A stretch of 63,352 bases of DNA, counting the filler, from Reticulomyxa filosa (lineage: Eukaryota; Protista; Foraminifera), in the NCBI GenBank assembly GCA_000512085.1. It is 23 parts of 23 records of this genome, joined end to end, with 100 filler letters (N's around TTAATTAATTAA, not from the genome) between each part and the next. Parts side by side here need not be neighbours in the genome. Positions count along the whole stretch, not along the records: positions 5,117 to 12,127 come from ASPP01014659.1; 22 more parts are not named here. One strand, 5' to 3'. Of this stretch, positions 1 to 63,352 are shown piece after piece. Made by a program: the position numbers and the translations under genes. The notes beneath the pieces were generated by a model. It saw nothing but the letters and a program-made list of their open reading frames with translations, was not told the DNA's origin and searched no databases. The number at the start of each line of letters is the position of its first letter. Within the stretch, counting starts at the first letter, position 1.

Positions 1-1
1 A

Positions 2-482
2 AAAGATGAAAATAAAGACGAGGAAGGATCAGAATCAGATAGTGACAGTGGCGAGTATTATACCGACAAAGATGAGGCGGACGCAGAAACCGAGACCGAA
101 ACGGAGACCGAATCAGAAGTGGAAACGAACACACAGACACTGACCAAGACACAATCGAAACGCAAGCCGGGCCAAGAGACACAGCAACTAAAGACTGACA
201 AGCAAAACAGAAAAGTGTCGGATGCAAAGCATAAGCGCAGCCAAACCGTGAAATCAACACAATTGCTCCACGGCGTCAATGAAACCAATGCGACAAAGAA
301 AGCTGCAAAGACCCCTCAAACCACCAATACGAAGCGAAGCACAAACACCGAAAAGACTATTAGCAGTGCTGTCACAGCCAAGAAAAAAACGCCAACCGAA
401 AAGGCAGTGCTTCAAAAGCGCAATAGTGCACAAACGGCAGAGTTGAAAAAGAATCAATCAACCAAATCAATTACAAATAAAA

Positions 483-521
<39 letters not shown>

Positions 522-2035
522 GTAATAAGAACAAAAATCAAAATAAAACACCAAAAAAGAATGGGACAACTTCGCCACAATTGAAAAAAGCAAAGACAGA
601 GGACGAAGTAGAAACAATAAAAGAGAAGGATAGAAAAGCAAAAAAGTCCACAAAAGACTTGTATGTGGACACAACGATTGAAAAAAGCGACGACGGAGAC
701 AACGCAGCAAGCGTTCAATCGTCGCCCGCGGATGCCGTGATTGGACTGTCTCCTGTCGAAAGCAACTACGACCAGGAAAATGAGGAACCAACTCCTAACG
801 ATAGGAAAAATAAAGGGTTTGCTGCGGATGATAGTGTAGGCGTAAAGACAAGTGCGAATGAAGATGCAACTGAAGCTGTGTTCAATATAAAAATCACCTC
901 TCCACGAAGACGATTAAGTGCTGGCGACATACGAAACGAAGCAACGACAAGCAATCCCACTTCGACATTCCAATTTTCGGAGACGTCGTCATCGGTGGCG
1001 CCCGAAGAATTGAGTCAAAGTCGGAGTGAATCGAATTTGCAGACATTGGATAGCAATGACAACAAAGGCAAAGCAAAAAAAAAAGGGAAGAAGCAATCCT
1101 TTTTTCAAAAAGCTGTTTTCCGGGTTCGGAAAATCGTCATCGCAACATGCGGACGAAAAGCTAGAAATAGAGGCGAGTGATGCGAGTGAGAGTCGTGATA
1201 TTGACGACGACAGAGATCTAAACTTGTCTATTGAAGACGAAACAACCATGAGTCGTGACAAGACAGGCTCTTTTAAGATCCGTGATAACAATAACGATGA
1301 TGCATCGACACAGGGAATCAATAGCAACAATGACGAGGAAAAACAATTAGTAAGATCATCTACTCTGAATAGTGACGTGACAAAGAGCAACAAAAAACCC
1401 ATTTTTGTCAATCCCAATATGAATCTACAACCCAATGAACTCTTGAGTGAACTGTTGTTTCTGTTTGGAGATCAAAAGCATCCTTGGATTCTAGAAAACT
1501 CAGATTTTTCATTTGACGTGCTAAACTCCATATCTAATCCACCTCCGTCCAATTCCGGTGATGTACAGTCCTCGACGTTTCCGGATTTTTCCTTTGTGCG
1601 ATTCTTCTTCGATGACACGTGTGTCAAAGTGTTCCGCGCTCAGGCGTTGACCTGCAAGCACAGCGACTTCTTACCGAATCCACGACAGGTCCTGTTCCCA
1701 CAACTGCTGTCCTCCTTGCCTCTGCCCATTTCCGAGGCGCAGCAAAAGTATACAGTCCAATGTCGATACCGCGCCCAAGACTTTGAGCTGTCCGATGCAA
1801 AAAAGGGACAAACCAAGACTTTCAATGACGCAAAGTTGAAAAAGCAACTGACCAATGATAGTCAATCCAATGACCCAACGAACAAAGATCTGGCATGGAT
1901 GCAAGAATACATTACCGATTTTGAAACTACGTTGGTTACATTTAATTACGAAACTACCACACAGCAATTTGCTGATCAAATCATTGAAACAGTTTTGATC
2001 TTTCATGTGTTTGCACTAATTTGATTTATATACAT

Positions 2036-2066
<31 letters not shown>

Positions 2067-4008
2067 CATGTATATATATATGTGTACATATATGAATTTT
2101 TTTTTATATAATACAAAAGATGCCAAAAGCCATCCAAAAAAATTTGGATCGAAACAAAGTGCTGTTAAAAGTCTGCGGAAGGGAAGAATACCTGTGGTAC
2201 AAAGAGAATGAAAGAGTAATGTCCTCTTCGTACGTTCGACATTTGATTCGAAACGACGAAGTGGATACCTCGCTTCGCTTTGTCTTGCTGTATTCGGTCG
2301 ACTTGGACCAACGATTGAAACAAGTGCAACAGCACATAACCGAGAGACAACAGTACTTTATGTCGAACAAGTGCTATCCCGAGTATCTAGTCGATGAAAA
2401 GTCTCGCAAGCAATGCATCCCTTACGAAAACCAAGGCTATTCATGCATTATCCCGGCATTGATTCAAAGCATTGCCAACAAAGATAATTACACTGTTCAT
2501 TTGTGGAATTACGTCGAAGGTGAATTTCAATGGTATGTGGACAACGTGCCCTCCGTTGTTGCTGAAAAGGTTCAATCTCCAAAGCCTTCCGTCTCTTCGC
2601 TACCATTGGCTTCTGCTAATGATTCAAAAAAACAGGGGTCCAACAAAGGCAATACCAATAATAATAGTAATAATAGTAATAATAGTAATAAAAATAATAA
2701 ACAATTCCAATTTTCAAGAGTGCGAACCACACACAACAGTAGTGCTTTATATCGCAAGAGTACAAATACAAACGAAGCTGCCAAAGACACTGCAACCAAT
2801 AACAAAAGCAAACCGGCAACAAAAAAAGAGCCTGTCAACACGCGAAAGATAACTCGCAATGTGTTTAAGAGAAACACCAAAACTGGCCAAAGCAAGGGTG
2901 CTCCACCGACGACAGCGACGACGACGACGACGACAAAAGAAGAGGACAGCGATACCAATGAAGAAAACGCACCTTCAACAAACAATAGCAATAGCAATAG
3001 CAAAGCCAACCCCGAAGATATCTTGCTTGGACGCCAAGGATATCCGTACAACAAAGCGAATGCCGCCATGCAAATGGATGAAGAGAAGATTGTGGAAGTG
3101 GATTGGGAGAAAATCGATCAAAACCAAGTTCGATTGGAAGAATTTGCGCAGCCCATTGAAATAAAAGTTTATTTAAAAAATTGTATTTGATTTCGTGTCA
3201 CGTTAGATAAAACAACTGCATATCTATCTATTGATTGACTGACACAGATCAATGGCATTCGAAATATCCATCAATCAGCGCGTTTTCGGAAAAACTTTGA
3301 CTATTTGGTGTTACGTATCGAACTGTTTGTAGGGACGGCTCGTTATGACGACGCGGCATGGGACATAAAAATCCCAAACGACGCAATATCCGAAACGATT
3401 GTGTTGCCGTCCGAGTCGTCGATATTTTCCACAATAAATGCGGAGCTGTTCTATTCGGAATTGCCAGTGGAAGCGTGTTGGTGCTTTACCATCTATGGCG
3501 TGGAAGAGCAATCGCACAAAGGAAAAGACGAAAAGAGCAAACGCGATTCAAAAAACAAGTACAAATCGCAAATGTTTAATTCCGAGTTTTTAGGGCTTGC
3601 CAACAACAGCGGCAATGCCAGCGGTGGTATTACCACCAGCAATAACAATAACAACAACAACAACAACAATGGCAATACCAACACAGGTGCATCCGGCAAC
3701 AAGTCCCATCACGTCAGTGGAAGCACGGCCGAACTTACCGAGTCCAATGTCGCGGCAAGTGGCTTCAGTGCGTTCAAGACGCCATCCACTCTCAGTCTCG
3801 ATGACGACAACAGATCGACGCTGTCCTTTGCCAGCGCAGGGGACAATGCCTTGCTATCTTCGTCCAATATCGTGTGCGCGTATGCCAATGAGGACATTGA
3901 ATGCATGGTCATTGACGACCTCAAGGATATCCTTCCTTTTGCTGAAACAGAAGATTATGAAGTGTGTTTGTTTGTTTGAAAAGAGAGACAGAGGAAGAAG
4001 AATAGAAC

Positions 4009-4051
<43 letters not shown>

Positions 4052-5016
4052 TAATAATACCACAAATCCCAAACAATTATTGCATACAATACAACAGGCC
4101 AAACTCGAGTTGGCATTGACTGCATTAAAGTGGCGCTCTGAACCCTTGGCCTGGTGTCGTCTACCAATGATTGATGAAAAGCACAAAATTCGAGATGGTC
4201 GAGTGAAACTGCGCTTGTGGGATGTTCCGGTGTGGACATATGTGAAAGGGGGCCCAAAAGCAGATCCATACACAACCGGGTTTTGGAAGAAATTCGGAAC
4301 CACGGCGCAGCCCAAGCTTAGCGAAAAGAGCAAACAGGTTTACAAAGAGCGCGAAAGCCAACGAAGCAAAGATATGAAAAGCAGTAAAAAAAAAGCCGCG
4401 CACAATAAAAAAGAACGCTCGACCAAAATCAATTATATGTTCTCCTCGTCAGAGAGTCAAAGTCTAATAGAAACCGAACACGAAGAGGATTTGCTTGGGG
4501 TCTATGTTTTCATCGAGTTTCCGTATTATCCCTTCCATGTCGTGGCACCTGTCGTCAATGGGAGACATGATCCCAGTGTTGCACAATCCATCATTCCATA
4601 TAAGCGAAGACATTATCCCGTTTCGAATTGAGAGAGGATATATATATGTATAAAGGGGAAAAAAGAAGCTTACACACATATACATTACATATGTATTTGT
4701 GTGCATATAAAATACAAATGCACCAATAAATGAAACATATAGGGTAAAGATTTGTTGGAGAATTTAATAAAAATTGACGGGATTGAACCATTGTCTGATA
4801 AGGACAAAATGTTGGTGTATTCGAACAAAGAGAAGCTGATGCGATCACCGGAAGCGTTGCCTACGTTCTTGCGATCAGTAGACTGGCTCGACGACGAGGC
4901 ACGAAAAGAGGCCTACGATTACTTGGAGAGATGGGCGCAGCCGAATAACCCAGAGGATTGCATTGAATTGTTGAGACACGAGTTTGTGGACAATCGCGTC
5001 CGTTTGTATGCATTGA
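2..5016 (+). CDS. Class I-like phosphatidylinositol 3-kinase, partial, multi-exon (Ras-binding, C2 and PIK helical domains; kinase domain beyond contig end)
   Basis: RBD-like 'VLLKVCGREEYL' (ORF 2120), C2-like 'ELFYSELPVEACWCFTIYG' and 'PLAWCRLPMIDEKHKIRDGRVKLRLW', helical domain 'PEALPTFLRSVDW...WAQP..PEDCIELL.HEFVDNRVRLYA' (4752-5016). Long low-complexity N-terminus with an apparent frameshift at the A10 run 1075-1084. Confidence 0.8.
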
Positions 5017-5116
5017 NNNNNNNNNNNNNNNNNNNNNNNNNNNNNNNNNNNNNNNNNNNNTTAATTAATTAANNNNNNNNNNNNNNNNNNNNNNNNNNNN
5101 NNNNNNNNNNNNNNNN
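5017..5116. other. Artificial contig spacer (N44-TTAATTAATTAA-N44), first of 22
   Basis: Identical 100-nt spacers with stops in all six frames start at 5017, 12128, 13459, 15389, 16877, 18583, 19806, 21633, 27369, 28474, 32280, 33420, 35611, 38592, 40123, 51122, 52256, 53462, 55243, 58343, 60806 and 61943. Confidence 0.98.
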
Positions 5117-5172
5117 ATGCCTTACACTTTTTTTTTTGTTGAGATTCTGATGTTTCATTTTTAAATAAAATG

Positions 5173-5201
<29 letters not shown>

Positions 5202-5203
<2 letters not shown>

Positions 5204-8200
5204 CGAAAGCTCAGTTGGACCACTTGGCCTCTGCAAGACCGGATTTGTGGAGTTTGAGTGCCTTTGTCGAAACGTACATTGAAAAGCTAACGCCGGTTTC
5301 CATGACGAAATACAGAAATGTTACGTGGGACGATATTCCAATCGACGAACGAAAGGGCTTTCTAACGGTGTTGTATACATGGGCGTGTCAGTATTTGGAT
5401 CAGCCCGTTCAACGAAGCTTGAAGTCCTCCATTTTGTTCGCTTTTGTCAATCTGCTACAACAAGAGGTTTGTTATTTGTTATTGTTGTTGTGCTACAATC
5501 GAGCGAGGCTTTGAACAACTTTTTTTTTTTTCCCATTATATATATCATACATCGCATATCACGTTATTCAAAAATTAACATTAACAAACTAGGATAAGTA
5601 TCACTTTGAAGCATTTTTAGAGTATTTAAATATCCCCAGAAAAAGTCAATTCAATTCCAAGTTGGTCCAAACCTTTGAAAAAACTACCAAAAAAGAGTGG
5701 GGATACGGGACACTGGCCGAATTTGGACACTCTTATTCCTTTTTCAATGGCTATCGAAACACTCCGAGATGGACTGCAACTAGGTCTTTTTTTTTTTTTT
5801 TTTAGGACGTTGCGAAACACATATTCAAAAACATTACAAAATAAATAAATAATGTGTGCATGTGCATGTCAAAAGTGACGAAACACTGGTGAAAGAGTTT
5901 TTAATGAAGCTGTTTACTGACGAATCGAGCTGGCATGCGTTGTTGCAAAGCGAAATGAAAACTCAGTTTGCCAAACAATTTGTGGAAAAGAACGGAAAGA
6001 AATCGATTCGAGAAGCGTTCCAAGAACTGATCGACGACACCGTTCTGGAACAATGGGAAGCAGAAGGGTACCTCTACAGCGGACAAACCGCCAATGCCGC
6101 CAACTACATTGAAAAGCTGAACAAATTGCAAGGTTTAAACTATGTCAACCTATTGAAAAGTTTTGTGCATGTGTGTACTTTTTTTTTTTTTTTAGCAATG
6201 CAGCAATCAATAACGTGCACTGCATGTTTTAACAAGAAAAATATTGTATGTATGATGTGGTTAAAAAGATGCCGTGGAATTAGAGTTTGTCGAAAGCAAT
6301 CCGAAATATGTGGACATGAAGACGCCCATAGAAATTGAAGTGATAGCGAAAAACACAGGGGAAATATTGTGCAAAGTATTTGAGATCAACACAAAGAGTT
6401 ACTTCCGAGAAAAGCAAACGGATTTGAAGAGCGACATGGAATTGGATGGATTTCACGCGGCTCACGAGTGGGTGACCACGCCAACATTCAATCATCCCTT
6501 CCATCGTGTCAGGGTCAAAATCTCTTTACCTTCTGAGTTGCAAAAGAAAAGAGGAGTGGTTTTTATTGACCTGATTGCAAATGGACAGCATAGTCGAGGT
6601 ATTATATTTTGTATTCTATCTCTCGCACACATTTAGATCGTTGTAATAAATAATACTATTATTACAATTGTACACATATATGACATATATAAATATTTTT
6701 TTTTTTTTTTAAAAAAAAGCAATAATCAGACGAGGAGAAATTCGAACGATTGAACGCATAACAGCCAGAGGACACACGTTTCAAATGCTAGACGAAAGTG
6801 GAGAGCTAATAAAAAATGGAACGATTTGGATGAGCGGACATGCATATCACTCGGACGACAAGGGCGAGATTGATATTCCATTTAGCACCGATCCAAAGCC
6901 ACAAAAGATTGTGTTGCAACGCAACGACGACCCTGAATTCAACGTGCTGTCTTCGTTTGATCACAAATCGGAAAGCTACGAATTGCAATGCGGGTTTTAT
7001 TTGGACAGAGAGCAAATCATTGCAAAAAAGGTCGCAACGGTGTTGGTGCGTCCGGGCATTCTGTTGAACGGCTTTCGCACGACAGTGAAGATAATTGAAA
7101 GGCCCAAGCTATCGATCGAAATCAAGACGTCGGACAGTCAGGGAGTGAACAAGACCTTTAACAACTTTAAGCTGTCTGATGGGGCGGAATCAGTGGCAAA
7201 GATCAGTATTCCAATGAATACGACGGAAGTGTGTGTTCGATTGGAATGCCAAGTGACGAATCAGTCGCAAAATAAAAAAGTGGGTCTGGAAAAGTCACAA
7301 ACATTTCGAGTCAATGGCATTCACCAAACGTCACAAATCGAGTCATTTCATTTGATCCCCGCCGCCGCAGATGCGTCTTTCCTCGTTGCATTGTACGGAA
7401 AGACGGGCGAAGGCATTGCCCGCGCTGTGTGCAAACTGGAATTGACGCACCACTTTTTCACAAAGCCCATTGAACTGGACGTGATGACAGATCACGCCGG
7501 ACATATTCATTTGCCCGCCATGCACGGCTTCCAAGCGCTGGAAGTATCCCACGGGACCGTTCGTGCTAAGTGGGACTTGGAATGCACTTTGACCATCAAT
7601 GACACGCCCAGGACCGTTCACATGATCGAAGGAGGGGCCCTTCATATCCCTTTTGTCCTCAATCATCACACCTCCTCCTCCTCCGATGCAAAGTCGGCCA
7701 AGCTGTTGCTCTGGGACGAACTGCACGCCAATATCTTCCCCGAACATGTGCATTACGACGCCACACACAAGGAAATTGTCGTGCACAAATTGAAGGCGGG
7801 AGTCTATACCTTGGCCGTCTTTGGTCATTCTCGTCACATTACCATTCATGTCACCCAAGGCAAGCTTCTCGATAACAACTTTGTCGTCAATAACAATGAA
7901 ATTTTGCAATTGTCAAACGATAGACTTTTGCAGATCTCGCACATTGTCGGAAACAAAAAGGATGGCGTCCAGATTATTTTGAATGGTTTTGGCAGTTACA
8001 TTAATTGATCCACATTTGTGTATATTGAAAAATAATACATAATAAGCACAAATATTTTATAATTGATTCATTGAATTTGCTGTATATAGCTAACACACGA
8101 GTACACGTGCTATTGACTCATTTCATGCCCACGTTTGAGCTGAACGATCTTTTTAACAAGCTATCGAGCAGCAATCTTACCAAAGGCTTTCTTTCTCATG

Positions 8201-11200
8201 CCAACAGCATATACTTGAAACAACGGACAATTGGAGAAGAATATCGCTACATCCTGGAGCGACAAAAGGCACCGCAATTCCTTGGCAACAGCTTGCAAAG
8301 GCCGACGCTGCTGATCAAACCGTTGGAGAACCAGGCAACCGACACGGTCACGCAAACGGTCAAGCGAGGCGAGGCGTTGGAACAGTATGATCTTAGCGGA
8401 TTTTCATCAATGGCGGCCAAACGGGGCGCACTATCCAGTTTTACCATCTCCGCTGCTTCGAATACGGACGCCAGGTGTTTGGACTTTTTGACAACCGAAG
8501 GCAAGGTGTTGTACAACTTGAGACCCAACGACAAGGGCGTGGTGAACATTGACTCGTCTCACATCCTTGGCAGTCACACTTTGTTGCGATGCATCGCCAG
8601 TGACGAAGAGCGAGTGGTCTTGTCTTCTTTGCCTTTGTGCAAATTGAACAATGATGACGACAATGAAGAAAAGAAGAAGATATTTGATTACGGAGATTTG
8701 CGACTGTTCCCTGGATTGCATCCAAGCAAATGCTTCACGCAACAACGAGACATGGAATTGCTGTCCACTAAAAATGCTTCGTACAAAATCAACGATTTCA
8801 AGTCGTCGGAAGTGGTGACATTCGACAGCATCCGCGACGTGTTCAACTTTTATTCGTCGCTGTCGTCTGTCGTCAGCAGCAAGGACTTGCGAAGGAACTG
8901 GGATTTCCTGAGCGAATGGCATGGCTTGGGACGCGAAAAGCAGATGGAATATGTCGATGAGTTCTTTTCCCACGAACTTAACCTATTTTTATTCAAAAAA
9001 GATACCAAGTTTTTCGACGAAGTGTGCAAGCCCTTGATTCGCTCGAAATTGCGCAAAGACATTGTCGACCTGTATTTATTGGGAGAGTTTAAGAAGCTGG
9101 AACAATATGCCACTTTGGAGTGGCTGAGTCGAATGAACGCACTGGAAATCATTCTGGTGGCTCATGCGAGTGGCAAGAAAGAGTTCCGCGGCTTGGCTAA
9201 GAAATACTTTGCCAAGCAGCAACAACTCATCGAGGACAATGCCGAAGCATTGGACAAACTCTTTACCACCGCAATCAAGTGTAAACAAGTGCAACAAGAA
9301 ACACAAGCACAAGAGGAGGAACAGCAAGAACAAGAGGAAGAGCGAGAGAATGACGATGAAAACGAAGAAGACGAAGAAGAGATAGAGGATAACCAAGACA
9401 ATGCCTTTGGAGGGACGTTTGATTTGCATGGCGGTAGCATGAGCATCATTGTCAAGACGTTGACCGGCAAAGCTGTCGAGATTATGTGTGACCCCACCGA
9501 TACCATCCAAAATGTCAAGGCCAAGATCCAAGACAAGGAGGGCATCCCACCCGATCAACAACGCCTAATCTTTGCTGGAAAGCAACTGGAAGATGGCAGG
9601 ACGTTATCTGATTACAACATTCAGAAAGATAGTACTTTGCATTTGGTACTGCGTCTCAGAGGAGGCTGCTTTGTCGCAGGCACATTGATTCGAATGGCTG
9701 ATGGAACACTACGAAAAATTGAGGATATTGTAAATGGTGATATTGTGTATTCCATGGAAGAAACAAAGCAAGTTATCAATTATTATATAATTGCATATAC
9801 ATTATTGTATACATACATACATACATATTGTATACGTCATTATATAATTGTAGGTAATATCAACATGTGCGGTGAAAAATGTGTTCCGATTCGTAGTTTG
9901 CGAATTGTGCGAGATCGAGTTTAGCGATGGAACGAAGATGGTAACAACACCGCAACACTTGATTTACGTGGTAAATAAGGGCTGGAGCTGCGTGGACCCT
10001 TTTGTCGAAAACAGCAAGCACGACAAAGTGCTGGCCAAAGGGGACCAGGTAATAAAGTTGGACGTGAGCGACGGCAAAGTCGGTTCCCAAAACGAAGCAG
10101 TGTTTGTGGCAAATATCCGACACTTGACCAGCGATCGGGACAATGAAGAGGCCTTGGTGTACACGCTGCATTTGGACAATGGCTATCACACGTATTTCGC
10201 ACAGGACATTCTGGTCCACAACACGTTGCGACTGACCATTAATCTGCCCGATTCCTCCACGTTGATATTGAATGTCGAGCCAGAGATGACCGTCGCCACC
10301 ATCAAATTGTTGATTCAAGTGCAGCGAGGATTTGACATGAGCCAGCAGATACTGATGTGGCAAGGCAATGCTTTGTCCAACACTGCAACTTTGGCATCGC
10401 ATAGCATTTACAAAGTTTAAAAAAAAACTCTTTACTAATTTGCAACTTTTTGTATAAAAAAAAAAAAAAAAAAATGTAAGAATAAAATAAAGTTGGTTAT
10501 CTTTGTTTGATTGATGAATATTTTTTGTTGTATCTCATTATTGCCCGCAAAATAGGATGCTACGTTCGATTTGATCATACCAGGTTTCAGCGCAAAAAAA
10601 GAAAGACGGGGTAAATAAATTTGTGACACAATGTGTAATATTTTTTTTATTTATTTTTCCAAATATTTCAAAGTAAGCAAGTAGTTTTATAATCAAAAGC
10701 TAACAAATGAAATTAATGATGTGGATGTGTCCTCCCAAATCATAAGTGGGCCGATTCAGCTAGCGGCGACGTAAAGAAGCGACGAGCAATGAAAGATAAG
10801 CAGCTGTTTAAGCAGTTGGATCAAACGAAAGAGTACTGTGAGACGTACTACTATAAAGTGCCGTTTAAAAAGCTGCAAAGCGATTTAGTGCCTTTGAATA
10901 AGTTTTGGTGCAGCTATGCCGAGCATGTGTTGAGCGATGAAAAAGAGGAAAAAGAGGAGCGTGCGTTTTTGTCGAAGCATTGGCTAATTGCGACCGATTC
11001 ATTGAACGAAATGCTGCTCGTGTTGGGTGTATTGGACTTGCCATTGACAGCAGAAGGACCGACATTACACGAAAACAGAGAAGACAAGCGTGATCCATCG
11101 GTGACACTGGTGACCAATGACCCCTGCATTGTGTTGGTGAAGCAGTTGAAGGAGATTCCGTTGACCAAGACTTCACTGGTATCGATCAACGCGTCATTCT

Positions 11201-12048
11201 TCGATCCCGACGACACACACATTCGAGACGAAAACGGGGAAAAGCAAGATAAGCTGGTGGACACGTTCATCCCCGGCAAAGTGTATGGTATGCGAGCCGT
11301 GGCCACTAATTTGTCGTCCAATGCTCTGTCACTAGAGTTGCTCGTGGAACTGCCTCAAGGATCGATCCCGGTATCCAGTGGCGCGTATACCAAAACATCA
11401 TTCTTGCAACTCAACGCCTTCAGCACCACTCATCAATGCTTTTACTTTTATTGGCCGCAACCCGGCAGCTACGGACTATTCCCCATGTGCGTGTCCCGCA
11501 AAACAAAGGTCATTGGCACCGCCAATGTCCCCAAACAACTACACGTGGCCATCCCGCAAAAAGACAAGCCTTTAGATGTCAAGTCGTGGAAGGATGTCAC
11601 GCTGCATGGAAGAGACGCCGATGTGCTCGCCTTTTTGCAACACAATAATCCCTTTGATCTCGATTTGTCTTTCATTTATCACCGCTGCAAAGACGCTGCC
11701 TTCTTCGAGGCCGTTTGCAAAACCCTGCGCATTTACGGTTTGTTCGATCATCGCATTTGGGCTTATGCCATCATTCACCACAAGTGTGTGCAAGAATTGC
11801 AAGAGTATCTGCTTCGAAACTCGTACTTTATCCAGAATGTCTTGCAACCCGTTTTCCGAGTTTACTTTTATAAATAAATAATTATATAAATATATACATA
11901 AAATATATACGTATATACATATATTCATTTGTTATGCCGACAGTCAAAGTGGATCAAATATGATGACATTGAAAATAATGCATTTGCACATTTGGAATAC
12001 ATTCCTTTGGTAAATGCTCGAGCTCATTTGTTGGGCCAAAAAAAAGAA
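5202..12048 (+). CDS. Very large multi-exon uncharacterised protein (beta-rich, possibly macroglobulin-like) with an internal ubiquitin-Hint-UBL cassette; partial at both ends
   Basis: Co-directional ORFs (5170, 5856, 6274, 6785, 8071, 9872, 10789, 11929) separated by AT-rich GT..AG intervals. In-frame joins checked by hand: introns 9772-9853, 10415-10555 and 10611-10759. Confidence 0.8.
9439..9666 (+). other. Internal ubiquitin domain (76 aa, ends LRLRGG)
   Basis: [11 protein letters not shown]...[12 protein letters not shown]; 64/76 identical to canonical animal ubiquitin by manual alignment. Confidence 0.97.
9667..10222 (+). other. Hint (intein-like/BIL-type) autoprocessing domain, 158 aa, split by intron 9772-9853
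   Basis: Block A '[29 protein letters not shown]', block B '[14 protein letters not shown]', blocks F/G '[22 protein letters not shown]', followed by Thr (10223-10225). Confidence 0.92.
10226..10585 (+). other. Second, divergent ubiquitin-like domain without C-terminal diGly, split by intron 10415-10555
   Basis: [63 protein letters not shown]|[10 protein letters not shown] aligns without gaps to ubiquitin (VEP17-19, K27, IQ30-31, G35, QQ40-41, G47, TL55-56, K63, T66, L69). Confidence 0.85.
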
Positions 12049-12227
12049 GTTAATTCATCTATTAAAATTCACTTTTTTTTTTTTTTTTTTAAGTGTTTAA
12101 AAATAGACCTTATACTCCCTCCCCCCCNNNNNNNNNNNNNNNNNNNNNNNNNNNNNNNNNNNNNNNNNNNNTTAATTAATTAANNNNNNNNNNNNNNNNN
12201 NNNNNNNNNNNNNNNNNNNNNNNNNNN

Positions 12228-12950
12228 ACTTTGCCATTATTATTGTCCTTGTTATTATTGCTTTGTAATGGTGAAATATCGACACACTCAACAATATTTT
12301 CATGTCCATTGAACACATGTAATGATTTTGATGTTTCAACATCCCATAAACGAATTGTTTTGTCACCTGATCCAGAACACAAATATCTACCACCATTAAA
12401 TGGTGAAAATTCAATTCCACAAACATCTTTAGTGTCCATTTAATATTTGTAATTGTTTATTATGTTTGAAATTCCAAAAACGAATGGTTTTGTCACTTGA
12501 TGAAGAACAGATGATATTTTGACGATGATTATGATAATAATATAATGAAAATTTCACACAATTCACAGATTCTGAATGTCCATTGAGTGATTGAATTTGT
12601 TTGTTGTTATCAACATCCCATACACGAATTATTTCATCAGTTGATCCGGAGCAAATGAATTGACAATTATCAAATATTGTGTAATCAACACTCCTTAAAC
12701 CCCTTGTATGTTCAGTGAATGTATTAATTAATTTGGATGATGAGCGAAATGTGTCAAACATGAATACAGTAGATATCTATGTTAAATAGACATTTGAATA
12801 TTTTGGTTAGTGTTTAAAAAAAAGAAAGAACAAATCAACTAACATAATTGATAACAAGTTTATCAAAATTTTTGATCCATCCTAATTTGATATTTAATAT
12901 TCGAATCCAATGATGAACAATTATTTGGATCTCTTCTTCTTCTTTCGACT
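12228..12950 (-). pseudogene. WD40-repeat protein, partial, frameshifted
   Basis: Repeats 'FICSGSTDEIIRVWD', 'ICSSSSDKTIRFWN', 'YLCSGSGDKTIRLWD'; upstream exon 'EEEIQIIVHHWIRILNIKLGWIKNFDKLVINY'. The frame breaks at about 12430 (GH* continues as TKDVCGIEFSPF in another frame). Confidence 0.75.
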
Positions 12951-14327
12951 GTTTCAATTACATGTAACAACGATAAGTAAAATAAATAATAAAAACTTAG
13001 ACTTAACTTTCATTGATAAGTTTAAGTTCATTCTTGTAACTTTTTAGCTTTCTCTTGAGATGATCTTTGCTAACTTGTTTAGCTTTCTCCTGAGATGCAA
13101 GATGAAAAAAACGCCTGAGCTTTTGTTTATAAAAAAAACTGAACGTGTTGTATATTGTTTTTATTTAATAAAAAAAGGAAAATTTTGAAATGAAAGATAC
13201 ATCATTTTGCATAATATTTGGGTATCATAACAATGAGTAACAACAATTCTATAATGCGAAGATCTTCAAAGTAGAAGGGTAATATAATTTTGAATTTGTG
13301 TAAACGGAAATACTTCACTTAATATTTCACTCTCAAACAATCTTCACCCGGAGGTACTGTTTCAAAAAACAATTGAACATCTTCTTCATTCAAATACCAC
13401 ACTGCTGGGTTTTCTTTGTCTTGCTCCAATCGTATTTGTATCTTCCATTTGTTCAATTNNNNNNNNNNNNNNNNNNNNNNNNNNNNNNNNNNNNNNNNNN
13501 NNTTAATTAATTAANNNNNNNNNNNNNNNNNNNNNNNNNNNNNNNNNNNNNNNNNNNNTAATACAATTCGTTTTTGGGATATTCGGTCAAATAAGAATGA
13601 ATTGTATATGATAAAAGGAAATAATGAATATATAGGAATAACGTGTTTGAAGTTTTTACAATTAAAAAAAAATAAAAAGAAGAGAAAAATCAATGGTGAT
13701 ATTGGTTGTGATATTAATTTGTGTTACGGTTCATTTGGGGGTTTTATTCGTATTTGGGGATAGTGAAGACATCTTGTTGGCTGATCGACTTTGATGACAA
13801 ACTGTATTAAACAGGCTGTTGAGACAAAAGTTATACAACTGTGATTATTGAAATTTAAATACTTAAGCTTAAACAAACAAAAAATAATTATCCTTCCAAA
13901 TGGATGTTCAATAATATACAATGTAAGAAATATGAGACAAAGAAGGGACGATTTGACAATAAAATATATTAGCGTCAAAATAAAGTCAAACCCATTTCTT
14001 ATCAATTTCTTTGAAACTTTAATAAATTTTGCAAATTTGGACTTATAAAGTCGATAAAAATGGACTCGTTCTGTTGAATTAAGACACAATTGAAAATAGC
14101 TTTGATTAGTGGATGCATCACGACGATAAAATGCTCCTGTTTGAATGGTGTGTATATTTGCTTTTGCGATAAGTGTTTGTTCAAATGCTCCACTCTTCAT
14201 CAAATATACTATAATCATTACGTTTCCACTTGCTATCTGATACAACAAATTATTTTTTAATTAATGCTATTTCAAATCATTCTGACTTACTCCCAATAAA
14301 AAAGTCGCACCTTCTTGCAATAATGTT

Positions 14328-14580
14328 TCATAACATCTTCATCAATGAATTTGATAATACAATCTCATTAACCAATTTATCTTTTACATAATCCATTGCA
14401 TATTCAATCCTCTTCATTAGGTATATGGCCCGTTGTTTTAATATCCATTTGCATATATTCATTGCGTCTAAATACTCTTTATTATTTTTATCATTTTTGT
14501 GATTCATAATCAATTCCACGATTTCAATTCCTGATCGTGCTGCTTTATGAAGAACAGTGCAATGACACTTGTATGAATTT
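14328..14580 (-). pseudogene. Ankyrin-repeat-like gene fragment
   Basis: 'TVLHKAARSGIEIVELIMNH' resembles the ankyrin TPLH.AA..G...VELL consensus; surrounding frames are broken. Confidence 0.45.
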
Positions 14581-14900
14581 TCATCTTTTAAATGTTGTAA
14601 AGTATTGTTATTCGAACAAGTATATGCAATATCTTCATTACCATAATTCCATTTTGATTGATAATATGAGTAACACCATCCACTAGTCTGTTTTATAATA
14701 ATTTATTAATTCATTCAATGTACCAAAGTGATATTATCGTCATTGCAAGTCAATTGGATACGAGGATTATATATCAGCAAACCAAATGCAAATAATTCTA
14801 TTTCTTTTTTTTATATTCCCAAACAACAGATATTTTTTTTAGATAATATATACGCAATCGTAGTCTTTATATGTATTCAAAAATTTTAAAACGTTAAAAA

Positions 14901-15155
14901 TCTCATCCTCATTCAATTTCATTGAAATATCTTCAAGTGCTTTTATACATGATCTACGAATATAACCATTCTTATCTTTTAATCAATTGTCTTTCATTTA
15001 ATTTTGTTGTGAGATATCTAATAGATTTTGCACAGAAATAACGAATAAGTTTATTGTTATTTTTGAGTCAATTGATCAAACACTCGAAGATAGCATCGAT
15101 TTGTGTTTCACTTACTTTCATTGTAAGTTTCCTGAGTAATTCTGCACATCTCACT
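14901..15155 (-). pseudogene. HEAT-repeat remnants
   Basis: Fragmented repeats 'VRCAELLRKLTMKVSETQIDAIFECLI', 'FCAKSIRYLTTKLNERQL' and 'LKDKNGYIRRSCIKALEDISMKLNEDE'. Confidence 0.5.
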
Positions 15156-15299
15156 GTGTTTAGTTATTGGTTGTTGAATTTTGATATTCAACACAACAAT
15201 GGTACATACAAATCTTAAAATCAATCAATTTATTATAAAAAATAATTACATTTGATTGTGGATGTTTCAGAAAAAGAAACGAAATAAACTTGTTGTTTC

Positions 15300-15388
15300 G
15301 TTGGAACCGAAAGGGTTTGAATTCCGGGTTTTTAAAAGTTGGAACCGAAAGGGTTTGAATTCCGGGTTTTTTAAAAACCCGGAATTCA
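15300..15388. repeat. 38-bp tandem direct repeat ending in a perfect 16-bp inverted repeat at the contig end
   Basis: Two near-identical copies of gttggaaccgaaagggtttgaattccgggtttttaaaa; tgaattccgggttttt-t-aaaaacccggaattca at 15356-15388. Confidence 0.9.
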
Positions 15389-16994
15389 NNNNNNNNNNNN
15401 NNNNNNNNNNNNNNNNNNNNNNNNNNNNNNNNTTAATTAATTAANNNNNNNNNNNNNNNNNNNNNNNNNNNNNNNNNNNNNNNNNNNNTACATCTGGATT
15501 GTATATTCTCCAAATAGTTAATTCTTCGGTTGATGTAATTATCATTATTATTTTCTTTTTTTACTTCCAAGGTACGTATAATACATTCATGTATGTCATC
15601 TCCAAAAAAAAAAGCTCATTAATTATGCACGTGCCTTTCCTTTTTTGAATCTCGTCCAAAGTGATCTGTCTTTTTAATTAGTCCCGAGTTGACAACAGTA
15701 CCACAGAACAATGAACTCCTTTATGTAGATTTTTTTGTGGTCCTTTTCAAATTGCAACGGAAAAACGAAACACAACTTGCAAACTTGAATGCACATTAAT
15801 AACGAATGATACCATAATCAAAGCAGATGATTTCCAAAAAAGATTCTCCACTTGTTTTGTGTTTTTGTAATACACATCAGCTGACAAAAAAAAGTTATTT
15901 GAAAAGTTACAAAAGGGAAGAGAAAAAGTACACGAAGAAATAAATAAAGTAATTTACACGCTTACTCATAGATTTATTTGACAACCGATTGCAATTGTCG
16001 GAAAAAGAATAAAACATTGCAGGCATTGGATACTGAGAATTTATTTGCTTTTTGGTGGTTGGGCGCCAAATTCTAACAAATAGTGTGTTGTACATGAAAA
16101 TCATTTCTGTTCCAATTATATCCATATGCGTTTACAGTAGAGCCAAACAATAATTTTTCAATTTACAAATCCCAATGTTTGGAAACTTCGTTTCGATAAT
16201 AAAGTTTGATCACACCTGGCAAAAAGTCAACAGATTGTTTTTTTAAGTTGTTAAAAATCAATATGCAATTCAACAAATTGAAAAGTGGAAAAAAAGGGAT
16301 TACAACATAACATACGCGTATATATATGTGCATTATGGTATGCAAACTTGGTCGACGTTCGCCAAGTTTATTTCTTTCCACTGTTGGAGATTTTATGGGA
16401 GAGTCCTTTTTTTTTTTTTTTAATTGTATCTTTTTGACAAGAGATCACAACTGGTTATTGTATACGTTGTTTCCCCCCTCTTAGCGACTACTTTTTCATC
16501 ATCTACGCAAAAAAAAAAAAAAATAAATTATGTTTGTCAATCCGATCCCCATTCCCGGAATGTTCAGAAATTATAATTTTATCTAAATATTTTTGTCATA
16601 ATAGTAGCAAGTCGCTTTTTTTTTAGGTGTTGCTGAATATGTACATGCCAAATATCGTCGGGTTGATTGTGTATACATTTTTACCTGTGGTTTTTTCTCT
16701 GTTTTCTTGTATTCAGTATTAGACATTTTTCCCATTGATGATAAGGAACTTTTCAACTTCATCCCAAATTTAATCATTACCAATGCCTTGTTTTTCAGAA
16801 TCCTTTTTAATAAGATAGTGAGTGTTCTGGAGAGATTTGAAATGTTTTGAAATGAGTTTGATCACAATAAAGCGATNNNNNNNNNNNNNNNNNNNNNNNN
16901 NNNNNNNNNNNNNNNNNNNNTTAATTAATTAANNNNNNNNNNNNNNNNNNNNNNNNNNNNNNNNNNNNNNNNNNNNAAAAAAAAAAAACACACA

Positions 16995-18582
16995 TTAAAA
17001 AAAAATACAAACCAATTCTTCGCAATATCGAACACACTCTCTAGAGAGTTGGAAGCGATAGAAAGAATCTCCTCTGAGCAAGCGAACAATGTCTCTGGCG
17101 GCATAATCAAAGACGGCGAGCAAAGAGGGCAGAGTGTTGTGAGCATGAGCGTGGGCGCGATTGGATGTGAGCAACAGCATCTGTTGTGCAATGGCGGAGC
17201 TCGACTCGTACGACAGGTTCAATAACGCCACGGCGTTGGGCAAAATGTAATGGGAAGACAAGTAATGGAACATATCCAAGCACACGTTCCAAGCAATGTC
17301 GGCGGACATATCGGTGCAAAGCAACTGCGAATGAAATGTTTTTTGAATCAAACTTGGATAAATCGGTACGTTGTAGCCAAGATCACGTACATGCTTATCC
17401 AATTGATGGACGGATAGAAAGTACTTCAATTGCATATATTCCACCAAAAACAACACATTTTCCAATGACAGTTCTTTCACCAAATGCGACGCAAACAACT
17501 CGAAGCCATTCTTGTCTGCCAAAACCGATTCCAATGAGATTCGAGAACTCTTCTCCATCGCCGCCGCTACTCGACTGCCGCTTGGCTCCCGTATACGCGA
17601 ATTGCTGCGGTTGGGCACGATCAGCAGTGCATCCAACGTCTTATTTTCCACGAGCATAGCGTACTCCTCTTTATACTTGTGTTGCACGCGCAGACAGTTC
17701 CACTTGCAACACGTGCTCTCTTCCAATGGATAGTACAAGTCCTTTGGACGCAACATTATCAGCGCATTTATCGCGTGCAACAGCGCCGCAAATGTCAGTA
17801 GTAACAATTGGCGCTCATACGTAGCGTCTCCAAACATTATCAGTGTCACCACCAATGGGATCGCCCAAAACAGTACATTATACAATATCGCTTTCAGTTC
17901 TCCTATGTATGCATACAATAATGTACGTATACACATATAACTTTTTTTTTTTTATGTACATATATTTGTTTTTTTTTTTTTTTTGTTTTTTTTGGACAAA
18001 CTTTGGATTTCGAATAAATCATGGCAACTTCGTATTTTGTAAGCGCAAACGAAGAGTGCGGTGTCCATAAAGGCGGTGTAGACCACAGCGAAGACGGTGG
18101 CGTCGTTGTAGTTGATTACGAAGCGGATCATTGCACCGATTCCGAAAAAGCCCATAAAATACATCACAAACAAGGCAAGCATAAAGTGCGTGTTCCCCAA
18201 ATACTCTCGGTACCGCAGTGTCCATGGGATCTTTTGTCCGTGCTTCTCGTTCTTGCGAATTATCGTTAGCACTTTCGCCTCATTTGTATTGCTCGTGTGG
18301 GCGTCGATGTTGTTGTCGATATTGTTGTCGTTGATGTTGTTGTCGATATTGTTGTCGATATTGTTGTCGATATTGTTGTCGATATTGTTGTTGATGCTGT
18401 CGGAACTGGCGTTGAAAGTGTCAATATTCGCACTCGTTGTCGTGAGGATATGCAGATTGGCATCCGTGGCGTTGCCTGTAGTTGCTGTGTACGTATCTGC
18501 ATGTGCGGTTATTGTCACCGTATCACACGCGATATCTATCATTGTCAAAACAGGCTGTTGTACATCCACGATATTATTGTCA
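16995..18582 (-). CDS. Transmembrane protein with C-terminal RGS domain (7TM-RGS-like), partial
   Basis: Hydrophobic helices followed by RGS motifs 'SLESVLADKNGFELFASHLVKELSLENVLFLVEY' and 'VFDYAARDIVRLLRGDSFYRF'; intron about 17903-18001. Confidence 0.8.
18305..18395. repeat. 12-bp coding tandem repeat (NIDN)n
   Basis: gatattgttgtc units, encoding INNNIDNNIDNNIDNN on the minus strand. Confidence 0.85.
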
Positions 18583-18865
18583 NNNNNNNNNNNNNNNNNN
18601 NNNNNNNNNNNNNNNNNNNNNNNNNNTTAATTAATTAANNNNNNNNNNNNNNNNNNNNNNNNNNNNNNNNNNNNNNNNNNNNACACACACACACACACAC
18701 ACAAATACACACAAAGACACACTTCGATTCATTTGAATACGTGTATATCACAACACAGAATTGTTTTTGTCGCGCTTTAATATTTTTTATTTGATTCTTT
18801 TTTTGGTCGATTAATGAATTGATTTATGTTGTTGTGTTGTTGTTGGAGTTTGTAACCTGTGTTTA

Positions 18866-19752
18866 CCTCACTCTGTTGGTTATAAGCAATGATGACATTA
18901 TCGATAAGGAAGATGTTGTAATCTCCTGACGAAAATAGATTGTAATGGTACACCAGCTTCATTTCGTCTTGTTTGACTTCCAACATGGTCATTTTTGCTT
19001 TTTGTTTGTCCACAAATATGCAACCAATTTCATCGCCACTGTATTTAGATATTGCCATTACACCGTTAAAGAAAAGACAAGAGTAATTCCAACATATGCC
19101 CCCCCCCCCCCCCTCCTCCCTCCTTCTTCCTTTTTCTTCGATAAAGAGGAAACATTACAACAAAAACATATACACATATATCAAACACACAAACAATTCA
19201 ATGAGGGTAATTTGATGATGAAAATTGGTTTGGCTTAGATCGAAATCGTAGATGTTATTATTACTATTGTTGCTGTTACTTTTATTTCCATTTCTATTGC
19301 TCCCGCTTATCGAATGTCTATGTTTGGATTCATTCTTCCCGGCGCTGTGCTCGGGATTGAATATTTGAAATGGTTTTGTGGGTTCAATTTTTCTGTCTGA
19401 TATTCTCAATCCTGTGAATACGCGATCTTTACTCAACAACAATGCGAATTGCTTCGACGGCTATATTTGCAAAAAAAAAAAAAAAAAACAAGTTCCCCCT
19501 TTCGCAAAAAACACCTTAAAGAACAAACACACATACCAAATACCAATGATATTCACTTTCTATTTTATACGTTGTCACAGCTTGCAAGCGTCTCTTCTGC
19601 ACCAGCAACTGATAAATTTCCAATCCAAAGTGAGTGACAACGAATATATTGCCAACTGATGACACGACCCAGTAAAAATCGCGAATATAATTTTTCTGTC
19701 CTGCGCGACTACATTCTTGCACTGCTATTATCTGGCCTTGTCTTACATCCAT
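18866..19752 (-). CDS. RMC1: Mic1/RMC1 (regulator of MON1-CCZ1)-like protein, internal fragment
   Basis: 'DFYWV...IFVVTHFGLEIYQLLVQKRRLQAV' and 'SGDYNIFLIDNVIIAYNQQSE' resemble RMC1 segments as recalled from the family. Confidence 0.6.
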
Positions 19753-19949
19753 TATTTTCTATCTTTTTCGTATGTGTTCATTTTTTTTTTTTTTTTTTTT
19801 TTTTANNNNNNNNNNNNNNNNNNNNNNNNNNNNNNNNNNNNNNNNNNNNTTAATTAATTAANNNNNNNNNNNNNNNNNNNNNNNNNNNNNNNNNNNNNNN
19901 NNNNNATATATATATATATATATGTATATATATATTACAAATGGAATAA

Positions 19950-21545
19950 TAACTTGGCTTTTTGGAAGAAACAGAGATGCGACTGAAGTCAAACTTGGAG
20001 TCGAAAAGTTGAAAGAAAACGTTTGCTTGCTGTCGCAGCAAAGTAAGAGTGTTTTGCTTATGTGAGTCGTCTGGTCTTTGCAGTGTGGCGTTGTTGTGTT
20101 GTTGGACCATTTGAATTGTGTTATAGTTTTTGATGACTTGCAAAAGGTTGGATTGAAACTCTTTTTTTCCCAATCACAAAGTATTGCATGAACACCTTCT
20201 TTTGCTCTTCATTCAACAGAGACAGTATCCCCAGCAATATGTTCACACGACTGGAAAAGTCTTTGTCATCGTCCTTTGACAACTGTTCCATGTCTCTGGT
20301 TATGTCAATCTCTTCATCTTTGTCTTCGTCTTTCTCTACTGAAAAGGATGCGCTCAATGTGGGCTTATTGCCGCTGTCGATGCCAACGACATGTGTTTCC
20401 AGCAGTTGTTCTATCTTCAATCTTTTTTTTTGTCAGACATACCATACAAAATTCATTGAAGAACAAATCGCGATTTTATGAATGATTATATCACACTATA
20501 TATATATACATATACATATATACATATATATAAACATATACACATATATGTATATAAATCTAACAAACTTGGAAGGCAAATCCAATCGATGGAACTGATC
20601 GACAAGTTTGGGGATAATTGACAAGAAGACCGTATTGTAAAAAGGCAGGCCCGAGTTTTCTCCCCAGAAAGTGGTCACATACTTCCCGAACCAACGCAAG
20701 CAGCTTTCGATGGCCTGCAAGCGGATGGCTGGCTGCGTGTCGACGACGCGATCGACCAAAGCGTCGATGAAAGCCTTGTCCAGTAAGCTCTCATCGCTCA
20801 TGCCAATGGCAAAGGCCTTTTGCACCGCCACGCTTCGCACGCCCTCGTCAAAGTCTCGTAAGCGTCGAATCAAATGGCCCAATAATTCATTGACAAACGT
20901 TCCTGCTTGTTTTTGTACTACTTTATCCAAACACTCGCACATTTTGCATCGAACCTTCATGCAACAACAACAAAGACATTTTTTTTTTTTGTCAAGACTT
21001 TATTGAATTATATAAATATAAATATAAATATATTTATATTTTATATTTTATATTTTAAATATATTTATATTTATATTTATATTTATATTTATATTCATAT
21101 ATTTGTATATGTATTAACTTGAGGCTCTTTATCATCGAAACGCTTCAAATACAAATAAAACAGCGATGACCAATCTTTGTTCAGATCGACTCTAGTTCCA
21201 GGCGCCGAAAAGATTTCTCCGAACATTTGAACGGCGATCACGCGTCTGTCGTTATCTCCGTCTTCCAGCATGCAATGGAGATGAGGGATCAAATCGGCGA
21301 CATATCGAGCGTCAATCCGCTGCAGTTCGACGATCAGTTGCGTTTTCAATTGGTACCGATATTCTTCTTTTTCTTTCGTGTTCTTCTTGTCCTTGTCTTC
21401 GAGCCACTCGAGCCACTTCTCTTTTTCCAACAGTTTGTCCCCTCCTCTTTCGTCCTTGGCTCTCTTTTCTCTCGCCGCTTCGTTCCATTCTTGCTTCATC
21501 TCATTGTTCAGCACTTTTTCCATTTTCCCCCAACTCTTTTCGTTC
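19950..21545 (-). CDS. PDS5: Sister chromatid cohesion protein PDS5, internal fragment, multi-exon
   Basis: 'LIPHLHCMLEDGDNDRRVIAVQMFGEIFS...YLKRFDDKEPQ|VR...LIRRLRDFDEGVR...LVDRVVDTQPAIRLQAI' follows the PDS5 HEAT region. Confidence 0.8.
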
Positions 21546-22150
21546 TTATTACCTTTTTTTTTAAAAAAAAAAAAAGTGACCGAGAATTCACTCTCAAAGT
21601 TTCTCTCTTCGAAAATTGTTTACACACACATANNNNNNNNNNNNNNNNNNNNNNNNNNNNNNNNNNNNNNNNNNNNTTAATTAATTAANNNNNNNNNNNN
21701 NNNNNNNNNNNNNNNNNNNNNNNNNNNNNNNNAAAAAAAAAAAAAAAAAAAAAAAAAAAAGAAAAAAAAAATTATTAAAGGGAATAAATTTGAATGGAGG
21801 TTTGGCTTTATTTCAATTTACGAGCTTTTAATAAAATTAAGCGTTTCAATGTGTTTGGAGAAATTTTTTGGTTTGTTTTTTCTCTTCTTCTAAAAGAAGC
21901 TTGACTCTTTATAATTTGAATCAATTATGTCCGAAAAATGTTTGTAAAGTATATTGTGTGGGTGATTGCTTTATTGAGTTGGCTGATCACAGTGTTAGAC
22001 TCAAAATTGCAGAATATAACTAAAATTAAATACATAATTACCAGAAATTATGATTACAAATCTTTTCACAAATCATTTACGTTAGTAACAAATGATGAGT
22101 TCGTTTTACTCAGAATGAGAATTGTGATATATTGTGTGAAGAAATTTGGT

Positions 22151-22996
22151 ATGCCAGGAAAAAAAAAGAAAAAAGTAAAAGCAAAATCAAAAGCCAAAAC
22201 TAAAGCAAAATCTAAACTAAAAAAAGTCAAACCTGAAAGTTCTGTTGTGGGAAATGATCCTAAAAAAAGTCAAGCACTGATTCAATTCGAGAGAAAATTT
22301 CCAGCTGGAGATGACTGGATTATATTATCATTTTGTCTTGTTCCGTGGGAAGCAAAGGCAATCACAATGTTTTTCAATTTCGAGGAAACAGTTTGTACGC
22401 ACATGAAACTTGAGAGTGTCTACAGGTAGCTATGTCAAGTAAACATGCTTTCTGACATTTTGGACACATAACTAATCAGAATTATGCTTCCAAGAAAATC
22501 TCTTTGTTGTGCACAAGTCCAGAAAACTAAAGGGTTTCTTTGCTTGTTAAAATATAGAATTGCTGAAAAAAAAATTGGAGGAGCAGAAAAATTGATATTG
22601 TTTACAGATCCACCAACTGTAGACAAGCCCATACCAAATTCATGGAAAGGGAAAACTTTGTCTCAATTGGGTTTCACAGGAGGTATTTTCGAAAAAGCAC
22701 CACGACATATTCTGTTTTTTGACTTTGAACCACCACGTTTTGGTTTTGGGACAAAACGCCCGATGGATAATCTCATCCGATCTGATGTCCATCTTAAAAA
22801 AGAAAAGATTTTGTTGGATCCTGTTTTATTAGCAGAACCATCCAAAATAATGCTAAATGAATCTGAGAAATTGAAACAAGAAACGGAGCTGTTCTTACAA
22901 ACAATTCGTTTGCAATCTCGTGGATTTAGCAAGGCTCATTGTAGACAACACAGCAAAACAAATTATGATAAACCAGAATCTAATAATATTCAATGA
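22151..22996 (+). CDS. Hypothetical protein with a Lys-rich N-terminus and a possible ubiquitin-like fold
   Basis: MPGKKKKK start; two ORFs (21938 and 22484) probably joined by an intron at about 22417-22550. Confidence 0.5.
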
Positions 22997-23479
22997 AAAA
23001 CACGCCAAGACCAACAAACGATTCACGGAAAAGAACAGCAATGAAAGCGACATTTGCTGATCATCTTTTGAAATGTAGTATCAATTGTTAATTATGTAAA
23101 AAAAATTCTTAAAGTTTGTTTGCGGATGAATGAAGAAATTTTCTCTCAAAAATATTTAATGTTTAACAAACTTGGACAAGTAAAATTGCAACGAAGATTT
23201 ACGAGTTTCATTACAACAAATCTTCACCATCCTTTGAAATTGGTGAAAAGACTTTGAAAAATGAAGGCCAATAATAAAGACAAATATAGTCAGTAACACC
23301 AATTTCTAAAAAAAAAGGCAACAAATTTGTTTGTGTAAGTGTTTATTTGTGTTTAAAAACACCAAAATGGTGGAAAAAGAAAAGAAGAGCACTCATTACA
23401 AATATTTCACCCTTTTTTCTTAAATTCCACAAATACTTATTTGAGCACTCTCTTCATTTGTGGTTTGAAAATTGCATTT

Positions 23480-24307
23480 TTATTTTCTTGTTTTGTTTGG
23501 GCGTGGTTTATTATGCCCATTGGTTTTTGATTTATCAATTCCATTATTTTTTGATCCGTCCTCATGCTTTGATGCTCCCTGGGCGTGCTTTTCGTCACCA
23601 CGTTCGTTTCTTGTCTCATTTTTGGAGTTACCACGGTTAGCATTGGCGTCCTCTGGTCGCGTCCAATGTCTTTCTCTCACCTCTTTCACCTGTTTCAAAA
23701 TGAATTTCGTTTCATTTCCTGTCTTGCTGTGGAAAGGAACTCCAAAAAATGAATTGTTTCCGGAATCATCCCATCGGGTTGGGTTCACTCCTCGTGGAAT
23801 CAAAGGTCGATATCCTCCTTCATATGATATCCAGATGGTACGCTTTGTGTTGCACAACAACACACAGTTTTGAAAGTGTCAATAATGAACACAGACGAAA
23901 AGAAAATGTTTTTATTTTGATTGCATACTTTTCCTGCGATGGCATTGGACACCAGTTGTTTAATGGTTTGTTGGTCACGCGCAGGAGGAAAGAGTTTATG
24001 TCGTCCTTGTCCACTGGGCTTCTTCTGAATGATACCAGGAATGACATGCAACTGCGGTCGGGATGGCACTGACTGTTGATTAACCAACATGCATCAAACA
24101 TGCACGTATGTGGAGAAAGGTTTTTTATTTTATCGTTTTCCCCTTCTGAAATGATTGACAGAGCAAACTGTTACTACACTGTCTGTTTTCCCTTCGCAAG
24201 ATCTTTCCACGAGGCGTGGGCACGATTTTCACGTTCCACTGCATGGGTCTCTTGAGCTGTTTTATCTGGATGTTTGACGTCTTTACGTTTGTGAGTGTCC
24301 TCAGCAT
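23480..24307 (-). CDS. Hypothetical multi-exon protein
   Basis: Co-directional ORFs 24125-24307, 23800-24090 and 23480-23863 with coding-like composition; no family recognised. Confidence 0.4.
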
Positions 24308-26649
24308 GAGTCGTTTCGGCCACGTTCTCCTACATTGTTATTTCATTGACAAACAAGTTTAACATTTTGATTAAAACAAGATTTTTTTTGTTGCTTTTCC
24401 ACTTCCCACGGTTCAATAAATAAATAAAAAAGACCAAGAGGATGAAAAAACAAAAAAATCGCATAAACAATCATCAAGGCTAACCGCAGTAAATTGTTGA
24501 TACGTTTCGTAAGCATTTCTATTTTTTTGTTTTGTGATATTGTGTGTGTTGTCCGAGTGAAGTAGCGTAAAACCATTTTTGAAGAGATTTTTTTTTTTTT
24601 TTTTTAAATTGAACTCGTTGAACTCTTGGCCATAAGTATTTTCTGCGGGGTTATAATCGGTGTGAGAGTACACTTCCTTTTCTTCGTGATCAGTGGCAGA
24701 ATTGAAGCTCTGGTCTGGTGCTTCAATGTTGTCTGTTGTCACGACGTTTGAGTCCACTATTATTCCGTGAGAAGTCTGCTCGGCCTGAGAATCAATTTTT
24801 TCTTGGTTTTTGTTTGTCGGGTCCTCAGACGATGGCGAGGCAACATTCTGTAAACCAAAGCAAACAGCTTAAAACATTGGAACAAATGAAACTGTAAAAA
24901 AAAAAAATAATAACTTGGGTTGGACGTGTTGTCCAGTTCAAAGCGATTTGATTGACAATTTCGCACGTAATATCGCACTCTATTAACAAAAAATACATTG
25001 TTTTTAAGGAGGACAGAAATTTCCTGTTGTTTCGTAAAAAAAAAGGTAAACAAATTAATATTTTGTATTAAAATTGGTTGGTGTCACCATTCTTTTTTTC
25101 CCCCCAAAAAATTATTCATTGAAAACATGCCTGCTCTTGCATTTAAGTTTCGCTTGTTTCTTGGCAAGAGATGCAAATGCTCAGCAGCAGAATACAGAGA
25201 ATTACATGGCTGAGAAAATGCCTCTTCATACATCCGATGACCTTCAAAACACCCTGCTGCCTGTTCCCATCGGATTGCCATTGGAAGCACCCCGCAAAAA
25301 AAAAAGGCACACATCCAAACAAGTTTAATAATAGAACAGGTCGAGAAATAGGCATTAACAAAATAATCATTGAGCGCAATTGCATACAAAAAGACAAAAA
25401 AAAAAAAAAAAATCAATTAACTTGAGGAAATGATTGGCTAATGCTTCCATACAACTCCTGCAAGGTGTTGACAACGCTGTGAACCAAACAAACAAGCAAA
25501 AAAAATAAAAATGGTCGCAGGTCCAATTGAAAACGCTACATACAAAAGCTACGGGCTTTGCTTTTGCTACTTCTTTTTCTCGACAAAAAAAAAGATAAAA
25601 ATAACATACTGTTGAAGGTCAAATCCGAACCAATAGCGTTGATCCAGCAATGGTCGAATTATGTTCAGATCCTATGCGCCATTGAAACAGGGAAGGTAAT
25701 GCAAAGTTACAAAACAAAAAGTATGACGACACCAAACAAATTACAAAATACGTACACGTATTTTATAATCCGTTCATTGTACCCGCAGACAAAACCAAGG
25801 GGAAGAGATGAGTTTTTTTTTTTAAAAAAAAAGGGGGAAAATTGTTGGACATTTTAATTACATACCGTTTCTCGCGAAGCACTGTTTTTGTCTTGTGTCT
25901 GTTTCCAAATTTTTTTATTAAAAAAAAAAAACTCTTATTCATTCTTTTTTTTTCATATCACTTTTTTTTTTCCATTAAAAAATTAAAGAGGACATTTCCG
26001 CATTGACGCACGGAATATTTTTTTCCCCTCCCTTTCGCCCTTTTTCTATTTTGCTTTTATCCTTGCTCTTTTTTTTCATGCCAAATATTTGCTTGGCTTT
26101 GTCTCAGCTTTACATACATCAAAAATGGTAAAAAAAGCGGTCTCTTCTTGCAACGTTTCTTCTGCTAAGGCTACACATGCAAATTCGTGTTTGTGATGAT
26201 CACTTTTTACACGAACCACAACCATAGAAGGAAATGCTGGCATTGTTTGAGCTTTTATATGAAGAAGAGATTGCTTTGCTTTAAATCAAATGGATGGTGG
26301 CGTAAAGTTGCAGATTACACCAAACCAACAAAAAAGTTTTTTCAATTTCCCGGTTTACCAAGGTTTTTTTCCTTCCTTTGACTATTCGCTTAAACATGAA
26401 AATTGTAATACTCTGTTAGTGAAAGAAAAAATAAATTTTACTTTTAACAGAAAGACTACAGATTTGATTTGCTTGGACTCTTTTGTTGTGCATTTGCACT
26501 GCGTACAATACATTTATTCCACAGGTTTTCGTGTAAATAAAAGAAAAATCGTGTTATAATAAAGCTAGCCTTTAAAATTACTTCGTTTAAGATCAGAATC
26601 GGCGAAGGATAAATTTTTTCATTTTTAAAAAAACAGGGCATCGGCCATA

Positions 26650-27330
26650 ATGTCACGGGGCCTTGCTCGTTGTGGAATAGCGTTTGATATTGACGGCGTG
26701 TTTTGGCGCTCTCCCAAAGTGTTTCCATTTACAAAATCGGTGATAGAGAGTGTCCAGGCTAAAAAAATTCCGTTTATTTTGTTGACGAACGGAGGCGGAA
26801 CAACAGAAGCAGAAAAAGTGAAAAAATTCAATTCCCTCTTTGACGTTCAGGTTGTTACCTTCGAAGGCGAGACATATCAAAAAAAAAAAAAAAAAATGAG
26901 TAGTGAATGGCAATAACCTAAAATAAAATGAAAATAGTTGAAAGAGAGTCAATTAATACTGTCTCATACCCCACTGAAAGATCATATCAAGGATTTGAAA
27001 GACCGACTTGTGTTAGTGGCCGGCCATAAACACGTTCATAAAGTCGCCCTTCAGTTTTGTTTTGTATTCAAATAAACAAAGCAACAAACCAAAGACAAGC
27101 ATGGATGACATAGTTATGGATTAAAACGAGTGATTAACGCGTCAGAAGTTATCGGAGCTCATCCAAATATATATCCCTACAACAGTCAACACAAAATTAC
27201 GCCAGAGCGTCGTCAGCTGGAAGATATTGACTCTTATCATCCATCTAAAATTGAGGCTATTTGTATACTGAATGATGGCGAGTGTTGGGGGAGTGAAATA
27301 CAACTCATTATTGACAGCTTGTCCGTTTTA
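26650..27330 (+). CDS. HDHD5: HAD-superfamily IIA hydrolase, HDHD5/CECR5-like, 5' part
   Basis: Motif I 'FDIDGV', 'IPFILLTNGGG', 'LILSHTP' and 'IEAICILNDGECWGSEIQLIID'. Confidence 0.85.
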
Positions 27331-27959
27331 TCTCTGTACATATACATTTATCAGTGGGAAAAAAAAAANNNNNNNNNNNNNNNNNNNNNNNNNNNNNNNN
27401 NNNNNNNNNNNNTTAATTAATTAANNNNNNNNNNNNNNNNNNNNNNNNNNNNNNNNNNNNNNNNNNNNACATAATTCTTTGTTGAAGCAAAAGTATTTCT
27501 TGTAAAAAAAAATGTTCGATAACATGAGCGACCAGACTGACAACTTAGCAGAACTTGAGAACAAATCCACAAACAATTAAAAGTGGCAGTAACTGTAATT
27601 GAACTTATCTCTGATATTTTTCAATATGAACCTCTCCTGCGCGTTCTGCATGTTAATCAGCAATGTGCATATCCGGCAAATTCGAAAAATGAATGACCTC
27701 AATTGACTTAAAATGGGCTCCACTTATATTTTTTTCCCTCTTTTTTTTTTGCTCTGGTTTGACAACCAGCATGTATTGGTTGGAAGTCAATGTCTATGTC
27801 ACTGCCTTTATCGGCTCGGAGACTACTGATTATTGCGTTGACTCTGTGACTGGAGCAGCATTTATTGTTTCCTGTGATGCAAAGGCTTATCATTCTTGCT
27901 GTTGGTGTCAATATCTTCGGTGACTGCGGAAGTCGACAGCGCATGAGCACTACCCTCTT

Positions 27960-28330
27960 GACATCCTTCCAGTCTCTAATTGCGCAATGCATCACGGTCA
28001 CTGTATGAATAATGTCGCAATTTGTAATAAGAAGGACAGATTCGTCTTTCGTGATGCAGCGAATGGCAGGTTTGCAATGTTTCCATTCGAACATGCGTTA
28101 ATCCCTCGTCCATTGGGCTCTTTCAAGTGTCTGCCTTTCCATTGGTCGCCAAATGGTGTATAATTCCCTTTTCGCCCATTTCTTTAATGTTGACTTCCGG
28201 ATGGAATATCTTGCGAATGAATGTGCGTTTCCTGGTGACCGGCTTAACTTGTGTTGTCCTTCTTCGGGGGATGTCGTTTCTCGGGATCGTTTGGTTCACT
28301 TGACTCCCTTGTGACATTCGTGTTATCTTT
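27960..28330 (-). pseudogene. Decayed galactose-binding-like domain (HECTD1 / plant BTB-protein type)
   Basis: In one frame: 'GIIHHLATNGKADT*KSP...ICPSYYKLRHYSYSDRDALRN*RLEG'. Both stops fall at positions recalled as conserved Trp. Confidence 0.6.
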
Positions 28331-28779
28331 GCCTCACTTAACACGTCCAAAAACAACGTGTTCGTTTGCTCATGCGATTTTTCTGATAGGCGATAAAGCA
28401 ACAAGTTTTGATTGTTAAATATTACTGTTGGAACCGCAAAGAGGAAATCAAACACAAGTGCATATTTATATATNNNNNNNNNNNNNNNNNNNNNNNNNNN
28501 NNNNNNNNNNNNNNNNNTTAATTAATTAANNNNNNNNNNNNNNNNNNNNNNNNNNNNNNNNNNNNNNNNNNNNAAAGCGTGACAATTTTGTTTTACATAC
28601 CCTTGCAAGATAAAAATTAAACGAAGTTCGTATTATGAAATGAAGCGAGACAGTTTTTATTTTTGATTTACAAGTAAATAAGAAAACTAAGAAACAACTA
28701 ATAAATAAAAGCAAAAAAAAGCTACAACAAACATATTAGATTTTTAGCATTCCAGTTGTATTTTGGAATACCATTTAAC

Positions 28780-30379
28780 AAATTTTAAAACCACTGCCAT
28801 TTGTTTGCACAGTACTTGTGATGCCTTTTGTACTTGTTCAAGTTCAGTTTCTATAGTTACCATATTTTTTTGCAACAAATCGCTGTTATTTCGGCAAAGT
28901 GCCTTTGATTCTTCACACAGTTGTTCTGTAAAGACACGATCAGCCTTTTTCTCTAATTGTGATCTGCTAGGAGTGTCTTGAAGCTATCAAATCAGCACAA
29001 AGCATTTAGTTTGCTTGCAGAATTATAGATAATGACAATAACAACATTATTAGCAAAAAGCGGTAGTATTTTGTAACTTGTTGCAAAATGATGTCCATTT
29101 TATTATGGTGTATAGTGGTATGTTTCTCACACCATTCCACACGTGCAGTTATTCTTTGCAAAGTGTCACAGCATTCAGCCATTGACATTTTCGAGTACTC
29201 TGACATCAGTCCCGACACTTGTTGGGCCAATTCATTAAGTGTTTTGATAACATGTTCGGTTAGAAACTCGTTATCTACTTTGCCAAGCCATTTTCTTTCC
29301 CATTCTGTTGCACTTTTGTTTCGTATACATCATGTTTGGTCCCTTTTTCACCAGTCAAAACTTCAGTATATGTGCTTTTTTTGTAAAAAAGGAGACTTTG
29401 CTTGGTTTTGCATGGCCGTTGGCACTACAGCCAAGTCACAGTGGTATTTTACATCTTGAAACAGAATTGCTGTTTTTAAATAAAACTAACAAATTATGGA
29501 ATTGCTGAGTGGGTAGATAATTGTTGAAGGTATTGACACAAGTCGATAATTGATCCTCTAACTCAGATAAACGTTGCGATATTTGGCCTCGAAATGTTTC
29601 CAATTTCTGTAAAAAAAAAATGAGATAATCCAAAATGCAAGGAGTGTAAGAAGAAAAAGAAGACGTCTGACCATCAATTGTTTGTGACAGCTTTCAATCA
29701 ATGGCACACTGCTTCGATCGACTTTGCACTGAAGAAGGGACTCAACGGAGGATATTTGAACACATACGTTCCTTTGAGACTCCTCCAATTTTTGAATACG
29801 ACTTACATTGCCTTTTTGTTGATTTACAGTTTTCTGCAATGCTTCAAATTTTTGAGCTAGTTCATTCATTTGATGCTCAACAGCAGAGATACTGACCTAT
29901 TCATTTACTCTTTCTTTGCATTTACTATCACTTGTTTCCTGTTTTCCTTTAGTTTAGCTTTTTTTGTCTTAAGTACCAGTGTTTTTTGTTTTTCTTGCAA
30001 TTTATCAATCGATAGCGAGTTTTCATGACAACAGTCAGCAAGTGACTTGAAAGAATTTGTGGCGTGCTCTACCGTTTGAAGACGGTTTTCCAACACATGA
30101 ACGGCGCTCTCATATTCGTGTTGCATGGATAAGTGCTGTCGTCAAACATGTCTTTTTTCCATATTTGACACACAACACAGAAACATTTGACACAACTCTC
30201 GACAGAGACACTTTTTGGGACATGTCCGACTCCATTTTTTCCATTCTTTTTTCTATTAACAAAAGTCTGTCCAACACAGTTGCAAATATCTTCTCCAAAT
30301 TCGAAAAATTCACTAAATTAGAAACTGAAATTGTGTTTCTAAGTGCTGATGGGCTCGGTTCTTGATTTCCCAAAGACAT
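28780..30379 (-). CDS. Coiled-coil hypothetical protein, multi-exon
   Basis: Series of heptad-like minus-strand ORFs (30110, 29905, 29558, 29436, 29006) with 'KVDR/KADR' repeats. Confidence 0.55.
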
Positions 30380-30720
30380 TTAGGTTATGATCCTTGGTTC
30401 AAAAATTCATTTTTTTAAAAAAACTTATTTGAAAGATCTTCACGTCATTTTCAAATCAAAAACTTTTTAACTGCAGAAACAGAAAAAATTGATCGATGAG
30501 TTCATTATTGTGAAATGCTTACAAATAAAAGATGCAGAATTCTTTAAGAAAATGTTTAAAAAAAGACAAATAAAAAAAGACAAATGAATAAAAAATGACA
30601 AATGAATAAAAAAAACAAATGAATAAAAAAAAACAAAAATATATCCACAAAATATGGATTAGCACAACTTCTTGTCACAATACAAATTCGTAATTTGTAC
30701 TTTTTCATTTTTTTTAAAAA

Positions 30721-32220
30721 TTATCCCAACAATTGACGGCTGACCAATTTGGCATATGCGCCACCAGCCTCAATTAAACTTTCATGAGTTCCCTTTTCTA
30801 CAAGTTTGCCTTGATCAATGACTAATACCTGATTTGCTTGCCTTACCGTGGACAAGCGATGTGCAATGACAATGACCGTGCGTCCTACCATGACTCGGTC
30901 CAATGCTTGCTGCACGAGATATTCGGATTCGCTGTCCAAGGCACTCGTTGCTTCATCCAGCAACAAAATTTTGGGGTTCATTAAAATTGCTCGAGCAATT
31001 GCAACTCGCTGTTTTTGACCTCCTGACAGCCTAACACCTCTTTCTCCCTGTTTTTGTTTTTTGTTCATTTTATTGTGTCATTGCATTATGCATTTGTTGC
31101 TTCGTTCTCACAAGGGATTCAATGAGGAAACAAAAAAATGGAATTAATGTAAACATATCATAAATGTCGTGCACACATTATTTGAAAGTGGTGTGAAAGA
31201 CTTGGAAACGTAACTACTAGAGTATCATATCTGTCAGGAAAAGACATGATAAAATCATGTGCATTTGCGGTTTTGGCGGCAGCAATGACCTCTTCCATGG
31301 GCACACTATGTCGCAGCCCATATGTGATATTTTCATAAATAGTGCGGGCAAATAGCACTGGTTCTTGACTCACTGAACCCATTTGAGCGTGTAAAGTTCT
31401 TAGATCATACTCCCGCAAATCTCTTCCGTCAATGCGTACCACTCCTTTTTTTTTTTTTTTTTTGAGTGAAAAAGGAATGAAAGAATGTAGATGCAAATGG
31501 TGGGAAAAAAAAAAAAAAGATATTGTAATTGGGAACATACCACTATCAGGGTCATAAAAGCGCATGCACATATTGACAACAGTGGATTTGCCTCCTCCCG
31601 ACGGACCAACAAGGGCACAGATGGTGCCAGGCTCCACTTTCCACGATAACTGTTCCAACACAGGCCGCTCTGGACGCGAAGGATATCGGAAGCTTACATT
31701 GTCAAAGTCCACATGCCCCTTGATCTCTTCGTCCAATTTCATATCCTTTTCGCAGTTCGTGATGATTTGGTCCATGAACTCGGCTGTGTACATTACACCA
31801 TAGCCCGAGTCTTGAGCGTATTCGTTTTGTTTTTTCAAATGCGACTTTTCTGGTGGAATTGCACTTTGTCGGTCCAACAATTGGAACATTCGCTCGGATG
31901 CGCCCAGCGCCTTTATTTGTTTTGTTTGTGTAAATTTGAAAGGTACCTTTAAAAAAACAAAACAAAAAAAAAAAAAAAAAGAATAGACATTTGTTTATAA
32001 CTCGCATCATGTTAGAGTAAAGATTAAGAAAAACAGCAAAAGAGAAACCAATTTGAATGGTTAATATGATATAAGTAGCTAATGAACCACTGTTCATTTC
32101 CCCGTTGATCACGCGTGTAGCTCCGTACCACAACACCCCACCGATCCCAGCGTTGCTTATTACAACAAAAAAGGCCATAAATCCGCCAGTTGCGAGAGCC
32201 ATTTTGACACCTTGAATCAA
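30721..32220 (-). CDS. ABC transporter subfamily B, C-terminal TMD end plus NBD, partial
   Basis: Walker [11 protein letters not shown]-loop VSQEPVLF, signature [14 protein letters not shown], Walker [12 protein letters not shown] and H-loop IAHRLST. Confidence 0.95.
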
Positions 32221-32716
32221 GACAATTGTGCATACATATCAAATACAACACACACACACACACACACACACATGCTTATNNNNNNNNNNNNNNNNNNNNN
32301 NNNNNNNNNNNNNNNNNNNNNNNTTAATTAATTAANNNNNNNNNNNNNNNNNNNNNNNNNNNNNNNNNNNNNNNNNNNNTTTACAAAATAGGGACCAACA
32401 TGTTAATACCAATTCTAAGTTCTAACAGGGAGAGGGGCCGACACAATATTTTTTTTCATACTACTTGAGTACTCATAAATCCAAACGACTCTTGTATTCT
32501 CTCGTTTGCAAAGTTATAAACTTTACGTAACACCGAGCTCTAGGTCAAAAATATTGAATTGTTCAATATGTTTGAGTTGCACGTACACTCCAAAAAAGAA
32601 TGCACAAATCTCATATTGTCTTTGGTCATGTACCTCTAATTTATGTCAAGAATCCGTAAAAAAAAAAGTGCGACCAACTTCCTAAAAATTATACTAAAAA
32701 AAAAAAAGAGGGAAAA

Positions 32717-33282
32717 ATGTCAGTCGCTTTCAGCATAGAGTACTTTTATATTAGTCTGATAGTATATCTCTTGGGTTCAGTTATTTTGGCAGTCTTATTT
32801 GTGATATCGTTATTTTTTTTGGTTCAAAAATGGAGCAATGAAGAGCCATGGACAACAAAGTTGATGTGGATACTGGAGCCATTGAGTATTGGAGCATTTA
32901 TGGTGACAGCCATCTTCAGTACATTTACTCGATGGCATCCGACAGTGTCTCACATGTGTTTAGAAACAGCACAAGTGCTCGGTTCAAGTTACGGCTTTGC
33001 AAAGGCGTTTATGTATGCGGTGATGATACTACGTTTGCAAGTGGCATATGGGAAGTCGAAAGAGTACAGCTATCCAGTGTTTCTGTTATTTGGCTTTTTA
33101 ATATACACGTTGGTGGTGAGTACAGGGACATTATTTTTTTCCATCTTCTCAACAAAAGCAGAGGCGTTGCACAGAGTGGGGCAGTGGTGGTGTCGAAGCG
33201 AATTTCCAACGTCCGCACTGGTATGGATCGCAGTCAATGACGTCATTTTGTGTTTCGCTATGTTGTATTTATTCGTCAGCAG
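32717..33282 (+). CDS. Multi-pass membrane protein, GPCR-like topology, 5' part
   Basis: About five hydrophobic helices, with Cys before TM3 and in loop 'WWCRSEFP'. Confidence 0.55.
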
Positions 33283-33385
33283 GTACATACTTTGGCCCCC
33301 ATGTACGTCCACACACCATTGAAATATTTGCGCACATATATAAAAGGGGGTGGGAGGGGGGCATAGTTTTTTTTGTTTTTTTTTA

Positions 33386-33419
<34 letters not shown>

Positions 33420-34847
33420 NNNNNNNNNNNNNNNNNNNNNNNNNNNNNNNNNNNNNNNNNNNNTTAATTAATTAANNNNNNNNNNNNNNNNNNNNNNNNN
33501 NNNNNNNNNNNNNNNNNNNGGTCCTCCCCCCCTTCCCAATTTTTCTCCTACCAATTGCACTTTTGGCTTATGACTAAACTAAATTGTTTCTTCACACTTT
33601 CCATCTTTTTTTTAATTTCGGTTTTTTGGTTTCTTATTTTCCCCATACTCACTCAATTATTGGTTTCAAGCATTTTTAACATGCGTTAATGTTGTCTCCT
33701 ATCAACTGTGCGAATGTGCGTGTTGTGTTGTTGCATGTATGTGATCACCATTGTTGTATTTCCCCTTCAAGATTCACATGACGAAAAGGATGATAAGACC
33801 TAAGTAAGAAAGGGGGTGTTATTTTTTGTTTTTTTTTAATTCAGCTTTATTTCTTCATTTAGTGGAGAAAAATCTTTTCTTGTTTTTTTCTTTTTCTTAT
33901 TTAAGTGGGTTGGGTGGGAGTCATTATTAATTTTTCCAATCCCTCTTTGAGTCTCTTGTGTGATGCACGCATATCACACACGCACACAAAAGCAGATTCT
34001 TTTATTTGCTTGGTTTGATGATTTTTGTTTGTCTTCTTGTATTGTAATTTTGTAACGTTGTGTTATTTTGGCGGTCGTTCGAGGGGGTCTTTATTTTTTT
34101 ATTTTCTTCAAATTGCCTTTTCCTCTGATTTCTGGAAAGGGAGGAAAATAGATATTGACACTTTACCATTGTCAAAAAAAAAAGTGGTGTTTGGGGACGT
34201 TGAGTGACAACAATAAAAAGAAATTATCATTGGAATATTTTTGAATTTACGTTTTTGATATGTTCTTTCGTTGAGTATTTTGTTTTTTTCCCTTTTTGAG
34301 CATTTTTTTTAATGATGTTTTGCACGCCAAATTACAAACAAGTGCCTTGACAATATCAGTGAACTGCCTCCTTTCTTTGGAAAGCTTGGTCAAAACAAAA
34401 ACATTTGACTTTGGCTTGGCAAAAAGAAAAAGCATTGATAATTTGCATTCTATTGTTTGCAGCCGCCTTTGCGTAGAGGATTAAAATGGTGCGTCCGTGT
34501 CAAAGCCCTTAAAATCGCAATTAAAAGAGTTGAAGTTCTTCTTGATAAATTTGAATAGTTATGTTAAAATACAATGCTAATATGCACATTTTGGAAAAAA
34601 CACCAAACAAGGAAGAAGTTGCTTGTTTGTGCTACAAATATGCACAAGCAACACATCATGTCAAAATTTACTGTACAGTTTTTTAAATTTCACTTGATTT
34701 GTGACAAGTAAAAAGAAGAGGGCACGTTCACTTCGTTGGTAAAAAAAACCCTACAAAAGCATTCTGTTATTTTAAGCTCCGAACTTTTTTTTGGCTTTTT
34801 TTTTCCTTCTTGTTGAGGAAAAAAAGAATAAGACTTGGGACAAAATG

Positions 34848-35500
34848 CATGATCACACGAATCACAGTCCCTATTATTCAATTCCGTTGAGTTACATGCT
34901 ATCAGAATGGTTAAATGCAAGCGCTCCTCAGCGGAACATGTGTATATCGAATGTATTGGTAACAGCAATGGACACATTGACAGTGCTAATAACGGTGCTA
35001 TCATTGCCAACATTTTTGTATCAAATGGTATGGGGGATACTGTTGAAGGAGGAGATAGGAAGGGCATTGAATAACGAGCGAGCACGACTGTATTTTCTAT
35101 TGTTGACAGTAACATCGTATTGCCTATGTTTGGCCATGGTATTCAAGTACTATTTTATCCAAAAGAAAAAAGTAGCAATGTCAGTGATACTACTTATCTC
35201 CTTCCCAGTTCATTGTTACTTTCCATTTACATATTGGTTCACATTTGTTTGGGTGAGCATTTTTATGAAGTTCGACGACAACATGCAGCACTATAAAAAC
35301 TATTACGACCCCAGCCTTTATAACGCCCCGTTCACTTCCTTTTGCGGCGGTATATCTTCTCTGCCCACTGTCCGACTCAATCCTTATCTGTCCTCGCATC
35401 GGCCGCATTCCTCTTCTTCTGTGGCCATCGGTCGAACTGGCCACGCCAATAACAACAACAAAGTCCAGAACGTCAGCTCTGTGACCACTTCGCAATCTGG
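34848..35500 (+). CDS. Hypothetical membrane protein, partial
   Basis: ORF 34791-35564 has 3-4 hydrophobic segments and a Ser/Asn-rich tail. Confidence 0.45.
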
Positions 35501-35728
35501 TCTTGCATATACACATATATTTATACATATACAAATACATATACATGTGATGGTATACACATGAAAAAAAAAAAAAAAACGAGAGCAGGCGGTAACCAAA
35601 AAAAAAAAAANNNNNNNNNNNNNNNNNNNNNNNNNNNNNNNNNNNNNNNNNNNNTTAATTAATTAANNNNNNNNNNNNNNNNNNNNNNNNNNNNNNNNNN
35701 NNNNNNNNNNAAAAAAAAAAAAAAAAAG

Positions 35729-36920
35729 TTGAGAGATTCAATGAAAGGGGTTGGATACAAAGCGGACATGTTGACACGCGTATTGGTGCTGCGAAGCGAA
35801 ATGGACATGGGCGAGATCCAGCAGGAGTTTGACAAGAGCCCGCAACACACGAACAACAAGACGTTGTTGCAATGGTTGACAGACGACTTGACTGGCAGCT
35901 TTTTGTCCGCTTGTTTGCGCTTGGCTGGTCTTTACGCAGCCAAAGACAATGGCAACGACAGCGACACCGAGTACTCGGCCATACGACGACAAACCACAGT
36001 CGACCCACACGCCATCAGTGCTGCCAATGCCTCGCAGGCGTCGCTTTTGGACAGCGTTGCCGAAAATGAGCATGAACAAGACGATGATAATAATGAAGAT
36101 ACGCAAACCAATGGAAGCGAAACGGAGACTGAGACGGATGAGATGGAGGTTAGAATAAGTGCCGAAACGGATAATGAAGTCGAGACTCCGACGACGACGA
36201 CGACGACGACGACTCCAATCGCTAGTGTTACCTTTGCCACGTCAAAGACAACGGGACAACACGATCTGTCTTCAAATGCCAGTGAAAACTTGAGCATTGG
36301 CTCCGACATCGATTACGAACTCTCAGGCAAAAAGTCTCCGACGATCACCACTCTTGCCGCTGCCTCCTCCTCTGCTTCCGCTCTCATTGTCTCACCAACT
36401 GCCTCCATCAATACCACTACTAGCTTAAGGGGTGTCGCTCATTCGTCCTTTGATCCCAATGCACTCGCCGCCTTTGTAAAACAAAAACTTTCTCCTGGCG
36501 CTATTGACAAAATGTGGTCGCGCATGGACCCCAGACAAACTGGCGAAATCAATAAAGACGATCTCTTGGTTTCCTTGATTGTCACTTGCTCGCTTTTTCA
36601 TGCCTTCGTTGCTAAAGTTATATCTAGTTTTTTTATATACATATATTTATGCATATACATATATATGTACATATATATATGTATATATGTAAATATGAAT
36701 ATATGTACATATAAATATGTACTCTTAACAAATACAGAACCAACCCAACTCTCCGAAAGTCAGTACGCAAATCCTAAAGGAAGAGTTAAAGCCAATGCGA
36801 AACTGGATTGTCGAAACAAAAATGATCAGCAAAATTGCAGTCAAAAAACACGAGTATTCCTCCGTGTTAGGGGATTGGATTGAAGACTATGCCAAAGAAT
36901 GGGATCGGCAAAATGCTTAA
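35729..36920 (+). CDS. Annexin (last repeat) with a long C-terminal extension containing an EF-hand-like loop; 5' partial
   Basis: 'LRDSMKGVGYKADMLTRVLVLRSEMDMGEIQQEF...TLLQWLTDDLTGSFLSACLRLAG' matches the annexin repeat; 'MWSRMDPRQTGEINKDDL' is EF-hand-like; intron 36617-36737; stop 36918-36920. Confidence 0.75.
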
Positions 36921-38005
36921 AGAGCGACCAAAACCAATCCAAAATTTAAACATCGAGATTGTTTATCGTCTTTTTTTTTTTTTTTTGTATGTGTTTATTT
37001 TGTTTGCTTTTTTTTTTTTTATATCAGTCTACTACGTATTGAGGAACTAGCAGAAAATAAGAATCTCAAGAAATAAAATATTTTCTTTCTTTCTTTGTTG
37101 TATCTGTGTCTATGTTTGTGTTCTACTTTATTTGTTTGTTTTGCTTTTTGTAATTATTATACCTAAAAAGTGGAAGTTATTTTGTTGTAGAGCTTTCATT
37201 TGACAAATGCACTATTTGCAATATAACTTTTGTATACACTTGCTTCATCTGTTAAACTTGTTTTTGAAATTCAAAAAAATTACAAAATAAGTACATTGAG
37301 TTTCCGTTGACAATCTAAACTCTGCTCTTTTTTCCTACCCAAAACGAGCAAATCAAGTTTGTTTTTTTATTCATGGTCATGTTTTAAAACTTTCCACGAA
37401 CCAGAATGAGTCGTTCTTTGAAATTACAAGATGTCAGAAAAATGTGTTTATAGAAAAAAATTGCAAACTTTGTAAGTACTTTTTGCACGATATTGACGTG
37501 CATTCTTTGTTTCACCGCGGTAATCTCCACTAGCAATTGTCAAAATGGAAGAACAGCAAAAAACTAGTAGTCGTGAAAGAATAACCAAGCGATATTTTTT
37601 ACAAGAGCTGTATAATTCTTTATGATGTCAAAACAAATGCCGTGGAATAAGCATATGTTCCAAATGAAACATTGAGAGTTGCAAATTGAGTAACAAACCA
37701 AATCATTGACTCCAAAGCAAATACAAAAAAAAGGGTCAATTTTTCATTCTTTTTTTTTGTTTTTTATTTATTTATTTATTTATTTTTTTTTGTAACAGTG
37801 GATTTTAACTAAAAGACGAAGAAATAGGCAAAAAAAAAAAAAAGATAATCTACTCACTTATTGTTTCCTGTGCAATAGATACTCAGGGGGGGGGGCAACA
37901 TTGCAGTGAAATGGAATATTACATAATATTTTTGTTAGTGTAACGTTGGAGAGTGAGCAAGAGCGTAACAGAAGAGAGAAGACAAAAAACAAGGTTGGAA
38001 AGCGA

Positions 38006-38338
38006 TTAGATTTTGTCCACCTTAGATGGAGCAACCACAGGATTCATGGCGTCCAGTTTCTTAATTTGAGCTTCTTTGTAGTCAAAGCCACAACTGTGGC
38101 TATCAGGAAAACGATGTGCACTGCAAAATACATATCCTAAAGAGTTCACACATACAAAAAAAAAAAAGTGAAAGGATTGTTGATTTATTATGTTTCCTTT
38201 CGCGAAATAATAATTAAATTGAAAACAACAGCAAAAAGAAAAAGGGTTATTCTTTTTTTTTTTTTTTTTTTTTTGTGAAAAGCCAAGACAAGAAAATTCT
38301 TGAAGGCCAAGAAAGAGAGTTGGAAAGGCGAAGCAATC

Positions 38339-38374
<36 letters not shown>

Positions 38375-38591
38375 GCAAGCAGAGAGTATGGAATATGAAA
38401 AGCGGTCACGTAACCACATTTGCAACCAAATCTTCCTGCTAATGGTATTTTTTTTTGACATTGCCAACACCGATTCTTTTTTTTTTGTTCTTTTTTTGCA
38501 TCGTTTTCTTCTTCTTTATCCTCATTCGAGTCAACTTTTTGTATTTCGGTCGACTTTTGTTCTAATTTTTTTTTTTTTTTGTTGGTTGTCT
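38006..38591 (-). CDS. AN1-type zinc finger protein (A20/AN1 SAP-like), 3' part
   Basis: 'NRCWQCQKKIPLAGRFGCKC|GYVFCSAHRFPDSHSCGFDYK...NPVVAPSKVDKI' across one intron. Confidence 0.9.
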
Positions 38592-38691
38592 NNNNNNNNN
38601 NNNNNNNNNNNNNNNNNNNNNNNNNNNNNNNNNNNTTAATTAATTAANNNNNNNNNNNNNNNNNNNNNNNNNNNNNNNNNNNNNNNNNNNN

Positions 38692-38692
38692 A

Positions 38693-38728
<36 letters not shown>

Positions 38729-39320
38729 GCCTTGCGAAACACAATTCAATGGTTGATTCTTTTTGACTGCTCTTTTATTTTCAGGTAAACAGCGTTGGCT
38801 AGGAACTGTTTGTGGTACCGACGGTAATGTTCGATTTGGTGGCGACACACAACCACTTTTGTTTTTGAGCAGTCGAGAAGAAGGAGATTGAGACACGAAC
38901 ATTTTATTACTTTTTCTATGTGCAGACAACTGGTTTGGGCCTTGGCTTGGACTTTGTTTTTGATTTTGATTTTGATTTTGGTTTTGGTTTTGAAGTTGAG
39001 GGGTCTTTTTCTCCAATTCTTTTTTTTCCTTTTCTTCATTTTTTTTTGTTTCTTGTCTTTCCAATCTTCCTTCATCATTGTCGTCTTCGCCTTCTCCTTC
39101 GATTTGATCAACCTTCCCATATACCGACTTCGATTGCTGCTCATCTTTTTTCCTGTTGGCTCGTTGCTTGGCCCTTTACGCTGGAATGGTACTTGTCTCC
39201 TCAGAGGCGATGAAAGCCTTTTACCAACTCCGATACTGTCTTGCGCAACTGCATTCTCACCTATGTCATCAAACGGGTGTGGATGGGATTTCTTTACTCA
39301 CTGCTTGACTCCAAAGATGA
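38692..39320 (-). CDS. Low-complexity K/E/Q/N-rich hypothetical protein, partial
   Basis: ORFs 38636-39064 and 38746-39144 with QN repeats; the correct frame is uncertain. Confidence 0.35.
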
Positions 39321-39661
39321 GCCACAGAGATTGAAGGAGGGAGAGAAAAAAGAGGGACATATTGATACTTTTCAAATTTTGTGCCATGAGTGCCTGATAC
39401 GTTTTACTCATTGATCCCAGGAAAAAAAAAAGGGGAGAAAGACTGTGCTGTGATTAACTGGCACTTGTGTCCGTGATATCATAAAATTGTGTTCAATGAT
39501 GAAAATGCTGTGTTCGAAACATAACAAGCGAAAAAGGTTCAAATTAATACAGAAATCTTTCCGATTTGTATTGCGAATAAGAGAAACAAACAAGCAAAAA
39601 AAAAAATTTGCACTTTTTTTTTTTTTGCAGAATGTATGGCAAAGTATGAAAGATCGTTCTT

Positions 39662-40085
39662 TTACAATAATTCATTAAAGTATTGAAGCCCTTGTCCCAA
39701 TTCCCAAATGGCAACACCGACCCCGAAATGCTTTGCTAAAGCAAGCTTTATCGCAATTGAGTATAAAGTCGGATACCAAATTTTTTTTTGTTGTTTCGAG
39801 TTATACAAAACATGTTCTTTGTAGTCCTCATTCCATAGCCATTGCCAGTCGTTTTTGTCAGCAGCTTCGTCGATGAACTGTTTTAAAAGCACTTCATAAG
39901 TGACAATAAATTGTTCACGATCTGCTTTAGCATTGTCATCGATAATGGTCTGCATTGCCCCTTCGCCAGTGGTCGGTTTGCTGTTGTTGTATCCATAGCC
40001 GTAGAAATTTATTCCCAGCAGCAGCTTACTCATTCCTTGCGCATTCAAATGCAATTCTGATCTTCCAGTTGCAAGGATTTGTTCT
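39662..40085 (-). CDS. CHID1: Chitinase domain-containing protein 1 (GH18-like), 3' end
   Basis: 'KLLLGINFYG...WYPTLYSI..KLALAKHFGVGVAIWELGQGLQYFNELL' matches the CHID1 C-terminus. Confidence 0.85.
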
Positions 40086-41843
40086 ACCCACTATATACAT
40101 ATATGTATGTGTATGTGTATGTNNNNNNNNNNNNNNNNNNNNNNNNNNNNNNNNNNNNNNNNNNNNTTAATTAATTAANNNNNNNNNNNNNNNNNNNNNN
40201 NNNNNNNNNNNNNNNNNNNNNNCATTTTTATTATTTTTGAAAATGATTACGCATTGATCACATTCTGAAAATGATTTTAAAAAAGTTGTCAAATTTCATT
40301 GTTACGACATATGCAAGATTGTCAACTTTCTATCGAAAGTCTTCACTAGCTTCAGTAAATTATCATTATTACACATTATCCTACATACAAATGAACAAAA
40401 GCCATTTGCGAATAAATCAAATTGTACTTTTGCGCAATGCGTTTGCTAAATACTCAAGAAATGCCAGTGTTATTGCAGTCATTAGCTTCTTGCTGAACGC
40501 TACGATATAGCCAGATTCTAAAGTTACTGTTTGTACTTCGTCCAAGCCAATCTTGAAACTAGTCTGTCGCCATTCGACTAAAGCGACTTTGTTGTTACTC
40601 TTGAGCCATTGGACCGTTGTGTTTGCTTTTTTTGATTAATGTCAACAAGTTATTTCAAAGAAATAAACATATAATTATCTTCCGCTGGATCAAACTAAGT
40701 GTATTTCGCAAACTAGTTCGCTGGCTTAAAATAATAATAAGTGATTTTATAGACATTGTTTGTCGCTGTTGAAACATCAGCTTTTTGTATAATTGAGAAC
40801 ATGCATGTAGTCACAAATGTAAAAGTATAAAAATGGCTAAGTTCGTTTGGAATTCGTTTAAGTCTACGTTTAATTCAACGCTAAATCGCAAAGTTATGTC
40901 ATTGTGGAGATAACTTTCGAAATTAATTTGTTCAAATATAGTTTGGCAATTCGCAATTGTTTTTGGCATATCACGTATATTGATTCATTATCTAACAATA
41001 AAGAAACTTCATTGTGGTCCAATAACCAGTTAGTCACCAACAACACATTATATTGTTCTAATATGCACGTGACAAGTTTGTTGACTTGTAAATATCAAAG
41101 ACTAATTTCGGTTTTATACTGTAGTCAACTGCCAAACGATATGTTTTTTATCTTTGCATAGAAGGTCCATTGTTAATTATCAACAAATTAAAACAGCAAG
41201 TAACAAAGTGCAACTGACTATGACGACTATCTTAACTCACATACTTATTCCAAAATATAAGAAGCTACAAATGAAGTTTCTTCCCAAAAAATTTTACTCA
41301 TTCTAACTTTGTTTTCTGGTCGTTTTATTCGTTATATCTATTTTGTTTTTTTGTGAAAAGTTCGCTCTACAGTAAAAAAAGACTACTTTTGTTATAAATT
41401 GATACTTTCACTTTTATTTTCTTTTTCGTAAATTTGAGCTGATGTGGATACGTTAAAAAAAATTGTCCTTTCTTTTTTACCGGACAAAAAGTTATCTATG
41501 CTATCAACAATGGAAAAATTGAGCTCTTCAACTCACTGTTTTTGATTTGAATGTCCAAGACTCAAGAAACAAAACCAAACAAAAAAGGAGATTTTAAAAT
41601 ACATGAGGTACAACTGTTCTATGTGTAAGTTCCCGAATGGCAAACAGGGAAATGGAAGTTTTGTGATTCTCCAGATTATCCAGAGAAGTAAGAAATGAAA
41701 CAATAAGCCATTTGAAAATGTATGCTATTGGTAATTTGTTTATCTAATGATAGCGACAAGAAAGTATTATTTATTAAAAAATTAGGTTTGTTTTTTTGTT
41801 GTTGTTGGCATGGCGAAGAGGAGAAGTGAGAGACTAAAAGTAT

Positions 41844-44746
41844 CTATTTTTTTGTTTGTTCATCGACATTTTGATCGGAGGTTTGAGATTGTTCAGTTTT
41901 TTGTTCTTTTGCTTGTTTTTGTTGCTCTTTTTGTTTTTGAAGTAGCTCTTCTTCAGATCCGTACTTTTGAGCAAATTCCTTGGTGTTGACTAGATAGTCC
42001 TTGTAGGAATCATTTTTAAATGGTCTTTCACCAAGAACGGTAACCAAATCATCATGTCCCAAAGTCTCAATTTCCAACAATTTGGAGGCTAATTTGGCGA
42101 CCAAGTCTTTCTTTTGTGTCAGTAATTGATAAGTTTCTTGATACGCTTTCGTAACCAATTGAGCGGCTTCTCTGTCAATAATTTCAGCCGTCTTCTCCGA
42201 GTATGGTCGATACGTTTGAATGCCGTCGTTTTGTTCCGGAGGAAATGACAAGTGTCCAATTGTGTCATTCATGCCGTAAATGACGATTTGGCTGTATGCA
42301 ATTTTGGTGACTTTGTTTAGGTCGTCAGCAGCGCCAGTGGATATATTTCCGAAAAATATCTCTTCCGCAATACGTCCTCCCAAAGCCATACAAATCATAT
42401 GATACAATTGTTCCGAGTTATATAATTGGAGTTCCTTGGGTAAGTATTGGGCAAAGCCGAGAGCTCCGCTTGCACGAGGAATGATCGTTACTTTCAGTAA
42501 TGGGTCCGCATTTTCTAAAAACCACCCTGCGACTGCATGTCCAGCCTCGTGATGGGCAATAAGCGATCTTTTTTTTTTTTTTTTTTTAAAAAGGATATAT
42601 AAATATATGACTCAAATATACACATATAAATATATACATATATATTATATATACATATATATATATATATATGTATATATTTGAATCAAACCTTTCTTTT
42701 GGACTCATAACGGTACGCTTTTCCAAGCCACCGATGACACGATCATTAGCCTCGTAAAAGTCCAGCAAGCCAACACTATCTTTGTTTTTGCGTGCAGCAC
42801 GCAGAGCGGCCTCATTGACGACATTGGCAATATCGGCGCCGGTGAAGCCGGGCGTGAGAGTGGCCATGCGTTGTGCGACGTCTTCGATGGGTTGTTCCAG
42901 TTTGATTTTTTTGCAGTGGACTTTGAAGATTTCGATGCGACCTTTGATATCGGGTTTTTCGATTTGAATTTGGCGATCGAACCTGCCGGGACGAATTAGA
43001 GCACTGTCCAAGATATCGGCACGATTGGTGCCAGCAAGCACGACAATGCCAGTGTCACTTTTGAATCCATCCATTTCCACGAGCAATTGATTGAGCGTGT
43101 TTTCCCGTTCGTCGTTGCCCCCAGCAAAGCCGCCTTTTGCACGTTTGCGTCCAACGGCATCGATTTCGTCGATGAAGATGATGCAAGGTGCATTTTGGCG
43201 TGCTTCTTCGAACAGATTGCGAACGCGAGAAGGGCCGACGCCGACAAACATTTCGACAAAGTCACTGCCACTAATACTGAAGAACACACATTCGGCCTCG
43301 CCAGCGACAGCACGTGCGAGCAGAGTTTTGCCAGTGCCAGGGGGTCCTACGAGCAGAGCCCCTTTGGGAATCCTGGCACCTAACTTGGTGTAATGTTCCG
43401 GGTTTTTCAAAAACGACACAAACTCCATGATTTCCTCTTTGGCCTGCTGTAGGCCGGCGACGTCGCTGAATTTGGTCTTGACTTTCTCGCCTTTGTTGAT
43501 GACCTTGGCGTTGGGACGAGCAATGTCAAAGATGCTGCGACCACCACCACCACCACCACCACCACCGCCAAAGGGAGGAGGAGGACGAGGAAAACCACCG
43601 ACGCCAATGTTGTCTTGCATTTTGCGAAGAGTTCGAAACATGAGAAAGAGAATCAACACAGTCAATATTGGCCCGCTCGTCAATACGTCGTATGCACTTT
43701 TCTTCACGTCAATCTCTTCCACGTATTCCACAGGCACCCATTCATTTGGTGGCAAATCCATGTCCTCTTGGGCCATCACCAACTTATTTTCAAAGGCCGA
43801 TAAGGTGCCAATACGGAACTCGTACACCTTGTCTGGTGAATACCGACCGTACACACTATCCCTTGGCTTGCTCTTCCCGTCGTACGTCTCGTCCACGCGA
43901 CTCTCTGCTGTCAACGACTTCTTCAGGTGCACGCGTGCCTTCTCTTTGTTCACAATCTCCACGTGGTCCACGATACCCGCCTCCAACATGTGCACTTTGA
44001 ACTGCTGGAACGATATCTCGTCCTCGTTCTTCGTGTACGTGTAATTCGGACCGAACAAGTACCAAAACACTGATAGTGTTAACAGTAGCTTCACCCAAGG
44101 AATATCTTCTCCTCCTCCTTTGTTTTCACTTTTTTGTTGCTCTTTTGCTGACCCGCTCGACTTTTCTTTCTTTGATGACTTCTCGCTCTTTGCTAATTAT
44201 TTATATACATATACATATATATATATATTTATATAAATATATATGCATATAATTGCTTGTTTGAATGCCATTGCCAATTCTTTGAAAATTATTTTTTTTA
44301 TAAATGGAAATGCTACAAAACAAACTGCTTGATGAAGTCTCGCCCGTCTTTGGAGATGACTTTGATTCGTTGCTGCTCGCTTGCTTTGGTGACGAACTTG
44401 GTTTTTCTTTCTCTTCCGCATCCGCTTTTTCCGGAGATTTCGGGGACCCTGCTTTCTTCTTTTCAAACTTCTCAAAGCCTGCTGGCTTTAGCTTCAATGC
44501 CATTGCTGTCAGGTACTCCCAGCCAAAAGTACCTTGCTGCAATCTCGGCTCCACTTGCTTGCAATCTCTTCCTTCCCAACTCTCTAGTGTTCCGCTCATC
44601 TCCGGCTTGCTATTTGTGCTTTGGCTTTTTGTTGCCGAATAGGGCAAATTATACCGCCATAATCGAGGTCCTAAATGTTGTGGAGTCCTCACGGACCCGA
44701 CAACACCCAAATTGCTTCGTATATGACAACGAGCCAACTTATACAT
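41844..44746 (-). CDS. AFG3: Mitochondrial m-AAA metalloprotease, AFG3/paraplegin (FtsH) family
   Basis: Walker A GPPGTGKT, Walker B FIDEID, SRH '[19 protein letters not shown]', HEAGH zinc motif (about 42538-42552) and 'GGRIAEE...STGAADDL'; multi-exon. Confidence 0.92.
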
Positions 44747-45180
44747 CTTTTTCACCTTTTTTTATATCCAAATTTGTTAATGAAATAAAAAGACCCCGTT
44801 CTCAGTCGGATTAAAAAAAAATTTGTCGAGCTATTGACCATCTTGAATGTTTGCAATAAGACCTTGGTCGCCTTTTTTTTTCTTCCACGCTATAAAATGG
44901 AAAGGAAAAAAACAATGTTGGGGTTGGAGAGAAGACTGATTCAATATGCCACGTTATGTGTGACAAACCAAAAACATTGCAGAGGCAAGGATTGCCTTCG
45001 ATGGCTGGGGAGCGATAAGACACAGAACGATTTTTTTATCCAAATAGATATATGTTTACGATAATTATATATGTAAATTTTTTTTTCCTTTTTGAAAAAG
45101 AAGAAAGGATTTAATTTCGATTTAAACAATTGAAAAGAGGCGCCGTTCGGCTTTTTCACTCTCTGTTTTCGATAGCTGGG

Positions 45181-45532
45181 TTATTGCTTTGACAAGTGAT
45201 GAGTGTCTTGAGTGGATTTGTTCTCGGAAGAAATTAGAATATGAGAAGATGCAACATTATCATTATCGTAACAAGATGTGGGGGTTGTATGTGTGAAGTC
45301 CATTTCAATTTCAATGATTTTGTTTTTTTCTAAGCCTGCGTTGATTTCAGTATTATTTTCGTGCAGCCTTTTTGTCGTTCGATCTTCTTCAGTTTCAGTT
45401 TCAGTTTCAGTTTCAACTTCAATTTCTGTTTCTGTTTCAACTTCCTCTTCATTATTATTATTATTACCATCGTCATTATCATCACCTTCTTCTTCTTCTT
45501 CCTCCTCCTCCTCCTCTTCATCGTCCTCTTCC

Positions 45533-45563
<31 letters not shown>

Positions 45564-45660
45564 CACCACGTGCTAATTCCACTTTTTCATCGCCATTGCC
45601 ATCGTCATCATCGTCATCATCATCGTCATCATTATCATCATCATTATCATCGTCATTATT

Positions 45661-45696
<36 letters not shown>

Positions 45697-46838
45697 GTCA
45701 TCATCGTCATTATCGTCATTGTCATGACCATTGCCATCAACACCATCATGACTCCCCCGTGGTATTCTTCGGGGTCGCGTTGCTCATGATCGTGCACCTG
45801 TATCATATGCATATTGGTGTAATAAGAACGCAGGTCTTTGCACGTGGCGAGGAAGAAGACGAGGAGCAAGATGATGGCGATGGCGGCGCCGAGCACATTC
45901 CAGCCCATGATATGATACGTGACATTGGAGACGAGGAGGACGTATTCCATCTGCAGGAACTCGTACGTGCCATGAAAGAAGATCGGCTTCCATCCCATGC
46001 GTAGCCACGAGTACTTGTCGTACGCGCCAAAAAGCTCGCGTTTGGACAGCTCGAGTCCCCAAATGACTCCGAGCAGCGCGTGGAATGGGATGGTGATGCA
46101 AATGCGCAGCACCAGCAGCCACATTTGCGACAAAAACGACGCGTCCCCTGCATACAGACATACGTATACTACCGCTTCGATGCTACCAAAGCCACTGCCG
46201 ACTGCCATTCCCATTAGCAAGAAATTCATGAAATGGCCGGATACATGCAAATGGATATGGAAAGGTAAGTATAGCTTGCAACAATGTTGTAAGATGAATG
46301 CCTTGGTAGTCTCCTCAATGAATCCTGCAATAAAGTAACTATTCAACAACAAAAAGATATGTACTGGAATATCGTGCTGATAATTGCCAAAATCATTTTC
46401 TCGTAAACTATTAATCTTTGATTCTTTTGCTCCGCTTTTTGCCAGTCCGAAAAATATCAATACCTCGACCAATCCTACTATGCTCTCCCACATTAATGCA
46501 AACAATCCTCCTCCGAAAAAACTATGACTGAACGCTTGGAATGCGTCCATGTCGATCGTCGGTCCACAACCCCAGCCTGTCACCAACTTCATCAGCTTCT
46601 TTGCACTGTAGTACAGACCTATTGCGGATGCGATTGTCGCAGGATAAAATATTGTGTTCCAATAACGACGGCTACGCAGACCCACATACACCACCGACAC
46701 AAAGTAAAACAAAAGGTACAAACACAACCAAAAGATTTTATTCGCTTTGTGCGGTGGACCAAGAGGGGTCCTCGCTGGGCCATATGGAGATGACCGATGT
46801 CGTGCGCGGATCACTCCGCTTGGGAAACAATAGTCCAT
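45181..46838 (-). CDS. PrsW-family intramembrane glutamic protease with an acidic C-terminal tail (frameshift at G5 run, about 45755)
   Basis: Motifs 'GFIEETTK', 'GSGFGSIE', 'LRICITIPFH' and 'FFHGTYE' in a multi-TM protein; the tail continues as GSHDGVDGNGHDNDD... in the frame of ORF 45181-45582. Confidence 0.8.
45460..45725. repeat. Imperfect trinucleotide (CAT/CGT)n and (CTT/CTC)n tract encoding poly-Asp/Glu on the minus strand
   Basis: Visible directly in the sequence. Confidence 0.9.
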
Positions 46839-47110
46839 GCTACAACTGTTGCAAAGGTTGTCTCAACAAAGGAAAAAAAGTCCACTTTCAACGTTTACGT
46901 TTCCTTTGGTACAGCGTGCAAACAACGCCAAACCGAACAAAAATTTTAAACAATTCTCAAATATAAACACCAAGTGGATTGTCGAATGTCACTTGCACAT
47001 ATGCACGATTTGTCAAAAAAGAAAAAGACGCGAGGGGCCTGAATAAAGGAACGCTGCCTCTTCTTGCCCAAAAAAAAAAATTGAAAAACGATATATAAAT
47101 AATTAAAAAA

Positions 47111-47693
47111 ATGTTTCGAACATCAGCCGGCAGCATAGGAACAATGCTTTATGGAAATGAGAGGAAGTCCTCTTATGCAAGGTCACGTGCCAGTATGAGC
47201 AGACGTCCCTCGATCAACGATCAAAAACTGAAAGAAATTCGGATTGACTTGGACCACGCCAACATGCAACTGAAGGTAGAAGAGGACCGAGTGAATGAAT
47301 TAGAGAAGAGCTTGAGTTCATTAGTTGCGGAGAAGTATCGAAGTGACTCTGCATTGATTTCCAGGCTTCGCGAATCATTGGATCATTTGCGATTGCAATT
47401 GGCATTGAGTTTTATTTTTCTCCTTTTTTTTTTTTGAAAAAAGAGGGACATGAAAGGGAGGAAAATTTTTGTGATAAAAATAAAAATACCAAAAAGTAAC
47501 GGAGAGCAAACAACAATTGGCAAGTGCAACAGCAGCAGAGATGGTACGTTTGCGTGACGTGATACGATTGTTGACGGATCAAATATTCGAGCTGACACAT
47601 GAAGAGCCAACAATTCGAACATTTGGAGATGCAAAATCGTTGGAAGAGGCCAAGCAACAACACAAAAACGTTGAGAGAAAAAAAACGAATTAA
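47111..47693 (+). CDS. Coiled-coil exons, possibly the N-terminus of the downstream FKBP gene
   Basis: ORF 47111-47437 is heptad-like; GT donor at about 47408. Confidence 0.4.
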
Positions 47694-47950
47694 ATGAACA
47701 AATAAATTAAAAGATCCTTGTTTTTTTATTTTTGTTTTTGTTTTCGCAAATATATTTAATTATTACAAAAAAAAAAAAAATTATATTTTGCGACAACTTT
47801 GCACACTATTTGTGATGCATACATAAAATATATTAATACTAATATGTCATATACATACATATACATATATATTATGTATAAAAAGTTCGAAATGTGTGTT
47901 TATGAAAAAAAAAAACAAAGAAAAATAAAAATGACGAGAATAACGATCCT

Positions 47951-48998
47951 TTGACAGACGGATTGGACAAAGAAGATGAAGAGAAGGCGATAATAGATAA
48001 CACATTTGATCGGACAACCCCAGGACAAGGTACTCAAAAAATAACGCGTAAAAATGTGATCAGAAATGAACTATTTCGTCCCAAACATATCGAACAACAT
48101 CCATTTCCGCATGTCAATAACCGTGCTATTCATTTGATCACTTTCAAACAAGGGGATCAACAGACCTATCCGCAGGCTTATTCAACTGTCCATCTGCTAT
48201 ACACTGGTTATATTTATGCGCCATCCAATTCAAATTCTCAAGAACCAACTGACCGCGAGTTTTTTTTTATTCATATATTTATTATATACATACATATATG
48301 TATATGTGTTCATACATATCTTACTATATCTGCACATGCATAAGCCCCTATCATGACACTTTTTTTTCTTCCTACAATTTTGTGTACATCTTAATAACAT
48401 TGAAAGATAGGAACACTTTTGTGAATAATTGGTCTTTTTGTGTACGTATGTGCGACAATATTGTAGAGACAGGGTGCCTTCGAATTGGCAACGTTTCACA
48501 GACCCTTCTACAACTGATACCATCAGTGCAACACCCTTAGGAATTGGACAGAATATATCGGGAATCGAACACGCTGTAATGCGAATGAGTGTCGGACAAA
48601 GAGCTCGAGTTTATGTTCCAAGTCGATTGGCCTATGGCTCATATGGGGCAAAAGAGTTAATTCCGCCCAATGCTGATCTAATATTTGATCTGCATTTGAT
48701 CGCAATACACAGTCCACTCAACAATGACGAGGCTAATGTTGCCATGCTGAAAGAACCAAACAGCGAAAGCGAAAATGAACATGCTGTTGAAAATGATGAG
48801 AACGATAACATCATAAATAATTTGTCCAATGGAGTTATCAACTCGTATGATAATGTAAACAATCAGCCCTTTGCCGCTAGCGAAAAATTTATAACACAAG
48901 AAATTCACGAACAAAACAGAAAACCGTTAGAAAATCTTTTAGCAGAGGACAATAGCGGCGGCCATTCTTTGTTGGATGAACCAACAGAAGATCTTTAA
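47951..48998 (+). CDS. FKBP-type peptidyl-prolyl isomerase domain protein
   Basis: 'FKQGDQQTYPQAYSTVHLLYTG' and 'LGIGQNISGIEHAVMRMSVGQRARVYVPSRLAYGSYGAKELIPPNADLIFDLHLI'. Confidence 0.88.
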
Positions 48999-49827
48999 AA
49001 CTTGTGTCTTTTTTTTGTTTTCCACAGTTTATTAAAAATGAAGAATTGTATAGACAATCAGTTTTGGGTACCGTTTCCTATGTCTTTAAAGAAAAACAGC
49101 AATGGTACCATTGAATGCTTTTTTTTTGGGTACTTTTTGTGTCGTCAAAATTGTATGTTTCATTGAAGATATCCAAAAAGGCTCTTGTTCAGCTACAAAA
49201 GCAATCCCATCGACTCGTTTATTCTATAAAGCGAGAACTAGTTTTTTTTTAAACCTACAGCGAAACTGTTGGGCTTGAAAACAAGCAATTAATCAATTAC
49301 TTGCAATATAGCTTTCCAGTGCAATCTAAATAGCGCATAGACCACTGTGCCCTGGATAAATAAGTTCTTCCCCTTTTGATAACGTTTGATTTTCTTTTCC
49401 CTTGTGTCAAACTTGAAAATTTGTCTTACTTTTAAATCAAGAGAGTAAAACATTTTTCCTCATTTTTTAACTTGTCGAGCGAGTGCGCGGATGAAAAACA
49501 AACAGAAAGAAAGATCAAATAAAGAGGGAAAAAAAAGAATCAGTATATCAAGCAATGGCCAAAATGGAGGAATAAAATTGCTTTTTATATGTGTCCAACC
49601 AGCAAAATCTACGTTTTTTTTTAGGATAATTGACACTGATGGACACGACACACAACGTAAAAAAATTCCAATTTAAAAAAAAGAAAACACACAAAAAAAA
49701 TTTCAAACATTGTTACTTCTGCTTGAACTATTGAATTTTTGCATTTTTTTTTTGCTGAACCAAACCATGCACCATAATTTTCTCTACTCTTCGCTTTTAT
49801 TCATCTTCCACGTAGGAAAAAAAAAAA

Positions 49828-51120
49828 TTAATTTTGTTGTGGAGCACAATCAGGACAAAACCACTTTGCAGAATCTGGAAGTTGTGTCAGTCCTACACAC
49901 TGCAAGTGAAAGGCATGTGGACAAGCATCGCACAATAGGAGTTCACCTTTTCGGTTACAACGATGACATATGTTTTCACTTGTGTCATTTTGAATCAAGC
50001 CACAAATGTCCAAAAATTCAAACGCATTGTAAACGCATTGGGATTGAGCCAGTTTTTTTTTTTCCAGAGATTGACAATAGACCCCAGGCAAAGTGATTAA
50101 ATCATTGTGTATGCTCCAACGATGATGAGAGTTTTTTTCATTGACTTTCATTCCAGTTGGAATGAGCCCTTCATTGAGAGAAGTAATGAGTTCTTTCATT
50201 GTAAAATTCTTGGTGCCCAATTTGCACAGGCTCGTTTTTAACGGATCTTGAGTGCATTTGACGCGAATGCGCGTTATATTGCCGTCACTTTTGGGAGTAA
50301 CGATTTCATATTGACAAGGAAGGATGGGATAAGGTGGAGTATTGTATGACGTATCAGTTTTTTTGATGCGTTTGTATCGACTGGACTTGGGTTTGCTTCT
50401 TTTGCGTTTATTTTTGTTGCTTTCATTGCTATTTTTTGTATTTTTAGCAGCACTAATGTTCTTGGCCTTGCTCTTGGGCTTTGCTTTACTTTTGCTTTTG
50501 TTCTTGCTCTTGCTCGTGTTTTTGCTTTTGCTTTTACTTTTGCTTTTGCCGCTGGCCTTATTTTTGCTCTTGGTTGCGCCTTTGCTCTTGGGCTTGCTTT
50601 TGTTTGTGCTCTTAGTCTTGCTCTTTGTGTTTTTTGCTTTACTCTTACTTTTGCCTTTATTTTTGTTGTTGTTATTAGTATTGGTATTGTTATTATTATT
50701 GTTATTGTTGTTGTTGTTGTTGTTGTTGTTGCTGCTACTGCTTTTGTTTTTGCTTTTGGTATTGCTCTTCGTATTGACTTTGCTGTTGGATTTTGATCCA
50801 CTTTTGCCTTTGACCTTGTTGCTTTTGCCTTTGCTTTTACTTTTGCCTTTGCTTTTGGTTTTGGCTTTCTTGCCGCTGCTGCTGCCACTACGTGCAACGG
50901 ACTTGATTTTTTCAGCTACTTTGTTTGAACCGGCAGCTACCTTCTTTCGTTTTGGATTGGGTGTAGATATATTGTCCCCTTTTTGAGTAGCTGTCTCCTC
51001 GGAGTCATCCTCGTCATCACTCTCATTCTCGCTATCTTCATCGCCATCCTCATCGTCGTCATCATTGTCATCGTCATCGTCCTCGTCACTGTCATCATCG
51101 TCGTCATTCTCGTCGTCATC
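49828..51120 (-). CDS. PHD-finger protein with acidic and Lys/Ser-rich low-complexity region, 5' partial
   Basis: C4HC3 'CHRCNRKGELLLCDACPHAFHLQC...WFCPDC'; the frame was open upstream in the segments translated by hand, towards the contig edge. Confidence 0.88.
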   Translation of the reverse strand, partial: DDDENDDDDDSDEDDDDDNDDDDEDGDEDSENESDDEDDSEETATQKGDNISTPNPKRKKVAAGSNKVAEKIKSVARSGSSSGKKAKTKSKGKSKSKGKSNKVKGKSGSKSNSKVNTKSNTKSKNKSSSSNNNNNNNNNNNNNNNTNTNNNNKNKGKSKSKAKNTKSKTKSTNKSKPKSKGATKSKNKASGKSKSKSKSKNTSKSKNKSKSKAKPKSKAKNISAAKNTKNSNESNKNKRKRSKPKSSRYKRIKKTDTSYNTPPYPILPCQYEIVTPKSDGNITRIRVKCTQDPLKTSLCKLGTKNFTMKELITSLNEGLIPTGMKVNEKNSHHRWSIHNDLITLPGVYCQSLEKKKLAQSQCVYNAFEFLDICGLIQNDTSENICHRCNRKGELLLCDACPHAFHLQCVGLTQLPDSAKWFCPDCAPQQN

Positions 51121-51419
51121 GNNNNNNNNNNNNNNNNNNNNNNNNNNNNNNNNNNNNNNNNNNNNTTAATTAATTAANNNNNNNNNNNNNNNNNNNNNNN
51201 NNNNNNNNNNNNNNNNNNNNNCACACTCTTTGCACCATCTGGGAACATACGTCTGCTCGATCATCTGTTACTTGTGGTAGTTCGCGCATGTGTGCATTTA
51301 ATTTGTTCATTGTCTTTGTATGTTCTATAATTACAGCTTCTTCAGCATTGTTCAATGATTCCAATGGTGGAAGTGACATATTCAATGGTTCCAACGACGG
51401 ATGTGTCTTGTCCGTTGTA

Positions 51420-51975
51420 TCAAAAGGTGGTAACCGTTCTGCTGGCCCAACTGCCCGATTTGGCTGGTCTACTGGTTCCAAAGGTGGAACTTTTTGTTCT
51501 GACTATGTTTCGAATTCTTTGTTCTCGTTTTCCATGTACAACATCCGCAACTTCGACACTTGTACAACCATGTTCGTCCTTAATCTTAAGAGTTACTGGG
51601 CCCATGCGTTGACTAATTGTATAAAGGCCAACGAATTCTGTCAACAATTTTGATTTGTTACATACTATCTGGTCCCCTACGAATAATAAAACAGAATCGC
51701 ATATTTCAAAACTATATCTTATACGCTTGAGGTTGTATTTTCTTTGTGCCAATAATGCTCCATCGCTAACAAATTGCATTTGTTTTTGTAGAGTACAGTT
51801 GTACTCATGCAATGGATCATGCGATGACTCATGTATTTTCTCGTCTCCTTTTTTTACCAATTGCAATTTTACATCGGGTACCATGTGAAATTTTTCACCA
51901 TATACCAACTCATGAGAACTCGCCTTTGGCATTTTGTTGGGTGTCACTTTGTGAGAGGCAACGATTGTTTACAGG
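51420..51975 (-). mobile_element. Degenerate Ty3/Gypsy LTR-retrotransposon integrase C-terminal region
   Basis: 'HKVTPNKMPKASSHELVYG' (compare YNTTPHSTTGxSPFELVYG) and GPY/F-like 'KSKLLTEFVGLYTISQRMGPVT'. Confidence 0.65.
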
Positions 51976-53561
51976 TCAACATTATTGCATTCGATTTTTT
52001 CCTTTGGTCCCACATCATCACTTTGTGACTCTGAGGTTGGTGCTGTATGCTTAATAATTGATTCCTCGTTATTCTTGGCAATTTTTGCATCTATATCTTC
52101 TGCTTTGACACTACCAGCAACGGACTCCAAGTCTTGATCTTCCAATATTTCGTCCGATTATACATGATCAAATTTTTCATGCTCCAACCTCAACACATAA
52201 CCGAGACTAAGTAATGCACTCCTAGATAAAATAAAATTATGTGGCAAATTTGGTANNNNNNNNNNNNNNNNNNNNNNNNNNNNNNNNNNNNNNNNNNNNT
52301 TAATTAATTAANNNNNNNNNNNNNNNNNNNNNNNNNNNNNNNNNNNNNNNNNNNNGAGTAGAATTTTCAGCAAAACAAAAAATATAGACAAACACACACA
52401 CTCCAAATTGTTTGAATTATGTTTATGAAATAAAAATTGCATATAATCAAATTAAAACTAATTAATCTCTTTTATTACTAACAAAAAATTAATAAAACTT
52501 TCTGTCGTGTAGGTAATGTGAATCATAATACAAAGTATCAAATTTGTTACTTATTAAATTCTAAGTTTCAATTTTTTAATTTGATAATGAATATAATTGT
52601 ATTCTTAATTGAAATTGATATCCCGTATGTTTATGAATATCATGATGATGCAACATCTTCAATTCATTCAATATTGCTATCAATTCTTTTGGTTAGCATT
52701 TTATGATTTAAATCAAATAATTATTCTTTTTATTACTTTGTTTCATTTAATTTTGGATATCATGTAAGTAAATTAATACAAAAAATAGAAATTTTCTTTG
52801 ATAAATTTGAATTATGCATCTTAATGAATTAGTTATAATCTCTTCTTTATTTGATTGCTTATTTGGTAAATGAAATTAAGTATATATTAGGAATAGATTA
52901 TTCATATAATAGATTTACTTGTTTAGATAAACTTTTTGCCTAATTTTGTCTTAGAAATAGCTTTAGACATTTTAATTTTTCAAAAAAGACTCAAATCAAA
53001 AATAGATGGACAAAATTCCACATCAATCTAGAAAACTTTTTGCACTCCAATTTTATCCTTTTGCATCAAAAATCCATTTAAAAAAAAAACAATATAAACT
53101 TGGATTAAAATTTAATCATTATAATTTAGGTGCAGTGGGATTTTCCAAGTTTCTCCAATAATTTCCTTTACAATTACGCTGAATATGTCTTGAGCATAAT
53201 ACTCAATATGTCTCTTTAAACAAATTCAATCATATGTATATTGCAAATTATGTAAAATGTTCATATTATAGTAGGAATATCATTTTTTTTTTATCACAAG
53301 GTAAAATGATTCGTTTTAGGAATTTCAAATTTATCAACAATTGCAATCATTCAATAAACACAAAAAAAGTATTGGCATATGAATGTACTTCATTTGCTCG
53401 AACATGCTCTATTATTTGAGCAAATAACAGAACCAGCATGCAATAACAAAAATGGAACAAANNNNNNNNNNNNNNNNNNNNNNNNNNNNNNNNNNNNNNN
53501 NNNNNTTAATTAATTAANNNNNNNNNNNNNNNNNNNNNNNNNNNNNNNNNNNNNNNNNNNN

Positions 53562-55242
53562 AGTCACAACAATGGAAAAAAGCTTTTGCACACGTACAAT
53601 TGGCTATGATTTCAAAGAAAAAGCTATTGAAAATGGCGAATAAAATACGTGAAAGTGAAAACGAGGAACTATTGAATATTGACGAAATAATAAACAACAA
53701 ATCATCTAGCCCTGCCAACAGACGTGATTCCAGCCCCGCCACTAGCCCAACAACCACACGGCAGATGTATATGTCAATCTATTTTTCTATTCACAATAGT
53801 GAGAAAAGAGAAATGGTTGTGTTTAATTGATACAGACGACAAGAGTACGCGCAAATTCTGCTCATTAATGACAATATGGCGACAATTACTCTGGAAGTGT
53901 GTTTTTAAAAAACGGATTCCCCAGCTCAATGTGCCAAATGACTAACAAATAACACAATTAAATATAAAAAAAAAGGCAAATTGGTGAAATTCAATATGAA
54001 TGACGACAAGTGGAAAGGTTTCAATTTGAGGAACGGAGATGAAATATTTTGTACGTATTCATTCGATCCAAATCCAAACACACTAAATAGTGAGTTGAGA
54101 GTCGACAAGATTGAATTCCCTGTGCTTTATCAGAGTGAAGTGAATGAAGATGACGACTCTGCATTTGTGCTTATTCAAGTGCATTGCAAAAAAGCGGTAC
54201 TATTTCAAACAACGCCCATATACCGACATTGCAATACATGTTTGTACTATCATCCATTTGTTGATTTTATATTAAATATGTTTGTTTGCTAAAGCAACAA
54301 GCAACTAAAGTGAAGATTGTGAACGAAAGTCAAAAGAAAAAAAAATGGAGGATTGGAGACAAAGTGGAGTTCCATTGCAAACATAATGACACATGGACTG
54401 CTGTTGATATCAAAAGCCTTCAGCGAGCTCCTTCGTTTGGTTTTGTGTGTTTTTTTTTGTTTTGGTCAAAATAATAGCTTCAAAAGCACTGTTTTGCATT
54501 TGTATGTTAGACGAAGAATAGGAGATATAACACCAAATGCAACAGTGAAACATAAACAAGAAAAGGCCTTTCAAATTTTGAATTGGTTAGAAAATCCTTT
54601 GGAAGGTACTATTTAATCAACATATATGTACATATACATATATACATATATGCATATACATATATAAATATATATATATACATATATGTATATATACATA
54701 TATGTATATATACATATATGTATATATGTGTATGTATATGTTTAGTAATCTAATTCTTTCTCCAAAAAGTGGAGAACTCCAAACTTGCTTGTATACATTA
54801 CAGAAAAGGTCGACTGGAACATATACGACGACATGGATTTGTCGGACTTGATCAATCAATATAAAAATCAACACCGCTGCTCCTCTCATGAAAATGAGAA
54901 TAACAGCAAATTGCAATGGTTAAAAACGCAGATAACATTGGAAGCGATGAACTACGTAGCAAAAGAATGCATAGCTGAAGTGCGCAGTATCCCAAATGAG
55001 TTGGTGGAACGAATAATTCAAAATTTTAAATGTTGTAGCGAGTCGTCATCGATGATTGGATCGAATAGCTCCCGTATATCGAATGCAATGTCGTCGTTGA
55101 AAAAATTCATTGAAAAGTATCATAACACAAATGAAGAAGATGATTTGACCAATTTGCAAACAGAATTGGAGCATATAGAAGCACTTCCGATATTGATGGA
55201 GCAACAAACTGTAGATAATATGTACTGGGTCGTTTCAAAACA
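53562..55242 (+). CDS. Hypothetical multi-exon protein, partial
   Basis: Co-directional ORFs 53600, 53981, 54286 and 54785 separated by AT-rich introns; no family recognised. Confidence 0.5.
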
Positions 55243-56861
55243 NNNNNNNNNNNNNNNNNNNNNNNNNNNNNNNNNNNNNNNNNNNNTTAATTAATTAANN
55301 NNNNNNNNNNNNNNNNNNNNNNNNNNNNNNNNNNNNNNNNNNGTCACGTGTTAACATCACAGATCCGATATCTTAGCAAGTGGCTGAGACAAGCAAAGAC
55401 CTTTGTGAATACAAGGCCTTGTATATCAATTAACTTGAATATCTCCAGCATCAACGCATATATCAATAATAGTAATTGCAATAATCAAATAAAAAATGAC
55501 AAAGAACAAGCACAATTATCGTAGCAATTATTGAATATCGTTACGAAAATAGTTTTATTGTTACTAACTACAATGATATTAGTAATCAAAAACTCTTAGC
55601 ATGACATAATGACTTCATACCACTACAATTTTGGTATTAACTATATTTTTCGTCAAAACAGTGCCTTGTGTTTGTGGACATAAAACAATTTTTTGTTTGT
55701 ATGTACTTATCAATGTACAGATATGAAATGCTTTGATTTTTTTTTTAAAAGGGCACGATTTCCACATTATTGCAACCATCAAACCGACTATTTTTGGACA
55801 TCATTTGTCCTCACCGACTTACAAGTTTAGAAACGCGAGTTTTTTTTTTTGTAAGTACATGTTTAAAACTTTTTTAAAGAACAATGTTGTGGAATTGTCA
55901 AAAAAAAAAAATACGTACAAACACTAATTATCTTTTAAAAACAGTTTACACGTACGTACAATACAAATTAGGAAACAAAGGCTTAGGTTCAAAGTATTGC
56001 TTTTAAAACATGAAACAATTTACTTGGAAAAGTAGTCGTAGAAAACATGGACAATCTGTTGTTGCTCCTTGGATAATTTTTATAAAAAGAAAATTCATTG
56101 GATGGGCTAAGACATTCAACAAATAGCCCAAATAAAACAAACAAGTTTTCAACATAGGATCGCCTTTTCTAAGCCAAATTATCCTAATAGAAAAATGCGA
56201 CCAGACAACCCTTTTTTTTTTGAAAAGTAGAAATAATGTCTTGCTGACATTGTTTTCAATAAATAATTTTTTTTGCCGATTTTGGTGCTTTTTATTGTTG
56301 GGTTCTGTTCTAGTAATTAATATTTTTTTGGACTTTGATTTTTATTTTGAATAATAATTAAAAAAAAAAGAACATGAACAAATTTAATCAGTACCAGACC
56401 AGCCAAATGTCATAACAAATGTTTTTTTTTTCTGAAAAATGAAAAATGATGACTGGAGACGTTTTTGAGTTTTTTCAAAAATGGGTCATTTTTTGTGGTT
56501 TGTGGGTCATTTTTGAACCGGTTGTCATAAAAAAAGTACTTTTTTCTAAAAAAAAAATTTTCCAAAAGTCTTAAATGGGGGGATGTTGTTCAATTTTTTT
56601 TATGCTGACTTTTTTAATGTGTCTTTTTTGACAGCCAAGAATACCGCTTCATTGTCCTTTGTTTACAGAGAATAAAAGAGTAAGAGTGTTAGAAGCAAAT
56701 CCTAGAAGTAAATAGGCGAAGGACGACATTAGGGAAGTCAACTCAACGTCAGAGGACGCAAAGACAGAACGGAACGAAGAACCATAACTTAACAATTGGG
56801 CCAACAGTCAAAAAATCAAGTGATTGATTGGCAAGTATGTGGTCCACGTGGTCGAGCACAA

Positions 56862-57107
56862 GACTTGACAATTGGGAAAATATTAATGAAAAGAAGGTAT
56901 TCCTTCAAAGCAGCCGAGAAGGAAATTGTGCTGGACGTTAATGAAAAATTATCATGTGTCGCTTTAGACTATGATGATCAATTAAAGAAAGCCGAAACAT
57001 CCAGCGACTTAGAGCGAAACTACAAATTATTTGATGGCCAAGTTATCACTGTTGGTGCTGAGCGATTCGGATGCCAAGAAGTTTTGTTTAAATTAAACTT
57101 CATTGGA
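56862..57107 (+). pseudogene. ACT: Actin fragment (about residues 184-268), degenerate
   Basis: 'KILMKRRYSFKAAEKEIVLDVNEKLSCVALDYDDQLKKAETSSDLERNYKLFDGQVITVGAERFGCQEVLF'. Confidence 0.88.
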
Positions 57108-57631
57108 TTTAAAACATCAATTACAAAAGGAAGGCACAAAAAAGGGTATGTTTGTGTGAAAAAAAAAGGTGTAATAATTTTTTTTATCTTTAAAAAAAAA
57201 AAACAAAAAAATAGAGAAATTCAAGGACAAGCTCGACAGCATCATCGATTATGCTACTTTTTTGGAATTGAACAATCGATAGCATGTGTATGTAAAATGG
57301 ATGGTCCTTCAATTAACTACGCTCAAGACGGGGGAACAATTACCCCTTATGTACCTGTTCGTTTTTATCCAACGAACACAACTGGCAAAGCATTTTTTAT
57401 TGAAATGCAACACAAAACAGTCGACAAAGCCGAAGCTGGTGACAATGTAGGTGTGAACTTGGAAAAAGAAAATATGCAACACACTAATGGTGTGATGTGC
57501 ATTGCTGACCCTAGTGCAGATCCTAGCCCACCAAAACAAGCAACCAAATTTACTGCTTGATATTTGTTCAAGATTATCCAGGACAATTGAAAGCCGCAAC
57601 TGGTGACGAAAAAGGCAACTACAAAAGTGGC
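57108..57631 (+). pseudogene. EFL: Elongation factor-like (EFL) GTPase fragment, internally deleted and frameshifted
   Basis: EFL-type 'FKTSITKGRHKKG|EIQGQARQHHRLC' (intron 57146-57214) and 'GKAFFIEMQHKTVDKAEAGDNVG', then frameshifted 'LIFVQDYPGQLKAA'. Confidence 0.75.
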
Positions 57632-58442
57632 CAAGCTAAAATCGTATTCCCGAAAATACAATAGTCGTGATATCCTTTATGTAAACCATTGGGTACGTTA
57701 AAAAAAGTTTTTTATATTTACATTATACAATATTAATAACAATTTGTTGTATTGTTATCATAGGACGAATGGCTGACTGTTTTGTTTTAATAATTTTTTT
57801 TGTTTGATGAAAATATTTTTTATCGTGCAATATTATCTCCACGAAATATTATCACGAGTTCAATTTTAATATTTAATATTTTTGCACATCAATATATCCT
57901 ATTCATTTACACATTTTCAATACCTATTGAGAAAAAATATCATTCGATGATTTTTTCACAACCAAGTGTATTTTCTTAAGAAGAAAAATTGCAAATGAAT
58001 TTGTTGATGCCTTTCAAAAAAAAAAAAAGGTGGGTGCATAAAATGTTAGATGATCAATACGAATTAAATAATGGGGTTTGAACTAACTCACACATTCGAT
58101 CGATAACGTTTAATGTGGTAGTACTAAAAACACAGTGTTCTTATGCAGAAAGAATCTGATCTGCCGACCTGACCGGGGTGTTATGCGTTCTGTATCTGGC
58201 GAATACGCATCTTTTTCCAAATTTTTCTTTTGATATTATTACTTAACAAAAATTCTTTTGCAATTTTATGAATTATCAGTAATTTTTTTTTGGGATGGAA
58301 AAAAAATTATATGTACATAAAGCATAGTACTTCAGCTATCAANNNNNNNNNNNNNNNNNNNNNNNNNNNNNNNNNNNNNNNNNNNNTTAATTAATTAANN
58401 NNNNNNNNNNNNNNNNNNNNNNNNNNNNNNNNNNNNNNNNNN

Positions 58443-58479
<37 letters not shown>

Positions 58480-58481
<2 letters not shown>

Positions 58482-58824
58482 TGCAAAAGTGACGCAGTTC
58501 AAAGGTCTTCAAAGCACAGCCAAAGTTACACGAACTGTGGAAGTTGATGAAAATGTTCTAACTTCCAAATTAGTCAGTGGGGGGTCTGCATACGAAGAGG
58601 CGCTGAAGAAACAACAAGAACAAAAGCAGGCAGAAAAAAAGAAAAAAGAAACGGTAGTTGTAAATTCAAATACCTTGGAAGCAAAAAATGTCTTCACTCA
58701 AATGGAGAAAGAAAGCTTATCCAATAATAACTTAAGACCTAGTGCCGCCAAACGCCAAAAGAAATCCAAAAAAAATGTCGAGTCAGACCGTGATGAAAAA
58801 ACCGAAACAAATGCTTCCACATGA
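58480..58824 (+). CDS. 3' end of a hypothetical charged protein
   Basis: ORF 58489-58824 at the contig start, K/E-rich, stop TGA. Confidence 0.4.
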
Positions 58825-59549
58825 TTTTGTGAATATTTATTATCTCGTACTCCTTTGTCACAATGTTTTTTATTATTGCTATACATCTTTTTGTTTTTTT
58901 GGTTTTTAGCCTCTTTCTCAATGGGAAGAGGAAAACAGTTGAGCCCGAAACTTCAATTTGTATGATTAAAATTCTGCATGTTCGCTGTAAAAACGTTTTA
59001 AAACTCCAAAATATATAGTCAGTTTGCGAGTTGTATTGTGATGGTTTATTTGTTTTTTAAGTCGATACACTGTTACATCTTAAAGGAAGAGTGTCAATAT
59101 TCTATCTATTTCAATTTTTATTAAAAGTAATTGTAGTAACAGAATTACAAGACTCGTACAACTTAAACATATTACGGCTAATATGTCTTCTTTAGATAAA
59201 TCTTAATAAGAACAGTTCTTGATGAAGTAAAGAAAGCGATCGAAAATAAAAGAATGAAAAAATGTCAAAACATTTCATAAAAAGCCACCAGGGCCATGAA
59301 ACTTAAAAATAAAAAACATTTTATTCTCTGAACAATTGGTTCAAAAAATTGAAAAACTTGCAAATATTCGAAAGAATAAATTATAGTTTTTGAAATATCT
59401 TGTTTTGCTAGTAACAAGCGACAGCTGGATTGAAAATGGTTACTAAGATAATTTGAATAGTTAATTGTAGATTGCTGAACACAGGCTTTGAATATGCCAA
59501 TACACAAAACATATTGCCAAAAAAAAAACAACAAACGAACCAAACCGAG

Positions 59550-60680
59550 CTAAGAAGTTTGCTCATTTGCATTATTTTCAGAGCTGAATGGAATTGATTG
59601 GGTTGCAGTGGCATCATTTTGGGTTTCTGTGGTTTCATTTTGAATTTTTGTGACGTTACTTTGGGTTTCTGTGACATCATTTTGGATTTCCGCCGTATTA
59701 TTCTGTGTTTCTAACGTGCTATCTTGAGTTGGAGTGGCATTGACATTAATATTTTCAGCAGCTTTTGTGTCAATTTCACTTACACGTTGAATATTAGTAA
59801 GTTCGACTTTCGACACCAGCACAACTTGAGAAGTTCTGGCAGGTTCCACTGTGATAGTGCCACTTGATTTGTCAGCAACCTGAGTTTTATTGGCTTCGTC
59901 GTGTTTCTCTGACATTTGTCTGGACTTGTGGCGCTGCTTTCGGAATGTTCGAATTGCTTGTATCAGTGTCATTCCTAATCGTTGATGTACACGTTTGATT
60001 TTTTTTTCCCCAATAATGGGACAAGGAAAAAAAAAAAAAAACGACAATGAGAGGATAACAAACCTTCAGGGGCATACGACCAACCGCGTCGAAAGAAATA
60101 GATCATCATAAAAATGGATATCAAAAGTGAAAACACAGCGTACAAAATTGGTACGGAAAAAGCTTCCACTCGTGCTTTAGTGTCTCTTGTGTATATTTTT
60201 TTACATAACTAAAAACAGTCATCATTGTATGTATACGTATACATATATACATTGTAATTATTATGTCAAGTAGTGAGGTTTAGCAAAAAAAAAAAAAAAA
60301 AGGGGGAGGAGGAAAAAAAAAGAGGAGCAGAGCGGTCGACGATATACATGCACAAAGGGGAGACAGAGAAAGGGTAGAAAAGAGGTAGAGAGGAAGGGGG
60401 AGGGGGGGGGAAAAAAAAACAACTTGATGGTTAAATTCAAAATACCAATAGCCAAGATTTGATTTTGCATTGCACATTCAGCAGCTACAGCCAACCGAGC
60501 AGGTTTAGGCAGTTTCAACAGGGTCGTAACTCCAAGCCCGTAAGCGCAGCCAAAGATACAAGGAAGCAGGGATACAATATACACCTTCGCAGGATAACGA
60601 GTTCGAAATAAACCCCCTCCGCTTATATTATTCACAGTGATAGTACCGATGATAATTATCCACACTAATAAAAGGTAAGA
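59550..60680 (-). CDS. Bile acid:sodium symporter (BASS/SLC10) family, 3' part, multi-exon
   Basis: 'PARLAVAAECAMQNQILAIGILNLT' (ExxxQN motif), 'VPILYAVF' and a Thr/Gln/Asn-repeat tail. Confidence 0.75.
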
Positions 60681-62602
60681 TATGTTTTCCCACACAATAC
60701 TTACGTACATATATGTGCATATATTTTTACATAATCATTTTAAGATTAAATTATTGTGATTAGGTTGAATTTTTGAAATCCCAAAAAAAAAAAAAAAAAA
60801 AAAAANNNNNNNNNNNNNNNNNNNNNNNNNNNNNNNNNNNNNNNNNNNNTTAATTAATTAANNNNNNNNNNNNNNNNNNNNNNNNNNNNNNNNNNNNNNN
60901 NNNNNACAATAATAATATCTTATCATTTATTCAAATATAGCAACAATTGAATGTACTCTTCATTTTTTTTAAAAAAAGATATTTCAAACTTAAAATGTTT
61001 CTACATAGATTTTGTATCATCAAACGCTTTATCAAAAATAAAAAAAGCTAGATCCTAAGATATTGTATATATCGAAGCTATTGTTTTAAATTTATTAATG
61101 GTATAAATTAGATCAAATCAACTGTGCGGAATTGAATATCGATGATCTTGTGGATATCTTCCCAAGGTGAAAGGGCATACGTATAACCATTTTTTTTAGT
61201 CAAAAAAAAGGTGAGAAACATTAACAATATTGTAATATATATATACATATATGTTGGATGCAAACGGGCTTTAGTAAGTCACCAGTTGATGAACAAAAAA
61301 CAACATTGGACGACATACATTGGGTAGTCCCGCAAAATTACAACGAAAACACGAAACGGCTTCGAATATATGTAGTTTGTTTGACATATACAACATCTGA
61401 ACATGGTCACATTCGAAACGTCTTGTTTCATAACATACCTGGAGGTATTTTTTTTTAATATGATTCGATTAAACAGCAGAAAAATCATAGGATCATTCAA
61501 AAAAAAAGCTAATAGGAAATATGAGTTGAAACTAGCGTATGAAAATATCACCTGGTTATATTGGGCTGACTTTAATGTTGTTTCAAATTCCAATTTATCC
61601 TTTGACATATCTGATCAAACCAACCCAACTGCAACTGTTCCAGAGTCCTCTCAGGTAATGTTCGTGGAAGAACAATCTTCGCGGCCTGTATCCAAAGAAA
61701 TGCATGTACAGATATTGCAGCATTTGATTTGTGGAATTGAGAATGAGTCATCACTTTGTTTTGCTTTGACCGTTTTCAATGATTTAAAAACACAACTTCA
61801 TCAGTCGAACTTGCAAGATATTGAAAGTGTATTTAATGATAATACTCCAAATTTGGACCAACAGGTATGTGTTTGTTTGTTTTTACCTTGTGGATGGAAT
61901 GATCAAACAATACGTATATACAATACAGATGTGCCAAGTATCNNNNNNNNNNNNNNNNNNNNNNNNNNNNNNNNNNNNNNNNNNNNTTAATTAATTAANN
62001 NNNNNNNNNNNNNNNNNNNNNNNNNNNNNNNNNNNNNNNNNNTCCTCCCGAGTTCAAGCCTTTAGAATAGGGACTTGTACTACATTACATCGCCGCAAAT
62101 GAAGATTTAAAAATATGCACTGTAATATAAAAATAATAAAAGCGTAGTTTGAATCTTTCGCATTTGGCAATATATACGTGATATGTGGTATATTCCAGAT
62201 CATAAATGATAATTGTTAAAATAATCTACTAAGTATATTGTAACTATCTTTCAGACAATAAATAGTTGCTACATCTAAAAAAATCCAAAAAATTTAAAAA
62301 ACGTTGCGAAAATAAAAAAGTAAAAAAAGAAGAAAAAATAATTCTAAGAAACATTAAATTGTTTGCAATGGACAAAAAATTATACAAAAAAAAAAGCATT
62401 TTATAATTAATTGCATTTTGTGAATATGGTATTATATTTTCTAATTTTCAAATTTTATGAAAAATGAAGAGCGTTTCAACCTAAAATTAGCTTTTTCTTT
62501 TTTTGTAAACTTGATACGATAACAGTAATAAGCACTGGAAAGGAAGTGGATGTGTCTATAGTAGTAAAAAATTTGGGTGGCCGCAACGTTAAAAATAATA
62601 AT

Positions 62603-63198
62603 TTAGTCTACTTCGAGACTAGATCCGAAGAAGAAGTTTAGGGCTTGTGTTTTCTTCCATCCTTCATGAACATTGTAAATTGGGATTATCCCAGTCCAAG
62701 AGAAGGTGATATCATCGCAGAGGGCGTCGTAAGCCCTTTCAATCCGGTGAACCGTTTTCAAGACCCACATGTGGCAAGTCGAATGTTTTTTCATCCTATT
62801 TCTTTCATTACTTTTGTATTTGATCTGTTGGCCTATGTCTTGGAAGCATATGCGATAAGGGATTCACAACATAGTATGTTGTCACGATGAGGCGGACTTT
62901 TTACAAAAAAAAAAATTATATATGTATGTGTATATAATGTACATATGCATATATACTAATTGTCTAAAGCCACTCTCCAAGCGCCGTAAATTAGCACGAG
63001 CTCTTGTGTGCCCACGAGCAAAATAAAAAAGAGTAGAGATGGATGTAGAAGTACGGAGAGCAATAGAAGAAAGGAAGTGATAGAATGTGCAAATACAAAT
63101 GGAACACTACAAAACCAAAATGAAAATAGCAACGAAAGCGAAGCAAACAGCGGCCAAGCAATTTCAATACTACCAAATATAAACACTCCGACATTCAC
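62603..63198 (-). CDS. Hypothetical membrane protein fragment
   Basis: Hydrophobic ORF 62956-63198 plus downstream ORF 62603-62794. Confidence 0.3.
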
Positions 63199-63352
63199 AC
63201 AAAACAGCTATCTATCATTTTTTCCCAAAAACAAAACAAAAAGCAAATGTCCGACACATGTCATATGCTATGATATATGCATATGCATAAGTACATCTGA
63301 GAAAACAAAGATGTATCCCATTTATTTGAGTTGTTTTTTTTTTTTTTTTTTT

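Follow-up and report, generated by a model that had tools for sequence, protein, structure and literature searches.

The window analyzed here, a stretch of 63,352 nucleotides of Reticulomyxa filosa DNA, encodes on its plus strand, in the region 9439-10585, a cassette consisting of ubiquitin, a Hint domain, and a second ubiquitin-like domain (UBL) (Table 1). A preliminary description of the locus had placed Cys1 of a 158-aa Hint domain directly after ubiquitin Gly76, with a TTPQH motif, a penultimate His, a terminal Asn, a Thr at +1, and a second UBL thereafter, and all of these residues and their coordinates were verified on the sequence. The cassette sits in an inter-domain linker, predicted to be disordered, of a conserved host protein at least about 2,000 aa long. 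The last 10 residues of this linker ahead of the cassette (9409-9438) look like the last strand of a ubiquitin-like domain followed by GG and a junction residue.

Table 1. Features of the ubiquitin-Hint-UBL cassette and of its host gene, in window coordinates
Feature	Position	Strand	Basis
Host protein, N-terminal part, homology-verified over at least 1,060 aa; gene runs off the contig 5' end	5856..9300	+	Paralog homology
Exons of the host N-terminal part	about 5856-6131, 6274-6600, 6785-8008, 8071-9300	+	Collinear paralog matches
Acidic low-complexity linker, rich in Q, E, D, and N	9301..9438	+	Translation; Pfam gave low-complexity noise only
Ubiquitin domain, 76 aa, ending LRLRGG	9439..9666	+	Pfam PF00240, E 2e-29, profile positions 1-72
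Ubiquitin ATG	9439	+	
LRLRGG end of ubiquitin	9649-9666	+	
Gly75-Gly76 of ubiquitin	9661-9666	+	
Hint residues 1-35 (Cys1-Phe2..., block A), adjoining Gly76	9667..9771	+	Weak N-terminal matches: Hint_2, Hint, Hom_end_hint, Vint
Hint Cys1 codon, next codon after Gly76 (junction LRLRGG/CFVAG)	9667-9669	+	
Intron, 82 nt, GT..AG, phase 0, AT-rich	9772..9853	+	Sequence, GC dip, paralog, homologues, public model
Hint residues 36-158 with block B, block F, and terminal His-Asn	9854..10222	+	PF14890, Foldseek BIL2, alignment
Block B TTPQH, Hint residues 66-70 (Thr67, His70)	9944-9958	+	
Block F VYTL, Hint residues 137-140 (Thr139)	10157-10168	+	
Terminal His157-Asn158 of Hint	10217-10222	+	
Thr+1 after Hint Asn158, conserved in paralog	10223-10225	+	
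Thr+1 and second UBL, strands 1-4, to the Lys matching ubiquitin Lys63	10223..10417	+	PF00240, fold model
Intron, 138 nt, GT..AG	10418..10555	+	Sequence; paralog GT after the same Lys codon
Small exon: last strand of second UBL (DATFDLII), then basic stretch	10556..10610 (or to 10583)	+	Translation
Proposed intron, donor GG/GTAAAT 10611, acceptor AG 10758-10759	10611..10759	+	Inferred; one of the six pairs that keep the frame
Host protein, C-terminal part, at least 362 aa, runs past the contig end	10760..11877	+	Paralog homology

The upstream ubiquitin is near-canonical. Its model matched solved ubiquitin chains at 82-84% identity with an rmsd of 0.5-1.0 Å (Foldseek against the PDB), all seven ubiquitin lysine positions are kept, and its LRLRGG end makes it of the conjugatable type. 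The second UBL was likewise recognized by Pfam (PF00240, E 6e-9, profile positions 2-59) and gave a ubiquitin-like fold in a model that covered its strands 1-4. It ends in ...DLIIPG without a GG end and is therefore not of the conjugatable type.

The Hint between them is a mini-Hint, and at only 158 aa it has no room for a homing endonuclease, as had been suggested. Searches with the full Hint used residues 515-676 of the public spliced protein (P0002, ETO18620.1), which already carries the join of 9771 to 9854, and here both Intein_splicing (PF14890, 36.8 bits versus a gathering threshold of 35.8) and Hint (PF01079, 30.5 versus 29.7 bits) passed the Pfam gathering thresholds. Exons searched singly stayed below threshold (PF14890 at E 7e-6 and 26.3 bits for exon 2; 17-18 bits for the first 35 residues). 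The best PDB sequence match of the same region was BIL2 (6Y75/6TMM, E 4e-7, phmmer). BIL2 belongs to the BUBL1 locus of Tetrahymena thermophila, which is arranged as ubl4-BIL2-ubl5 (Dassa 2004 and Chiarini 2021, as cited in PMC8616854). In the predicted model of the cassette (pLDDT 84.9), the best non-ubiquitin fold match in the PDB was again BIL2 6Y75 (TM 0.89-0.91, rmsd 2.1-2.2 Å, E 5e-15), at an identity of only 26-27%. Taken together, the 6Y75 and 6TMM matches (E 5e-15 to 4e-14, target TM 0.85-0.91, rmsd 2.1-2.4 Å) stood above all inteins, with mini-inteins ranking next at TM 0.79. The matches of ubiquitin, Hint, and second UBL lie well outside what chance would produce. The Hint assignment thus held in both profile and fold, and the Tetrahymena BUBL proteins, named as a precedent in the preliminary description, proved to be the closest match by sequence as well as by fold.

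The residues expected of an active domain of this family are in place. The 25 aligned Ub-Hint-UBL units never vary at Cys1, Phe2, the His of block B, or the closing His-Asn, and hardly vary at Gly76, the Thr of block B, or the Thr of VYTL. The window protein carries all of these residues and the full catalytic set (Cys1, Thr67-x-x-His70, His157-Asn158, and Thr+1), and the other 24 units share with it the ubiquitin-like flanks on both sides and a Cys1 right after Gly76. The Thr in VYTL, which the preliminary description had pointed out as replacing the usual Asp, is no peculiarity of the R. filosa gene, being nearly invariant in these units; BIL2 has His at this position.

R. filosa Hint and BIL2 also agree in their architecture, each being a mini Hint of the form Cys-Phe...His-Asn between two ubiquitin-like domains, without an endonuclease and with a common block G, NFFANG(V/I)L(V/A)HN. 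They differ in that BIL2 is followed directly by the Met-Gln of the next UBL, whereas a Thr at +1 precedes the UBL in R. filosa, and in that the first domain is a near-canonical ubiquitin in the foraminifer as opposed to the ciliate. The BUBL1 locus is polyubiquitin-like and carries the PDB name ADP-ribosyltransferase protein, while the R. filosa cassette is a single unit within the linker of a giant, unrelated protein. Ubiquitin, mini-Hint, and second UBL here form a genuine BUBL-type module in a new setting.

Other Hint-containing systems are more distant. Canonical mini-inteins such as Ssp DnaB share the horseshoe Hint fold, Cys1, TxxH, His-Asn, a Ser, Thr, or Cys at +1, and a length of about 150 aa. 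Like a canonical class 1 intein, the R. filosa Hint has a +1 nucleophile, namely Thr+1, but block F carries Thr139 where Asp is usual. Moreover, canonical inteins interrupt essential proteins at conserved functional sites, with the host serving as exteins, while this cassette, in an unconserved, disordered linker, itself supplies the immediate flanks of the Hint, namely ubiquitin and the UBL. A homing intein was ruled out, as there is no endonuclease and the insertion sits in a linker. A-type bacterial intein-like (BIL) domains likewise end in His-Asn, and they are described as residing in variable regions of non-conserved proteins, self-cleaving at either end, with a dispensable +1 nucleophile (Amitai 2003; Dassa 2004, as summarized in PMC7765530); unlike the R. 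filosa unit, they are bacterial and have no ubiquitin-like flanks. In the phmmer comparison with PDB sequences, 2LWY ("bacterial intein-like domain") matched the R. filosa Hint at E 0.03 only. Hedgehog/Hog proteins share the Hint fold and the Gly-Cys junction, at which an N-S acyl shift yields a thioester, which an external nucleophile then resolves (PMC7765530). A Hedgehog-type domain was ruled out here, since the sterol-recognition region is absent and the Hint ends in His-Asn with a UBL following at once, a C-terminal flank that makes C-terminal cleavage or splicing possible.

The proposal that the cassette lies within a giant protein is borne out by the relatives of the host, in which the two flanking domains are collinear as one polypeptide without a cassette. 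For every exon of the N-terminal part, collinear matches occur in paralog contigs (C22545/C9069, C4659, C1986, C11021, and C11020), and the C-terminal part has matches of 34-66% identity (C11090, C4659, C1986, C27842, C11020, and C11021). In the C1986 paralog, the long open frame that spans the C-terminal domain has relatives at 27-33% identity across about 800 aa, including proteins from Planctomycetota and Verrucomicrobiota MAGs. Four paralogs (C4659, C1986, C11020, and C11021) contain both flanking domains and no match to the Hint/UBL exon, and the C4659 linker, read directly, is low-complexity only. In all 12 homologues examined, whether bacterial MAG, metagenomic, or eukaryotic, the flanking domains are joined by a low-complexity linker of 108-255 aa without ubiquitin or Hint. 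The cassette occupies a linker that has no such module in the other relatives examined (at least four R. filosa paralogs and 12 homologues).

As to the host itself, a Pfam search of all host exons and the long paralog ORFs found no family. The C-terminal domain was modeled as a β-sandwich followed by helices (pLDDT 81), and the fold search with it gave weak generic macroglobulin/Ig-like β-sandwich matches only (TM 0.2-0.3 on the query), from which no identification was made. An ESM Atlas search with this domain yielded unnamed clusters only, and one with the N-domain of a second Ub-Hint family yielded nothing above 0.80.

Ub-Hint modules are not rare in Rhizaria. Seven LRLRGG/CF junctions occur in the R. 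filosa genome, many Ub-Hint relatives are found in Nonionella and Bolivina transcriptomes, and an exhaustive profile search with the Hint region returned 551 relatives. Both cassette-bearing paralogs are under long-term purifying selection: synonymous sites between them are saturated (pS 0.64-1.0), whereas pN is 0.08-0.21 in the Hint (0.107 for Hint residues 1-35 against the paralog) versus 0.20-0.27 in the host domains.

Selection on the Hint bears on an alternative that we consider unlikely, namely that it is a catalytically dead relic or spacer, the internal ubiquitin being functional, the Gly76-Cys bond being cut by ordinary deubiquitinases, and the host being a two-part precursor. Polyubiquitin and ubiquitin-ribosomal fusions are cut by such enzymes, and a near-canonical ubiquitin with an LRLRGG end would suit the same processing. 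A relic would also agree with the frameshift inside the Hint of the paralog copy on C9069, which may reflect either misassembly or decay of that copy, and with the LRLRGGCFF junctions on C24352 and C29046, which lie in ubiquitin-like frames broken by stop codons and suggest that such junctions decay in the R. filosa genome. The window copy, however, is intact at every catalytic position of the family, and Cys1, TxxH, and HN would be needless in a spacer. Furthermore, conservation within the cassette is highest at the Hint termini (pN 0.08-0.11), whereas the ubiquitin, on which this alternative places the function, is less conserved (pN 0.265).

The gene model underlying the Hint depends on the intron at 9772-9853, which has a GC content of about 0.30 versus about 0.47 in the exons. 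The join of 9771 to 9854 appears supported by the public gene model ("Ubiquitin family protein", fragment), which makes the identical join, by an intron at the equivalent position in the paralog on C9069, and by collinearity with a cDNA-derived foraminiferal homologue. Exon 1 aligns to positions 1-111 of this homologue and residue 2 of exon 2 to position 113, so that there is neither gap nor overlap at the junction.

The 3' continuation rests on an 18-codon micro-exon and a predicted intron, and in the public annotation the protein has a different end, after ...HSIYK. Read without splicing, the second UBL meets an in-frame TAA at 10418-10420. Both paralogs carry GT immediately after the equivalent Lys codon, and in the paralog the counterpart of DATFDLII, DTTLELKQ..., shares a single open frame with the downstream host domain. 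Frame continuity was assessed by enumerating donor/acceptor pairs with short translations of the junctions, which gave six frame-keeping combinations. The end of the small exon, first placed at about 10585 (donor 10584), is the one detail that we would revise; donor 10611 with the acceptor at 10758-10759 also keeps the frame and is at least as plausible.

That the embedding is an artefact of the gene model, with the cassette ending one protein (host N-terminal part, ubiquitin, Hint, truncated UBL, and stop at 10418-10420) and a separate gene starting downstream at the ATG at 10789, would agree with the TAA right after ...HSIYKV and the A-run behind it, with the nearby end of the public annotation, and with the location of that ATG 3-6 residues ahead of the start of homology with relatives, but it is improbable, since it leaves the UBL without its last strand when a fitting peptide closely follows an AG within the AT-rich gap, the paralogs have the GT and the single open frame described above, frame-keeping splice sites are present, both domains are on one polypeptide in 12 of the 12 relatives having both, and the paralog contigs keep the domain order on one strand. 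DNA alignment of the stretch from the UBL to the downstream domain with its paralog counterpart placed the micro-exon wrongly and was uninformative.

The cassette is probably a BUBL-type autoprocessing module (ubiquitin, BIL/Hint mini-domain, and UBL) inside the linker of the R. filosa host protein. Whether it is active, and whether it would splice, transfer, or cleave, is predicted from its residues and from one studied homologue of about 26% identity. After translation, the Hint would fold and Cys1 would attack the Gly76-Cys1 peptide bond in an N-S acyl shift, the product being a ubiquitin-Gly76 thioester that still bears the whole N-terminal half of the host. Such chemistry is not new. BIL2 is reported to form an isopeptide-linked Ub-like conjugate without ATP, an E1-independent conjugation that was shown experimentally (PMC8616854, citing Chiarini 2021), and the chemistry put forward in the preliminary description is therefore already known for this type of domain. 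Zn2+ has an effect on BIL2. What is new is the organism, the location of the cassette in the linker of a conserved host, and the Thr at +1 as compared with the Met of BIL2.

Excision of the Hint with rejoining of its flanks is tentatively ranked as the likeliest fate, given that both paralogs keep Thr+1. The presence of Thr+1, in place of the Met directly after BIL2, makes canonical splicing chemically possible. Rejoining could proceed via Thr+1 (ester, cyclization of Asn158, and O-N shift) or, as reported for BIL2, via a lysine of the second UBL, and by either route the host would end up as one continuous chain whose linker carries a Ub-UBL pair, linear or branched. In most foraminiferal relatives the +1 residue is Ala, which indicates that a +1 nucleophile is no general requirement of the family. 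Somewhat less likely, though possible, is that the thioester is hydrolyzed or aminolyzed together with Asn-driven C-terminal cleavage; the N-terminal half would then end in a free or conjugated ubiquitin Gly76 and the C-terminal half would begin with Thr-UBL. Irrespective of the Hint, cellular deubiquitinases could cut after Gly76.

It seems doubtful that the host conjugates itself in trans. In this event the ubiquitin-capped N-terminal half (>1,000 aa) would be placed onto a lysine of another protein without E1, E2, E3, or ATP, and cyclization of Asn158 would free the C-terminal half.

Ubiquitin is normally activated through the ATP-driven E1-E2-E3 cascade. To our knowledge, BUBL-type Hints are the only natural means of forming a thioester at a ubiquitin-like C-terminus through nothing but protein chemistry, and their study has been confined to a single Tetrahymena locus. 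The R. filosa locus shows that a BUBL-type module is also present in Foraminifera, under selection and with a near-canonical ubiquitin and Thr+1, offering a second, divergent BIL for work on mechanism and for protein engineering. As the module is placed, intein-like, within an unrelated giant protein of which the other examined relatives are without it, the locus constitutes a natural experiment on the effect of the module on its host, whether to rejoin, cut, or conjugate it.

The cassette may also be linked to the long-used, unexplained insertion in rhizarian polyubiquitin, where one or two residues are inserted at the monomer junctions, GG-(A/S/T)-MQIF (Archibald 2003; PMC3014934). The inserted A, S, or T occupies the same position as the residue after the Hint in foraminiferal units, which is A, S, or T as well, whereas in ordinary polyubiquitin no Hint separates Gly76 from the inserted residue. 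Coupled to the doubtful conjugation in trans, and as improbable, is the idea that the insertion may represent the residue at +1 of such Hints, as a footprint of them or as a requirement for them; the link is drawn because the foraminiferal Hint lies exactly between Gly76 and that residue and the ciliate BIL2 has no such residue. The junction in the polyubiquitin of R. filosa itself reads RGG-A-MQIFVK.

The cassette is a genuine, selected BUBL-type module of ubiquitin, Hint and a second ubiquitin-like domain (UBL). In exon-by-exon Pfam searches, the match to the first ubiquitin had E 2e-29, and the initial 35 residues of the Hint by themselves gave weak N-terminal Hint matches. For exon 2, Intein_splicing matched at E 7e-6 over profile positions 38-155 of 155, and a further ubiquitin-family match had E 6e-9. 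Full-Hint searches and the fold used the stored public protein of the gene, ETO18620.1 (P0002), with no self-built spliced sequence. On this protein the 158-residue Hint passed two Pfam gathering scores (Intein_splicing, 36.8 vs 35.8; Hint, 30.5 vs 29.7), so the profile match expected of the Hint in the preliminary description was found.

The best solved sequence relative of the Hint was BIL2 of the Tetrahymena thermophila BUBL1 locus (6Y75/6TMM, E 4e-7), which ranked above an AXH domain, a bacterial intein-like domain, and inteins. The expected fold was recovered as well: in an AlphaFold2 model of P0002:439-736, made from a 25-row alignment of Ub-Hint-UBL units (mean pLDDT 84.9), the Hint was closest to BIL2 (TM 0.85-0.91, rmsd 2.1-2.4 Å, 26-27% identity), followed by the Ssp DnaB mini-intein (TM 0.79), and the first domain was 82-84% identical to ubiquitin (rmsd 0.5-1.0 Å). 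The 25-row alignment shows no variation at Cys1, Phe2, the block B His, or the terminal His-Asn, and almost none at Gly76, the block B Thr, or the VYTL Thr; the window protein has all of these residues. The VYTL Thr, earlier noted as unusual, is therefore a family feature. BIL2 has His there.

On re-reading of the sequence, every coordinate first proposed for the ubiquitin, Cys1, the intron, and the Hint motifs was correct (see table). The 9771/9854 join is already present in the public model, which the exhaustive profile search returned. A transcriptome-derived Nonionella unit aligns with exon 1 over its positions 1-111 and with exon 2 residue 2 at its position 113, and in the paralog on contig C9069 the Hint is likewise interrupted by an intron at this site; both observations lend the join independent support.

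Coordinates of the cassette, its host, and related units in R. filosa (window positions unless an excerpt, L, or another contig, C, is named)
Feature	Position	Strand	Remarks
Contig C14659	5117-12127		7,011 bases; assembly 101.9 Mb, 50,809 contigs
Host upstream exons	5856-6131, 6274-6600, 6785-8008, 8071-9300	+	collinear matches in other R. filosa contigs
Ubiquitin	ATG at 9439; Gly76 9664-9666	+	76 codons; ends LRLRGG
Hint Cys1	9667-9669	+	codon directly after Gly76
Hint, exon 1 part	exon end 9771	+	35 residues
Predicted intron splitting Hint	82 nt after 9771	+	AT-rich, GT..AG
Exon 2	9854-10417	+	rest of Hint, Thr+1, UBL
TTPQH	9944-9958	+	Hint block B, exon 2
VYTL	10157-10168	+	Hint, exon 2
Terminal His-Asn	10217-10222	+	then Thr+1 (10223-10225) and UBL
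Host downstream exon	10789-11877	+	collinear matches in other R. filosa contigs
C15908	L006 423-2137	minus	second Ub-Hint family
C35094	L007 403-1446	minus	second Ub-Hint family
C10247	L020 3-1034	minus	second Ub-Hint family
C43753	L004 14-658		Hint-plus-tail exon, second Ub-Hint family
C18736	L005 33-677		Hint-plus-tail exon, second Ub-Hint family
Polyubiquitin junctions	C19824 6311-6340, 6542-6571	minus	

Exon 2 ends at a Lys equivalent to ubiquitin Lys63, with TAA next if unspliced; after a 138-nt AT-rich gap and AG, the frame reads a peptide consistent with the final strand of ubiquitin (there ESTLHLVL). The paralog equivalent of this strand, DTTLELKQSGDG..., stays in one open frame across a Lys/Arg-rich stretch and on into the host domain that follows, and the window copy needs one more intron between the two. 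A donor at 10611 (GG-GTAAAT) paired with the acceptor at 10758-10759 preserves the frame, as does the donor at 10584 proposed earlier. The second UBL lacks a Gly-Gly end and is therefore not itself conjugatable. Directly after it lies a Lys/Arg-rich stretch (AKKERR...KKRRAMKDK, 10586-10800; in the paralog, excerpt L009 130-210, KKSLLKKSRKKK...KKK), a candidate nuclear localisation signal that would stand at the start of the C-half if cleavage occurs. The peptide just 5' of the ubiquitin (9409-9438) resembles a ubiquitin-like last strand plus GG and a junction residue, and its TFDL recurs in the final strand of the second UBL (10556-10585).

ETO18620.1 is annotated as a 760-aa "Ubiquitin family protein" (window 8125-10700). 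It starts at an internal Met, leaves out the micro-exon that encodes the final strand of the second UBL, and finishes in apparent intron sequence (...HSIYK then KDGVNKF...); we consider it a truncated gene fragment. The Hint goes unmentioned in the public annotation, and no description of it was found in the searchable literature.

Homology supports the placement of the cassette inside a giant protein, with flanking exons collinear with other R. filosa contigs and at least about 1,060 host residues before the cassette and at least 362 after it in C14659; paralogs extend roughly 450 residues further than the C-terminal part seen here. The host is a multi-paralog family on at least seven R. filosa contigs in which no Pfam domain was found. 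Its relatives include Planctomycetota/Verrucomicrobiota MAG proteins (among P0154-P0200; 27-33% identity over about 800 aa), and its modelled C-domain is a β-sandwich with helices, weakly matching macroglobulin/Ig-like folds. The closest paralog, spread over C22545, C9069, and C11090 (49-66% identical), carries the same cassette (ubiquitin-GG-CFVAGTL-Hint-HN-T-UBL). The distant paralogs C4659, C1986, C11020, and C11021 (27-38% identical) have both flanking domains and no match to the Hint/UBL exon, and C27842 matches the downstream domain only. Read directly, C4659 has a Q/N/D-rich low-complexity linker between the two domains. Twelve homologous proteins, among them MAG proteins of Planctomycetota and Verrucomicrobiota, metagenomic proteins, two eukaryotic proteins from EukProt, and one further R. 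filosa paralog, hold both domains in one chain, joined by a low-complexity linker of 108-255 residues; neither ubiquitin nor Hint occurs in any of these 12 linkers. On these comparisons, the cassette lies in the disordered inter-domain linker of the family and is restricted to the two close paralogs. The simplest reading would be a single insertion before these two copies diverged. The source of the cassette may have been a tandem UBL-Hint array, with the copied piece beginning mid-unit.

Synonymous sites are saturated between the two cassette-bearing paralogs (pS 0.64-1.0). Their pN is 0.107, 0.207, and 0.083 in the N-terminal, middle, and C-terminal parts of the Hint, 0.265 in ubiquitin, 0.355 in the second UBL, and 0.20-0.27 in the host domains. 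By this comparison the Hint is at least as constrained as the host, especially at its catalytic ends, which argues against a dead relic. As a caveat, the paralog Hint shifts frame after ...IRHVYA (L002 about 1770-1790, equal to C9069 about 2220-2240), which may be a homopolymer or assembly error, or else decay of that copy.

Beyond the observed domains, residues, fold, linker position, and selection, an N-S acyl shift at Gly76-Cys1 would give a ubiquitin thioester carrying the host N-half. We favour excision of the Hint with rejoining, since both paralogs keep Thr+1 and relatives lacking the cassette function as single chains; the two sides would be rejoined through a peptide bond at Thr+1 or, as in BIL2, through an isopeptide bond to one of the two conserved lysines of the second UBL. 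Alternatively, the host could be cut into two halves, or transfer to other proteins could take place, and competing deubiquitinase cleavage after Gly76 is plausible. In the account of the structure providers (PMC8616854), BIL2 is flanked by ubl4 and ubl5 and catalyses a protein splicing reaction whose product is joined to a lysine by an isopeptide bond; for this domain type, this already establishes the E1-free activation by a Hint-made ubiquitin thioester that had been proposed for the window gene. The chemistry is thus a known one. What is new is the occurrence of the module in R. filosa, with a near-canonical ubiquitin and Thr+1, and its position, like that of an intein, in a linker within a giant, conserved protein.

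The BIL2 N143A crystal construct ends ...NFFANGVLAH(A) with Met-Gln directly next, whereas foraminiferal units add one residue (A, S, or T) ahead of MQIF (database relatives P0001, P0005, P0007, P0017); the window copy has Thr there, ahead of its UBL. Units with Ser/Thr at this position gain a canonical splice nucleophile that is absent in BIL2. Ordinary R. filosa polyubiquitin on C19824 has RGG-A-MQIFVK junctions 231 bases apart, their extra residue being the rhizarian-specific polyubiquitin insertion (PMC3014934). The Hint of foraminiferal units sits exactly between Gly76 and this residue, and the classic rhizarian signature may be linked to these Hints; no literature tying the two was found.

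The exhaustive profile search returned 551 relatives at E <= 1e-3; ubiquitin-like domains occur in 38 of the best 150. About 30 units are of the GG-CF...LVHN-(A/S/T)MQIF type, and all with an assigned organism are from the foraminifers Nonionella stella or Bolivina argentea. Several lie within larger proteins with a MYND finger, PUB domain, or ADP-ribosyltransferase domain. Other matches are tandem Hint arrays without ubiquitin. Metagenomic proteins of the same subfamily (CF.xGT...LVHN; P0009, P0012, P0024, P0028, P0074) form arrays of up to seven Hints linked by 1-4 residues (HN-KGG-CF), none with ubiquitin, and one array is labelled as originating from a Nanoarchaeota MAG.

In the R. filosa genome, LRLRGG-CF occurs seven times, vs two for the reversed control. 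A second Ub-Hint family (C15908, C35094, C10247; Hint-plus-tail exons on C43753 and C18736) has an N-terminal region of about 230-260 aa with no match in Pfam or ESM Atlas, then ubiquitin ending LRLRGG-CF, an intron right after, and a Hint above the Pfam Hint gathering score. This Hint ends VLVHN-GSG, without a +1 nucleophile, and is followed by a Cys-rich zinc-ribbon-like tail. Polyubiquitin-like stretches on C24352 (L018 400-720) and C29046 (L019 1-100) have internal stops and LRLRGGCFF followed by a stop; they resemble Ub-Hint junctions that have decayed, or else introns left unresolved.
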